Assembly: GCA_964195835.1 (NCBI GenBank)
Contig: CAXMTB010000006.1
Location: 1-44,549 of the forward strand
Length of the DNA stretch: 44,549 nucleotides
Source: an uncultured Nitrospinaceae bacterium
GTDB lineage: Bacteria > Desulfobacterota > Desulfobacteria > Desulfobacterales > UBA11574
Direction of reading: 5' to 3'
The translations under genes were made by a program, and so were the position numbers. The notes below the pieces were generated by a model that was not told where the DNA came from, did no database searches, and worked only from the letters and a program-made list of their open reading frames with translations. Positions 1-44,549 of the stretch are shown piece after piece (positions within the stretch are counted from its first letter, which is position 1; each line of letters opens with the position of its first letter).

Positions 1-299
1 GTTGGACTTTTGCAAATCTGCTCTTACCGTCCGTTTCCGCGGAGAGAAATTTACAATTCGCTTAAAGACAAAATGAACATTGTTGTGGTCGAAAAATCGA
101 TTTCCCTGGGAAGAGGCGGGATTCTGGCCAGCGATGTGCGCTGGTCTTTTCCCCGTGCCGAGAAAAAAGATCGTAATATCAGCAGCTTTATTGCAGGATT
201 GGGCGGCCGCAATATTACGAAGAACGACCTGCGATACATGGTGGAAAAGGTCGAGAAAGAACCGGTGGAATTGGAATTTTTAGGACTAAAAAAAGAATT
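1..299 (+). CDS. porA: 2-oxoacid (pyruvate-type):ferredoxin oxidoreductase alpha subunit, C-terminal fragment (5'-truncated by window; own stop codon apparently lost)
   Basis: Frame 1 reads VGLLQICSYRPFP...VVVEKSISLG...FIAGLGGRNI, typical of the PorA C-terminal domain. Similarity ends near LGLKKELI (~300); the frame then runs on out of frame over porB sequence to 447. Confidence 0.75.
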
Positions 300-1064
300 G
301 ATACCATTGCATGCGTTGCCACGGGCTGTCTGGAAGTTTTCAGTTCACCCTATCCTGATCCGTCCTGGCGCATTCCGTTTTTGCACAGCCTTTTTGAAAA
401 TGCATCAGCGGTTGCCTCCGGCGTGGAAGCCGCTTACAAAGCCTTGAAGAAAGGGCCGGTCAATATCATCGCCCAGGGGGGTGACGGCAGTACTGCCGAC
501 ATCGGATTTCAGAGTATCAGCGGCATGTTTGAAAGGGGCCACAACGTGCTCTATGTATGCTACGATAACGAAGCCTACATGAATACCGGAGTTCAGCGTT
601 CCAGCTTTACCCCTTACGGCGCCAGGACCAGTACAACACCCATGGGCAACAGAACAAGGAAAAAAAATATGCCGTTGATTGCAGCCGATCACGGTATTCC
701 CTATGTGGCTACTGCCACAGTCGATGATTTCAGAGACTTGCAGCGAAAGGTGAAGACCGCCCTTTCCATTGAAGGGCCCAAATACATCCACATCCTGGCA
801 CCCTGCCCCTTGGGCTGGGGCCATCACGGTGAACTCACCGTGCAGATCTGCCGGCTGGCGAAAGATACCGGTCTGTTTCCAATATATGAAATCATTGACG
901 GCAAGATGACCAATGCAAAAAAGATCCCGGTCAAGGTTCCGGTACAAGAGTATCTCAAATTGCAAGGTCGGTTCAGCCATCTGTTCAAGAAAGGCGGATC
1001 TAAGGAAATCATCGCCGAAATTCAAGAAATCGCCAACAAAAATATAGAGAGGTTTAACTTATAA
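300..1064 (+). pseudogene. porB: 2-oxoacid:ferredoxin oxidoreductase beta subunit (TPP-binding), N-terminus missing
   Basis: Frame 3 from 300 reads DTIACVATGCLEVFSSPYP...HSLFENA...GGDGSTADIG...YDNEAYMNTG...APCPLGW. No start codon/RBS or N-terminal CxGCG motif is found upstream in frame. The ORF-track start at 381 (TTG) is internal. Confidence 0.75.
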
Positions 1065-2716
1065 TGGAAAAGCTGCCTTTAGGATTAGTCCTGGATTTAC
1101 GCAAAGTCGTTCCTTATAAAACAGGTTCATGGCGAACTCTCATGCCCATCAATATCACGCATACTCCGCCCTGCAACAACGCTTGCCCTGCCGGCAATGA
1201 CATCAGAGGTTTTCTAAGGGTCCTGGCGGAAAAGAAAGATTATGAGCAAGCGTGGCATGTTTTGACCCGCACCAACCCTTTCCCGGCAGTCTGCGGCAGA
1301 GTTTGCCCCCACCCCTGTGAAGCTGGATGTAATCGACGGGATTTTGACGAACCTCTGGCAATAAACTGTGCAGAGCGCGCTGTGGGTGATTACGGTCTGG
1401 AGAATAACCTGCAACACAAAAAACTTATCGATACAAGAAAAGAAAAAGTAGCGGTCATCGGCTCCGGTCCGGCCGGATTCTCCTGTGCCTTTCATTTGGC
1501 CAAAAGAGGATTTCAGGTGAAGATATTCGAAGCAAACAGCGAGCCCGGCGGTATGATGCGTTATGGTATTCCATCCTACCGGCAACCGAATTACATTTTG
1601 AAACAAGAAATTGATAATATTCTCCGCTTAGGCGTTGAATTGGAATGTAATGTCAAGGTCGGGGTCAACATACCCTTGGATCAATTGCGAAGTGAATATG
1701 ATGCTGTATTTTTAGGGCTGGGTGCCCAAAAAGGTGTGTCGATTGACATCCCGGGCAAAGACGCGGAAAATGTTTTTACCGGAGTGGAGTTTTTAAAACA
1801 GGTCAATACCGGTAAATGGGTAGAACTCGGCAACGATGTTGTGGTCATCGGCGGCGGCAATACCGCCATGGACTGTGCCCGGGTGGCCAAGCGTCTGGGG
1901 GCAAATGTGAGTATTGTTTACCGACGCACCCGAATGGAAATGCCTGCGATTACCGCCGAAATCGACGAAGCCATGGAAGAACGCATCATGTTTCGGTATC
2001 ACACCAACCCGGTTAAATTAGTGTTGGATGAAGGCCGGGTGGTCGGTCTTTTGTGTGTTCAAATGGAGCTAAGAGAGCCCGATGCCAGCGGTCGGGCCAG
2101 ACCGGTTCCCATTTCCGGATCAGAAGCCTTCATTCCCGCGGACACCGTCATTATGGCCACAGGCCAGGCCGTGGATTATGATGGCATCGAGATTCAGACC
2201 GTAGATAAAAACTGGATCTATACCAACGAATATCTGATGACCAGTACGGAAGGCGTTTTTGCCGGTGGTGATGCCGTGGCAGGTCTGGAAACGGTCTCTT
2301 TGGCCATTGGTCAGGGAATGCGTGCTGCTTCCGCAATTGAAGATTACATCGAAGGAAATAAAGAGAGCGAATTGTCACAACCGCCCGTGGTCTACTCAAG
2401 GGAATTGAACACCTATTACTATCAGCCGGTCAAGCGATATGAGAAGGAGGCCAGGTCGATCCATATGAGACTCAAGGGTTTCAAAGAGGTTTATCCGGCT
2501 TTTGACCAAGATGATATTATTGTCGAGGCGGACCGTTGCTTTAGCTGCGGGCTCTGTTTCGATTGCGGCAACTGCTATATGTATTGCCCTGACAATGCCG
2601 TTCAAAAGTCGAAGACCACCGGATTCTACGAATTTGACTTGGACTTCTGCAAGGGATGTGGCTTGTGTGCAAAAGAATGCCCTTGCCATTATATTCAAAT
2701 GACCCTGGAAAAGTGA
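1064..2716 (+). CDS. FAD/NAD(P)-binding Fe-S oxidoreductase (GltD/NfnB/DsrL-like core with PorD-like termini)
   Basis: N-terminal KTGSWRT; PPCNNACPAG and CGRVCPHPCE..C Fe-S motifs; GSGPAG and GGGNTA dinucleotide motifs; VYRRT; C-terminal CFSCGLCFDCGNC...CP and CKGCGLCAKECP. Coupled to porB by a TAATG overlap. Confidence 0.85.
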   Translation: MEKLPLGLVLDLRKVVPYKTGSWRTLMPINITHTPPCNNACPAGNDIRGFLRVLAEKKDYEQAWHVLTRTNPFPAVCGRVCPHPCEAGCNRRDFDEPLAINCAERAVGDYGLENNLQHKKLIDTRKEKVAVIGSGPAGFSCAFHLAKRGFQVKIFEANSEPGGMMRYGIPSYRQPNYILKQEIDNILRLGVELECNVKVGVNIPLDQLRSEYDAVFLGLGAQKGVSIDIPGKDAENVFTGVEFLKQVNTGKWVELGNDVVVIGGGNTAMDCARVAKRLGANVSIVYRRTRMEMPAITAEIDEAMEERIMFRYHTNPVKLVLDEGRVVGLLCVQMELREPDASGRARPVPISGSEAFIPADTVIMATGQAVDYDGIEIQTVDKNWIYTNEYLMTSTEGVFAGGDAVAGLETVSLAIGQGMRAASAIEDYIEGNKESELSQPPVVYSRELNTYYYQPVKRYEKEARSIHMRLKGFKEVYPAFDQDDIIVEADRCFSCGLCFDCGNCYMYCPDNAVQKSKTTGFYEFDLDFCKGCGLCAKECPCHYIQMTLEK

Positions 2717-2762
2717 TCCGGCTTTCGTGTAATAATTATAAAGCCTTAGCATCTAAACTTTT

Positions 2763-2793
2763 AAAAAGCCTTCCTCATTAGGAGGGCTTTTTT
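2763..2793 (+). terminator. Intrinsic terminator (possibly bidirectional)
   Basis: AAAAAGCCTTCCT-CATT-AGGAGGGCTTTTTT: hairpin with T-tract after the oxidoreductase operon. Confidence 0.8.
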
Positions 2794-2906
2794 GTTTAAA
2801 ACTCAGGTTCAAAGTTCCATGGTTCAAGGTTGATGGTTTCGTATAAAGTCAGTTTTGCTCGCTCAGTGAACCTGACAACCTGAATAGTTACCAAAGGAGA
2901 ATAACA

Positions 2907-4520
2907 ATGGTAGAATTCACATATCAGGATATGTTTCCTTTGGGAAATGATACGACAGATTATCGTCGATTAACCGATGACCATGTTTCTTTAGATTCTT
3001 TTAAGGGTACCGAGATACTAACCATCACCCCGGAAGGATTAACCCTTCTGGCTGAACATGCGTTTAAGGATGTTTCCCATCTGCTGAGACCTTCACATCT
3101 GTCGCTCTTGGCAAAAATTCTCAATGATCCTGAAAGCTCCGATAATGACCGGTACGTGGCCCTTGAAATGCTGAAAAATGCGGTCATTTCCGCAGATGGT
3201 ATATTCCCCATGTGCCAGGATACCGGCACAGCCATCGTAATGGGGAAAAAGGGCCAACAGATCTGGACCGGTTTTTGTGACGAAGAAGCGCTTTCAAGAG
3301 GCATCTTCAATGCCTATACAACCCACAATTTGCGTTACTCACAGAATGCGCCCTTGACCATGTATGATGAGGTCAATACTGCGTCCAATCTTCCTGCACA
3401 GATTGATATTTATGCCGTTGAAGGCAGCACCTACCATTTTCTTTTCATAGCCAAGGGCGGCGGATCTGCCAACAAGACATATCTTTATCAGGAGACCAAA
3501 GCGACGTTGACCCCGGAAAAGCTGGCTACGTTTATGAAAAAAAAGATGAAAACCCTGGGTACAGCCGCCTGTCCACCCTATCATCTTGCATTTGTCGTAG
3601 GCGGAACATCTGCTGAACTCAACCTTAAAACCGTCAAATTGGCCTCGGCAGGATATCTGGATCATCTCCCAACTACTGGAAATCGATGGGGTCATGCATT
3701 CCGGGATATGAAGCTCGAAACAGAACTGCTTGAGATATCCCAAAAACTCGGTATCGGTGCCCAGTTCGGCGGAAAATATTTCTGTCATGATGTTCGGGTC
3801 ATTCGGCTTCCAAGACACGGTGCATCTTGTCCCATCGGCCTTGGCGTCAGCTGCAGTGCAGACCGGAATATCAAAGGAAAAATCACAAAACAAGGACTCT
3901 ATTTAGAACGTCTTGAGACCGATCCGGCAAGGTATCTCCCGGAACCCGCAGATGCGGATACAGAAGCTGTTCGCATCGACCTAAACCGGCCAATGGATAA
4001 AATCCGGGCAGAATTGAGTCAATATCCGGTGGCAACCCGTCTGATGCTGACGGGAAAAATTGTCGTGGCCCGGGACATCGCCCATGCCAAACTTAAAGAA
4101 CGACTTGACAAAGGTGAAGGCCTTCCGGAATATTTCAAAAATCACATGGTATATTATGCCGGTCCGGCAAAAACACCGGCTGGATATCCTTCAGGATCTT
4201 TCGGCCCCACCACTGCCGGCCGCATGGATCCTTATGTTCCCATTTTTCAGAAAGAAGGCGCTTCCATGGCCATGCTGGCCAAGGGAAATCGTTCGAAAGA
4301 AGTTACGCAATCGTGTAAAAAGTTCGGCGGATTCTATTTGGGTTCCATCGGCGGGCCTGCGGCACGTCTGGGTAAAGATTGTATAACAAATATCGAAACG
4401 TTAGAGTATGCCAATCTTGGAATGGAAGCGATCTTTCTGATTACCGTCAAAGATTTTCCGGCCTTTATTATCGTAGACGACAAGGGGAACGATTTTTTTG
4501 AAAAGCTGCTGGGTGAGTAA
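2907..4520 (+). CDS. Class I (Fe-S) fumarate hydratase, FumA/FumB family
   Basis: [49 protein letters not shown] motifs; SD AAGGAG upstream. Confidence 0.95.
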
Positions 4521-4637
4521 TCGTTCTTTGAATAAGATAATTGAGCCCTCGGAGTGTTTTTCTGAATAGCCGCTTCATGGATTTAGAAGTAAAACTCCCC
4601 AACCCCTCAGATAATTTGAATAAGATAAAATGTTACC

Positions 4638-5336
4638 TTGATTAAAATGATCTCAAACGTTTCAAAAACTAAACAAGAAACCAAAGTGAGAGAATGTATC
4701 CGATGCGGCACCTGCTGCAAAAAAGGCGGGCCGTCTTTTCACCTTGAAGATAAGATTTTGATTGATAAAGGTATTATTCCGTCAAAGTATATCTATACCA
4801 TCAGAAAAGGTGAACGTTCTTATGACAATGTTAAAGAATGTTTTTTGCCGGCATCTTCAGATATTCTAAAGCTAAAGGGACAAAAAGGTTCATGGACCTG
4901 TGTTTTTTTTAACGAAACAAATAGCAATTGTACAATATATGAGCATAGACCCATAGAGTGCAAAGTCCTTAAATGCTGGGATACTATAGAAATTGAAAAG
5001 ATTTATGCAAAAAACCGATTGACACGACAAGATCTTATTTCATCCGTTGAAGGATTATGGGAACTTGTTGAGGGTCACCAAGAGCGATGTTCATATGACA
5101 TGCTCAAATTTTTTATTGATTTTTTGAACAAAGGTAAAAAGGACGAAGCACTTAAAGGCATACTGGAGATTATCCAGCATGATATTAAAATTAGAGAACT
5201 GGTGGTGGAGAAAGCAGGCCTTGAAACTGATTTGACAGATTTTCTGTTCGGCCGCCCCATTACAGAAACCATAAAGATTTACGGCCTAAAAATTAAAGAG
5301 GAAGAAGGTAAGTATATTCTCACTCCAATGAGTTAA
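4638..5336 (+). CDS. YkgJ-family (CxxCxxCC) cysteine-cluster protein
   Basis: CIRCGTCC, CVFF, CTIYEHRPIEC motifs. Start may be ATG at 4647. Confidence 0.8.
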   Translation: MIKMISNVSKTKQETKVRECIRCGTCCKKGGPSFHLEDKILIDKGIIPSKYIYTIRKGERSYDNVKECFLPASSDILKLKGQKGSWTCVFFNETNSNCTIYEHRPIECKVLKCWDTIEIEKIYAKNRLTRQDLISSVEGLWELVEGHQERCSYDMLKFFIDFLNKGKKDEALKGILEIIQHDIKIRELVVEKAGLETDLTDFLFGRPITETIKIYGLKIKEEEGKYILTPMS

Positions 5337-5445
5337 ACAGATTTTCATTTGAAGCCTTAATTTAAGCAACGCCAATAAAGTGTAGCAGGCCGGGAAAAAT
5401 TTTTAATGTAAAATCATAATTTTGGTGCAAAACTTGAGTTTTCTT

Positions 5446-5473
5446 TAAAGTTCTCACAAAAAGTGTCCGATAT
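5446..5473 (+). promoter_or_regulatory. Putative sigma28 (FliA/SigD) promoter
   Basis: TAAA(GTT) at 5446, 16-nt spacer, TCCGATAT at 5466-5473 (consensus TAAA-N15/16-GCCGATAW), just upstream of the riboswitch and a flagellar-type gene. Confidence 0.65.
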
Positions 5474-5482
5474 AATAAGAGG

Positions 5483-5577
5483 TTGAATAAAGGCAAACCA
5501 TCCGAAAGGGTGGGACGCAAAGCCACTGGCCTAAATCCTAAAATTAAGATCCAGAGGATATGGCGGCAGGGTTGCCT
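5483..5577 (+). ncRNA. c-di-GMP-I (GEMM-I) riboswitch
   Basis: GGCAAACCATCC-GAAA-GGGTGGGACGCAAAGCCACTGGCCTAA...ATGGCGGCAGGGTTGCC matches the GEMM-I consensus (GAAA tetraloop, CTAA/ATGG receptor). G20-equivalent at 5492, C92-equivalent at 5575. Confidence 0.93.
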
Positions 5578-5688
5578 GACTGATTTGAGCCACCCGCCTT
5601 GTATGTCAATACAACACCGCCTTATTACAAATCCTCTGTTCATCATATTATTTTTTTTGGGGAACTATTTAAATAAGGAGGAAAATCA

Positions 5689-6042
5689 ATGACTTTTTCA
5701 ATTCAAAGCACGCTTTCAGCAGTAAAGGCGTTTGGTGAAAAAATGGGGGTTACTGCCAACAATATTGCAAACGTGGAGACAGAAGGATTCAAAAAAAGCC
5801 GGGCAACATTGGTTGAAGGTCCAAGAGAGAATGTTGCGGTAGAAATAACGCAATCGGATACTCCGGGCCCTATCGTTGTTGATGTAACCGATGGTCAATT
5901 TACGGAAAGAGAAATGTCCAATGTGGATCTGGCGGAAGAGATCCCACAAACGATCATTGCGCAAAGGAATTATGAGGCAAATCTTGCAACATTAAGGACC
6001 CAGGATGAAATGTTGAAGTCTATCATTGATATCATCAAGTAA
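5689..6042 (+). CDS. Small flagellar basal-body rod/hook-family protein (N- and C-terminal rod motifs only)
   Basis: ANNIANVETEGFK and SNVDLAEE...AQRNYEANL motifs; SD AAGGAGG. Confidence 0.85.
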   Translation: MTFSIQSTLSAVKAFGEKMGVTANNIANVETEGFKKSRATLVEGPRENVAVEITQSDTPGPIVVDVTDGQFTEREMSNVDLAEEIPQTIIAQRNYEANLATLRTQDEMLKSIIDIIK

Positions 6043-6120
6043 ATAGTCCGGGGCTAAAAGACCCGGGCATAATATAACCCTGGAAGGGGCTGTTTTACTT
6101 AAAGCCATATAAGTTAAAAG

Positions 6121-6266
6121 TGTCTAAAGTGATCTAAGGTGCCTAAAGTTATGGAGTCACTTCGCTCTCTCCGAGCTGTAGGCTCTACCCTCCGGCCTGT
6201 AAGCCCTACGGGCTGGAAGCGGAGCCGGAAGCCGCTAATTGTATATAATTGGCAGAATTCCTTAAC
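6121..6266. repeat. Nested palindromic REP-like intergenic element
   Basis: Three degenerate CTAARGT units (6121-6150); outer arms GTTATGGAGT/ATTCCTTAAC; GTAG/CTAC-containing palindrome 6169-6233 with a similar hairpin TCCGGCCTGTA-AGCCC-TACGGGCTGGA inside it (6189-6219). Confidence 0.6.
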
Positions 6267-6513
6267 CCTGGCCCAGACCGATCACCAATACTTTATACTA
6301 AAAAAGTCATGTTTGTATCGATATGTAAGTCAGATCAATATGTTAACGATTCGCACCAGGGCGGGCTTTGGCTCACCTTAAACTCTTGTCCGCCGATGCA
6401 GTTTGGCGGATTAGTTCACTTCAAACTCTTCAAGAAATTTTTCAGGCAGAGACATAACTCTATGACCCGGCACAGAGGACCAGGTTTTTTATGACTAAAT
6501 AAAGTTTTACCAT

Positions 6514-7119
6514 TTACTGATTTTGCATACCCGGCATCATTGGCATCGACATCTTTTGGTACCCGGAGGGGATATTAAAAAAGGAGTCAGGCGTCGTTTT
6601 TTCTTGGATGTTCCGGTATTCCATAACCATGTGGCCGGATGGCCCATCCATTTCCATTTTAACAGGAAAATTTAGCTCTTCTGAAATCCAGTATGTTGCG
6701 GTACCAATGGACGGATCATTGAACGTATAATGATATTTTGAACACATCTGTCCGTTGACCTTTTCTTTGCCAATAAATTTCTTCTTCCCCATCTTTTCCA
6801 GTTCATCAGGATCAACAGGTACCATATTTTTCTGACTGCCCGCCGACATTTCCATATACATCATTTGCCCGGGCATAAGAATCCAGGCAACTCCTTTATC
6901 TTTCCTGAAAATCGTTATTTGTTTTTCGCCTCCGATGTTCAATTCCTGTCTGAGGTTGTCCCCTGTAAGAAACATCTTTCCTTTAAAGCTTCCCATGGGC
7001 GATGTATGAATCATGTCTGCGGTAATATCCGCAGCATTCCCCGACACCGAAAGAACCATTACAGTTATCAATAAGATGGCGACAAACAGTCCGAGCCGTG
7101 ACATAAGCCGTTTTATCAT
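6514..7119 (-). CDS. Secreted/periplasmic protein, DUF4412/lipoprotein-sorting-like
   Basis: Signal peptide (MIKRLMSRLGLFVAILLITVMVL...A); GKEKVNGQMCSKY, YWIS...FPVKM and FNIPSGY motifs; SD GGGAGG. Confidence 0.7.
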   Translation of the reverse strand: MIKRLMSRLGLFVAILLITVMVLSVSGNAADITADMIHTSPMGSFKGKMFLTGDNLRQELNIGGEKQITIFRKDKGVAWILMPGQMMYMEMSAGSQKNMVPVDPDELEKMGKKKFIGKEKVNGQMCSKYHYTFNDPSIGTATYWISEELNFPVKMEMDGPSGHMVMEYRNIQEKTTPDSFFNIPSGYQKMSMPMMPGMQNQ

Positions 7120-7269
7120 GCTTCCCCCTCCCCCTTATCCATTTTGAAAAAATCATACCAAACTTTTTGAGAAAATACAATTTTTTCAATTGGTAAATGC
7201 AAGTTCCTGGCAAACAATACCGTCTTCCAGCATGGTTTTTTCTTTTTCAAAATCTAAAAAAAGTTCCTC

Positions 7270-7298
7270 TTGCAAAAATAGTTACAGCCCGTTATAAA
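7270..7298 (+). promoter_or_regulatory. Putative sigma70 promoter for the EAL-HDOD gene
   Basis: TTGCAA-N17-TATAAA. Confidence 0.4.
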
Positions 7299-7423
7299 CC
7301 TACAAAAGAAACTGGATACATCTTATTGTTGATCTGGAATACCCTGACATAAATTTTGAGAGACACAATTTGACAGGGTAAATGCAAATGACAATATCTC
7401 ATCTCTCTTGAAAATGAACATCT

Positions 7424-8632
7424 ATGGAAGTATATGTAGCAAGACAGCCTATTTTTAATAAGAATAAAAAGTTGTATGGATATGAACTTCTTTTTCGTGA
7501 TGGGTTGTCGAATGCCTTTCCGGATATTGATGGTGATACAGCCACCTCCCAACTCCTATCCAACAGTTTCTTCAGCATCGGCATGAACCAGCTCACATCT
7601 GGTAAAACAGCCTTTATCAACTTTCCTCAAAGTCTATTGTTAAAAAAAATTCCCATGATGTTTCCCTCAGAAAAAATGATAGTGGAAATCCTGGAAGATG
7701 TTGACCCCAATGAACAGGTTGTCAATGCCTGTACTGATATTGCAGAGGCAGGATATTCACTTGCATTGGATGACTTTGTTTTTAAAAACGAATTGCAGCC
7801 CTTAATCGAGCTTGCAGACATTATTAAAATTGATTTCATGCTGACCCCCATTGATGAAATTCAGAAAATGGTGGACCGGTTTAAAGGCAATAATATCAAT
7901 TTACTTGCCGAAAAAATTGCGACATACCAAGAATTTGAAAATGCTCTATCAATGGGGTTTATGTATTATCAGGGATATTTTTTCAGTAAACCGGAAATCA
8001 TTTCAGGCAAAGAAATCGCCCCCTCCAAGATCACCCTGTTGCAAATCGTGGCTGAGGCAAATAAGATCAATTGCAGTTTTGAGAAAATCGAGAAACTCAT
8101 TAACAGGGATGTGTCAATTTCCTACAAACTATTGCGCTATATCAATTCCGCCTTCTTTAAACGCGCTTGTGAAATCTCTACCATTAAACACGCCATCGTT
8201 TTATTGGGAGAGATGGAGATCAAGCGGTTTATCTCCATGGTTGCCACTGCAGAGCTGGCTTCGGACAAACCTGACGAGCTTGTTCGTACGTCGATTACTA
8301 GAGCCAGATTTTGTGAACTTTTGGGTATGCACTCACAGAACGGAGCAGATATTTCTGAACTTTTTCTCATGGGTCTATTTTCCCTTATCGATGCGATGCT
8401 CGATAATAAAATGGAAGATATAATGTTAACCCTCCCATTATCGAAAAACATCAAACAGGCACTTTTGGAGGAAAAGGGCAATCTGGCAGATTATTTAAAA
8501 CTGGTTTCCAGCTATGAGTCGGCAAATTGGAAGACATTTTCTTCAATCATTTCCAAAATCAATATCAACGAGAAAAAGATTCCTGAATTCTATCAGGATG
8601 CCGTGAAATGGGCGGACTCGTATTTAGTCTGA
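7424..8632 (+). CDS. EAL + HDOD domain protein (YuxH/PdeH-like c-di-GMP phosphodiesterase family)
   Basis: ARQPI, YELLFR, FINF, VEILE, ALDDF, IKID, LAEK, QGYFFSKP, then an HDOD region (SYKLLRYINS, FLMGLFSLIDAML). Confidence 0.9.
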   Translation: MEVYVARQPIFNKNKKLYGYELLFRDGLSNAFPDIDGDTATSQLLSNSFFSIGMNQLTSGKTAFINFPQSLLLKKIPMMFPSEKMIVEILEDVDPNEQVVNACTDIAEAGYSLALDDFVFKNELQPLIELADIIKIDFMLTPIDEIQKMVDRFKGNNINLLAEKIATYQEFENALSMGFMYYQGYFFSKPEIISGKEIAPSKITLLQIVAEANKINCSFEKIEKLINRDVSISYKLLRYINSAFFKRACEISTIKHAIVLLGEMEIKRFISMVATAELASDKPDELVRTSITRARFCELLGMHSQNGADISELFLMGLFSLIDAMLDNKMEDIMLTLPLSKNIKQALLEEKGNLADYLKLVSSYESANWKTFSSIISKININEKKIPEFYQDAVKWADSYLV

Positions 8633-8639
8633 TTTTTTT

Positions 8640-8720
8640 CCTGAATCTTGCACGGGCCGGAGGCTTTCATATGCTCCGATAGCGGGATTTCCGCTTCGCT
8701 CCAACAAGGCAAGATTCAGG
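8640..8720. repeat. 81-bp palindromic element between convergent genes
   Basis: Perfect 12-bp inverted repeat CCTGAATCTTGC / GCAAGATTCAGG enclosing small hairpins (CGGAG..CTCCG, AGCGG..CCGCT). Confidence 0.6.
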
Positions 8721-8728
8721 TTTTATCT

Positions 8729-9652
8729 TTATCCAGCCGTAATATGCAACCACATGGAAAATGTTGCAGCAGACAATATGGTACATGAGGAAATTGCTGC
8801 CACGGCAAAATCAGTATCGCCGTCCATTTCTTTTGCCATAACATAGGTTAAAGTGGCTGTCGGTGATGCCAGAAGAATAAGGCCTGGTAGATAGTCATGC
8901 AGTTTTATATCGAACAAACGGTAAAAGATAATACCCAACCCCGGAAGCAGAACCAGCTTCAAAAAACTTGAAGATAATATTCTAAACATCCTTAACTGCA
9001 TCAATTTAAAAGACAAAGAAGCCCCAATGAGGATTAAAGCCATAGGGAGTGCGAGTCCACTTAAAATATCCAGACTCCTGCTGATAACCAGCGGTAACTT
9101 TAGCCCTGTAGAAGAAAATAGAATGCCTGCCAGTGCCGAAAGAATCACGGGGTTGCCCAGTATTCTTAATACGACATCTCGTTTGTTTTTTGAGGTTGAA
9201 GCATCGTCAGAATTGAATTGAAGGGCTACCACTGCAAGAAAATTTTGTAATATCATGATAAAGCCGGCAATGATACTGGCCCTCACAAATCCATCATTGC
9301 CGAGAGAATAATATGCCACAGCAAGACCGATATATCCCAGATTCCCATGAAAAGAGGCCTGAATAAATGTCCCCAGTTCTCCTTTTTTGATACGCCAGAT
9401 CAAACCCACACACCATGCCACAGCAAAAACAGCTAAAACGGATAAAAGTGTGATTAAAATGACGGTGACATCAAACTGGGTCCTTAAGGACGCTTTGGAG
9501 ATCGCGTGAAAAATCATGGCAGGGATTGCCAGATAATAGACCAACCGGTTTGCCGGGCCTAAAAATTCCGGCTGAATAAATCCTTTAATCCGGACAAACC
9601 ATCCAAGGGTTATTACGGCAAATATCGGAATTATCGTCGTTGCAATATTCAT
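8729..9652 (-). CDS. AEC-family (auxin efflux carrier/malate permease-like) transporter
   Basis: About 10 hydrophobic segments; NRLVYYLAIPAMIF, GNLGYIGL, NPVI, LPMALILIG, PTA motifs. Confidence 0.9.
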   Translation of the reverse strand: MNIATTIIPIFAVITLGWFVRIKGFIQPEFLGPANRLVYYLAIPAMIFHAISKASLRTQFDVTVILITLLSVLAVFAVAWCVGLIWRIKKGELGTFIQASFHGNLGYIGLAVAYYSLGNDGFVRASIIAGFIMILQNFLAVVALQFNSDDASTSKNKRDVVLRILGNPVILSALAGILFSSTGLKLPLVISRSLDILSGLALPMALILIGASLSFKLMQLRMFRILSSSFLKLVLLPGLGIIFYRLFDIKLHDYLPGLILLASPTATLTYVMAKEMDGDTDFAVAAISSCTILSAATFSMWLHITAG

Positions 9653-9801
9653 AAGATACGGTCATAGAGTATTCGTAACACTTTAGCCTTTTGAAAACAT
9701 TGCCGCTTCAGGTATAATAGATTTTCCCAGCCTATCTTATTTTATTGGCGCTAATAAAAATTAAGGGGCGAAACTAAAGGAACAGCGATCAACTTACTTT
9801 C

Positions 9802-9830
9802 TTGACTTTCAACCATCTGACGCCTACACT
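9802..9830 (+). promoter_or_regulatory. Putative sigma70 promoter for the ThiF-family gene
   Basis: TTGACT-N17-TACACT. Confidence 0.55.
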
Positions 9831-9909
9831 TTATTCGATATCTGGAACCTCGAAGCTTCTATTTTTATAGTGTTTTTCCGAAAGTTACAAGTTATATTAA
9901 TAAACGAGA

Positions 9910-10187
9910 CAGAGTAAACGCATTTGACTTCGGTCCAGCGAAGCGACGGCGTTTTTCTCTTGGAAACCGACTGACTGTTTGAAGGGCTTTAGCACGCGTT
10001 AGCCCGAGCCGAACGAAATTATGACTTAAAAAAAATCAATAGGATATTTTAGCAACGAATTGTTCTTTATAACTCTGGCACGGCTCGGACTTACGGGTGC
10101 TTAAGCACAAGTTTCAGTCGGTTGTAAAGAGATATACGCCGTCGTGGAGCGCTCTCACTGTCTTGGGATTCAAATGCGCTTACCCTG
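9910..10187. mobile_element. MITE-like element, family A copy 1 (278 bp)
   Basis: 18-bp TIRs CAGAGTAAACGCATTTGA / TCAAATGCGCTTACCCTG (16/18); flanks ATAAACGAGA (9900-9909) and TTAAACGAGG (10188-10197), 8/10 identical; second copy at 12033; no transposase. Confidence 0.8.
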
Positions 10188-10205
10188 TTAAACGAGGAGT
10201 ATCAT

Positions 10206-11063
10206 GTGAAAAATGATATTATCAACAAAGTCAAAGAGCTTTCCGTTAGAAAAAAGTTCCCCGACGGTTCTTTGTATACCAGTATCTCTATTGAACATAT
10301 AATAAATCTCTCAGATTTTTTTCAACTCAGCGGACGTCACATTGAAATTACAGCCCTTGATGAAAACATTATTCCTGAACATTATGTCCGTAACATGAAA
10401 ACATTTTCACCAAAGGATCAGTCGATTCTATTAAGTTCACGGGCAAGCATCGTCGGTCTAGGGGGACTGGGCGGTGCTGTAACTGAAATTCTCGCTCGCA
10501 TTGGAATCGGCACACTTACACTGATTGAAGCCGACACATTCGAAGAAAGTAACCTGAACCGGCAATTTTTAAGCACACATCGCCTTCTTGATACATCAAA
10601 AACCAAAGCCGCCATTAAAAGGGTCCGTGATATAAATCCGACGATTACTGTTGAGGGGCATAACGAATTGCTCGACCATAACAATGCAGCAAGCCTAACT
10701 GAAAATTCAGATGTCATTGTTGACTGCCTTGACAATATACAAACTCGATTTTTTCTGGAAAGCGCCGCAAAAAAGGTCGGATCACCTCTTGTCTCTGCTG
10801 CGGTTGCAGGAGTCTACGGGCATGTCATCAGCATCTTTCCTGAAGACAAGGGGTTAAAGCTAATATACGGTGATTCAGATATTCTACCACAGAAAGGGGT
10901 CGAGACTTCATTGGGTTGCTTACCGCATGCTGTCACACTCCTTGCAGCTCTGGAAACTTCCGAAGTTGTAAAAATACTTTTAAAAAAAGGATCTGTCTTA
11001 AAAAACAAGCTGTGTATAATAGATCTGATGGATAATATTTTTGAAGTCCTGGATTTACTTTAA
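10206..11063 (+). CDS. ThiF/MoeB/HesA-family adenylyltransferase
   Basis: VGLGGLGG, DTFEESNLNRQ, DCLDN motifs; GTG start with SD GAGGAG. Confidence 0.9.
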   Translation: MKNDIINKVKELSVRKKFPDGSLYTSISIEHIINLSDFFQLSGRHIEITALDENIIPEHYVRNMKTFSPKDQSILLSSRASIVGLGGLGGAVTEILARIGIGTLTLIEADTFEESNLNRQFLSTHRLLDTSKTKAAIKRVRDINPTITVEGHNELLDHNNAASLTENSDVIVDCLDNIQTRFFLESAAKKVGSPLVSAAVAGVYGHVISIFPEDKGLKLIYGDSDILPQKGVETSLGCLPHAVTLLAALETSEVVKILLKKGSVLKNKLCIIDLMDNIFEVLDLL

Positions 11064-11948
11064 TCCGGCAATAAACCGAATCATCTGACCGATTACCATG
11101 GAGATAATCTCTTTTGGCATAAAACCCTCAGGCATCCATTCCATAACCGTGTCTGTTATCTCCTTTGTACTCTTGTTAATATCTTTCGTTTTCGCGTAAG
11201 ATGCTTCCAGAATACTCCTGGTTTCCATGGCGGCATCCATGGATCTTTGTAAAAAATGTCTGCCGTCGCTGCCGGTCCTTGCCCCAAAGTGTTCGGTAAG
11301 ATAAACCTCGATTTCATACCGGGCCATCTTTTGAAGGCTCTCTTGGTACTTGTCAAAATTTGAATTGGCGGCTGTAAATATCTTATCCCCAAAAGGGATG
11401 CCCCCTGCATCGGAAGCAAACATCGCTTTTTCTTGGGGCACATATATTGCAATTGAACACGAAGAATGACCCGGGACCTCCATCACTTCCATTGACAGAT
11501 CATCACAACTAAGGATATCTCCATCTTTTACAACATCATCAATATTAATTCTGCCAAACTCAATCCAAATATCTTTGTCCTGTTTTACCAGTTTATGTTC
11601 AGTCAATAGTATTTGATTTAAAGATGAAATGCTTTCCATAACTTTAGGCTTATTCAAAAGTTCTTTTGCCCTTGCCGATGCCGTTATTGATACCCAGGGC
11701 CATCGCCTTTTAAAAAAAGAGACGATTCCACAATGGTCAAAATGGGAATGGAGTATGATGATCCGTTTTATCTTTTTTTCTTCTATGTTAAAGCTTTTCA
11801 GTTGTTTTATAATATCAGGAACAATGTAAGCCAATCCGCCCCCGAGCAGAGCAAATTCTTCTGCACCTTTTAAAAGATAAACACATGATTCTTTTCGTCC
11901 AAGAAATAAAATCCTGTCCGTAACGAAACCTGGTTCTTCTATAATCAT
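11055..11948 (-). CDS. Metallo-beta-lactamase-fold hydrolase
   Basis: HSHFDHCG, PGHS, ASDA, TEH motifs. Likely start ATG 11948 (MIIEEPG, SD GAGGG); the longer ORF-track start lies inside the MITE. Confidence 0.85.
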   Translation of the reverse strand: MIIEEPGFVTDRILFLGRKESCVYLLKGAEEFALLGGGLAYIVPDIIKQLKSFNIEEKKIKRIIILHSHFDHCGIVSFFKRRWPWVSITASARAKELLNKPKVMESISSLNQILLTEHKLVKQDKDIWIEFGRINIDDVVKDGDILSCDDLSMEVMEVPGHSSCSIAIYVPQEKAMFASDAGGIPFGDKIFTAANSNFDKYQESLQKMARYEIEVYLTEHFGARTGSDGRHFLQRSMDAAMETRSILEASYAKTKDINKSTKEITDTVMEWMPEGFMPKEIISMVIGQMIRFIAGLK

Positions 11949-12032
11949 CTTTCCCTCACTTGACAAAACGTCATGTTCATAGTTTATTCTGACAGGCTTA
12001 TTTAGTTTGTCAAGAATAAGGACCTTATTTGC

Positions 12033-12309
12033 CGGAACAAACACATTTGATTTCGGTGCAGCGAAGCGACGGCGTGTTTCTCTTGGAAACCGAATGACTG
12101 TTTGAAGGGCTTTAGCACGCGTTAGCCCGAACCGAATGAAATGATGACTTAAACAAACAATAGGATAATTTAGCGATTAATTAATCTAAATAACTCTGGC
12201 TCGGCTCGGGCTTACGGGTGCTAAAGCACAAGTTTCAGTCGGTTGGAAAGAGATACATGCCGTCGTGGAGCGTCCTTTTGTGTATTGGGATTCAAATGCG
12301 TTGGCCCTG
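12033..12309. mobile_element. MITE-like element, family A copy 2 (277 bp)
   Basis: Colinear with 9910-10187 in the same orientation; decayed TIRs (13/18); flanks CCTTATTTGC (12023-12032) and CCCCATTTAC (12310-12319), 7/10 with only transitions. Confidence 0.75.
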
Positions 12310-12320
12310 CCCCATTTACA

Positions 12321-13145
12321 ATGAAAAAAAACCTCAAAGAAAAAAAGAATATCTTTTCTCGAACATTTCATGTGCAAACTGCCGGCTGTCAACTCAGGGT
12401 TAAACGCATTGAACCTGAACCTGCAACACTTTTAAAGGATCGCCCCACTCTTGTTTTTCTTCATGAGGGCCTCGGCTGTATCGAGATCTGGCGGGATTTC
12501 CCGGAAACGCTCTGTGAGTCTCTCGGTTGCTCCGGGTTGGTTTACGACCGAAGAGGTTACGGCGGTTCCGAAATGTTTGAAGGCCCATGGCCGGTTGATT
12601 ATCTAGAGATTGAATCTTTAACATACTTACCTGAACTGTTAAAGGAATGCGACATAGATAATGCCGTTTTCATCGGACATAGCGATGGGGGAACCATCGC
12701 ACTAATCACCGCCGCATCTCACAGCAACCTGGTGCGCGGGATTATTACAGAAGCAGCACACATCTTTGTTGAACAAATAACCATCGAAGGTATTCGCAGT
12801 GCGGTTGAAGCTTTTGAAACCACATCTTTAAAAGAAAAGTTTTTCCGGTATCACAAAGAACATACGGAAACGATTTTCTACCGGTGGGCCAAGAGGTGGC
12901 TCTCACCTGAATTTTCCAACTGGAATATTCAAAAAGACCTTTCAAAAATAACATGTCCGGTCCTTGTTCTCCAGGGTGAAGATGATGCGTATGGAACCTC
13001 TGCCCAGGTCGAAGGTATCGCCAGCCAAGTATCCGGACCGGTGCGTGTCAAACTCATCCCTGACTGCGGCCACACGCCTCATTTTCAGGCCAAAGACACC
13101 GTCATTTCAGAAATGACGCGATTTATCAGGGAAATTTTTCTATGA
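12321..13145 (+). CDS. Alpha/beta hydrolase
   Basis: FLHEGLG, YDRRGYGGS, GHSDGG nucleophile elbow, QGEDDAYG, CGHTPH. Likely start ATG 12321; the ORF-track start at 12243 is inside the MITE. Confidence 0.88.
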   Translation: MKKNLKEKKNIFSRTFHVQTAGCQLRVKRIEPEPATLLKDRPTLVFLHEGLGCIEIWRDFPETLCESLGCSGLVYDRRGYGGSEMFEGPWPVDYLEIESLTYLPELLKECDIDNAVFIGHSDGGTIALITAASHSNLVRGIITEAAHIFVEQITIEGIRSAVEAFETTSLKEKFFRYHKEHTETIFYRWAKRWLSPEFSNWNIQKDLSKITCPVLVLQGEDDAYGTSAQVEGIASQVSGPVRVKLIPDCGHTPHFQAKDTVISEMTRFIREIFL

Positions 13146-14535
13146 TGGCCTTTGCAGGTATCAGCCCGGTAGCGCCGGCTGATACAATATTTCCAGCCAC
13201 ACCCGGTCCGTCCCCGGCGACGTACATCCCAGGAATCTTTGTTTCCAGCTCGCTGGTTGTATCAACCTGTGTAGCAAAAAACTTAATCTCAGGTGCGTAA
13301 AGGAGTGTTTCGTCATTGGACACTCCTGGAACAACGCGGTTAAGTTTATCCAAACCTTCAATAATGTTGGTTAAAATTCTCTCTGGCAAGGCCATGGCAA
13401 TATCACCACAGACCACACCGGTCAGTGTCGGCTCGATGTAGCCTTTTTTGACTCGATGCCATGTGCTGCGCCTTCCGCGCTTGAGATCACCAAAGCGCTG
13501 CAGTATGGGTTTGCCCCCGCCAATCAAAGTGGCGAGGTTCCCAATGGATTCACCGTATGCTTGATTGTCTGTTACGGGTTCGGTGAGGATCACCTTGGAC
13601 AAAAATGCGAAGTTGGTATTCTCAGATTTCTTGTGCTGATATGAATGGCCGTTGACGCAGACAAAGTTAGTGTAATTTTCTAAAGAAACAAACCCGCCTT
13701 TATTGGTACAAAATGTCCGGGTCTGATCATCATATTTTGATGTCTGTATAAAAAAAGTGGGGTCATAAATTACATCACAAAGATCTTGCATGATATCTTT
13801 GTGAACCTCAACACGTATGCCAACTTCAATGCCTCTTTGCTTGAGTCCGATCCCGTATTTTTGTGCCAGTTTTCCAACCCAGTCAGCCCCAACACGTCCG
13901 GGTGCCAGGATAATGTTGTTGGAAAGGTATTTTTTTCTGCTGGTCACCACACCTTTTACTCGTCCATTTTCCACAATGATGTCCTTTACTTCCTCAGACG
14001 TGTGCAAGGTCACCCCTTTGGACTTGATGTAATCAGTCATATTTGAAATATATCCGGGCAAGCATTCGCTGCCAAGATGTTTCTGTTTGATAATAAGCAG
14101 ATCAATTCCATACCGCTTGGCCCTTTTACGGATGTTTTTAGCTTCTTCCATATCCGTCGGATAGACCATGCTATCCATGCCGAATCTGTTGAATATCTGT
14201 TCTGTCTCATCAATAAGCACCTGGGCCTGGCGTATCGACATAAACTGTGTTAGATCGGTCTTTCCTAATTTGTGGATAAAGTTTAGCTTACCGTCTGAAA
14301 ATAGACCTGCCCCACCGACACCGCACAAAATATTACACGGTCGACATTTCATGCATTTCTTATTCTTACTCATCGGGCATCTGCGCTTTAAAGGACCTTT
14401 CCCTTTTTCAACAATAAGAACATTGAGATTGGAGTGTTCACAAAGATAAAACGCTGCAAATAGTCCGGCAGGACCACCCCCGACAATAATGACATCATAT
14501 TTATTGCTCTTTAATGTTGTTTTGGACGCGGACAT
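13126..14535 (-). CDS. Uncharacterised NAD(P)/FAD-dependent oxidoreductase (COG2509-like)
   Basis: VGGGPAG, Cys-rich CP..CMKCRPCNILCGVGGAGLFSDGKLN, RTFCTN, VNGHS, YAPEIKF, AGDGPG. Confidence 0.85.
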   Translation of the reverse strand: MSASKTTLKSNKYDVIIVGGGPAGLFAAFYLCEHSNLNVLIVEKGKGPLKRRCPMSKNKKCMKCRPCNILCGVGGAGLFSDGKLNFIHKLGKTDLTQFMSIRQAQVLIDETEQIFNRFGMDSMVYPTDMEEAKNIRKRAKRYGIDLLIIKQKHLGSECLPGYISNMTDYIKSKGVTLHTSEEVKDIIVENGRVKGVVTSRKKYLSNNIILAPGRVGADWVGKLAQKYGIGLKQRGIEVGIRVEVHKDIMQDLCDVIYDPTFFIQTSKYDDQTRTFCTNKGGFVSLENYTNFVCVNGHSYQHKKSENTNFAFLSKVILTEPVTDNQAYGESIGNLATLIGGGKPILQRFGDLKRGRRSTWHRVKKGYIEPTLTGVVCGDIAMALPERILTNIIEGLDKLNRVVPGVSNDETLLYAPEIKFFATQVDTTSELETKIPGMYVAGDGPGVAGNIVSAGATGLIPAKAIIEKFP

Positions 14536-14570
14536 ATTGTTCTCCTATTATCAAAAGTTTCCTATTATCT

Positions 14571-14858
14571 TATAGCAAATGTCATAAATATGTTCCGATT
14601 GAATCGCTTCCTGCAACAATTTGACTTAAGCCGCCGGATGATTTCGTTTAGGTCGGGAAGCTGTCTAAGCAAATTAGAACGCGTTAAAGAGAACATCCTT
14701 GAAGTGTTTCATATTAGATAATAAAATCAATCTATTGCACTATATTGTAAAAAACCGTAGCCTTGTTCTCTTTTACGCGTTTTTATTTGCGAGTTCTTGC
14801 CAACCTAAACGAAATTATCCGGCGACGGAAACGGAACGTTATTTTGAAAATAACTATA
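14571..14858. mobile_element. Long palindromic MITE-like element, family B (~288 bp)
   Basis: Imperfect terminal IR 14571-14597/14832-14858 (19/27); stem 14630-14660/14796-14826 (27/31); stem 14669-14695/14764-14790 (24/27); 68-nt AT-rich loop. Single copy in the window, so mobility is inferred. Confidence 0.6.
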
Positions 14859-14893
14859 TATTTTACTTGAGCGTAAACAAAATGTCGACAAAT

Positions 14894-14926
14894 AAAAAAA
14901 GCCTTGTCGCTTCGGACAAGGCTTTT
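14894..14926 (-). terminator. Intrinsic terminator of the alpha operon
   Basis: AAAAAAA-GCCTTGTC-GCTTCG-GACAAGGC-TTTT; U7 tract on the minus strand, downstream of rplQ. Confidence 0.85.
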
Positions 14927-14957
14927 AAAAATATACGTTGCTGATAAAAGATTCGAG

Positions 14958-15677
14958 TTAGGCTTCTGACTCGGTATCTTTTGTTTTTTCGGGGGGCTTT
15001 TTCACTTCTGTTTCTTCTGATTCAGCCGATTCCAAAGTCTCATCTCCGGCTATTCCTTCCGCATCTTCAGAAATTGTATCGGATTCCAACAATGCCGCCT
15101 TGCCATCAGACTTAACCTGTTCTACTTTTGTCTCGTCCTTCTCCTCTACGACCGCTGGTTTTTCTTCTTCATCGGCTTTTTTCTTTTCAATATCTTCTTC
15201 TAAAGCCTTCTTTTTTTCTACGGATTTCTCTTCTTTAATCTCTTTTTTCTTGTCGGCGCTCTTTTTATCTATTGGAACCTTAGCCTTCTTTTTCTTTTTT
15301 ATTTTTTTCTTTTTGTCATCTACGGATAAGACCAGCTCAATCAATGAAATGGGGGCGGCATCGCCCGGTCGCCTTCCAAGCTTAACAATTCGGGTGTAAC
15401 CTCCTGATCTATCTCCATAGTGTTCGGCGGCTTCAGCAAAGAGTTTATGAACAACTTCTTTTTCCCTGACAATGGAAAGCGCCTGTCGCCTGGCATGAAG
15501 GTCACCCCGTTTTGCCAGCGTAATTAAATTATCGGCCCACCGTCTTAATTCTTTTGCTTTGACGTCTGTTGTACGAATACGTTGATGTTTGAAAAGTGAG
15601 GTCACCATATTTCTGAACATGGCGTCCCGGTGACTGCTCGTTCTATTTAATTTTAAACCCGCTTTTCGATGTCTCAT
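14958..15677 (-). CDS. rplQ: 50S ribosomal protein L17 with long charged C-terminal extension
   Basis: [17 protein letters not shown]...[18 protein letters not shown]; follows rpoA. Confidence 0.97.
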
Positions 15678-16705
15678 TAGACTAATTGCTCTCCTTCCTC
15701 TGTATCTTCCTCGAACGGCTCAAATCCTTCCAGCTTCATTCCAAGAGAAAGGTCCATTTCGCTGAGTACTTCTTTAATCTCATTTAAAGATTTTCTTCCA
15801 AAGTTTTTGGTTTTGAGCATCTCTGGCTCTGTTTTACTTACCAACTGATAAAGTTTTACAATGTTTGCGTTTTTAAGGCAGTTGGCACTGCGAACAGAAA
15901 GCTCAAGTTCTTCAACGCTTCTATAAAGATTCTCATTAAATTTAGGCTTTTCTTTTACCTCAGTCTTTCTGACAGGCTCCGGCTCAAGCTGTTCATCAAA
16001 ATTGATAAAAATCGTCATCTGCTCCTTCAATATTTTAGAAGCATAAGCCACTGCATCCTCAGGCAGAATACTTCCGTCCGTCCAGACCTCAAGGGTTAGT
16101 TTGTCATAATCCGTTCTCTGACCGACACGAGCATTCCCCACCACGTATGTTACACGTTTAATCGGTGAAAAAACAGCATCAACCGGTATTGTGCCCAGAG
16201 GTGCTTCTTCATCTTTATTTGCTTCTGACAATGAATAGCCTTTACCTGTATTTACGGTCATATTCATCATTAATTTTGCTTTATCTGAAAGTGTTGCAAT
16301 ATGTTGTTCGGGGTTCAACACTTCACATCTTCCATCTTCGCTGATGATATCGCCTGCAGTAACCTCCCTCTTTCCTTCCAGATCAATTCTAACTGTTTTG
16401 GGTTCAGAATCAGCAAGTTTGAAACGGACCTCCTTTAAATTTAGGATAATCTCGGACACATCTTCATATATACCTGAAATAACACTGAATTCGTGCATAA
16501 CACCTTCAAACTTTACGGATGTTATAGCAGCACCGTATAGAGAGGAAAGAATTATCCTTCTTAATGAATTTCCGATTGTTATACCAAATCCCCTTTCAAG
16601 AGGTTCACAAACAAACTTTCCATAGCTGGGTTTGCTAGTTACCTGAACCTTTTTTGGCCTTATCATTTCTCGCCAGTTCATGTACATAAGTTCATTTGAT
16701 GTCAT
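15677..16705 (-). CDS. rpoA: RNA polymerase alpha subunit
   Basis: [45 protein letters not shown]. Confidence 0.98.
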
Positions 16706-16809
16706 TATAAATTCTCCAATTTTTTTAAAAGGAATATCGGCAGGATATATGAATGATATATGAAATTACGACTGTCCCGCAGTCCATATATTACATCCTT
16801 TATCTTCAA

Positions 16810-17439
16810 CTACTTAGAATAAAGCTCTACTATAAGTTGTTCCTGAATAGGTGTTGTTATATCTTCACGAGAAGGAAACTCTTTTACTATTCCTTTCATG
16901 TTCTCTTTTTCTAAGTCAAGCCACTGCGGAATACCTCTTCGTACCACAGCATCAAGTGCACCTTCTAGGGCCTGAATCTTACGGCTCTTTTCTCGGACTT
17001 CAACAACATCCCCGATTTTAATAAGATATGATGGAATATTAACTTTTTTGCCATTAATCAGAAAGTGACTGTGCCGTACAAAGTGTCGACTTTGAGCTCG
17101 AGAATTAACAAATCCCAATCGATAAACAACATTGTCAAGTCTGCGTTCCAAAAATACCAAAAGATTTGTACCGGTAATGCCTTTCTGATCATCTGCTCTT
17201 TCAAAAAATAGGTGGAACTGTTTTTCTGAAAGACCGTACATCCGTTTTACTTTCTGTTTTTCTCTAAGCTGAATCCCGTAATCTGATATTTTTCTGCCGC
17301 GGCGTTGCCCGTGCTGACCCGGTGGATAACCGCGTCGATCGAAAGCACATTTATCCGAATAACAGCGGTCTCCCTTAAGAAACAATTTTAAGTTTTCGCG
17401 CCGGCATATCCGGCATACTGAACCTGTATATCGAGCCAA
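16810..17439 (-). CDS. rpsD: 30S ribosomal protein S4
   Basis: [41 protein letters not shown]; TTG start. Confidence 0.98.
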
Positions 17440-17558
17440 GTATTCCTCCTTAGTCTTTTATTTGTGAATTTGATTATCTTAGTGCCAAAAAGTTCAAGAA
17501 ATTATTATTCCCTTATCACAAATAATTGAACATTTTCGACCATTAAATCTTCTACTAA

Positions 17559-17945
17559 TTAAACCCTTCTTCGCTTGGGTGGTCGACAACCATTATGCGG
17601 TATGGGCGTTACATCCTTAATCATTACAATGTTAAATCCTGCAGCCTGGAGCGATCGAAGAGCGGATTCCCGTCCGGAACCCGGGCCTTTAACGTACACC
17701 TCTACATTTTTCATCCCGTGTTCCATTGCCTTTCTAGCAGCATCCTCCGCTGCGACCTGAGCAGCAAATGGTGTGCTCTTTCGTGATCCTTTAAAACCCT
17801 GGACCCCCGAACTCGACCAGGCAACGACATTACCCGAAGGGTCTGTAATTGTCACGATCGTATTGTTAAAAGTCGACTGAATATGTACGATACCAGTTGG
17901 TATATTTTTCTTTTCTTTTCGTTTGGTTCGAACTTTTTTTGCCAT
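17559..17945 (-). CDS. rpsK: 30S ribosomal protein S11
   Basis: [30 protein letters not shown]. Confidence 0.98.
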
Positions 17946-18015
17946 GGTTTATGCTCCTGACAAGCGATTCGTTATCCATCATTGATCATTATCAAATCTA
18001 ATAACAAATAATTTT

Positions 18016-18399
18016 TTATTTTTTTCTAATGCCACCCTTCTTCTTGACAGCTGATCTTCTGGGTCCTTTTCGAGTTCGTGCGTTTGTACTTGTCCGCTGT
18101 CCACGCACCGGCAGTGACTTTCGATGGCGAAGACCTCGGTATGCTCCAAGATCCATCAATCTTTTAATATTCATTGAAACTTCGGTACGAAGTTCTCCTT
18201 CAACTTTATAATCTTTATCAATTAACTTGCGGATACTGTTTATCTCAGATTCTGACAAATCATCTGTGTTTGTATCAGCTTTAATATTAAGTTGTTGGAG
18301 TATGCGCTTTGAAATACTTGGACCGATACCATAAATATATGTAAGTCCCACCTCAATTCGTTTGCGTCTCGGCAAATCCACTCCTGCAATTCTTGCCAA
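18016..18399 (-). CDS. rpsM: 30S ribosomal protein S13
   Basis: TTG start at 18399 ([10 protein letters not shown]) after SD GGAGG; [17 protein letters not shown]. Confidence 0.97.
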
Positions 18400-18415
18400 A
18401 GCTAATCCTCCTTTT

Positions 18416-18529
18416 TTATCCTTGCCTTTGTTTGTGCCGTTTATTCTCGCAGATGACCCTAACAACTCTTTTTCTGCGAACGATCTTACACTTGGCGCAT
18501 ATTTTCTTAACCGATGCTCTTACTTTCAT
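18416..18529 (-). CDS. rpmJ: 50S ribosomal protein L36 (Zn-ribbon type; not in ORF track)
   Basis: Manual translation: [37 protein letters not shown] (37 aa). Confidence 0.97.
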
Positions 18530-18610
18530 TCAAAATACTCCTTTAAAAGGGTATCAGTCAAAAGAAATTAACTCTCTACAGACAACCTATACACATAACC
18601 GATCATCTTT

Positions 18611-18829
18611 TTATTTTGACCTGTATGTTATTCTTCCACGAGATAGATCATATGGAGAAAGTTCAACCGTAACTTTATCTCCAGGCAATATTTTAATAAA
18701 ATGCATGCGCATTTTACCGGAGATGTGCGCAAGCACCTGGTGCTTATTTTCTAGTTCTACCTTGAACATTGCATTGGGCAATGTCTCGAGCACTACACCT
18801 TCAACTTTAATTGCCTCTTCTTTCGGCAT
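18611..18829 (-). CDS. infA: Translation initiation factor IF-1
   Basis: [12 protein letters not shown]...[19 protein letters not shown]...[13 protein letters not shown]. Confidence 0.98.
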
Positions 18830-18858
18830 ATTTGCCCCCTACTTGTTCGCAAAAAGTG

Positions 18859-20184
18859 TTAGAATCTTCCTTTCACTCTGGCCCCGCCCTTTTTTAAAAA
18901 TCCTTCGTAATGTCGGGTCAGCATATGAGATTCTATTTGCTGAATGGTATCGACGGCAACCCCCACAACAATTAAAAGAGCAGTACCACCAAAATAAAAA
19001 GGAACATTAAACTTTGTCATCAAAACAGATGGTAATACGCACACTGCAGAAACATATATAGCCCCACCTAAAGTAATTCGAGTCAAAACCCTATCAATAT
19101 AGTCTGCCGTACGTTTGCCCGGGCGGATGCCTGGAATATATCCACCCTGTTTTTTCATATTATCTGCAACATCGGCAGGATTAAAAGTAATGGCGGTATA
19201 AAAGTAGCAGAAAAAGAATATAAACCCGACATATAAAGTTTCATACGCAATGTTACCCGGCCTCATGGCTGAAGCCACACTCTGCATCCATGGAACTGCA
19301 ATAAAGCTGGCCAATGTTGCCGGAAACATTATAATTGATGAAGCAAAAATCGGTGGTATTACACCTGAGGTATTAACCTTTAGCGGCAGATGAGTGCTTT
19401 GACCACCATACATTTTTCGGCCGACGACTCTTTTGGCATACTGAACCGATATCCGCCGCTGGCCCTGCTCCATATAGATGATGAAAGCGATAACAAGCAC
19501 CATTAGAACAACCAAAATGAGAACGATAAACAACCCCATTTCACCTGTTGAAAGGAGGCGGAATGTATTTCCGGTTGCAGTTGGCATTCGTGCGACAATG
19601 CCGGCGAATATGATAAGAGAAATACCGTTGCCGATACCCCGTTCGGTAATCTGTTCACCCAGCCACATAATAAAGGCCGTCCCCGCCGTTAGGGTCATTA
19701 CTGTCATAAGTCTGAATGCCCATCCGGGTAAAATAACCACCGGGGCTCCACCGGGAGAAGTCATTTGTTCAAGGCCGATACTAATACCGAATCCCTGAAT
19801 TACGCTGAGCAGTATCGTGCCGTAACGGGTGTACTGTGTTATCTTTTTTCTTCCCTGTTCACCCTCTTTAGACAAGCGTTCTAGATGCGGAATTGTCACC
19901 GTTAAAAGTTGAAGTATAATCGATGCACTGATATAGGGCATTATCCCGAGAGCAAAAACAGAAAGCCGCTCTAAAGCGCCACCCGAAAACATATCAAAAA
20001 GACCAAGCAACGTCCCTTTTGCTTGAGCAAAAAAAGAGGCCAGGGCCACAGCGTCTATGCCTGGAGTTGGAACATGAACACCAATACGATAGACAATAAG
20101 GAGTCCTAATGTATATAAAATCCTTTTTTTCAGCTCCGGTATTTTGAATATATTTCCGAACCCGCCACCAAGCATATTAGCCAA
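18859..20184 (-). CDS. secY: Preprotein translocase SecY
   Basis: [47 protein letters not shown]. Confidence 0.98.
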
Positions 20185-20617
20185 CCTCTATATTCCCGCC
20201 AGCGGCAATGATTTTTTCTCTGGCGTTTTTACTGACCCCATTCACCTTGATTGTCAGCGGAATTTTAATCTCTCCTTGTCCGAGCAGTTTAATGCCGTCT
20301 CTTCGGCCTTTAACAAGACCGACTCGAATAAGGGCAGCCTCGTCCACAATACTCCCGCTCTCAAACCTTGCCAGATCACGAATATTAATTACGGCTATTT
20401 TCTTTGCAAATATATTGGTAAAGCCACGTTTGGGTAAACGACGGTGAAGCGGCATTTGACCGCCTTCAAAACCAGGTCTTACACCGCCTCCACTGCGGCT
20501 GTTATGACCTTTTGAACCTCTTCCGGCTGTTTTTCCTTGACCTGATCCCACACCACGTCCTAGACGCTTTCGGGTTCCGCGTGATCCGTCCGGTGGTGAC
20601 AATTCATTCAGTTTCAT
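20177..20617 (-). CDS. rplO: 50S ribosomal protein L15
   Basis: [34 protein letters not shown]. Confidence 0.98.
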
Positions 20618-20801
20618 CTATTTTTTCCTCGACTTTCACCAGATGCGAAACCGCGTGGACCATCCCTCGAATAGAAGGCATATCTTTAAGTTCAACCGTT
20701 CTATTAATCTTTGTCAGTCCCATGCCTCGCAACACCTTCCGGTGTTTTTCGGGCCTTCCAATCATGCTTTTCACAAGAGTTATTTTCAACATTCCACTCA
20801 T
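20604..20801 (-). CDS. rpmD: 50S ribosomal protein L30
   Basis: [12 protein letters not shown]...[15 protein letters not shown]. Confidence 0.96.
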
Positions 20802-20905
20802 TTATTATTCCTCACCATTAACTATTGCCGATGGCCAATTTGATTGCCCTGGATCTTATAATCTACAGCTTATCGTCATCAATTCTAATTCTTAAATCTT
20901 CAATC

Positions 20906-21400
20906 CTAAAGGGCTTCTACTTCAATATTTCGCCTGGCAGCAACCTGTTCGCGACTCTGCAATCGAGAAAGACCTTCAATGGTGGCCTTAACGACATTGT
21001 GAGGATTATGCGACCCCATACACTTTGTCAGAATATTCTGAACACCTGCGGCTTCCAGCACAGCTCGAACAGCTCCGCCTGCGATAAGGCCGGTACCTTT
21101 GGAAGCAGGTTTTAACAGAACGCGGCCGGCACCATATTTTCCGATAACGATATAAGGTATCGTCTCATTAACCAAAGCTATTTTGACCATGTTCTTTTTA
21201 GCTTTCTCTATACCTTTGCGAATTGCTTCGGGTACTTCACCGGCCTTTCCAAGTCCGTAGCCAACGCTTCCTTCACCATCACCAACCACAACGATTGCGC
21301 TGAAGCTGAACCTGCGTCCTCCCTTGACAACCTTTGCAACACGGTTAATGAAAACAACCTTATCAATTAACTGATTTTCGCCTTTATCCTGTTTGAACAA
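20906..21400 (-). CDS. rpsE: 30S ribosomal protein S5
   Basis: [36 protein letters not shown]. Confidence 0.98.
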
Positions 21401-21494
21401 AAATCTGCCTCCTTCATCATGGATGACTCAAACCATATGTCATCAAGCGTTACTAAACTATGTAACTTCAATTAGGCACCATTAGCATTAAAGT

Positions 21495-21863
21495 CTAAAA
21501 ATCCAAACCCGTCTCACGGGCACCATCTGAAACAGCTTTAACTCGACCGTGATATAAAAAACCATTTCGGTCAAAAACAACCTTGCTTATACCCTTTTTT
21601 ATGGCCCTCTCAGCGATAAGTTTCCCGACAAAATCTGCCACGGCAACTTTATTCTCAAATTCAGGGTGTTCTTTTACTACTTTTTCCATACTTGATGCAG
21701 CCACCAGAGTACGTCCATACGTATCATCAACGACTTGAGCGTAGATATGTTTTGAGCTTCGAAAAACACTCAGTCTAGGACGTTCCTGTGTGCCGACCAG
21801 ATTTTTTCTGATCCTCTTTTTTCTCTTTAAGCGTGCTCTTTTTTTAAAATTCAATGATCCCAT
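21495..21863 (-). CDS. rplR: 50S ribosomal protein L18
   Basis: RPRLSVFRSSKHIYAQ, VFDRNGFLYHGRV. Confidence 0.98.
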   Translation of the reverse strand: MGSLNFKKRARLKRKKRIRKNLVGTQERPRLSVFRSSKHIYAQVVDDTYGRTLVAASSMEKVVKEHPEFENKVAVADFVGKLIAERAIKKGISKVVFDRNGFLYHGRVKAVSDGARETGLDF

Positions 21864-21874
21864 ATTCTATAACC

Positions 21875-22420
21875 TTATAATGCTTTGGCTCCAGCTTTCC
21901 CAGCCTTGCGCTGAATACGTTCCTCAGCATATTTTATTCCCTTACCCTTATAGCATTCGGGCGGCCTCAATCTCCGAATAGATGCAGCGGTATGACCTAA
22001 CAACTCTTTATCTATACCGGTCAATCTTATAACGTTTTTTTTGTCAATGGATGCTGAGATACCTTCGGGAAGATCAAATTTAACAGGATGTGAATATCCA
22101 AGATTAAATTCGATACAGTTACCACTAAGCACTGCACGATAGCCGATACCATTTATTTCAAGAACTCTTTCAAATCCTTTGCTCACACCTATAACCATAT
22201 TGGCGACAAGGCTGCGCGTCAATCCTCGAAAAGCCCCACTGGTCCTGTCATCTTTAACAACGCCCACCCTTATCATTCCATCTTCTATCTTTAAATCAAC
22301 TGCCGGATGAACTGATCTTGTAAGGGTCCCCTTTTCACCCTGCACAGTAACAATTCTGTCCTTATATGTTATTTTGGTCTTATCAGGTATACTTATCGGT
22401 GCTTTTCCTACTCTTGACAT
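21875..22420 (-). CDS. rplF: 50S ribosomal protein L6
   Basis: MSRVGK, GIGYRA, LGYSHP, YKGKGIKY. Confidence 0.98.
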   Translation of the reverse strand: MSRVGKAPISIPDKTKITYKDRIVTVQGEKGTLTRSVHPAVDLKIEDGMIRVGVVKDDRTSGAFRGLTRSLVANMVIGVSKGFERVLEINGIGYRAVLSGNCIEFNLGYSHPVKFDLPEGISASIDKKNVIRLTGIDKELLGHTAASIRRLRPPECYKGKGIKYAEERIQRKAGKAGAKAL

Positions 22421-22480
22421 TGATTACTTCCTTATCGGTAATTCATTATTTTAATCATCTATCAATGACGAGTGATAAAC

Positions 22481-22876
22481 TTACCAAATAGTGCAGAGAA
22501 TTTCTCCCCCCACATTTTTAGCTCTGGCCTTCTTATCCGTCATTATTCCTGTTGAGGTTGATAAAATTGAAATACCCATTCCGTTCAAAACCGGTTTTAC
22601 ATCCTTGCTCTTGGCATAAACACGTCTACTGGGTTTGCTGACGCGTTCGAGGCCATAAATTGCGTGGATCTCTTTTTCATCATATTTAAGATAAACACGT
22701 AAGATGCCTTGCTTCTTATCTTTAATGAACTTGTAATTTCTTATAAAACCTTCATCTTTTAATACCCGGGCCAATTCCATTTTTAATTTTGCCCCTGGAA
22801 TGTCGACACTATTGAATTTTGCCTTTCCGGCGTTTCTTATTCTGGTCAGCATGTCAGCAATTGGATCGCTCATCAC
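22481..22876 (-). CDS. rpsH: 30S ribosomal protein S8
   Basis: DPIADMLTRIRNA, SKPSRRVY, GGEILC. Exact start uncertain (ATA 22879, GTG 22876 or ATG 22873). Confidence 0.97.
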   Translation of the reverse strand: MMSDPIADMLTRIRNAGKAKFNSVDIPGAKLKMELARVLKDEGFIRNYKFIKDKKQGILRVYLKYDEKEIHAIYGLERVSKPSRRVYAKSKDVKPVLNGMGISILSTSTGIMTDKKARAKNVGGEILCTIW

Positions 22877-22973
22877 TATAAATTTCTCCGTTATTAATTT
22901 GATTCTTTAAGCTATTATGCCTAATTTCTCAGTATAAATACAATTTGAGTACACCTAAGCCGGTTTTAAGCAA

Positions 22974-23159
22974 TCACCAGCTTGATTTCACTACACCCGG
23001 AAGCTTTCCTTGGGAGGCGAGATTTCGAAAACAAATACGACAAATTCCAAATTTTCTTAAAAATGCCCTTGGCCTGCCGCAAATGGGGCACCGGTTGTAT
23101 GTTCTCACTTTGAACTTGGGTTTTCTAACTGCTTTTATTTTAAGAGATGTTTTTGCCAA
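22974..23159 (-). CDS. rpsN: 30S ribosomal protein S14, type Z (Zn-binding)
   Basis: TTG start at 23159 after GGAGG; RCPICGR...CRICFR; 61 aa. Confidence 0.96.
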
Positions 23160-23205
23160 ATCTTCCTCCATATTTGATTGACTATCGATACTCGCTGCTT
23201 ATTCT

Positions 23206-23745
23206 TCAATTCCTGAACGGCATACCCATTAATTTTAGAAGTTCTTTCCCCTCTTCATCCGTCTTTGCAGATGTAACTACCGTAATGTTAAGACCTTGGA
23301 TTTTATCAATTTTATCGTATTCGATTTCTGGAAAAATAATGTGCTCTTTAATTCCCAACGTATAATTTCCATGACGATCAAGTGCTTTTCCCGAAAGACC
23401 TCTAAAATCACGAACACGCGGTAGCGCTATATTCACCAATTTATAATAAAAATCATACATACGTTTATGACGAAGTGTAACCCTACAGCCTATAGGCATT
23501 CCTTCCCTCAACTTAAACGCAGCTATGGACTTTCTAGCACGAGTGACAACCGGTTGCTGACCTGATATGATTTTTAGTTCTTCCAAGGCTGAATCAAGGA
23601 GTTTGATGTTATGAATCGCTTCGCCAATTCCCATATTCAATACTATCTTCTCGAGCTTTGGAACCTGCATGATGTTATCGTATTTAAAGGTTTCCAACAA
23701 CTTGGGAACGACTTCTTTATGATAATACAGTTTTAATTGTGACAT
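23206..23745 (-). CDS. rplE: 50S ribosomal protein L5
   Basis: [30 protein letters not shown]. Confidence 0.98.
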
Positions 23746-23767
23746 TCAATCCCTCCGACACACGACC

Positions 23768-24097
23768 CTAAGAATCTATAATTTCATTGCATTTACTGCA
23801 AACACGTATCTTTTTCCCATCCTCAAGACGATTCATTTTGATTCTTACGGGTGTAACACATTTGCTGCACATCAACATGACATTGGACCAATGGATCGGC
23901 GATTCACTCTCAATGATTCCGCCCTGCCTGTTCTTTGCACTGGCCCGGGCATGTTTTTTCATCATATTGATATTTTCAATAATGATTCTGCTATTCTTTC
24001 TTTTTAAGCTAAGAACTTTGCCGATTTTACCCTTATCCTTGCCGGCGATAACCTTTACTTTGTCGTCTTTTTTTATGTGACATTTATTTTTTATCAT
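23768..24097 (-). CDS. rplX: 50S ribosomal protein L24
   Basis: KOW motif IKKDDKVKVIAGKDKGKIG; PIHWSNV. Confidence 0.97.
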   Translation of the reverse strand: MIKNKCHIKKDDKVKVIAGKDKGKIGKVLSLKRKNSRIIIENINMMKKHARASAKNRQGGIIESESPIHWSNVMLMCSKCVTPVRIKMNRLEDGKKIRVCSKCNEIIDS

Positions 24098-24123
24098 GAA
24101 TCAATTCTCCACAAGGCCTTTAA

Positions 24124-24492
24124 CTATAATACCTCAGGGGCAAGTGATATAATTTTCATAAATCTTTTGGCTCTGAGTTCTCTCGCTACCGGTCCGAATA
24201 TCCGCGTCCCGATGGGTTCCCTGTTCTGCGTAATTAAAACAGCCGAATTATCATCAAATCGTATGTATGATCCATCCGGTCTTCGAATCTCCTTTTTGGT
24301 TCGAACCACAACAGCCTTCAAAACATCCCCTTTTTTGACCTTGGTATTCGGTATGGCTTCTTTTACAGATACAACAATGATATCACCGATACTTGCATAC
24401 CTTCTTCGCGAACCCCCAAGAACTTTTATGCAGTATAATATCTTGGCTCCAGAATTGTCTGCCACAGTCAATCTTGTCTCCGCCTGAATCAT
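24124..24492 (-). CDS. rplN: 50S ribosomal protein L14
   Basis: [30 protein letters not shown]. Confidence 0.98.
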
Positions 24493-24644
24493 CTTTTTTA
24501 CTTTCCTTATATAAAAATGAATTTATAAAATAAATTCATCATACTTTAGGTTTTTATCTTCAACTCTTTTTATAGTCCCTTAAAACCTAAAACGTTCGTA
24601 AAAAGTCATGTTTTTTGAAGTGTTAAGAAACCGTCGTTTAACAA

Positions 24645-24902
24645 TCAAACCGCTTTTTCGACAATTTCTCTAACACGCCATTTCTTGGTTTTGCTAATTG
24701 GACTGGACTGGATGATCAACACTTTGTCGCCAATACGAGAAGCATTATTTTCATCATGAGCTGCAAATTTGGCACGTCTTCTAATATACTTTTTATAAAT
24801 TCTATGCTTAACCAGTCTCTCAACCAGGACAACTACGGTCTTGTCCATCTTGTCGCTTACAACAGTCCCAACCATCTCTCTTTTCAATAATCTTTTCTTC
24901 AT
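24645..24902 (-). CDS. rpsQ: 30S ribosomal protein S17
   Basis: GTVVSDKMDKTVVV, AHDENN, PISKTKKW; likely ATG start 24902. Confidence 0.96.
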   Translation of the reverse strand: MKKRLLKREMVGTVVSDKMDKTVVVLVERLVKHRIYKKYIRRRAKFAAHDENNASRIGDKVLIIQSSPISKTKKWRVREIVEKAV

Positions 24903-24915
24903 TGCAATAATTATT

Positions 24916-25119
24916 TTAACCCGCCTCGTTATTAAATTCAAATTGTTTTATTAAGGTTTTCACCCTGGCAATATCGCGTTTAGTTTGCTTCATCTTCTGT
25001 GGATTTTCGAGCTGGCCGGTTTCATGCTGAAAGCGCAGGTTAAATAATCCCTCTTTAAGATCATCCAGTTTTCGGAGCATTTCTTCCATGCTCAGATCTT
25101 TAATCTCACTCGCTTTCAT
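24916..25119 (-). CDS. rpmC: 50S ribosomal protein L29
   Basis: LFNLRFQHETGQLENP...RDIARVKT. Confidence 0.97.
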   Translation of the reverse strand: MKASEIKDLSMEEMLRKLDDLKEGLFNLRFQHETGQLENPQKMKQTKRDIARVKTLIKQFEFNNEAG

Positions 25120-25532
25120 TACAAATCACCCCTCTCTATAAACCTTGTCTTTACAGAAAGCTTATGTGAGGCAAGCCGAAGCGCTTCTTTGGCCAAGTCT
25201 CTGGTAACACCTTCCATTTCATAGAGGACTCTTCCGGGGCGAACGACGGCCACCCATCCTTCAGGAGATCCTTTCCCTTTTCCCATTCTGACTTCAGCAG
25301 GCTTTTTCGTAAACGGTTTATCCGGAAATATCCTTATCCACATCTTTCCGCCTCTTTTCACATGCCGTGTCATTGCGATACGTGCGGCCTCAATCTGCTT
25401 TGAACTGATTGTCCCGCACTCCACTGCCTGCAATCCAAATTCACCGTGATCGAGATTACATCCCCGATATGAAATCCCTCTCATCCTGCCTTTTTGCTGT
25501 TTTCGAAATTTTACCTTCTTTGGACTAAGCAT
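25119..25532 (-). CDS. rplP: 50S ribosomal protein L16
   Basis: [31 protein letters not shown]. Confidence 0.98.
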
Positions 25533-25607
25533 CTCCTATATCTCCACTACGACTTTTCTTGGTACCAAATAAAAGTCAAAAAGTAGCTTTTTTACAACGA
25601 TCCAGAC

Positions 25608-26258
25608 CTAACCACCAATCGCCACCTTATCTTTTTTTAAAATTTCTCCTTTAAAAATAAACACCTTTATACCGACAATTCCGTATGTTGTGCGAGCTTC
25701 TATAAAACCGTAGTCTATATCCGCCCTTAAAGTATGCAAGGGTATTCGGCCCTCTCTATACTGTTCGGTCCGCGCCATTTCGGCCCCGCCCAACCGGCCT
25801 GAACATATAATTTTTATACCCTCGGCACCAAACCGCATCGCGGATGAAATTCCGCGCTTCATGGCACGTCGAAATGCAACCCTCCGTACAATCTGAAGTG
25901 CTATATTTTCAGCGACAAGCTGGGCATCAAGCTCGGGTTTTCTGACTTCCTGGATATCGATAATGATTTCATGTGAAACAATTTTTTCAAGTTCTTTTTT
26001 GAGTAACGCTATTTCAGATCCCTTCTTCCCGATGACAATTCCGGGCCTGGATGTAAATACACGGAGCTTGACTCGCTTGGCCGATCTTTCAATCTCAACC
26101 CTTGAAATACCTGCATGGTATAGCTTCTTTTTTATAAACTTCCTTATATTATAATCTTCTAGAATATAATCAGCATAATTTTTTCCAGCATACCACCGAG
26201 ATTCCCAGGTTTTAACAATACCCAGTCTCAAACTAATAGGATTTACTTTCTGGCCCAA
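25608..26258 (-). CDS. rpsC: 30S ribosomal protein S3
   Basis: [38 protein letters not shown]. Confidence 0.98.
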
Positions 26259-26279
26259 GCTGTTACCTCCTTTTTAGAT

Positions 26280-26612
26280 CTAACCTTCAGATAGAATTAC
26301 CGTTATATGGGCGGTCCTTTTTAATATACGTGTGCCTCTGCCGCGCGCTCTGGCTTTGAAACGCTTCAACGTTGGCCCCTGGTCCGCCGTAATATTATGA
26401 ATAACCAGAGAATCGACATCCATATCCGGATATTGACCAGCATTTGCCACAGCGCTTCTGACTATTTTTTCAACGATTGATGCTGCCTTCTGCGGCATAA
26501 ATTTGAGCATGTTCAGGCCCTCTTCTACGGGTTTTCCCTTAACACCATCAATCAATTTGCGAACTTTCTGAGGAGAAATGCGAATATATTTTGCTACAGC
26601 TCTAACTTCCAT
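26280..26612 (-). CDS. rplV: 50S ribosomal protein L22
   Basis: [31 protein letters not shown]; ATG start 26612. Confidence 0.97.
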
Positions 26613-26638
26613 TACAAACACTTCCTTTTCTACCAGCT

Positions 26639-26920
26639 TTAACGCTTTAATCTTGATTTTTTATCAGCAGCATGACCATAAAACGTCCGAGTCGGTGAAA
26701 ATTCACCGAGCTTATGTCCTACCATGTCCTCTGTTACAAATACGGGAACAAACTTTCTTCCATTATGAACCGCCAGGGTAATACCCACCATCTCAGGAAT
26801 TATTGTCGACCTTCTGGACCATGTCTTAATCACTCGGCTGCTCCGGGTCTCCTGGGTGATACGTACTTTCTTATACAGTTTTTGATCAACAAACGGACCT
26901 TTTTTCAACGATCGTGGCAT
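26639..26920 (-). CDS. rpsS: 30S ribosomal protein S19
   Basis: [28 protein letters not shown]. Confidence 0.98.
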
Positions 26921-26931
26921 AACTTCTCCTG

Positions 26932-27759
26932 CTATTTCTTCGTACGCTTTTTAATAATATAGCGATTGCTTTTTCTTGTTTTGCGCGTTTTAAAACCCTT
27001 TGCCGGCATACCCCAAGGGCTGCATGGATGTCGTCCGCCGGAAGATCTTCCCTCACCGCCGCCCATTGGATGGTCAACCGGATTCATGGCAACACCTCTA
27101 ACCTTGGGACGTCTGCCGAGCCATCGTTTGCGTCCTGCTTTACCAAGAGATATATTCTCGTGGATCACGTTTCCAAGCTGACCGATGGTAGCCTTGCAGT
27201 TTGAAAGGACCATTCGGACTTCCCCGGATGGAAGTTTTATAAGCGCATAGCGTTCTTCCTTTGCCATTAACTGGGCGTATGTTCCGGCGCTTCTTACAAT
27301 CTGTCCACCCTTTCCGATACGCAATTCAATGTTATGAATATGTGTTCCAAGGGGAATTTTGCTAAGGGGTAATGTATTGCCGGGTTTTATATCTGCTTCA
27401 GGTCCTGAAATCACGGTGTCGCCAACCCGAAGATTCACCGGTGCCAGTATGTATCGCTTTTCACCATCAGCATAGTAGAGAAGTGCAATCCGTGCAGATC
27501 GATTCGGGTCATACTCGATAGTAGCCACTCTGGCGGGAATCCCTATTTTATCTCTTTTAAAATCGATAACCCTGTAATGCCGTTTATGACCGCCCCCGCG
27601 ATGTCTGCACGTAATACGTCCGTAGGAGTTACGACCTCCTTTTTTCCTAAGTACCTTTAAGAGACTCTTTTCAGGAGTAGTGCTAGTAATTTCATCAAAT
27701 GTCGAATATGATTGAGCACGCCTCCCGGCAGATGTAGGCTTTACTTTTTTAACACCCAT
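26932..27759 (-). CDS. rplB: 50S ribosomal protein L2
   Basis: [29 protein letters not shown]. Confidence 0.98.
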
Positions 27760-27771
27760 TCCTTACCCCTT

Positions 27772-28059
27772 TTATACTCCCTCAAAAAAATCGATGCGCT
27801 CACCGGGCATCAATCTGACGATCGCTTTCTTCCAGTCCCTGCGTTTTCCTGTAATTCGACCTCTTTGTTTGATCTTGCCCTTGACCTGTATTGTTCTTAC
27901 CGCATCAACCTTGACATTAAAAAGATTCTCGACAGCTTTTTTAATCTCAACTCTGTTCGCCCTGCGATCGACTTCGAATGTAATCTGATTATAGCTCTCT
28001 TTTTGAATATTGGTTTTTTCAGTAACCAAAGGCCGTTTAATTAAATCATGCGGAATCAT
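27772..28059 (-). CDS. rplW: 50S ribosomal protein L23
   Basis: [26 protein letters not shown]. Confidence 0.97.
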
Positions 28060-28679
28060 TCAAGCAGCCTCCCTTCAATGGACTTTATCGAAGACTCAAG
28101 CAAAACAACATTCTTATATTTAAGAATGTCATATACGTTCATTCCTTCCACTCTTAATACTTTTACTCCGGGAACATTTCTGGAAGACAGCTCGAGATTC
28201 TCATTCTTTTTTTCGGTGATAATCAATGCATTTTTTATGTTTAATACATCCATAACCGCGGAGAATTCTTTGGTCTTAATCTTATCGAGATCAAACTCGT
28301 CAATCACAATAAGGTTGTCTTCTTTAAACTTTGTGCTCAAAGCCATCTTAAGTGCCAGTCTTTTTACCTTTTTGGGGACCTTGTACGAATAGGATCTGGG
28401 ATCAGGTCCAAACACAGAGCCTCCGCCTCTTAACAGGGGTGATTTAATATCACCACGGCGTGCACGACCGGTTCCTTTCTGTCTAAAAAGTTTTCTTCGA
28501 CTTCCCCTTACATCGCTGCGATGCTTTACGGAAGCGGAACCTGCACGTCTATTTGCAAGTTGCATGGTTACAACTTCATGCAGTATACTCGACTTAACGG
28601 GAATCTTGAAAATGTTGTCTTCAAGTTCAACCTGTGAAACTTTTTCTGCTTTACTATTTATAACATCTACAACAGCCAT
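28056..28679 (-). CDS. rplD: 50S ribosomal protein L4
   Basis: [20 protein letters not shown]. Confidence 0.98.
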
Positions 28680-28810
28680 ATCATTAATATCTCAAGATTT
28701 CTTTAATTTATTTTATCGTCCAATTCTTCCAAACGGGCTTAGGTATCTTTAATTTTATATCCGGCTAAAAGCGGGATATGGGTGGATTCAGGCTCAATAG
28801 GAAAAAACCA

Positions 28811-29446
28811 TCATTTTTTAGCGATTTTGAGTTTCTTGATTTCAACAATACCGTTTCTTGAACCCGGAATTGCACCTTTTATCAGAATAAGATTTTCTTC
28901 CGGCCTAATGTCTACAATTTCCAGATTTCGAATTGTTTTTCTAGCATTCCCATGTTGACCCGGCATTTTTTTGCCCTTAATAACCTTTCCAGGCCACGCA
29001 CTGCAACCGATGGATCCTGGTATTCTGTGGCTGTGACTACCATGAGTTTTCTTGCCGCCATGGAACCCATGACGTTTAATAACACCGGAAAAACCCTTTC
29101 CTTTGGACGTTCCGGTAACTTCAATGTATTCTCCAATATTGAAAATATCTATATTTATTGTCTGACCAAGCCCGTATTCACCTGGATCATTCACGTAAAC
29201 TTCACGCAGAAATGCAAAACGCGTTTCACCACTTTTTTTGAGATGACCTTCCAACGCTTTGTTTACACGAGATTTCTTTTTCTCGCCAAAACCAAGCTGA
29301 AGTGCATTATATCCGTCGGTGGTGACGGTCTTTATCTGGGTAACCACACATGGGCCAAGCTGAATGGCTGTCACCGGAATATATTTACCTTCGGAAGTGA
29401 ACAGACCCGTCATTCCCAATTTTTTTCCTATCAATCCATTACACAT
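28811..29446 (-). CDS. rplC: 50S ribosomal protein L3
   Basis: GKKLGMT, DGYNALQLG, SKGKGFSGVIKRHGF, PGSIG. Confidence 0.98.
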   Translation of the reverse strand: MCNGLIGKKLGMTGLFTSEGKYIPVTAIQLGPCVVTQIKTVTTDGYNALQLGFGEKKKSRVNKALEGHLKKSGETRFAFLREVYVNDPGEYGLGQTINIDIFNIGEYIEVTGTSKGKGFSGVIKRHGFHGGKKTHGSHSHRIPGSIGCSAWPGKVIKGKKMPGQHGNARKTIRNLEIVDIRPEENLILIKGAIPGSRNGIVEIKKLKIAKK

Positions 29447-29497
29447 TACTATTTCTTTATCCCTTTGTCGCTTTTAGGAAACGACCTTTATTAAATG

Positions 29498-29812
29498 CTA
29501 CAGTTTTATCTCAACATCTACGCCAGGAGAAAGATCCAGCTTCATCAAAGCGTCAACAGTTTGTTGAGTCGGCTCCAGAATATCGAGAAGCCGTTTGTGT
29601 GTTCTGATTTCAAACTGTTCTCGAGATTTCTTGTCTACATGAGGAGATCGAAGAACACAATATTTGTTGATTTTTGTTGGAAGTGGTATTGGTCCGACGA
29701 CCTTTGCTCCGGTTTTATTGGCCGTATCGACAATATCTCCAACAGATTGATCCAGAAGTTTATGGTCATATGCCTTAAGCCTGATCCTGATTTTAGTATT
29801 CATTATCATCAT
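29498..29812 (-). CDS. rpsJ: 30S ribosomal protein S10
   Basis: [31 protein letters not shown]. Confidence 0.98.
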
Positions 29813-29824
29813 TCTCGTTTCTTT

Positions 29825-31018
29825 TTATTCGATAATCTCACTGACCACACCGGCACCAACCGTCCGACCGCCTTCCCTGATGGCAAACCTTAACTCTTTT
29901 TCCATCGCTATGGGCGTTATCAACTCCGCTGTGATCGTCACATTGTCTCCGGGCATCACCATCTCTACACCTTCCGGTAATGCCAAATTCCCCGTAACAT
30001 CCGTCGTACGAAAATAAAACTGAGGCCGATATCCACTGAAAAACGGCGTGTGACGGCCGCCCTCCTCCTTACTCAATATGTATACCTCCGCCTTGAACTT
30101 CGTGTGAGGCTCTATCGTACCGGGAATCGCTACCACCTGACCACGCTCAACCTCATCTCGCTTCGTCCCCCGAATCAATACACCAATGTTGTCGCCGGCT
30201 CGACCCTCATCCAAAAGCTTCCTGAACATCTCTACTCCCGTACACACCGTCTTCAACGTCGGACGAATCCCCACAATTTCAATATTATCTCCAACATGGA
30301 TAATGCCTCGATCAACACGACCCGTTACCACCGTCCCACGACCCGATATGCTGAAAACATCCTCTATCGGCATCAAAAACGGCTTGTCTATATCACGCAC
30401 GGGCTCAGGAATAAACGTGTCCACCGCATCCAGCAACTCAAAAATACACTTGGCTTCCTCACTGTCACTATCATCACTCTCAAGCGCCTTTAACGCACTG
30501 CCGCGAATGATCGGTGTGTCATCCCCCGGAAACTCATATTTGTCCAATAATTCCCGAAGCTCCAACTCAACAAGCTCGATCAGTTCTTCATCATCCACCA
30601 TGTCACACTTGTTTAAAAATACAACAATCTGCGGAACTCCCACCTGACGCGCCAACAATATGTGCTCACGCGTCTGGGGCATCGGACCATCGTCGGCGCC
30701 AACAACCAAAATGGCACCGTCCATCTGAGCCGCACCCGTTATCATGTTTTTGATGTAATCCGCATGACCCGGACAATCCACATGTGCATAATGACGATTC
30801 ACCGTCTCATACTCAACATGCGCCGTCGCTATGGTTATTCCTCGCTCCTTCTCCTCGGGGGCCTTGTCTATCTGATCAAAAGGAACAAAATCCGCCAGCC
30901 CCTTCATGGCCATATGCTTCGTTATCGCCGCGGTCAAAGTCGTCTTGCCGTGATCTATATGACCAATCGTACCGACATTTACATGTGGCTTGGTCCTCTC
31001 AAACTTTGCCTTACCCAT
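29825..31018 (-). CDS. tuf: Elongation factor Tu
   Basis: [36 protein letters not shown]. Confidence 0.99.
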
Positions 31019-31136
31019 CTTCGAAATCCTCCCTTTAAAGCGGGTTAGTGATGTACATCTTCATATTTCCAATAACGCCTTAGATGGTTTGATTTTCCGA
31101 AGTCTATTCACCGCCCAATGGACCCATCCTGACATT

Positions 31137-31607
31137 TTACCATTTGTAGTGCGCAAACGCCTTGTTCGCATCGGCCATCTTGTGGGTGTCTTCCTTCTTT
31201 TTAATTGAAGCGCCTCGTTTATTGGCGGCATCCAAAAGCTCTGCCGACAGCTTATTAACCATTCCTTTTTCAGATCTTTTACGAGCAAAGTCGATAATCC
31301 ACCTGATTCCGAGCGCCGTTCTCCGAGATGGCCGAATTTCTGTTGGAACCTGATAGGTTGATCCCCCAACGCGACGCGACTTGACCTCAATCATCGGTTT
31401 TGAATTTTCAAGCGCCTGTTCGAAAATTTTTATTGCAGGTTCACTGGTCTTTTTTTCGATGATATCCATAGCATTATAAAGAATTGACTCTGCGATACTC
31501 TTCTTTCCGTCCCTCATGATAGATTTTATGAATTTTGATACCAGCTTGCTGTTATACTTGGCATCCGGCACAATAACCCGTTCTGGGACTTCTCGTCTTC
31601 TAGGCAT
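31137..31607 (-). CDS. rpsG: 30S ribosomal protein S7
   Basis: [30 protein letters not shown]. Confidence 0.98.
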
Positions 31608-31699
31608 ATATCACACCACTTTTTTTTATTTTTCATTCATTTTCATGCAACGAAGCCCAGCCACATTGTATCGAGAACCTCGCGACATGTAACATGTTT

Positions 31700-32071
31700 C
31701 TACTTTGGCTTCTTGGACCCGTATTTTGATCGACCCTGTCTTCGATCCTCGACACCAAGGGTATCCAGGGTGCCTCTAACAATATGATACCTTACACCCG
31801 GAAGGTCTTTAACGCGCCCACCACGGACAAGAACAACCGAATGTTCTTGAAGATTATGTCCTATCCCCGGGATATAAGCGGTAACCTCTATGCCGGTTGT
31901 CAGTCGGACTCTGGCAACCTTCCGTAAGGCAGAATTGGGCTTCTTGGGTGTCGACGTATATACGCGGGTACAAACGCCTCTTTTCTGGGGACTCCCTTTA
32001 AGTGCCGGGGTATTGGTTTTCTTCTTAATTCGCTTTCTTCCTTTTCTTACCAGCTGATTAATCGTCGGCAT
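31700..32071 (-). CDS. rpsL: 30S ribosomal protein S12
   Basis: [30 protein letters not shown]. Confidence 0.99.
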
Positions 32072-32128
32072 TTTTTCACTTAAATCCTTGTATTTTGATA
32101 AAGCAAATCCAGGGTTGACAAAATGACT

Positions 32129-32157
32129 ACTATTGAACTTAAAGGCTGATTTGTCAA
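32129..32157 (-). promoter_or_regulatory. Possible sigma70 promoter for rpsL
   Basis: Minus strand TTGACA-N17-AATAGT; the -10 box is weak. Confidence 0.35.
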
Positions 32158-32298
32158 GCCTTTTATATAAAATTAATGATTAATTTAGACCATTGCCAGA
32201 ACATTTTCCCAAGCATTTGAGCAGGTCGGTTTAAAGGGCTCCTCGCTTAAGTGGGTTGTTTGGGGTTGAGAAAGATCTGAACCATCAATTATCTTCTA

Positions 32299-35200
32299 CT
32301 AATTCGATATGATATCCACTTCTTTATATTTAGAAAGACCGGTGCCGGCAGGCATGATCCTTCCCATAATAACATTTTCCTTAAGCCCGCTCAGGCAATC
32401 TACTTTTCCGGCAATGCTTGCATCGGTAAGCACTTTGGTAGTTTCCTGAAATGAAGCGGCCGAGATAAAACTTTCGGTGGAAAGTGACGCCTTGGTGATC
32501 CCCAAGATAAGAGGTCCTGCCACAGCAGGTTTCTTTCCTTTTTCGATCACATCCTGGTTAGCTTCTTCAAACTTGACCCGATCCACCTGATCTTCAAGAA
32601 TAAAGTCTGTATCTCCGGCATCAAGGACCTTAACACGCCGCATCTGCTGCCGTACGATGACTTCGATGTGTTTATCGTTTATCCTTACACCTTGTAAACG
32701 GTAAACTTCTTGGACTTCATCAACGAGATATCGTGCCAGTGCAATTTCACCTTTAATATTCAATATATCTTGGGGGATAGCTGAACCGCTGATCAGCGCC
32801 TCACCCGCCCTGATGTAATCACCCTCGTAAACATTAACATGCTTGCCCCGTGTGATCAAATATTCTTTCTTTTCACCTACATCCACCGGTATGACGGTAA
32901 TCCTCTGTTTTCCTTTTTTGGTTGCCTTCGCTATTGAAACATACCCATCGATTTCGCTCAACACAGCGGTTTCTTTTGGTTTTCGCACTTCAAAAAGTTC
33001 AGCCACCCTTGGCAAACCGCCGGTAATATCTTTTGTCTTGGTCGTGGCACGGGGCAGCTTTGCGATAACATCGCCAGCCATAACATCATCCCCCTCTTCA
33101 ACCAGTAAAATTGCATTTATCGGCAGTAGATATCTGGCCACGCCCGATGATGATGGCAGGCTGGCTGTTTTTCCATCTTTGTCCTTAACCGAAATTCTTG
33201 GGCGTTCCTCAGCGCTTTTAGATTCAATGATCGTTCGACTCGATTTTCCGGTAACAGGATCAACTTTCTCCTGCATGGTTTTACCTGCCGTGATATCACC
33301 GAATTTAACGGTACCGTCAACTTCTGTAATAATTGGTGTTGTAAATGGATCCCATGTAACCAGAAGGTCTCCGACCTGGGCTTGGTCACCGTCTTTTACC
33401 TCGATGTGAGCGCCGTAAATGACCGGAAAGCGTTCTCTTTCGCGACCGCTGTCGCCAATGATGGCAATTTCGCCACCCCTTCTGTTCATCACAACAAATC
33501 TACTCTCGTCTTTTTTGACCACATTGACATTGAGAAATTTAACCAACCCCTCTGTCCTGGCTCTAATATCAGCCTGTTCAACCCTTCGGCTGGCTGTTCC
33601 GCCAATGTGAAACGTCCGCATGGTCAACTGGGTTCCGGGCTCGCCGATGGACTGTGCTGCAAGGATTCCCACTGCCTGACCAATTTCGACCTTTGCGCCA
33701 TGAGAAAGGTCCCGGCCATAGCACTTGACACACACGCCCGTTTTGGTCCTACAAGTTAATACAGATCTTATTTTCACTTTGGTAAGTCCGGCATGTTCAA
33801 TGGCCTTTACGGCATCTTCGTCCAGATCTTCACCGGCTTTGACAATCACCTCATCAGTAAACGGATCATGAATGTCTTCTATGGCAACACGCCCCAAGAT
33901 TCGTTCTTCAAGACGCTGTATTACTTCGCCGCCTTCCAACAGAGATTCAACCTCAACACCTATCATCGTTCCGCAGTCATCTTGAAGAACAATACAGTCT
34001 TGGGCAACATCGGCAAGCCTTCGGGTAAGATAACCTGAATTGGCTGTTTTAAGTGCTGTATCTGCCAGACCCTTTCTTGCGCCGTGAGTTGATATGAAAT
34101 ACTGAAGCACGGAAAGGCCCTCTCTAAAATTGGCGCTAATGGGTGTTTCTATGATTTCACCGGATGGTTTTGCCATCAGACCTCTCATGCCGGCAAGCTG
34201 ACGCATTTGGTCTTTACTGCCCCTGGCGCCGGAATCGGCCATCATATAGATCGGGTTAAAACTTTCTTCAACAACGGGGTTTCCCTTTTCATCCAAGACC
34301 GGGTTACCCTCACTGTCGGTCACAGGTGCTGTACGCATGGACTTCATCATCTCATCAGCAACATCGTCGGTTGCCTTGGCCCATATATCGACAACCTTAT
34401 TATATTTTTCACCTTGAGTGATAAGGCCCTCGGTATATTGTCGACCAATTTTTTCAGCTCGCTTTTCAGCACTTTTCAAAATATCCCATTTGGCTGCAGG
34501 TATGATCATAGCGTCAATAGAAATTGAGAGCCCGCCTTCGGTTGAGTATTGATAGCCGATGTTTTTTAAGCGGTCTGAAAGGATGACCGTAGCTTTGGGT
34601 CCCAAGTTTCTGTATGCATAATCCACAAGTTCACTCAAGGTCCTTTTATCCTTGACATTATTGATCATAGCAAACGGTATATCGGGTCGTTTGTTAACCA
34701 TTTTAAAAATATGGTAGGCTTCATCCGCAAAAATAACACCACTTGTTTCACCTTCTTCAAGGGCAAAGACGTTGTCTGTGTTCTCATCCGAAACACTGAA
34801 AATCCGTTTGAATTCGTCCTTTCTAAACAGACCGATAAGACCTTCATTTTCTCGATCAAGTCCCTTGGAATATTGGGCCACCATTTCGACAAAATTCGCA
34901 CCGGACTTTATATTTTCAAGAACAGCCGTGGCCTCTTTTTCCTCAAAAATCTTGATATGGCGCACCATCACAATGTTGTCCTTGGGTATGATTTCCCACA
35001 AAAGGATGCGCCCAACGGTCGTATCATACCTTTCCCCGTCGATTCGAACCGTAATTTTAGCATGAAGATCTATCGCCTTGGCATCGTAAGCACATCGAAC
35101 TTCTTCAGGATTAGCAAATATTTTGCCTTCGCCTTTTGATCCGGTCACTCCCCTGGTCATATAATAGATTCCAAGAACAATATCCTGACTCGGCACAATA

Positions 35201-36696
35201 ATGGGATGGCCATTTGCCGGAGAAAGAATATTGTTGCTGGACAGCATCAATACTCTTGCTTCTATCTGAGCTTCTACGGAAAGCGGTATATGAACAGCCA
35301 TCTGATCACCATCGAAGTCCGCATTAAATGCCGTGCAAACCAATGGATGAAGTTGGATGGCCTTTCCTTCAATAAGAATCGGCTCAAAAGCTTGAATACC
35401 CAATCTGTGTAAGGTAGGTGCCCGGTTTAAAAGGACCGGATACTCTTTAACCACCTCATCCAGTGTATCCCAAACTTCCGGGGTTTCACGTTCAACCATC
35501 TTTTTAGCGCTTTTTACCGTAGAAACAAGCCCTTTCTGCTCTAAACGATAATAAACAAATGGCTTGAACATCTCCAGCGCCATCTGCTTTGGGAGGCCGC
35601 ACTGATGCAATCGGAGATTGGGTCCAATGGTAATAACGGTACGTCCGGAATAATCGACCCTTTTACCCAGCAGGTTCTGCCTGAAACGTCCCTGCTTTCC
35701 TTTTAATGTGTCACTTAGAGATTTTAACGGACGCTTATTCGTCCCCATAATCGCTCTTCCGTGCCGACCGTTGTCAAAGAGAACATCCATCGACTCTTGA
35801 AGCATCCTCTTTTCGTTTCGAACAATAATGTCAGGGGCTTTCAATTCGATAAGGCGCTTTAACCGATTGTTTCTATTAATCACCCTGCGATAAAGGTCAT
35901 TGAGATCAGATGTTGCAAATCTCCCTCCCTCAAGGGGTACAAGGGGCCGCAAATCCGGCGGAAGAACGGGAATAACGTCCATGATCATCCAGGTCGGGTC
36001 AACTCCTGAACGTCTGAACGAATCAACAATCCTGAGTCGTTTGGAAAGTTTCTGCCGTTTTGCCACAGAACCGGTAGCGGTAATATCAACTCTTAATTCC
36101 TTATATAACGATTCTAGATCTATCTTCTCCAGCAGCTTTTTAACAGCTTCCGCACCGATACCAGCTTCGAATTTTGTCCCGTAAATCTCGCGTGCTTCTC
36201 TATATTTTTCTTCAGATAAAAGTTGACAGGGACTAAGGTCTGTGTCCATTGGGTCAATGACGATGTAGCTGTCAAAATAAATTACCTTTTCAAGATTTTT
36301 CAGCGTCATATCCATCAAGTTGCCGATCTTGCTCGGAAGGCTTCTTAAAAACCAAATATGAGAACAAGACGCGGCCAGTTCAATGTGTGCCATCCGTTCC
36401 CTCCGAACCTTGGACTGGATAACCTCCACACCGCATTTCTCACATATGACGCCCCTGTGCTTCATTCGTTTATATTTTCCGCAGTTGCACTCATAATCCT
36501 TTGTGGGACCAAAAATTTTGGCACAAAAAAGGCCGTCTCGTTCAGGTTTAAAGGTTCGATAGTTGATGGTCTCTGGTTTCTTAATCTCTCCATGGGACCA
36601 TTTTAAAATCTGCTCCGGAGATGCCAGTGCAATCTTAATTCCAGAATAAAGCTTCGGATCGGTGGGTTTGGCAAAAAAATCGTATAACGTTTCCAT
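32299..36696 (-). CDS. rpoC: RNA polymerase beta-prime subunit with parvulin-like insertion
   Basis: [39 protein letters not shown]; extra ~99-aa segment at about residues 573-671. Confidence 0.99.
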
Positions 36697-36711
36697 TTAT
36701 TTTTCCCTGTT

Positions 36712-39700
36712 TTATAGTTTTCCTTCTAAAAGGGCTATATCCAAACCCAGACTCATTAATTCCTTTGTCAGTACTTTAAATGACTCGGGTAAGCCCGGAT
36801 CCAGCGTATTTTGCCCTTTTACGATTTTTTCGTACATGCGAGTCCTGCCAGCCATATCATCTGATTTCACTGTCAAAAATTCTTGCAGAGCATGTGCGGC
36901 ACCATAAGCTTCCATGGCCCATACTTCCATCTCGCCAAGCCGCTGACCGCCAAACTGTGCCTTTCCACCCAGCGGCTGCTGCGTTACCAGGGAATAAGGA
37001 CCTATGGACCTGGCATGGATCTTGTCATCCACAAGATGGTGTAGCTTCAACACATACATTGTCCCAACAGTAATCTTTTCCTTAAAGGGCTCGCCGGTAC
37101 GGCCGTCATATAGTGTTGTCTGACCGGTTGAGCTGAGCCCTGCTTCGGTTAAAAGAGATTTTATTTCCGCCTCTTTGGCGCCGTCAAAAACCGGTGTGGC
37201 CATATGGACACCATCTTTATAACCTTCCACAAATTCGCACATCTCTTTATCGTCAAAGCCGTCGATCATCTCCTGTAAAGACGGCTCTTCGAATATTTTC
37301 TTAATTTTATCGCGCAGGGCTACAATTTTTTGTTCTTCAAGCAACCTGTTGAGTTGATCGCCTAAACCTTTGGCAGCCCAACCTAAATGTATTTCCAAAA
37401 CCTGGCCAACATTCATTCGGGAAGGCACTCCCAGCGGGTTCAATATCATATCAACCGGTGTGCCGTCTTCAAAATAGGGCAGGTCTTCCTGGGGAAGAAT
37501 TTTCGACACGACACCTTTATTGCCGTGACGACCGGCCATTTTATCTCCGACGGATAACTTACGCTTCATGGCAACATAGACTTTTACAAGTTTGATGACG
37601 CCTGGAGGAAGGTCATCACCTTTTTCAAATCGGCCCACTTTCCGCTCAAATGTGTCCCTGCAAATTTCACATTGATTCCGATATCGTTCAAGAATGTTAT
37701 GGACCTTTTCCGTGAGCTGCGGGTTCTTTAATACAATGCCTTCTATCTGAGCCACGGGTATCTCGGCCAGCATGTTGGAATCTATTTTATCATCTTTTTG
37801 AATCAGAACTTTTTTTCCCTTTTTGAGAGATGAAATACATTCCTGGCCCACTAGCAATTGTTCAAGTTGTGTACGAACCACATCCTGAATAACGTCAAGC
37901 TTATCATCTGTCTCTTTTTCAAGGGAAGCAATCTCGCTATCTTCGATCCACCGGGTACGATCATCTTTTCCAACACCACGTCTTGAAAAAACTTTGGCAT
38001 CAATGACAATCCCACGAACGCCGGGTGGCACCCGCAAAGACGTGTCCTTCACATCTCCGGCTTTTTCACCGAAAATCGCCCGTAAAAGTTTTTCTTCAGG
38101 TGAAAGCTGTGTTTCACCTTTGGGTGTAATCTTGCCGACCAGTATATCTCCCGGCACCACTTCAGCACCGAGCCTGATAATACCGCTTTCATCCAACTCC
38201 TTTAAGGCTTCCTCGCCTACGTTTGGTATGTCTCGCGTGATATCCTCTTTGCCCAGTTTGGTATCTCGGGCAACGACCTCAAACTCCTCAATATGAACAG
38301 AAGTATACACGCCTTCCCGGTGAAGTCTTTCACCCAGAAGAATCGAATCCTCAAAATTATAACCGCCCCACGGCATAAATGCCACAGTAATGTTTTTCCC
38401 GAGAGCAAGTTCGCCATGGTCCGTAGCCGGACCGTCTGCAATGATCTGCCCGGCTTCCACTTTTTGTCCTTTTCTGACAATAGGACGTTGATTAAAGCAA
38501 GTATTCTGATTGGAACGGATGAATTTTGAGAGGTTGTAAACCGTAACCGGTATTTCAGAGGCCTTGTCGTCATCCCTATCTTCATGTCTTATAACAATCC
38601 GGGAAGCATCCACATGCACCACAGTACCATCATGCTGTGTAACCACCGTAACACCTGAATCTTTAGCCACCACCCCTTCAATACCGGTGCCCACTAAAGG
38701 TGCCTTGTTAACAATCAGAGGAACTGCCTGACGTTGCATGTTCGACCCCATCAATGCCCTATTGGCGTCATCATTTTCAAGGAACGGAATAAGGGATGCA
38801 GAAACACTCACAAGCTGGTTAGGGGAAATATCCATCAGTTCGATATCCTCGGCCTTGACCATCATGAACTCTCCCATCACCCTTGACGTTACCAGCGGAT
38901 TGACATATTTCCTATCTTCGTCCAGCAGCGCGTTAGCCTGGGCAATAGGGTGTTCTTTTTCTTCAAAAGCGGTAAGAAACTTGACATCTTTCAGCACAGT
39001 GGCATCTTTAACAACACTGTAGGGTGTTTCGATAAAACCATATTCATTGACTCGAGCATAAGTGCTAAGTGACACAATAAGACCAATATTCGGTCCTTCC
39101 GGCGTTTCTATGGGGCAAATTCGTCCGTAATGAGACGGGTGGACATCCCTGACTTCAAAACCGGCCCTCTCACGCGTCAATCCGCCGGGTCCCAATGCAC
39201 TCAAACGCCTTTTATGGGTCGTTTCTGAAAGCGGATTTGTTTGATCCATGAATTGGCTGAGCTGGCTTGTTCCAAAAAACTCTTTAACAACAGCGGAAAC
39301 CGGTTTTGAATTGGCAAGATCGTGGGGCATCAGTGCATCGACCTCTTGCAAACTCATCCGTTCCTTAATGGCACGTTCCATTCTGACCAGTCCGATGCGA
39401 TACTGGTTTTCGAGAAGCTCTCCAACGGCACGAACCCTTCGATTTCCTAGATGATCGATATCATCAACCGCTCCCTGGGCATCCTTAAGTTCTAAAAGTG
39501 TTTTCGTCGTAAGAAAGATATCTTCCTTTCGAAGCGTCTTTAAATCAATGGATGAGTTGATGCCCAGACGAGTGTTAATCTTCATACGGCCCACACCGGA
39601 AAGATCGTAATAGGAAGATTTGAAAAACATGTGGTCAACAAAATCCTGAGCCACTTCGGATGTGGCAGGATTTCCGGGTCTGAGTCTCCGGTATATCTCA

Positions 39701-40815
39701 ATGAGCCCACCCTCTTTTGTTTCAACTTTGTCCAAGAGCAGCGTTTTGTGAATAGAGTCACTGGTGGTTACACCATCAATAAAAAGCAGTTCAAATTCAG
39801 TAATACCGGCATCACGTAAGGCTTGAAAATTTTCTTCATCAAGCACCTGGTTGCATTCTACGATGGGTTCTTTTTTGTCAGGATCAATAATTGTTTTGGA
39901 AAAAACTTTGTTGACGATATCTTCAACACTCAACGGTATCAAATTGACACCCGCTGATTTGAGACGTTTAACTGAAGCTTTAGTAAACACGCGTCCTTTA
40001 GTAACAATTGTATCGCCGGTTTCAGGATTTTTGACATCTTGACCGGCACGCTGTCCTTTCAGCAAATCTTCATTAAATTCCTTAAAAATTCGTTTACCGC
40101 GGATAACGATCCTTTCTGTTTTATAAAAATAAGCCAGAATGTCTTCAGAAGTATATCCAAAAGATTTAAAAAGAATGGTGATCGGCAGTTTGCGACGCCT
40201 GTCAATTCGAATATTAACGATATCTTTATGGTCGATCTCCATATCGATCCATGACCCGCGCACAGGGATAATTCTGGAAGTATATATTACCTTGCCGGAG
40301 GAATGTGACTTACCTTTGTCATGATCGAAAAACACTCCGGAAGATCTGTGAAGCTGGCTTACCACAACACGTTCAGTCCCATTAATGATAAACGTACCAT
40401 TATCGGTCATCAGAGGAATCGTTCCAAAATAAATTTCCTGCTCTTTGATATCGCGAATGTTTGTAATTCCCGTCTCTTTATCAAGATCATATACAACCAA
40501 CCTGACAGTGATACGGAGTGGAATCTCGTAGGTCATTCCTCTGTGCATGCATTCATGAACACTGTGTTTGATTTCGCCAAATCGATAAGATACAAATTCA
40601 AGAGAAGCAGTTCCGGTAAAATCCTTTATGGGAAACACAGACTTATATACTGCTTGCAAGCCGATGTCTCTTCTTTTTTCCGGAGGAACATCCTTTTGCA
40701 AAAACCGATTGAATGATTCTTGTTGCACCGCGATTAGATTAGGAATATCAACAATCTTTGGTATCTTCCCAAAGTTTTTTCTTACGCGCCTGTTTGCCAA
40801 AAGCCTTTCCGACAT
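36712..40815 (-). CDS. rpoB: RNA polymerase beta subunit
   Basis: [42 protein letters not shown]. Confidence 0.99.
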
Positions 40816-40843
40816 GGCATCTCCAATATGTTAATTTTGTTAA

Positions 40844-40940
40844 AGGTCATGGGTTATGGGTAATAGGTTATGGGTTTTCCGGCGAAGGGGATTTAAAAAA
40901 CCCCTTACCGGTCATCTATTACCTATTACCCATTACCTAT
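40844..40940. repeat. Inverted heptamer tandem arrays flanking a hairpin in the rplL-rpoB spacer
   Basis: AGGTCAT GGGTTAT GGGTAAT AGGTTAT ... CCGGCGAAGGGG-N10-CCCCTTACCGG ... ATTACCT ATTACCC ATTACCT. Confidence 0.7.
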
Positions 40941-40954
40941 TTTCTTAATATTTA

Positions 40955-41338
40955 TTACTTTATTTCAACCTGCGCGCCGGCTTCCTCTAGCTGTCCCTTG
41001 ATCTTTTCGGCTTCATCTTTAGAAATGCCTTCCTTCACGGGTTTGGGAACTTCATCGACCAAAGTCTTGGCTTCTTTCAGTCCCAGACCGGTAATTGCCC
41101 TGACCTCTTTGATAACCTGAATTTTCTTGTCACCAAATGTTGTCAGAATAACGTCAAATTCGGTCTTTTCTTCTGCTGCGGCACCTCCGCCTTCAGCAGG
41201 AGCAAAAGCCGCAATAGCCATAGGTGCGGCTGCTGAGACTCCAAACTTTTCTTCCATTTCTTTAACCAGTTCAGATAAATCAAGAACCGACATATTTGCT
41301 ATAAATTCAATTACATCTTCTTTGGTAATATCCGCCAT
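40955..41338 (-). CDS. rplL: 50S ribosomal protein L7/L12
   Basis: [33 protein letters not shown]. Confidence 0.98.
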
Positions 41339-41397
41339 TTTAATTTTCCTCCAGTTTAACTTTTAACATTTTATATCTTTCGAACCATTTATTCTAA

Positions 41398-41919
41398 TCA
41401 GCCAGCTTCTTTCTGTTCCTTGATGGCCTGGAGTACATTTAAAAACTGTACCGGAATGGCATTAAGGACCCGGACAAAGCCGGTAACAACACCGTTGGCT
41501 GCCGAAAGGAATTGCCCCAGAAGCTCTTCTCGACCAGGAAGGGTCGATATCGTCTTGATTGCGTCTACATCAAGCACTTTGCCGTCCAAAACACCGGTTT
41601 TAATTTCAAGCTGTTTATGCTCTTGCGAAAACTTTGTCAGCACTTTTGCCGGTGCAATCGGGTCATCGTAACTTAAGGCAACAGCACTCGGACCTTTAAA
41701 ATAATCCTTAATCAATGCGATATCGGTCTCTTCAGAAGCTCTGATAAGAAGCGAGTTCTTTACCACCCTATATTCAATTTTTTCCGCTCCAAGCTTCCTT
41801 CGTAAGTCATTTATCGTCGTAACATCAAGACCTTTATAATCTGTTACGATGACAACTTTTGACCTCAGAAACTTTTCATGCAGATCTTTTACAATCTCTT
41901 TCTTTTTATCTATCCGCAC
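41398..41919 (-). CDS. rplJ: 50S ribosomal protein L10
   Basis: DYKGLDV, YRVVKNSL, LPGREELL; likely GTG start 41919 (the GTG at 41931 overlaps the SD GGAGG). Confidence 0.96.
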   Translation of the reverse strand: MRIDKKKEIVKDLHEKFLRSKVVIVTDYKGLDVTTINDLRRKLGAEKIEYRVVKNSLLIRASEETDIALIKDYFKGPSAVALSYDDPIAPAKVLTKFSQEHKQLEIKTGVLDGKVLDVDAIKTISTLPGREELLGQFLSAANGVVTGFVRVLNAIPVQFLNVLQAIKEQKEAG

Positions 41920-41980
41920 AAGTTCAAACACCTCCTTCCTTAATCTGTAAAAAACCGGAGGAACAACTTTTTAAAATAAA

Positions 41981-42042
41981 ATGTCTCGGTAGGCCGGCAT
42001 CGCCGATTAAACACAAACAAGTGCACCTACGGTCTTTGACAG
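41981..42042 (-). ncRNA. Ribosomal protein L10 leader (autoregulatory cis element)
   Basis: Minus strand TGTCAAAGACCGTAGGT...TTAAT...CCTACCGAGACA fits the AAGAC-GTAGG/CCTAC-GAG core, directly upstream of rplJ. Confidence 0.85.
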
Positions 42043-42269
42043 AAATATTGATATTAACTTAACCTGTTAAGAAATAGACACCATCAATACAGGGTTACTA
42101 AAGTTCTTAAAACAGGCTTTCTCCGCCTCAAAATAGAATTTAGAATTAAAATCAGACAATTTCAGTGAGTTCAAGAATTTCTTAAAATAAAATTACGCAA
42201 AAATCCTCTCGATTTGGTTATGTTAGAGATGGAAGAATCAAGACTTTTAGGTTCATCAAAGCAACGATA

Positions 42270-42974
42270 TTATTTGAGCAAGTCCTTGACACTGGCCGCA
42301 TCAATCTTAATGCCGTGTCCCATGGTAGTTGAAACGGCGATACTTTTCAGGTAGGTTCCCTTACTGGAAGCCGGTTTGAGTCGAAGGATCGTTTCTAAAA
42401 AGACAGACGCATTCTGCACGATCTTATCTACGCCAAAAGAAACTTTACCCATTGGAACGTGGACAATGCCGGCTTTTTCAACCTTGAAATCAATTTTACC
42501 TGCTTTGATCTCCTTGACCGCTCTGGCCAAATCAAAAGTTACAGTTCCGATTTTTGCATTGGGCATGAGCCCTCTGGGGCCGAGAAGCTTTCCTATTTTT
42601 CCCACAGTCCCCATCATGTCAGGTGTTGCAACAGCTTTGTCAAAGCCGAACCATCCTTCTTTAATTTTTTCTATTAAATCATCGTTCCCGACAAAATCCG
42701 CACCTGCATCCAAGGCCTCTTGCTCTTTTTCTCCTTTAGCAAATACGAGGACTTTAACTTCCTTGCCAAGGCCATTGGGCAAAACGACAGTACCGCGAAC
42801 CATCTGATCAGCATGTCTTGGATCGACGCCAAGTCGAACCGCAACGTCAATTGTTTCATCAAATTTAGCATAAGATGAACTTATTGCTATTTTAACGGCT
42901 TCGCTGAAACTGTGTTTTACCTTTGTGTTTGTCTCTTTACGTGATTCTAAATATTTTTTACCCCGCTTCGGCAT
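42270..42974 (-). CDS. rplA: 50S ribosomal protein L1
   Basis: [30 protein letters not shown]. Confidence 0.98.
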
Positions 42975-42995
42975 GATCTTATGTCCACTCCTTTT

Positions 42996-43418
42996 TTAAA
43001 CAACTTCAATCCCCATACTTCTGGCCGTACCGGCAATAATATTACAGGCGGCCTCCAAATCATTTGCGTTTAAATCAATCATTTTCTGCTTGGCAATCTC
43101 TTCGAGCTGCTGCCGTGTAACCTGGCCGATTTTTTCGCGCTTTGGATCACCGGCACCTTTTGCTATTTTTGCCGCTTTTTTTAAAAGCACAGAGGCAGGG
43201 GGTGTTTTGGTTATAAAAGTAAATGATCTGTCCTGATAGACCGTAATTACAACAGGTGTAATGATGCCTTCATCATTGGCCGTCCTGGAGTTAAAAGCCT
43301 TACAGAAATCCATTATATTCACACCATGCTGCCCCAGCGCGGGGCCAATGGGTGGCGACGGATTCGCCTTGCCTGCTGCAACCTGCAGTTTTATCTGTGC
43401 CATAACCTTTTTTGCCAT
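42996..43418 (-). CDS. rplK: 50S ribosomal protein L11
   Basis: [36 protein letters not shown]. Confidence 0.98.
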
Positions 43419-43575
43419 TTTTTCTTGTTGCTCCTGTCTTTCTGCTTGCCCCCCTGAAATTTCAAAAGGACCATTTCACGGGAGTCATTTGTCTGTAATA
43501 CTCTAATTGAGCCACAACTCGATGATATGTTATTCGTTCGCTATCCGTTATCTGATGAATGGCCCTTTGTTTGAA

Positions 43576-44106
43576 TCATAGCTTCGACACCTGCACAAAT
43601 TCCAGCTCCACAGGCGTTGAACGACCGAAAATACTAACAAGAACTCTTATTTTACCCTTGTCAGGATTAACTTCATCAACGAAGCCGTTAAAGTTTTTAA
43701 AAGGCCCGTCAATTACACGGATCTCGTCTCCGGTCTCGAAAAAATATTTTGGCTGTGGTTTTAGTTTTCCAGCCTCCATTTGATTCAATATTTTCTGGGC
43801 CTCATCATCTGATATGGGTGTCGGTTTCTCTCGACCACCAAGAAACCCGGTAACTTTGGCAGTATTTGTTACAAGATGCCATGTTTCATCATCAAGCGCC
43901 ATCCTGACCAATATGTACCCCGGATAAAATTTACGAGACGATGTTTTTCGTTTACCTTTAACAAGTTCAACGATTTCCTCGGTAGGAACAATCACCTCAC
44001 CGAATTTCTCGGGCTGAGGAGAAGACGATATTCGCTCTTCCAGGGCAACTTTGACCTTGCTTTCAAACCCCGAATAAACATGGACTACATACCATTTAAG
44101 CGCCAC
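43576..44106 (-). CDS. nusG: Transcription termination/antitermination factor NusG
   Basis: GTG start 44106 (MALKWYVVHVYSGFE); FYPGYILV; KOW GPFKNFNG; IFGRSTPVEL. Confidence 0.97.
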   Translation of the reverse strand: MALKWYVVHVYSGFESKVKVALEERISSSPQPEKFGEVIVPTEEIVELVKGKRKTSSRKFYPGYILVRMALDDETWHLVTNTAKVTGFLGGREKPTPISDDEAQKILNQMEAGKLKPQPKYFFETGDEIRVIDGPFKNFNGFVDEVNPDKGKIRVLVSIFGRSTPVELEFVQVSKL

Positions 44107-44123
44107 TTTATCCTCTCCCAATT

Positions 44124-44522
44124 TTATTTTAAAACCACACGGATCAGGCTTGACAAACCGATATCGACCATCCCGAGAAAAACAGATATTATCATTACCA
44201 GAATAAGCACAACCACCGTGGAGCCAATGGTCTGCTTGCGCGATGGCCATACGACTTTTTTTAGCTCCACCTTGACTTCTCTGAGAAACTGGAGCCCCTT
44301 ATCTATGTACCCTTTGAACTTCCCCGGCTCAGCTTTTGTTCTTGTTAGAGATTTTTGTCTGGATGAATAGGCTTTTGCTTTTATACTTTTAACAGGACCT
44401 GTTAATAATTCAGTCTTCTTCGCAACAGCATCATTACTTGACTCTTGCGATGCTATCCCTTCGGCACTCAGCTGGTTCTTTTTCTTTGCTCTTTGTTTTT
44501 TCTTTTTTTGTATACGTGCCAT
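44124..44522 (-). CDS. secE: Preprotein translocase SecE with long basic N-terminal extension
   Basis: FLREVKVELKKVVWPS followed by one TM helix; directly upstream of nusG. Confidence 0.93.
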   Translation of the reverse strand: MARIQKKKKQRAKKKNQLSAEGIASQESSNDAVAKKTELLTGPVKSIKAKAYSSRQKSLTRTKAEPGKFKGYIDKGLQFLREVKVELKKVVWPSRKQTIGSTVVVLILVMIISVFLGMVDIGLSSLIRVVLK

Positions 44523-44549
44523 TATTTTTACAGGTTTAATATTTCCAAT

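Follow-up and report, generated by a model that had tools for sequence, protein, structure and literature searches.

A hairpin core of constant size and shape carried by several kinds of miniature transposon in Desulfobacterales

The stretch of DNA analysed here (the window) comprises 44,549 nt of contig CAXMTB010000006.1 (assembly GCA_964195835.1). It contains three small non-coding inserts, A1, A2 and B, of 276-305 nt, each carrying a hairpin core of 197-201 nt, together with a core-less remnant of a fourth element. Their coordinates are collected in Table 1, where the scores in bits refer to the covariance model R1, built from the A and B cores. Rfam, at gathering scores, recognises only c-di-GMP-I in the window (5482-5579); the A1, A2 and B elements themselves give no match at gathering scores and none at E values up to 5.

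Table 1. Elements and hairpin cores in the window
Feature	Position	Strand	Core length	Remarks
Fourth element, core-less remnant	9672..9786	-		GTAAC...TTTAG-type end plus first bases of outer stem
Element A1	9910..10187	+		CAGAG.../...CCCTG inverted ends enclosing core; both ends located
Core of A1	9944..10144	+	201 nt	Outer stem, asymmetric loop, inner stem with two T·T mismatches, apical loop; R1 197.4 bits on +, 74.4 on -
Element A2	12023..12309	+		Right end placed at 12309; left end degenerate
Core of A2	12067..12265	+	199 nt	R1 194 bits on +, 70.6 on -
Element B	14562..14866 (limits approximate)	+		Shell of TATAGC.../...TTTTAC kind; ends from family consensus, related shells compared
Core of B	14630..14826	+	197 nt	R1 181.1 bits on +, 82.7 on -

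A1 and A2 are 87% identical. The 10-mers that flank A1 (9900-9909 and 10188-10197) match at 8/10 positions and those that flank A2 (12013-12022 and 12310-12319) at 7/10, and contigs from relatives connect 12015 to 12310 and 12017 to 12314, with A2 absent. A preliminary description of this DNA had delimited B by its core; the core stands, but the element is longer, with inverted ends (detected at 14570 and 14859 when up to six mismatches are allowed) that extend to the approximate limits in the table. No clean target duplication was seen at the window copy of B. The B shell is found without its core at the same locus, since one relative's contig connects 14634 to 14826, omitting 191 nt between 4-nt direct repeats. 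The end piece of the fourth element matches its own genome 41 times, and one relative's contig connects 9660 to 9787. Elements of this kind are short and non-coding, have inverted ends and target duplications, and are multicopy, being present or absent at a given site in different relatives. A1, A2 and B are copies of small non-autonomous transposable elements (MITEs), and these elements are mobile.

The preliminary description had A and B sharing one layout, and all four of its parts are found in the sequence, with some changes of dimension. The outer stem, put at 31 bp, has that length in A1 (9944-9974/10114-10144; 31 nt, 84% complementary) but is shorter in B (14632-14660/14796-14824; 29 nt, 90% complementary). 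The asymmetric internal loop is present in both, with CTGTTTGA at 9975-9982 opposite AAGTT at 10109-10113 in A1 and CTGTCTAA at 14661-14668 opposite GAGTT at 14791-14795 in B. The inner stem is 27 nt and 89% complementary (12109-12135/12201-12227 in A2 and 14669-14695/14764-14790 in B), but it contains two T·T mismatches and not one, in TTAG opposite CTTA (TTTA in B) and in GTTA opposite TTAC. The apical loops of A1, A2 and B are indeed similar in size, although the range is 65-69 nt instead of 67-69 nt and varies with the placement of the last pair.

The same arrangement recurs in the larger collection of cores described below: a variable outer stem of about 31 bp leads to an asymmetric loop, where the 5' arm reads CTGTYTGA and the 3' arm RAGTT, then to an inner stem of about 28 bp in which the two T·T mismatches lie about one helical turn apart, and finally to the apical loop, 63-76 nt long. 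A conserved context flanks the outer stem at its base, RAG before and CGR after. A K-turn was considered for the internal loop and rejected, since it would have a 5-nt bulge and family A, judged by eye, lacks one G of the tandem G·A; the loop and shell were likewise considered and rejected as sigma-54 or sigma-70 promoters, there being no conservation between families. Judged by eye, the inner stem of A also resembles A's own right end at about 11/14 bases, a likeness that may give rise to short A copies ending there.

The claim that A and B are distinct in sequence holds for the full elements, whose likeness is not significant (z 1.9; 14/300 shuffles), but not entirely for the cores, which show a weak full-length likeness on global alignment (z 5.1; 0/500 shuffles). 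A pattern with fixed motif letters gathered 172 distinct cores of 194-208 nt; at 80% identity they fall into 60 clusters. Because the pattern fixes these letters, the invariance of the motifs within this set is partly circular. CTGTYTGA is present in 28, and TTAG in 27, of 30 matches found by the covariance model, itself derived from A and B.

R1 has full-length matches in 44 of the 151 genomes searched within the order to which the window's own genome belongs, spread over 30 of its 110 genera, and in none of 146 genomes from other orders of the phylum. Within the family, a two-part motif is found in 44 of 52 genomes, giving about 460 matches where the reversed control gives 2, and the genome to which the window belongs has at least 29 cores, both window A copies included. 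In a pattern scan, all 80 record titles among the matches listed were those of Desulfobacterales-type MAGs. The core is thus confined to the order named Desulfobacterales in record titles, and it is spread across that order. A plasmid collection searched with A1 and B gave no match. The view that the core belongs to no named family agrees with the Rfam result and with a literature search, made without full texts, that gave no relevant description.

The folding is far stronger than chance would give. A1 folds at -113.9 kcal/mol (z -7.7) and B at -82.1 kcal/mol (z -9.0), with 0/200 shuffles as low in each case. An RNAalifold consensus of 12 A and 13 B cores has 45 pairs, of which 31 show two-sided changes. 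Among the 60 cluster representatives, 84.9% of positions in register are standard pairs, compared with 39-45% when the partner is slid and 55.5% when arms are swapped between clusters, and compensatory pair types occur at 31/31 positions of the outer stem and 20/28 of the inner stem. The proposal that pairing is kept whilst stem sequence is free is therefore upheld by strong covariation, but the outer stem is partly constrained in sequence, with G at -25 in 48 of 59 representatives.

The mismatches within the stems are asymmetric between the strands. In the 172 cores, G·T and T·G outnumber A·C and C·A by 357:68 among outer-stem positions and by 191:57 among inner-stem ones; in the 60 representatives the counts are 206:45, with more G·T in 51 clusters, fewer in 5 and equal numbers in 4, although the copies are kin, so that these counts and those of the pairs overstate independence. 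This excess of G·T over A·C indicates that one strand has been selected to fold, either as RNA or as single-stranded DNA. Only the strand whose 5' arm contains CTGTYTGA is under selection for pairing. The covariation, and the further matches with the same motifs and spacing, support the suggestion that the module is under structural selection. Of the three outcomes that the preliminary description named as refuting it, none was observed.

That different MITE shells carry the module is also borne out, since at least seven shell kinds are found, with differing inverted ends and target duplications. The duplication is 10 bp for the A shell, 8 bp for four kinds (GTA...TTTAG and three more) and 5-6 bp for a sixth, and a seventh kind has TA flanks. 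As the ends and duplication lengths differ, the shells must use different transposases. An automatic caller found end-plus-duplication pairs in 60 of the 161 instances with full flanks, and each core cluster with calls has a single shell type, two evidently spurious calls aside. In at least seven shell kinds the core lies at the exact centre.

Because the hairpin is present inside several unrelated miniature transposons, it seems to be under selection for its own sake. The explanation favoured here, at a little less than an even chance, is that it is a portable module that hitch-hikes in miniature transposons and is recognised as a folded single strand. The maintenance of pairing on one strand only suggests that the module would function in this folded form, with CTGTYTGA in the 5' arm. 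It may have been acquired by the seven or more shell kinds and have spread along with them. We infer for it the role of a selfish cis-acting module, in which one conserved partner protein would read the loop and the T·T sites, probably on a single-stranded DNA form that we suspect to be exposed during replication or transposition, and the benefit would be to favour the spread or retention of the carrier shell. In one genome, however, there are 388 end-motif matches and only 48 core motifs, so that shell-only copies are far in excess, and these copies bear diagnostic bases of their own. The shell can therefore probably move without the core, which makes a need for the core in cis less convincing.

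An alternative that must be judged unlikely is that the core is a gene for a structured ncRNA acting in trans on some process of the host or the transposon, with the shells as its vehicles and expression coming from read-through or a weak promoter. Such an RNA, absent from Rfam and hence new, would fit the roughly five-fold greater tolerance of G·T (G·U) than of A·C, the constancy of size and rod shape over 60 clusters, and the presence of U·U mismatches and a purine-rich internal loop, which are frequent in RNA. However, no conserved promoter-like site was found upstream of the cores; a promoter scan of the window gave 14 promoter-like sites, compared with 10.7 ± 2.9 in shuffles, and none is alike at the three elements. 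RNA-library contigs from four runs cover the whole stretch evenly, in all 30 bins and on both gene strands, and so cannot reveal a transcript. The raised summed depth over the elements in these contigs reflects many copies in many organisms.

Orientation to genes also weighs against an expressed RNA. Of 175 instances, 163 are intergenic (no overlap with a long ORF); the core runs with the upstream gene in 63 cases and against it in 82, the figures for the downstream gene being 70 and 80, and there is no bias even between co-directional neighbours (35 same, 44 opposite). With its orientation to neighbouring genes random, the core is not a host cis-regulator. Furthermore, an RNA acting in trans need not persist in every proliferating family. 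A point against the favoured explanation is that any bias towards one replication strand is weak: flank GC skew at the cores, when pooled, is positive at 46 and negative at 59 (p 0.016). All of the first seven cores along one complete genome (0-2.6 Mb) lie on its minus strand, but the GC skew of twenty 20-kb samples there is too weak for locating the origin or terminus.

The favoured explanation is further weakened in that no partner protein was found. The preliminary description also raised the possibility of genes enriched beside the matches. None is recurrent among 482 neighbouring ORFs, the largest cluster (11 ORFs at 8 loci) being unlike a transposase, and no gene lies within the apical loop at any of 246 left motifs (183 complete, 63 solo). 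Transposases of the IS66, IS256 and ISL3 families are absent from the copy-rich genomes (five genomes per family examined). ISAs1-type genes in two of five A-carrying genomes have CAGGG-like ends, but not A's repeat. No longer element bounded by A or B ends was found in the window's own genome, nor was an autonomous insertion sequence with ends matching the element found there or in five genomes per family. Y1_Tnp transposases occur in 136 of the 151 genomes of the order, but they are present whether or not the genome carries the element (41/44 carriers, 95/107 others) and so are not linked to it.

The Y1 genes bear on a second and less probable alternative, for which the likelihood is low: that the core is itself a mobile hairpin, moving as single-stranded DNA in the manner of REPINs with RAYT or of IS200/IS605-derived elements and landing in the apical loops of other hairpins. 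Landing there would explain why the core sits mid-way in unrelated MITEs and is exactly central in at least seven shell kinds. Strand-specific folding, the conserved RAG and CGR at the stem base and the near-universal Y1 genes are consistent with such movement, as is the occurrence of filled and core-less shells at the same locus, joined across short direct repeats (4 nt for B; about 5 nt in another genome). However, core clusters keep to a single shell type each, so independent moves of the core must be rare, clear solo cores outside a shell are not established, and the Y1 genes lack a link to the element. The breakpoints of core-less copies also vary, as hairpin deletion would give: short copies in another genome have four junction forms among 7, and the window's own genome has four different core deletions. 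Shells lacking the inner arm, as sought on the strength of the preliminary description, thus exist as core-less copies, but they look like hairpin deletions and not like vacant shells awaiting an insert.

Least probable of all, and a poor prospect, is a hairpin with no function of its own, in which the MITEs are palindromic by origin, quasi-palindromes are corrected at the DNA level and the conserved words are double-stranded transposase sites: long palindromic MITEs are common in bacteria and hairpin deletions are frequent here, as unselected palindromes would show, but this account is strained because symmetric correction cannot yield 206 G·T against 45 A·C, and against it also are the two T·T sites, a fixed difference between the arms, the recurrence of the same words in shells whose different ends and duplication lengths imply different transposases, and a core length that stays at 194-208 nt over 60 clusters.

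These elements reverse the usual organisation of bacterial MITEs, in which conserved, functional ends normally enclose an interior of filler. What stays constant in them is the interior hairpin, in size, shape, two mismatches and one loop over 60 clusters, in shells that must use different transposases. If a reader protein exists, it would give Desulfobacterales a novel system of protein-nucleic acid recognition and add a new layer of hitch-hiking among mobile elements; if the active form is RNA, it would represent a widespread RNA class, unlisted so far. The broader proposition, that the cores are portable structured nucleic-acid modules of a new class, with a dedicated reader protein, which act as a single-stranded DNA recombination or transposition site or as an ncRNA and have colonised seven or more unrelated transposon backbones and persisted throughout the order, is more doubtful, though worth stating. 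If true, the module would be a parasite or symbiont of transposons, belonging to no single one. The covariance model flags tens of repeats per genome, and the core repeats break metagenome-genome assemblies and may be mistaken for regulatory hairpins.

The nearest known systems share some of these features. Bacterial palindromic MITEs, namely ERIC, Correia/NEMIS, RUP and Nezha, are likewise small, non-coding, multicopy and intergenic, with inverted ends, target duplications and one long hairpin present in both orientations. In the present elements, by contrast, it is the interior and not the ends that is conserved, one and the same interior is combined with ends of at least seven kinds, the mismatches and loop are conserved order-wide, wobble pairs are strand-specific, and a matching autonomous insertion sequence was not found in the genomes searched. 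Like the core, REPINs are hairpin repeats with tens of copies per genome, confined to a lineage, with several families per genome, compensatory stem changes and an active form presumed to be single-stranded. However, REPINs are about 70-110 nt, lack a target duplication and flank a single-copy RAYT gene, whereas the present elements have duplications of 2-10 bp, no recurrent neighbour gene and no Y1 link; membership of the REPIN/RAYT system was rejected because there is no co-occurring cognate Y1 and duplications of 8 and 10 bp lie at the outer ends. IS200/IS605-derived PATE elements have a separate subterminal hairpin at each end, with neither inverted ends nor a duplication, and were rejected since the present elements form a single end-to-end hairpin with both. 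Integron attC sites are 57-141 bp, with RYYYAAC followed by GTTRRRY as core sites, and lie in cassette arrays beside an integrase. The present core is about 200 nt, its 5' arm containing GTTA and its 3' arm TTAC, and its copies are scattered; the differing motif order and length, and the genes on both strands between copies, led to rejection of attC membership. The likeness to attC is one of principle: structure is conserved beyond sequence, a folded single strand is, or for the core would be, recognised, and fixed unpaired bases mark the active strand.

The three long hairpins that the preliminary description placed within 9944-14826 lie exactly where it put them, as judged by a repeat finder and by motif reading. 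A1 and A2 are 87-92% identical, and the single-strand folds of A1 (-113.9 kcal/mol, z -7.7) and B (-82.1 kcal/mol, z -9.0) were each reached by none of 200 shuffles. Since every TTA-over-TTA site leaves a T.T mismatch, there are two per core, spaced about one helical turn apart; the mismatch described earlier is present, but its count was given as one.

Coordinates of the elements and their hairpin parts in the window
Feature	Position	Length	Complementarity	Remark
A1	9910 to 10187			inverted ends: CAGAG start, CCCTG finish
A1 outer arms	9944-9974/10114-10144	31 nt	84%	repeat finder
A1 internal loop	9975-9982/10109-10113			CTGTTTGA facing AAGTT
A1 inner stem, first site	9989-9992/10100-10103			TTAG facing CTTA
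A1 inner stem, second site	9998-10001/10091-10094			GTTA facing TTAC
A2	12023 to 12309			flank agreement 7 of 10 positions
A2 inner arms	12109-12135/12201-12227	27 nt	89%	repeat finder
B outer arms	14632-14660/14796-14824	29 nt	90%	repeat finder
B internal loop	14661-14668/14791-14795			words as in A1
B inner arms	14669-14695/14764-14790	27 nt	89%	repeat finder
B inner stem, first site	14674-14677/14782-14785			words as in A1
B inner stem, second site	14683-14686/14773-14776			words as in A1

A1, A2 and B are mobile inserts. The ten-base stretches flanking A1 agree at eight of ten positions, family A copies in other genomes are bounded by clean 10-bp duplications, and A2 is absent from the same site in relatives, whose contigs from public runs connect 12015 with 12310 and 12017 with 12314. 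The limits first proposed for B were too short, its inverted ends lying near 14562-14600 and 14830-14866. Directly upstream of A1, at 9672-9786, a fourth element survives as a remnant that lacks the core and consists of a GTAAC...TTTAG-type end and the initial bases of an outer stem; the end piece matches the source genome at 41 places, and in one relative's contig 9660 is joined to 9787. The window also holds a c-di-GMP-I riboswitch aptamer (5482-5579, + strand; scoring 81 bits where the gathering score is 35, and matched over the full length, 1-87), and relatives' contigs lack nine bases at 12436, an in-frame length difference inside the frame 12315-13145.

As full elements, A and B show no significant likeness (global alignment z 1.9); their cores (consensus 199 and 196 nt) are alike (z 5.1, a score reached by none of 500 shuffles). 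When 12 A and 13 B cores are aligned, the arms are almost gap-free and the consensus fold comprises 45 pairs, of which 31 persist through two-sided changes. The search of the source genome and its relatives suggested earlier, using a covariance model built from these 25 cores, found further cores across the order: matches were full-length (193-209 nt, G+C 0.28 to 0.65) and came from 44 of the 151 genomes sampled within the order (30 of 110 genera; among high-quality genomes, 28 of 113), with none in 146 genomes from other orders of the phylum. A two-part motif is present in 44 of 52 same-family genomes, with about 460 matches where the reversed control gave 2. A stricter pattern, with one genome per species, gave at least 119 stretches, and all 80 titles among the matches listed were Desulfobacterales-type metagenome genomes. 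The source genome (649 contigs, 3.79 Mb) carries at least 29 cores in at least five sequence clusters, the window's two A copies included, as well as internally deleted copies with four different breakpoints. Beside A and B it has at least three more core families, at contig positions such as C4:28436, C13:4457, C8:26229, C9:11621 and C120:8783-8989; a CTTCAGG-type core is present in about 15 copies, in GTA...TTTAG shells, and five core copies lie in GAGGGGTCGG shells.

All fetched DNA yielded 172 distinct cores (194-208 nt) in 60 clusters at 80% identity, and across these clusters pairing is indeed kept while stem sequence changes. In register, standard pairs account for 84.9% of arm positions among the 60 representatives; sliding the partner by 1-3 bases lowers this to 39-45%, and exchanging arms between clusters to 55.5%. 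Compensatory pair types, scored only when two or more clusters show them, are found at 31 of 31 outer-stem and 20 of 28 inner-stem positions. Mismatches are asymmetric: G.T plus T.G outnumber A.C plus C.A by 357:68 in the outer stem and 191:57 in the inner stem of all 172 cores, and by 206:45 in the representatives (51 clusters with more G.T, 5 with fewer, 4 equal), although copies are related and neither these nor the pairing counts are independent events. A palindrome kept solely as double-stranded DNA should show equal numbers, because the elements occur in both orientations; the folding strand is therefore the one with CTGTYTGA in its 5' arm. The core structure is under selection on one strand, and that strand folds as RNA or as single-stranded DNA. 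Motif invariance within the 172 is partly circular, the search pattern having fixed motif letters. Thirty hits found by the model only, itself derived from A and B, carry CTGTYTGA in 28, TTAG in 27, RAGTT in 26 and a 3'-arm TTAC or TTAG in 26.

That different MITE shells carry the module, as had been proposed, is borne out by the flanks of copies from many genomes, in which inverted ends of at least seven kinds enclose the same kind of core.

Inverted ends found around cores
Shell	Ends	Target duplication
A	CAGGG...	10 bp
B-like, widespread, including relatives of window B	GTA..A.TTTAG...	8 bp
Second family, one complete genome	ATTCTAC...	flanking TA on both sides in 3 of the 4 copies that could be read at both ends
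D	GAGGGGTCGG...	8 bp
E	GCGGTTATGC...	8, perhaps 9 bp
F	GGCTCCTCGC...	8 bp
G	CAGAAATTTA...	5-6 bp

Of 161 instances with complete flanking sequence, 60 gave an inverted end paired with a duplication in automatic calling, and every core cluster with calls had a single kind of end, apart from two evidently spurious calls. Because duplication lengths differ, the transposases must also differ, and thus the core was combined on several occasions with unrelated backbones, each of which later carried it further. The context immediately outside the outer stem is also biased, RAG preceding and CGR following.

Shells also occur without cores. In one complete genome the shell-end motif has 388 matches (control 17) and the core motif 48 (control 0), and seven short copies of about 76 nt show four junction forms, with private bases in their ends. 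Near the window's elements, one relative's contig keeps the B shell but lacks 191 nt of core, the gap lying between 4-nt direct repeats; in another contig, 199 nt of an A core are missing. Breakpoints as varied as these are consistent with recurrent loss of an unstable hairpin, and the private bases suggest that shells may also move alone. Short A copies elsewhere (loci L036, L039, L047) stop just past the inner GCGTTA word, at a CCCTG end, as if recombination had taken place between the mutually similar inner stem and right end of A, or as if these had provided an alternative end.

The elements are mobile, and their cores are confined to one order and conserved in dimensions; the cores covary, show strand-specific wobble, keep fixed mismatches and a fixed loop, and sit in several unrelated shells. 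We infer that the hairpin is a module selected for its own sake, which one conserved, putative protein would recognise in its folded single-stranded form and which may spread by hitch-hiking within miniature transposons. The main weakness of this reading is that shells are apparently mobile without the core, so its benefit to the carrier is only putative. Trans-acting RNA, with which the strand asymmetry also agrees, keeps real weight. Instances are intergenic in 163 of 175 cases and random in orientation to their neighbours (upstream 63 same, 82 opposite; downstream 70 and 80), which makes it unlikely that the module plays a set part in neighbouring messages; no promoter-like site common to the three elements, no recurrent gene beside them and no gene inside a split core was found. 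As neither promoter nor orientation signal favours RNA, we lean towards single-stranded DNA as the active form. An independently mobile hairpin nesting inside other hairpins also keeps real weight. An unselected palindrome carries real weight too, and is the hardest of these to reconcile with the strand asymmetry.

Searches for partner enzymes found no IS66, IS256 or ISL3 genes in the copy-rich genomes examined. ISAs1-type genes occur in two of five A carriers (loci L225 on contig G036:C286 and L226 on G091:C302; 439 and 434 aa), with ends starting CAGGG(G/T) that match the first bases of A's ends and no further. Y1 transposase genes are present in 136 of 151 genomes of the order regardless of the element; the usual ones have 130-170 aa, and many genomes also have frames of about 320-340 aa with weak Y1_Tnp matches (E near 1e-16). 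A plasmid collection gave no match, nor did Rfam match the elements, whether at gathering scores or with E values as high as 5, in keeping with the earlier failure to recognise a named family. Length, motif order and setting rule out an attC site. The elements are of a known kind, bacterial hairpin MITEs. What appears to be new, since literature searches turned up no account of such elements, is a conserved interior common to shells of different transposase types, with a strand marking like that of attC.

Follow-up and report, generated by a model that had tools for sequence, protein, structure and literature searches.

A parvulin-like domain inserted in the RNA polymerase beta' subunit of Desulfobacterales: a candidate binding module with replaced catalytic residues

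Bacterial RNA polymerases carry lineage-specific inserts that tune pausing, open-complex stability and the binding of factors. The window analysed here, a stretch of 44,549 nucleotides from an uncultured member of Desulfobacterales, contains an rpoC gene in which a conserved domain is interrupted by about a hundred additional residues. The question raised by this locus is what these residues are, how they came to be part of the polymerase, and whether they serve it as an enzyme, as a binding surface or as structural bulk. The first-pass annotation took them for a parvulin-type peptidyl-prolyl isomerase domain.

The host gene was defined by the ORF call and by Pfam Rpb1 domains 1-5 (32299..36696, minus strand) and encodes a protein of 1465 aa. 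In the Pfam scan of the whole protein, all five Rpb1 domains are present in order (E from 1e-77 to 3e-20); the NADFDGD active-site motif is seen in the translation, and the best solved-structure matches of the RpoC query are beta' chains. Directly upstream, in the same operon, lies the gene of the beta subunit, rpoB (36712..40815, minus strand), with Pfam Rpb2 domains 1, 2, 3, 45, 6 and 7. By its Rpb1 domains, its NADFDGD motif and the rpoB-rpoC operon alike, the host protein is the beta' subunit of a bacterial RNA polymerase. Elsewhere in the same protein, aa 1100-1301, inside Rpb1 domain 5, gave weak, sub-threshold Pfam matches to Biotin_lipoyl_2, Peptidase_M23 and RPOC_hybrid, which are barrel-sandwich-type families; from these matches we read the region as possibly SI3-like.

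The insert occupies aa 573-671 (34684..34980, minus strand), or 98 residues, aa 574-671, by comparison with the empty site. It is supported by the Rotamase profile, the AF2 model, the VIA-align superpositions and its absence from the rpoC of other orders. It is in frame and 98-99 aa long, the reading frame is unbroken across rpoC, and Rpb1 domain 3 is interrupted at profile position 82 of 162 (Pfam). The N-terminal flank (aa 520-572; 34981..35139, minus strand) comprises a beta-hairpin and a helix of Rpb1 domain 3, with strands at model residues 28-33 and 36-41 in the AF2 prediction, and terminates in WEIIPK. It was assigned by its alignment with E. coli beta', which extends to residue 585, and by the match of query residues 1-54 in insert-less genomes. 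In the C-terminal flank (aa 672-740; 34477..34683, minus strand), Rpb1 domain 3 continues from DIPF, the segment DIPFAMIN beginning at aa 672, immediately after the insert; this flank was assigned by a second stretch of the HMMER alignment with the beta' of Xanthomonas and Francisella and by the match of query residues 152/153-221 in insert-less genomes.

The empty site was found in RpoC from 38 genomes that belong to the phylum but to other orders, where a probe of aa 520-740 matches only with query residues 1-54 and 152/153-221. The two flank pieces abut in these genomes wherever both are listed, the largest gap being 54 nt, in G301. Solved RpoC structures are likewise contiguous here: query aa 480-572 align to E. 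coli beta' 480-585, the alignment with Xanthomonas beta' picks up directly past the site, and the insertion point corresponds by alignment to E. coli beta' position 585/586. The claim that about 99 extra residues, at aa 573-671, separate segments that are contiguous in standard RpoC is thus borne out by the solved proteins and by the 38 genomes, and the nucleotide coordinates given for them, 34684-34980, match residues 573-671 exactly.

The Pfam scan of the whole RpoC placed Rotamase PF00639 at aa 586-666 (E 4e-8, 34.6 bits against a cut-off of 21.7), and an excised piece of 117 aa with the insert gave the same family at E 8.4e-10 and 39.9 bits against the same cut-off. Rotamase_3 was above its cut-off in both scans, Rotamase_2 was marginal in the whole protein (27.1 against a cut-off of 27), and the excised insert matched Rotamase families only. 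Among solved parvulins found by phmmer, NmPin is the best match (1.2e-5), followed by PrsA, Par10 and Pin1. The AF2 model of the insert, with pLDDT blocks of 80-96, contains the elements E56-64, H67-78, H83-90, H94-98, E101-106, H107-114(+118-125), E136-138 and E141-150 (model numbering), and their order is that of a parvulin, with a four-stranded sheet and a beta-alpha3-beta-alpha-beta2 arrangement. Foldseek matched the model to PrsA and isolated parvulin domains with probability 1.00 and TMt 0.68-0.83. In VIA-align it superposed on the PrsA of B. subtilis and B. cereus at Z 15.5 (94 residues, rmsd 1.6-2.1 Å); for the compact matches at domain level within the best 50 rows, Z is 15.5-12.5 and rmsd 1.6-2.2 Å over 88-100 residues. 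Profile, sequence match to solved parvulins and predicted fold together support the insert as a genuine parvulin/Rotamase-type domain. Two of the checks proposed with the original assignment, a Rotamase profile search and a structure prediction, were run; the first returned PF00639 above its curated cut-off, far above chance, the second a predicted parvulin fold with Z 15.5 to PrsA, and the assignment stands.

The insert is present at the same site in 110 RpoC protein clusters from NCBI, JGI, ENA and Logan, and a contig scan with an 18-sequence alignment (A3) found it in 80 named public contigs. Single-contig genomes of the order with the insert are also available (for example, G049, G233, G604 and G610). 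Of the 201 genomes sampled from the class, 162 match the insert at E<=1e-8, and the 150 matches listed are all in frames of at least 906 aa. In the phylogenetic distribution, a check that the first-pass annotation called for, most sampled Desulfobacterales genomes carry the insert, and the 38 genomes of other orders lack it. Two families inside the order are without it (G045, G070). Several further families (G027, G067, G113, G012) possess an insert of about 100 aa with heavily eroded motifs, including the RKDEFKR helix and the histidines. Given the eroded motifs and the absence in two families, a specific conserved ligand is not universal, and some lineages can do without the insert.

Insert and flank distances co-vary (Spearman 0.78 over 4095 pairs, which are non-independent), the insert evolving about 2.1 times faster than the flanks. 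Median dN/dS is 0.174 for the insert versus 0.092 for the flanks (677 pairs); the insert is under purifying selection, about twice as relaxed as that on the flanks. In a quick tree, the two insert-less families are nested among the insert-bearing ones, with SH-aLRT support of only 89-91, and an AU test, from which three very long-branched outgroup rows (L148, L149 and L165) had been left out, did not reject the monophyly of the insert-bearing rows (p-AU 0.717). The two families may either have lost the domain secondarily or branch below its acquisition. These comparisons support the insert as a conserved lineage feature that was apparently inherited vertically.

A profile search with the insert covered 1.84 billion representatives, and 16 of the 150 matches listed were scanned for domains. 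Among the top thirteen, the scanned single-stretch matches that proved to be RpoC were five fragments (P0115, P0119, P0121, P0122 and P0127); two further scanned single-stretch matches contained Rotamase families only, and the rest were multi-parvulin SurA-like proteins. No full-length RpoC of another phylum was among the scanned representatives, a result that is uninformative on other phyla, since full-length RpoCs are probably represented by cluster heads that lack the insert. A word-index search with a diverged insert (L038) returned a single protein. One RpoC fragment bears the name 'peptidylprolyl isomerase', a misannotation arising from the insert.

Residues were tallied over an alignment of 92 unique inserts. 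Both histidines of the parvulin dual-His motif, which the first-pass annotation described as kept, are present here: His580 (34957..34959, minus strand) and His662 (34711..34713, minus strand), both read from the translation. Across the clade, position 580 is His in 76 inserts, Gln in 12 and Arg in 4, and position 662 is His in 88 of the 92; some diverged lineages have lost one or both histidines and nevertheless retain the insert. Gly612 (34861..34863, minus strand), two residues past the conserved YS, stands where active parvulins have their catalytic Cys/Asp; in the alignment, two solved PrsA proteins have Asp there. The suggestion that Gly replaces Cys/Asp after YS, made with the remark that catalysis may be degenerate, is confirmed for the residue, and the replacement of Cys/Asp holds clade-wide: the position is Gly in 46 inserts, Ser in 31, Ala in 11, Val in 2, Thr in one and Asp in one, and Cys was found there in none of the 92. 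Five residues ahead of His662 lies Ala657, where all three solved parvulins aligned have Ser. We take this position to be the Ser/Thr of the parvulin hydrogen-bond network (T152 of Pin1); it is Ala in 60 inserts, Ser in 17 and Thr in 2, with other residues in the remainder.

The proline pocket presents a different state. Three residues, I621, F629 and F633, which in NmPin are Leu, Met and Phe, presumably form the hydrophobic proline pocket (L122/M130/F134 of Pin1); these positions are kept as L/I/V in 88, F in 90 and F/Y in 91 of the 92 inserts. The most conserved stretch of the insert, aa 622-633 (34798..34833, minus strand), is modelled by AF2 as a helix (model residues 107-114) at the rim of the putative pocket. 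In the same alignment, G622 is kept in all 92 inserts, E628 and F629 in 90 each, R631 in 88, D627 in 84 and R625 in 82, and position 633 is Phe in 78 and Tyr in 13. The pocket residues and the RKDEFKR helix are thus more strongly conserved than the catalytic positions. Of the hallmarks of a parvulin, the dual-His motif and the proline pocket are found in the insert, and the catalytic Cys/Asp and the hydrogen-bond Ser/Thr are lacking. Free-standing parvulins of the same genome and phylum already have Gly or Ser at the catalytic position, so the apparent decay there may predate the insertion.

The placement of the domain on the polymerase was approached through residue numbering. From the E. coli position 585/586 we estimate that the insertion site corresponds approximately to B. 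subtilis beta' 560-575. According to Pei 2020 (PMC7749165), B. subtilis beta' 492-655 lines the epsilon cavity. The site falls inside this segment, which, by numbering and this one published sentence, would place it near the secondary channel; the domain would thus sit in a beta' segment forming part of the secondary-channel wall. Inserts of Thermus and a domain of Rpo3/RPB3 fill the area of the epsilon cavity, and lineage inserts and small subunits may share functions there, as suggested by Newing 2020 (PMC7749167).

Three alternative explanations should be weighed against a decayed binding module. An assembly chimera or annotation artefact, which the first-pass annotation had named among the findings that would overturn its claim, might be suspected in a metagenome-assembled genome of 649 contigs with 91% completeness and 2.4% contamination. 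The uninterrupted frame and the recurrence of the same insert at the same site across the protein clusters of four sources, the genomes of the class sample, the named contigs and the single-contig genomes argue against it, as does the GC content of the insert, 0.411, which is close to the 0.457 of the rest of rpoC. This explanation was rejected, and its probability is negligible. The domain could instead be an active polymerase-tethered prolyl isomerase that switches prolines of transcription factors, nascent proteins or the polymerase between cis and trans; the original proposal was a tethered foldase or peptide-binding module acting on transcription factors or nascent proteins. The parvulin fold is intact in the model, both histidines are present here and in most inserts, the proline-pocket residues are conserved, and the Cys/Asp position is Ser in about a third of the clade and Asp in one member; Pin1 with Ser at C113 retains a small fraction of its activity. 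Set against this are the Gly at that position here and in half of the inserts, the lack of Cys in any of them, the prevalence of Ala five residues before the second His, the persistence of the insert in lineages without one or both histidines, and the strongest constraint being at non-catalytic positions. The decayed catalytic positions disfavour isomerase chemistry as the selected function, and a true enzyme seems improbable. Since the histidines are kept in most members and Ser stands at the Cys/Asp position in 31 of 92, residual catalysis is conceivable in part of the clade.

The insert could also be a passive, ligand-free structural buttress that fills or braces the concavity which alpha, beta and beta' leave between them on the downstream face, its fold serving as bulk only, in the manner of the epsilon subunit of Firmicutes, betaIn10/betaIn12 of Thermus or the extra domain of Rpo3/RPB3. 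By numbering, the site does fall within the beta' stretch around the epsilon cavity (PMC7749165), an area occupied by the Thermus inserts and the Rpo3/RPB3 domain, and similar functions have been suggested for lineage inserts and small subunits (PMC7749167). An insert of about 100 aa is kept where the parvulin motifs have eroded, and its faster evolution and doubled dN/dS are also what a brace would allow. However, charged, solvent-type residues (R625, D627, E628 and R631) and the pocket aromatics are kept in 82-90 of 92 inserts, beyond the needs of bulk; two families manage without the insert; and the orientation of the insertion site toward the epsilon cavity is presumed. We regard the buttress as possible but on the whole rather unlikely.

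Judged by its residues, the insert is more plausibly a module for binding or for structure, with little or no catalytic activity, than an enzyme. The reading that we prefer, and to which we give about an even chance of being right as a whole, is that of a vertically inherited, catalytically decayed parvulin insert acting as a polymerase-tethered binding or docking module. A complete parvulin-fold domain would have entered a surface loop of Rpb1 domain 3 of RpoC in one insertion event, at the root of the order Desulfobacterales or close to it, and would have passed down vertically from there. Of its residues, the catalytic Cys/Asp and the hydrogen-bond Ser/Thr would have been lost, and the hydrophobic proline pocket and the charged RKDEFKR helix at its rim kept. 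Its mode of action would then be that of the parvulin domains of SurA (P1) and PpiD, which are inactive and bind peptides, and its prolyl isomerase activity would be residual at most; the candidate ligand may be a stretch of polypeptide from a transcription factor or from the polymerase. We infer this binding function purely from residue conservation. An apparent 50-aa N-terminal extension of NusG was considered as a candidate ligand and dropped, as it is most likely an over-long ORF call. A more specific and speculative idea, which we consider to have only a small chance of being correct, is a built-in receptor on the secondary-channel face that would take hold of proline-containing stretches of regulators (such as Gre/DksA-type factors, omega or sigma), of nascent chains or of neighbouring proteins.

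The parvulin domains of SurA P1 and PpiD are catalytically inactive, and those of SurA/PpiD-type chaperones are themselves inserted into a host domain. The insert shares fold and family with the parvulin domains of PrsA, SurA (P1, P2) and PpiD (PF00639, PF13145 and PF13616), and, like SurA P1 and PpiD, it lacks the catalytic Cys/Asp. The model matches full-length SurA (1m5y) with Z 14.1 and P1 with bound peptide (2pv1) with Z 13.6 in VIA-align, and the PpiD parvulin domain with TMt 0.73 in Foldseek. These chaperones are periplasmic or lipoproteins, whereas the host of the insert is the catalytic subunit of a cytoplasmic RNA polymerase. Sequence identity to free parvulins of the same genome and phylum is 27-35%; the insert is longer by 6-7 residues past helix 4 and bears the clade-specific RKDEFKR motif where a Gly-x-Met segment is usual.

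In eukaryotes, Ess1/Pin1 also ties a parvulin-family domain to the largest polymerase subunit. A WW domain and a basic loop that binds phosphate are found in Ess1/Pin1, whose targets in trans are Ser-Pro repeats; to our knowledge, bacterial beta' has no CTD repeats. Pin1 and Candida Ess1 superpose on the model with Z of about 13 (Ess1 13.0) and rmsd 1.6 Å over 89 residues (VIA-align). They are separate, catalytically active enzymes, in contrast to the insert, which is fused in cis and lacks the catalytic Cys.

Like SI3/beta'In6 of E. coli, beta'In2 of Thermus and the HABAS, BEAN and sLC inserts, the domain is an in-frame, lineage-restricted, apparently vertically inherited insertion into a surface loop, with a predicted independent fold. 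The epsilon subunit of Firmicutes and betaIn10/betaIn12 of Thermus are small modules at beta' 492-655 (B. subtilis numbering), alpha and beta, on the downstream side, which is that of the secondary channel, according to the two papers cited above (PMC7749165, PMC7749167). The insertion site maps by numbering into the epsilon-associated beta' segment and would share its location with the epsilon cavity; epsilon is a separate polypeptide with another fold, whereas the insert is part of beta'.

A literature search for a parvulin or PPIase domain in RNA polymerase or rpoC found no paper describing the insert, and none that matches the comparative surveys to which the first-pass annotation referred for such inserts in some deltaproteobacteria. 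A 2024 survey of RNA polymerase inserts recognises, in the parts drawn on here, three fold classes only (HABAS/SBHM, BEAN/BBM2 and sLC) at seven sites (Alvarez-Carreno et al. 2024, PMC11515920). There the sites are labelled by the survey's own domain scheme and carry no residue numbers. By Pfam, Foldseek and VIA-align the insert appears to be a parvulin and to belong to none of these classes as given in those parts of the survey. The main text of the survey has no mention of parvulin, PPIase, rotamase, prolyl, isomerase or Desulfo, and one supplement is likewise free of the terms Desulfo, parvulin, Rotamase, PPIase, 3.10.50.40 and Thermodesulfobacteri (PMC11515920).

The classes in those parts of the survey are beta-rich, and a parvulin is a peptide-binding/isomerase fold with a well-understood ligand chemistry. 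The order bearing the insert comprises environmentally important sulfate reducers and the partners in syntrophic alkane oxidation. The pocket, the conserved RKDEFKR helix and the natural knock-outs in two families offer a testable handle. Should the built-in receptor exist, the access of factors to the active site, or the coupling to other machinery, would hinge on a prolyl peptide, and the domain would be a bacterial, cis-fused counterpart of the pairing of Ess1/Pin1 with polymerase II and a new class of regulatory insert in RNA polymerase. If the insert proves to be a mere brace, RNA polymerase inserts would still be shown to extend beyond the handful of fold classes so far known; were it to recruit a factor or sense a prolyl switch, bacterial transcription would have a new mode of regulation, one that parallels in evolution the tie of Pin1/Ess1 to Pol II.

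The rpoC gene lies on the minus strand of the window (32299–36696) as an open reading frame of 1465 aa, identified as RpoC by the Pfam Rpb1 domains 1–5 (E 1e-77 to 3e-20). It is located within the usual cluster, nusG-rplK-rplA-rplJ-rplL-rpoB-rpoC-rpsL-rpsG-tuf-rpsJ. In the same Pfam search, aa 586–666 matched the PPIC-type Rotamase family (PF00639; E 4e-8, 34.6 bits, cut-off 21.7), and Rpb1 domain 3 is interrupted at aa 574, i.e., at profile position 82 of 162. When the insert was cut out with margins (117 aa), the Rotamase E-value was 8.4e-10, and Rotamase_2 and Rotamase_3 also exceeded their cut-offs. The first-pass annotation, which had described a parvulin-type insert at aa 573–671 (window 34684–34980), was exact in its residues and coordinates, and its family assignment is borne out by the profile matches of the whole protein and of the insert alone.

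In a phmmer comparison with solved chains, RpoC aa 480–572 aligns with E. coli beta' 480–585, and the alignments of Xanthomonas and Francisella beta' restart at 'IPF' just after the insert. This indicates an insertion at E. coli beta' 585/586. A probe spanning aa 520–740 was compared with 41 genomes spread over the phylum. The probe matched without a break in the window's own genome and in one further member of the order. In 38 genomes from other orders, only the flanks matched (query 1–54 and 152/153–221): both of them in 31 genomes and a single one in 7. The last genome gave no match. In genomes listed with both flanks (e.g., G311, G325, G329 and G302), these adjoin, the widest gap seen being 54 nt (G301). 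Since the flanks abut in other orders, the empty site is the state outside Desulfobacterales, and the insert comprises aa 574–671 (98 aa).

Some neighbouring features deserve mention. The genes rpsL, rpsG and then directly tuf (397 aa) lie at 29825–32071 on the minus strand; unlike in the classical str operon, there is no space for fusA (EF-G) between rpsG (ending at 31137) and tuf (starting at 31018). The longest nusG ORF (224 aa, 43576–44250, minus strand) contains the NusG Pfam domain from residue 52; its first ~48 residues probably stem from an ORF called too long and are not a true extension, and translation likely starts at a GTG near 'VALKWYVV'. Inside Rpb1 domain 5, weak matches to Biotin_lipoyl, Peptidase_M23, Apocytochrome f and RPOC_hybrid at RpoC aa 1100–1301 (~32794–33399) would fit a barrel-sandwich insert of the SI3 type in the region of the trigger loop, which other Gram-negative lineages also have.

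A word-index search with aa 572–675 (NCBI, JGI, ENA, Logan) yielded 110 RpoC-length clusters with the insert, most of 1465 aa, the named ones being Desulfobacterales, Desulfobacteraceae or 'Deltaproteobacteria' MAGs. The insert was present on 80 named public contigs, including those of Candidatus Desulfatibia, Eth-SRB1/Eth-SRB2, a Desulfococcaceae bacterium, Desulfatitalea and the Olavius Delta 3 symbiont. In the order sample, 296 of 301 genomes matched at E<=1e-3, free parvulins counted in; the best 150 matches (E<=9.6e-20) were all in long frames, most of 1459–1535 aa. In the class sample, 162 of 201 genomes matched at E<=1e-8, and all matches listed belong to the same order, single-contig genomes included. 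The phylum sample (26 of 301 genomes at E<=1e-8) contained eight matches in frames of 1460–1511 aa, all from Desulfobacterales, and 18 outside the order in frames of 309–640 aa, which are free-standing parvulins. The recurrence in 110 clusters, on 80 contigs and in single-contig genomes argues against a chimeric assembly, and the probability of an artefact is negligible.

Public annotation shows the domain as precomputed PF00639 matches on insert-bearing RpoCs. A partial RpoC (P0036, 1154 aa) from a Desulfobacterales MAG bears the NCBI name 'peptidylprolyl isomerase, partial', which appears to be an annotation error due to the insert. Among the matches listed, the proteins other than RpoC that come closest to the insert profile include P0116, P0118, P0120, P0149, P0157 and P0239, proteins of 430–1303 aa with 3–6 tandem Rotamase domains and, in some, a SurA-like N-terminal domain.

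The AlphaFold2 model of aa 520–740, based on an alignment from 30 genomes, had a mean pLDDT of 79 (80–96 over the insert) and its elements in parvulin order. Foldseek against the PDB placed PrsA on top (6vj4, E 4.8e-8); isolated parvulin domains gave TMt 0.68–0.83 (1zk6 0.83, 6xd8 0.81, Par14 0.77, NmPin 0.76, PpiD 0.73). VIA-align, run on Foldseek's top 1000, gave Z 15.5 for B. cereus and B. subtilis PrsA (rmsd 1.6–2.1 Å, 94 residues), 13.6 for the first parvulin domain of SurA with bound peptide and ~13 for Pin1 and Candida Ess1, all alignments spanning model residues ~53–153. The predicted structure thus points to a parvulin fold.

In HMMER alignments, Gly612 pairs with the Asp two residues past the conserved (Y)S in two solved PrsA proteins; in NmPin the corresponding Asp lies in an insertion. 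Among 92 unique inserts from the window and 114 loci, this position is occupied by Gly (46), Ser (31), Ala (11), Val (2), Thr (1) and Asp (1), and never by Cys, in agreement with the loss of the catalytic Cys/Asp proposed earlier. Retention of both histidines, also proposed, holds for most sequences: position 580 is His in 76, Gln in 12 and Arg in 4, and position 662 is His in 88. Position 657, five residues before the second His, is Ala in 60 and Ser in 17; three aligned solved parvulins have Ser. The pocket positions aligned to NmPin Leu/Met/Phe, presumably equivalent to Pin1 L122/M130/F134, are L/I/V in 88, F in 90 and F/Y in 91. The most conserved residues (S610 in 92, G622 in 92, G619 in 91, E628 in 90, F629 in 90, R631 in 88, D627 in 84, R625 in 82) make up the helix RKDEFKR at the rim of the putative pocket; the corresponding stretch of ordinary parvulins is a Gly-x-Met segment. 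Free parvulins of the same genome and phylum share 27–35% identity with the insert and lack its 6–7 extra residues after this helix; in several of them the catalytic position is already Gly or Ser. The insert is under purifying selection, about twofold more relaxed than on the flanks (Nei-Gojobori dN/dS medians 0.174 and 0.092; 677 pairs, 78–99.5% identical, finite dS).

As judged from residue numbering, the insertion site would correspond to about B. subtilis beta' 560–575, inside the 492–655 segment that, according to Pei et al. (PMC7749165), lines the cavity of the epsilon subunit. Thermus betaIn10/In12 and an Rpo3/RPB3 domain also fill that area (Newing et al. 2020, PMC7749167). Secondary-channel factors exist in the genome: one encoded GreA and four zinc-finger proteins of the DksA type exceed the Pfam cut-off. 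On contig C21 (locus L166), greA (155 aa, 999–1466) is immediately followed by rpoZ (82 aa, 1480–1728), whose omega product has a strongly acidic, Glu-rich C-terminal tail.

By family, the insert classes as a parvulin domain that, on sequence, fails in its catalytic residues. Its closest likeness is to the chaperone-type parvulin domains SurA P1 and PpiD, which we take to be catalytically inactive. It may act as a polymerase-tethered binding or docking module, a reading to which we give an even chance because the fold is intact, the pocket and rim are conserved, the catalytic positions have decayed, and constraint is clear but relaxed. A ligand-free structural brace is possible but less likely, and a true isomerase is improbable. 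The earlier interpretation as a tethered foldase is upheld for the parvulin domain and the altered catalytic residue, and support does not extend to the foldase role.

By kind, it belongs with the lineage-specific inserts of RNAP, and its fold class is absent from the main text and one supplement of the survey by Alvarez-Carreno et al. 2024 (PMC11515920), where HABAS, BEAN and sLC are the only insert classes. That main text does not contain the terms parvulin, PPIase, rotamase, prolyl, isomerase or Desulfo, and the supplement does not contain Desulfo, parvulin, Rotamase, PPIase, 3.10.50.40 or Thermodesulfobacteri, so Desulfobacterales are apparently not in its dataset. The full-text literature search, in which Lane & Darst 2010 was not covered, found no publication on an RpoC parvulin insert.

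Across 4095 non-independent pairs from 91 unique rows, insert and flank p-distances are correlated (Spearman 0.78). The insert diverges 2.1 times faster than the flanks; its GC content is 0.411 versus 0.457 in the rest of rpoC. Ten Desulfobacterales genomes with weak or absent insert matches were inspected. Five (G027, G058, G067, G113, G012) have a ~100-aa insert with eroded motifs, and in G002 and G253 no match to rpoC was obtained. The G001 insert carries two frameshifts (L128, G001:C12, ~1500–2170 of the locus); insert-like sequence in all three frames makes assembly indel errors most likely, rather than a split gene. Two genomes from two other families of the order, G045 (L127/L129; frame 1437 aa) and G070 (L134/L135; 1371 aa), lack a parvulin at the site, where only ~28 and ~9 residues, respectively, are present. 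In a quick IQ-TREE analysis (55 rows, ~1070 RpoC columns, insert columns taken out), they were nested among insert-bearing rows with SH-aLRT of only 89–91, and monophyly of the insert-bearing rows as a whole was not rejected by the AU test (p 0.717), which was run on 52 rows after removal of three long-branch outgroups. The data are compatible with a single origin of the insert, and with either loss or basal absence in G045 and G070, whose rpoC genes represent natural 'knock-outs' of the insert within the order.
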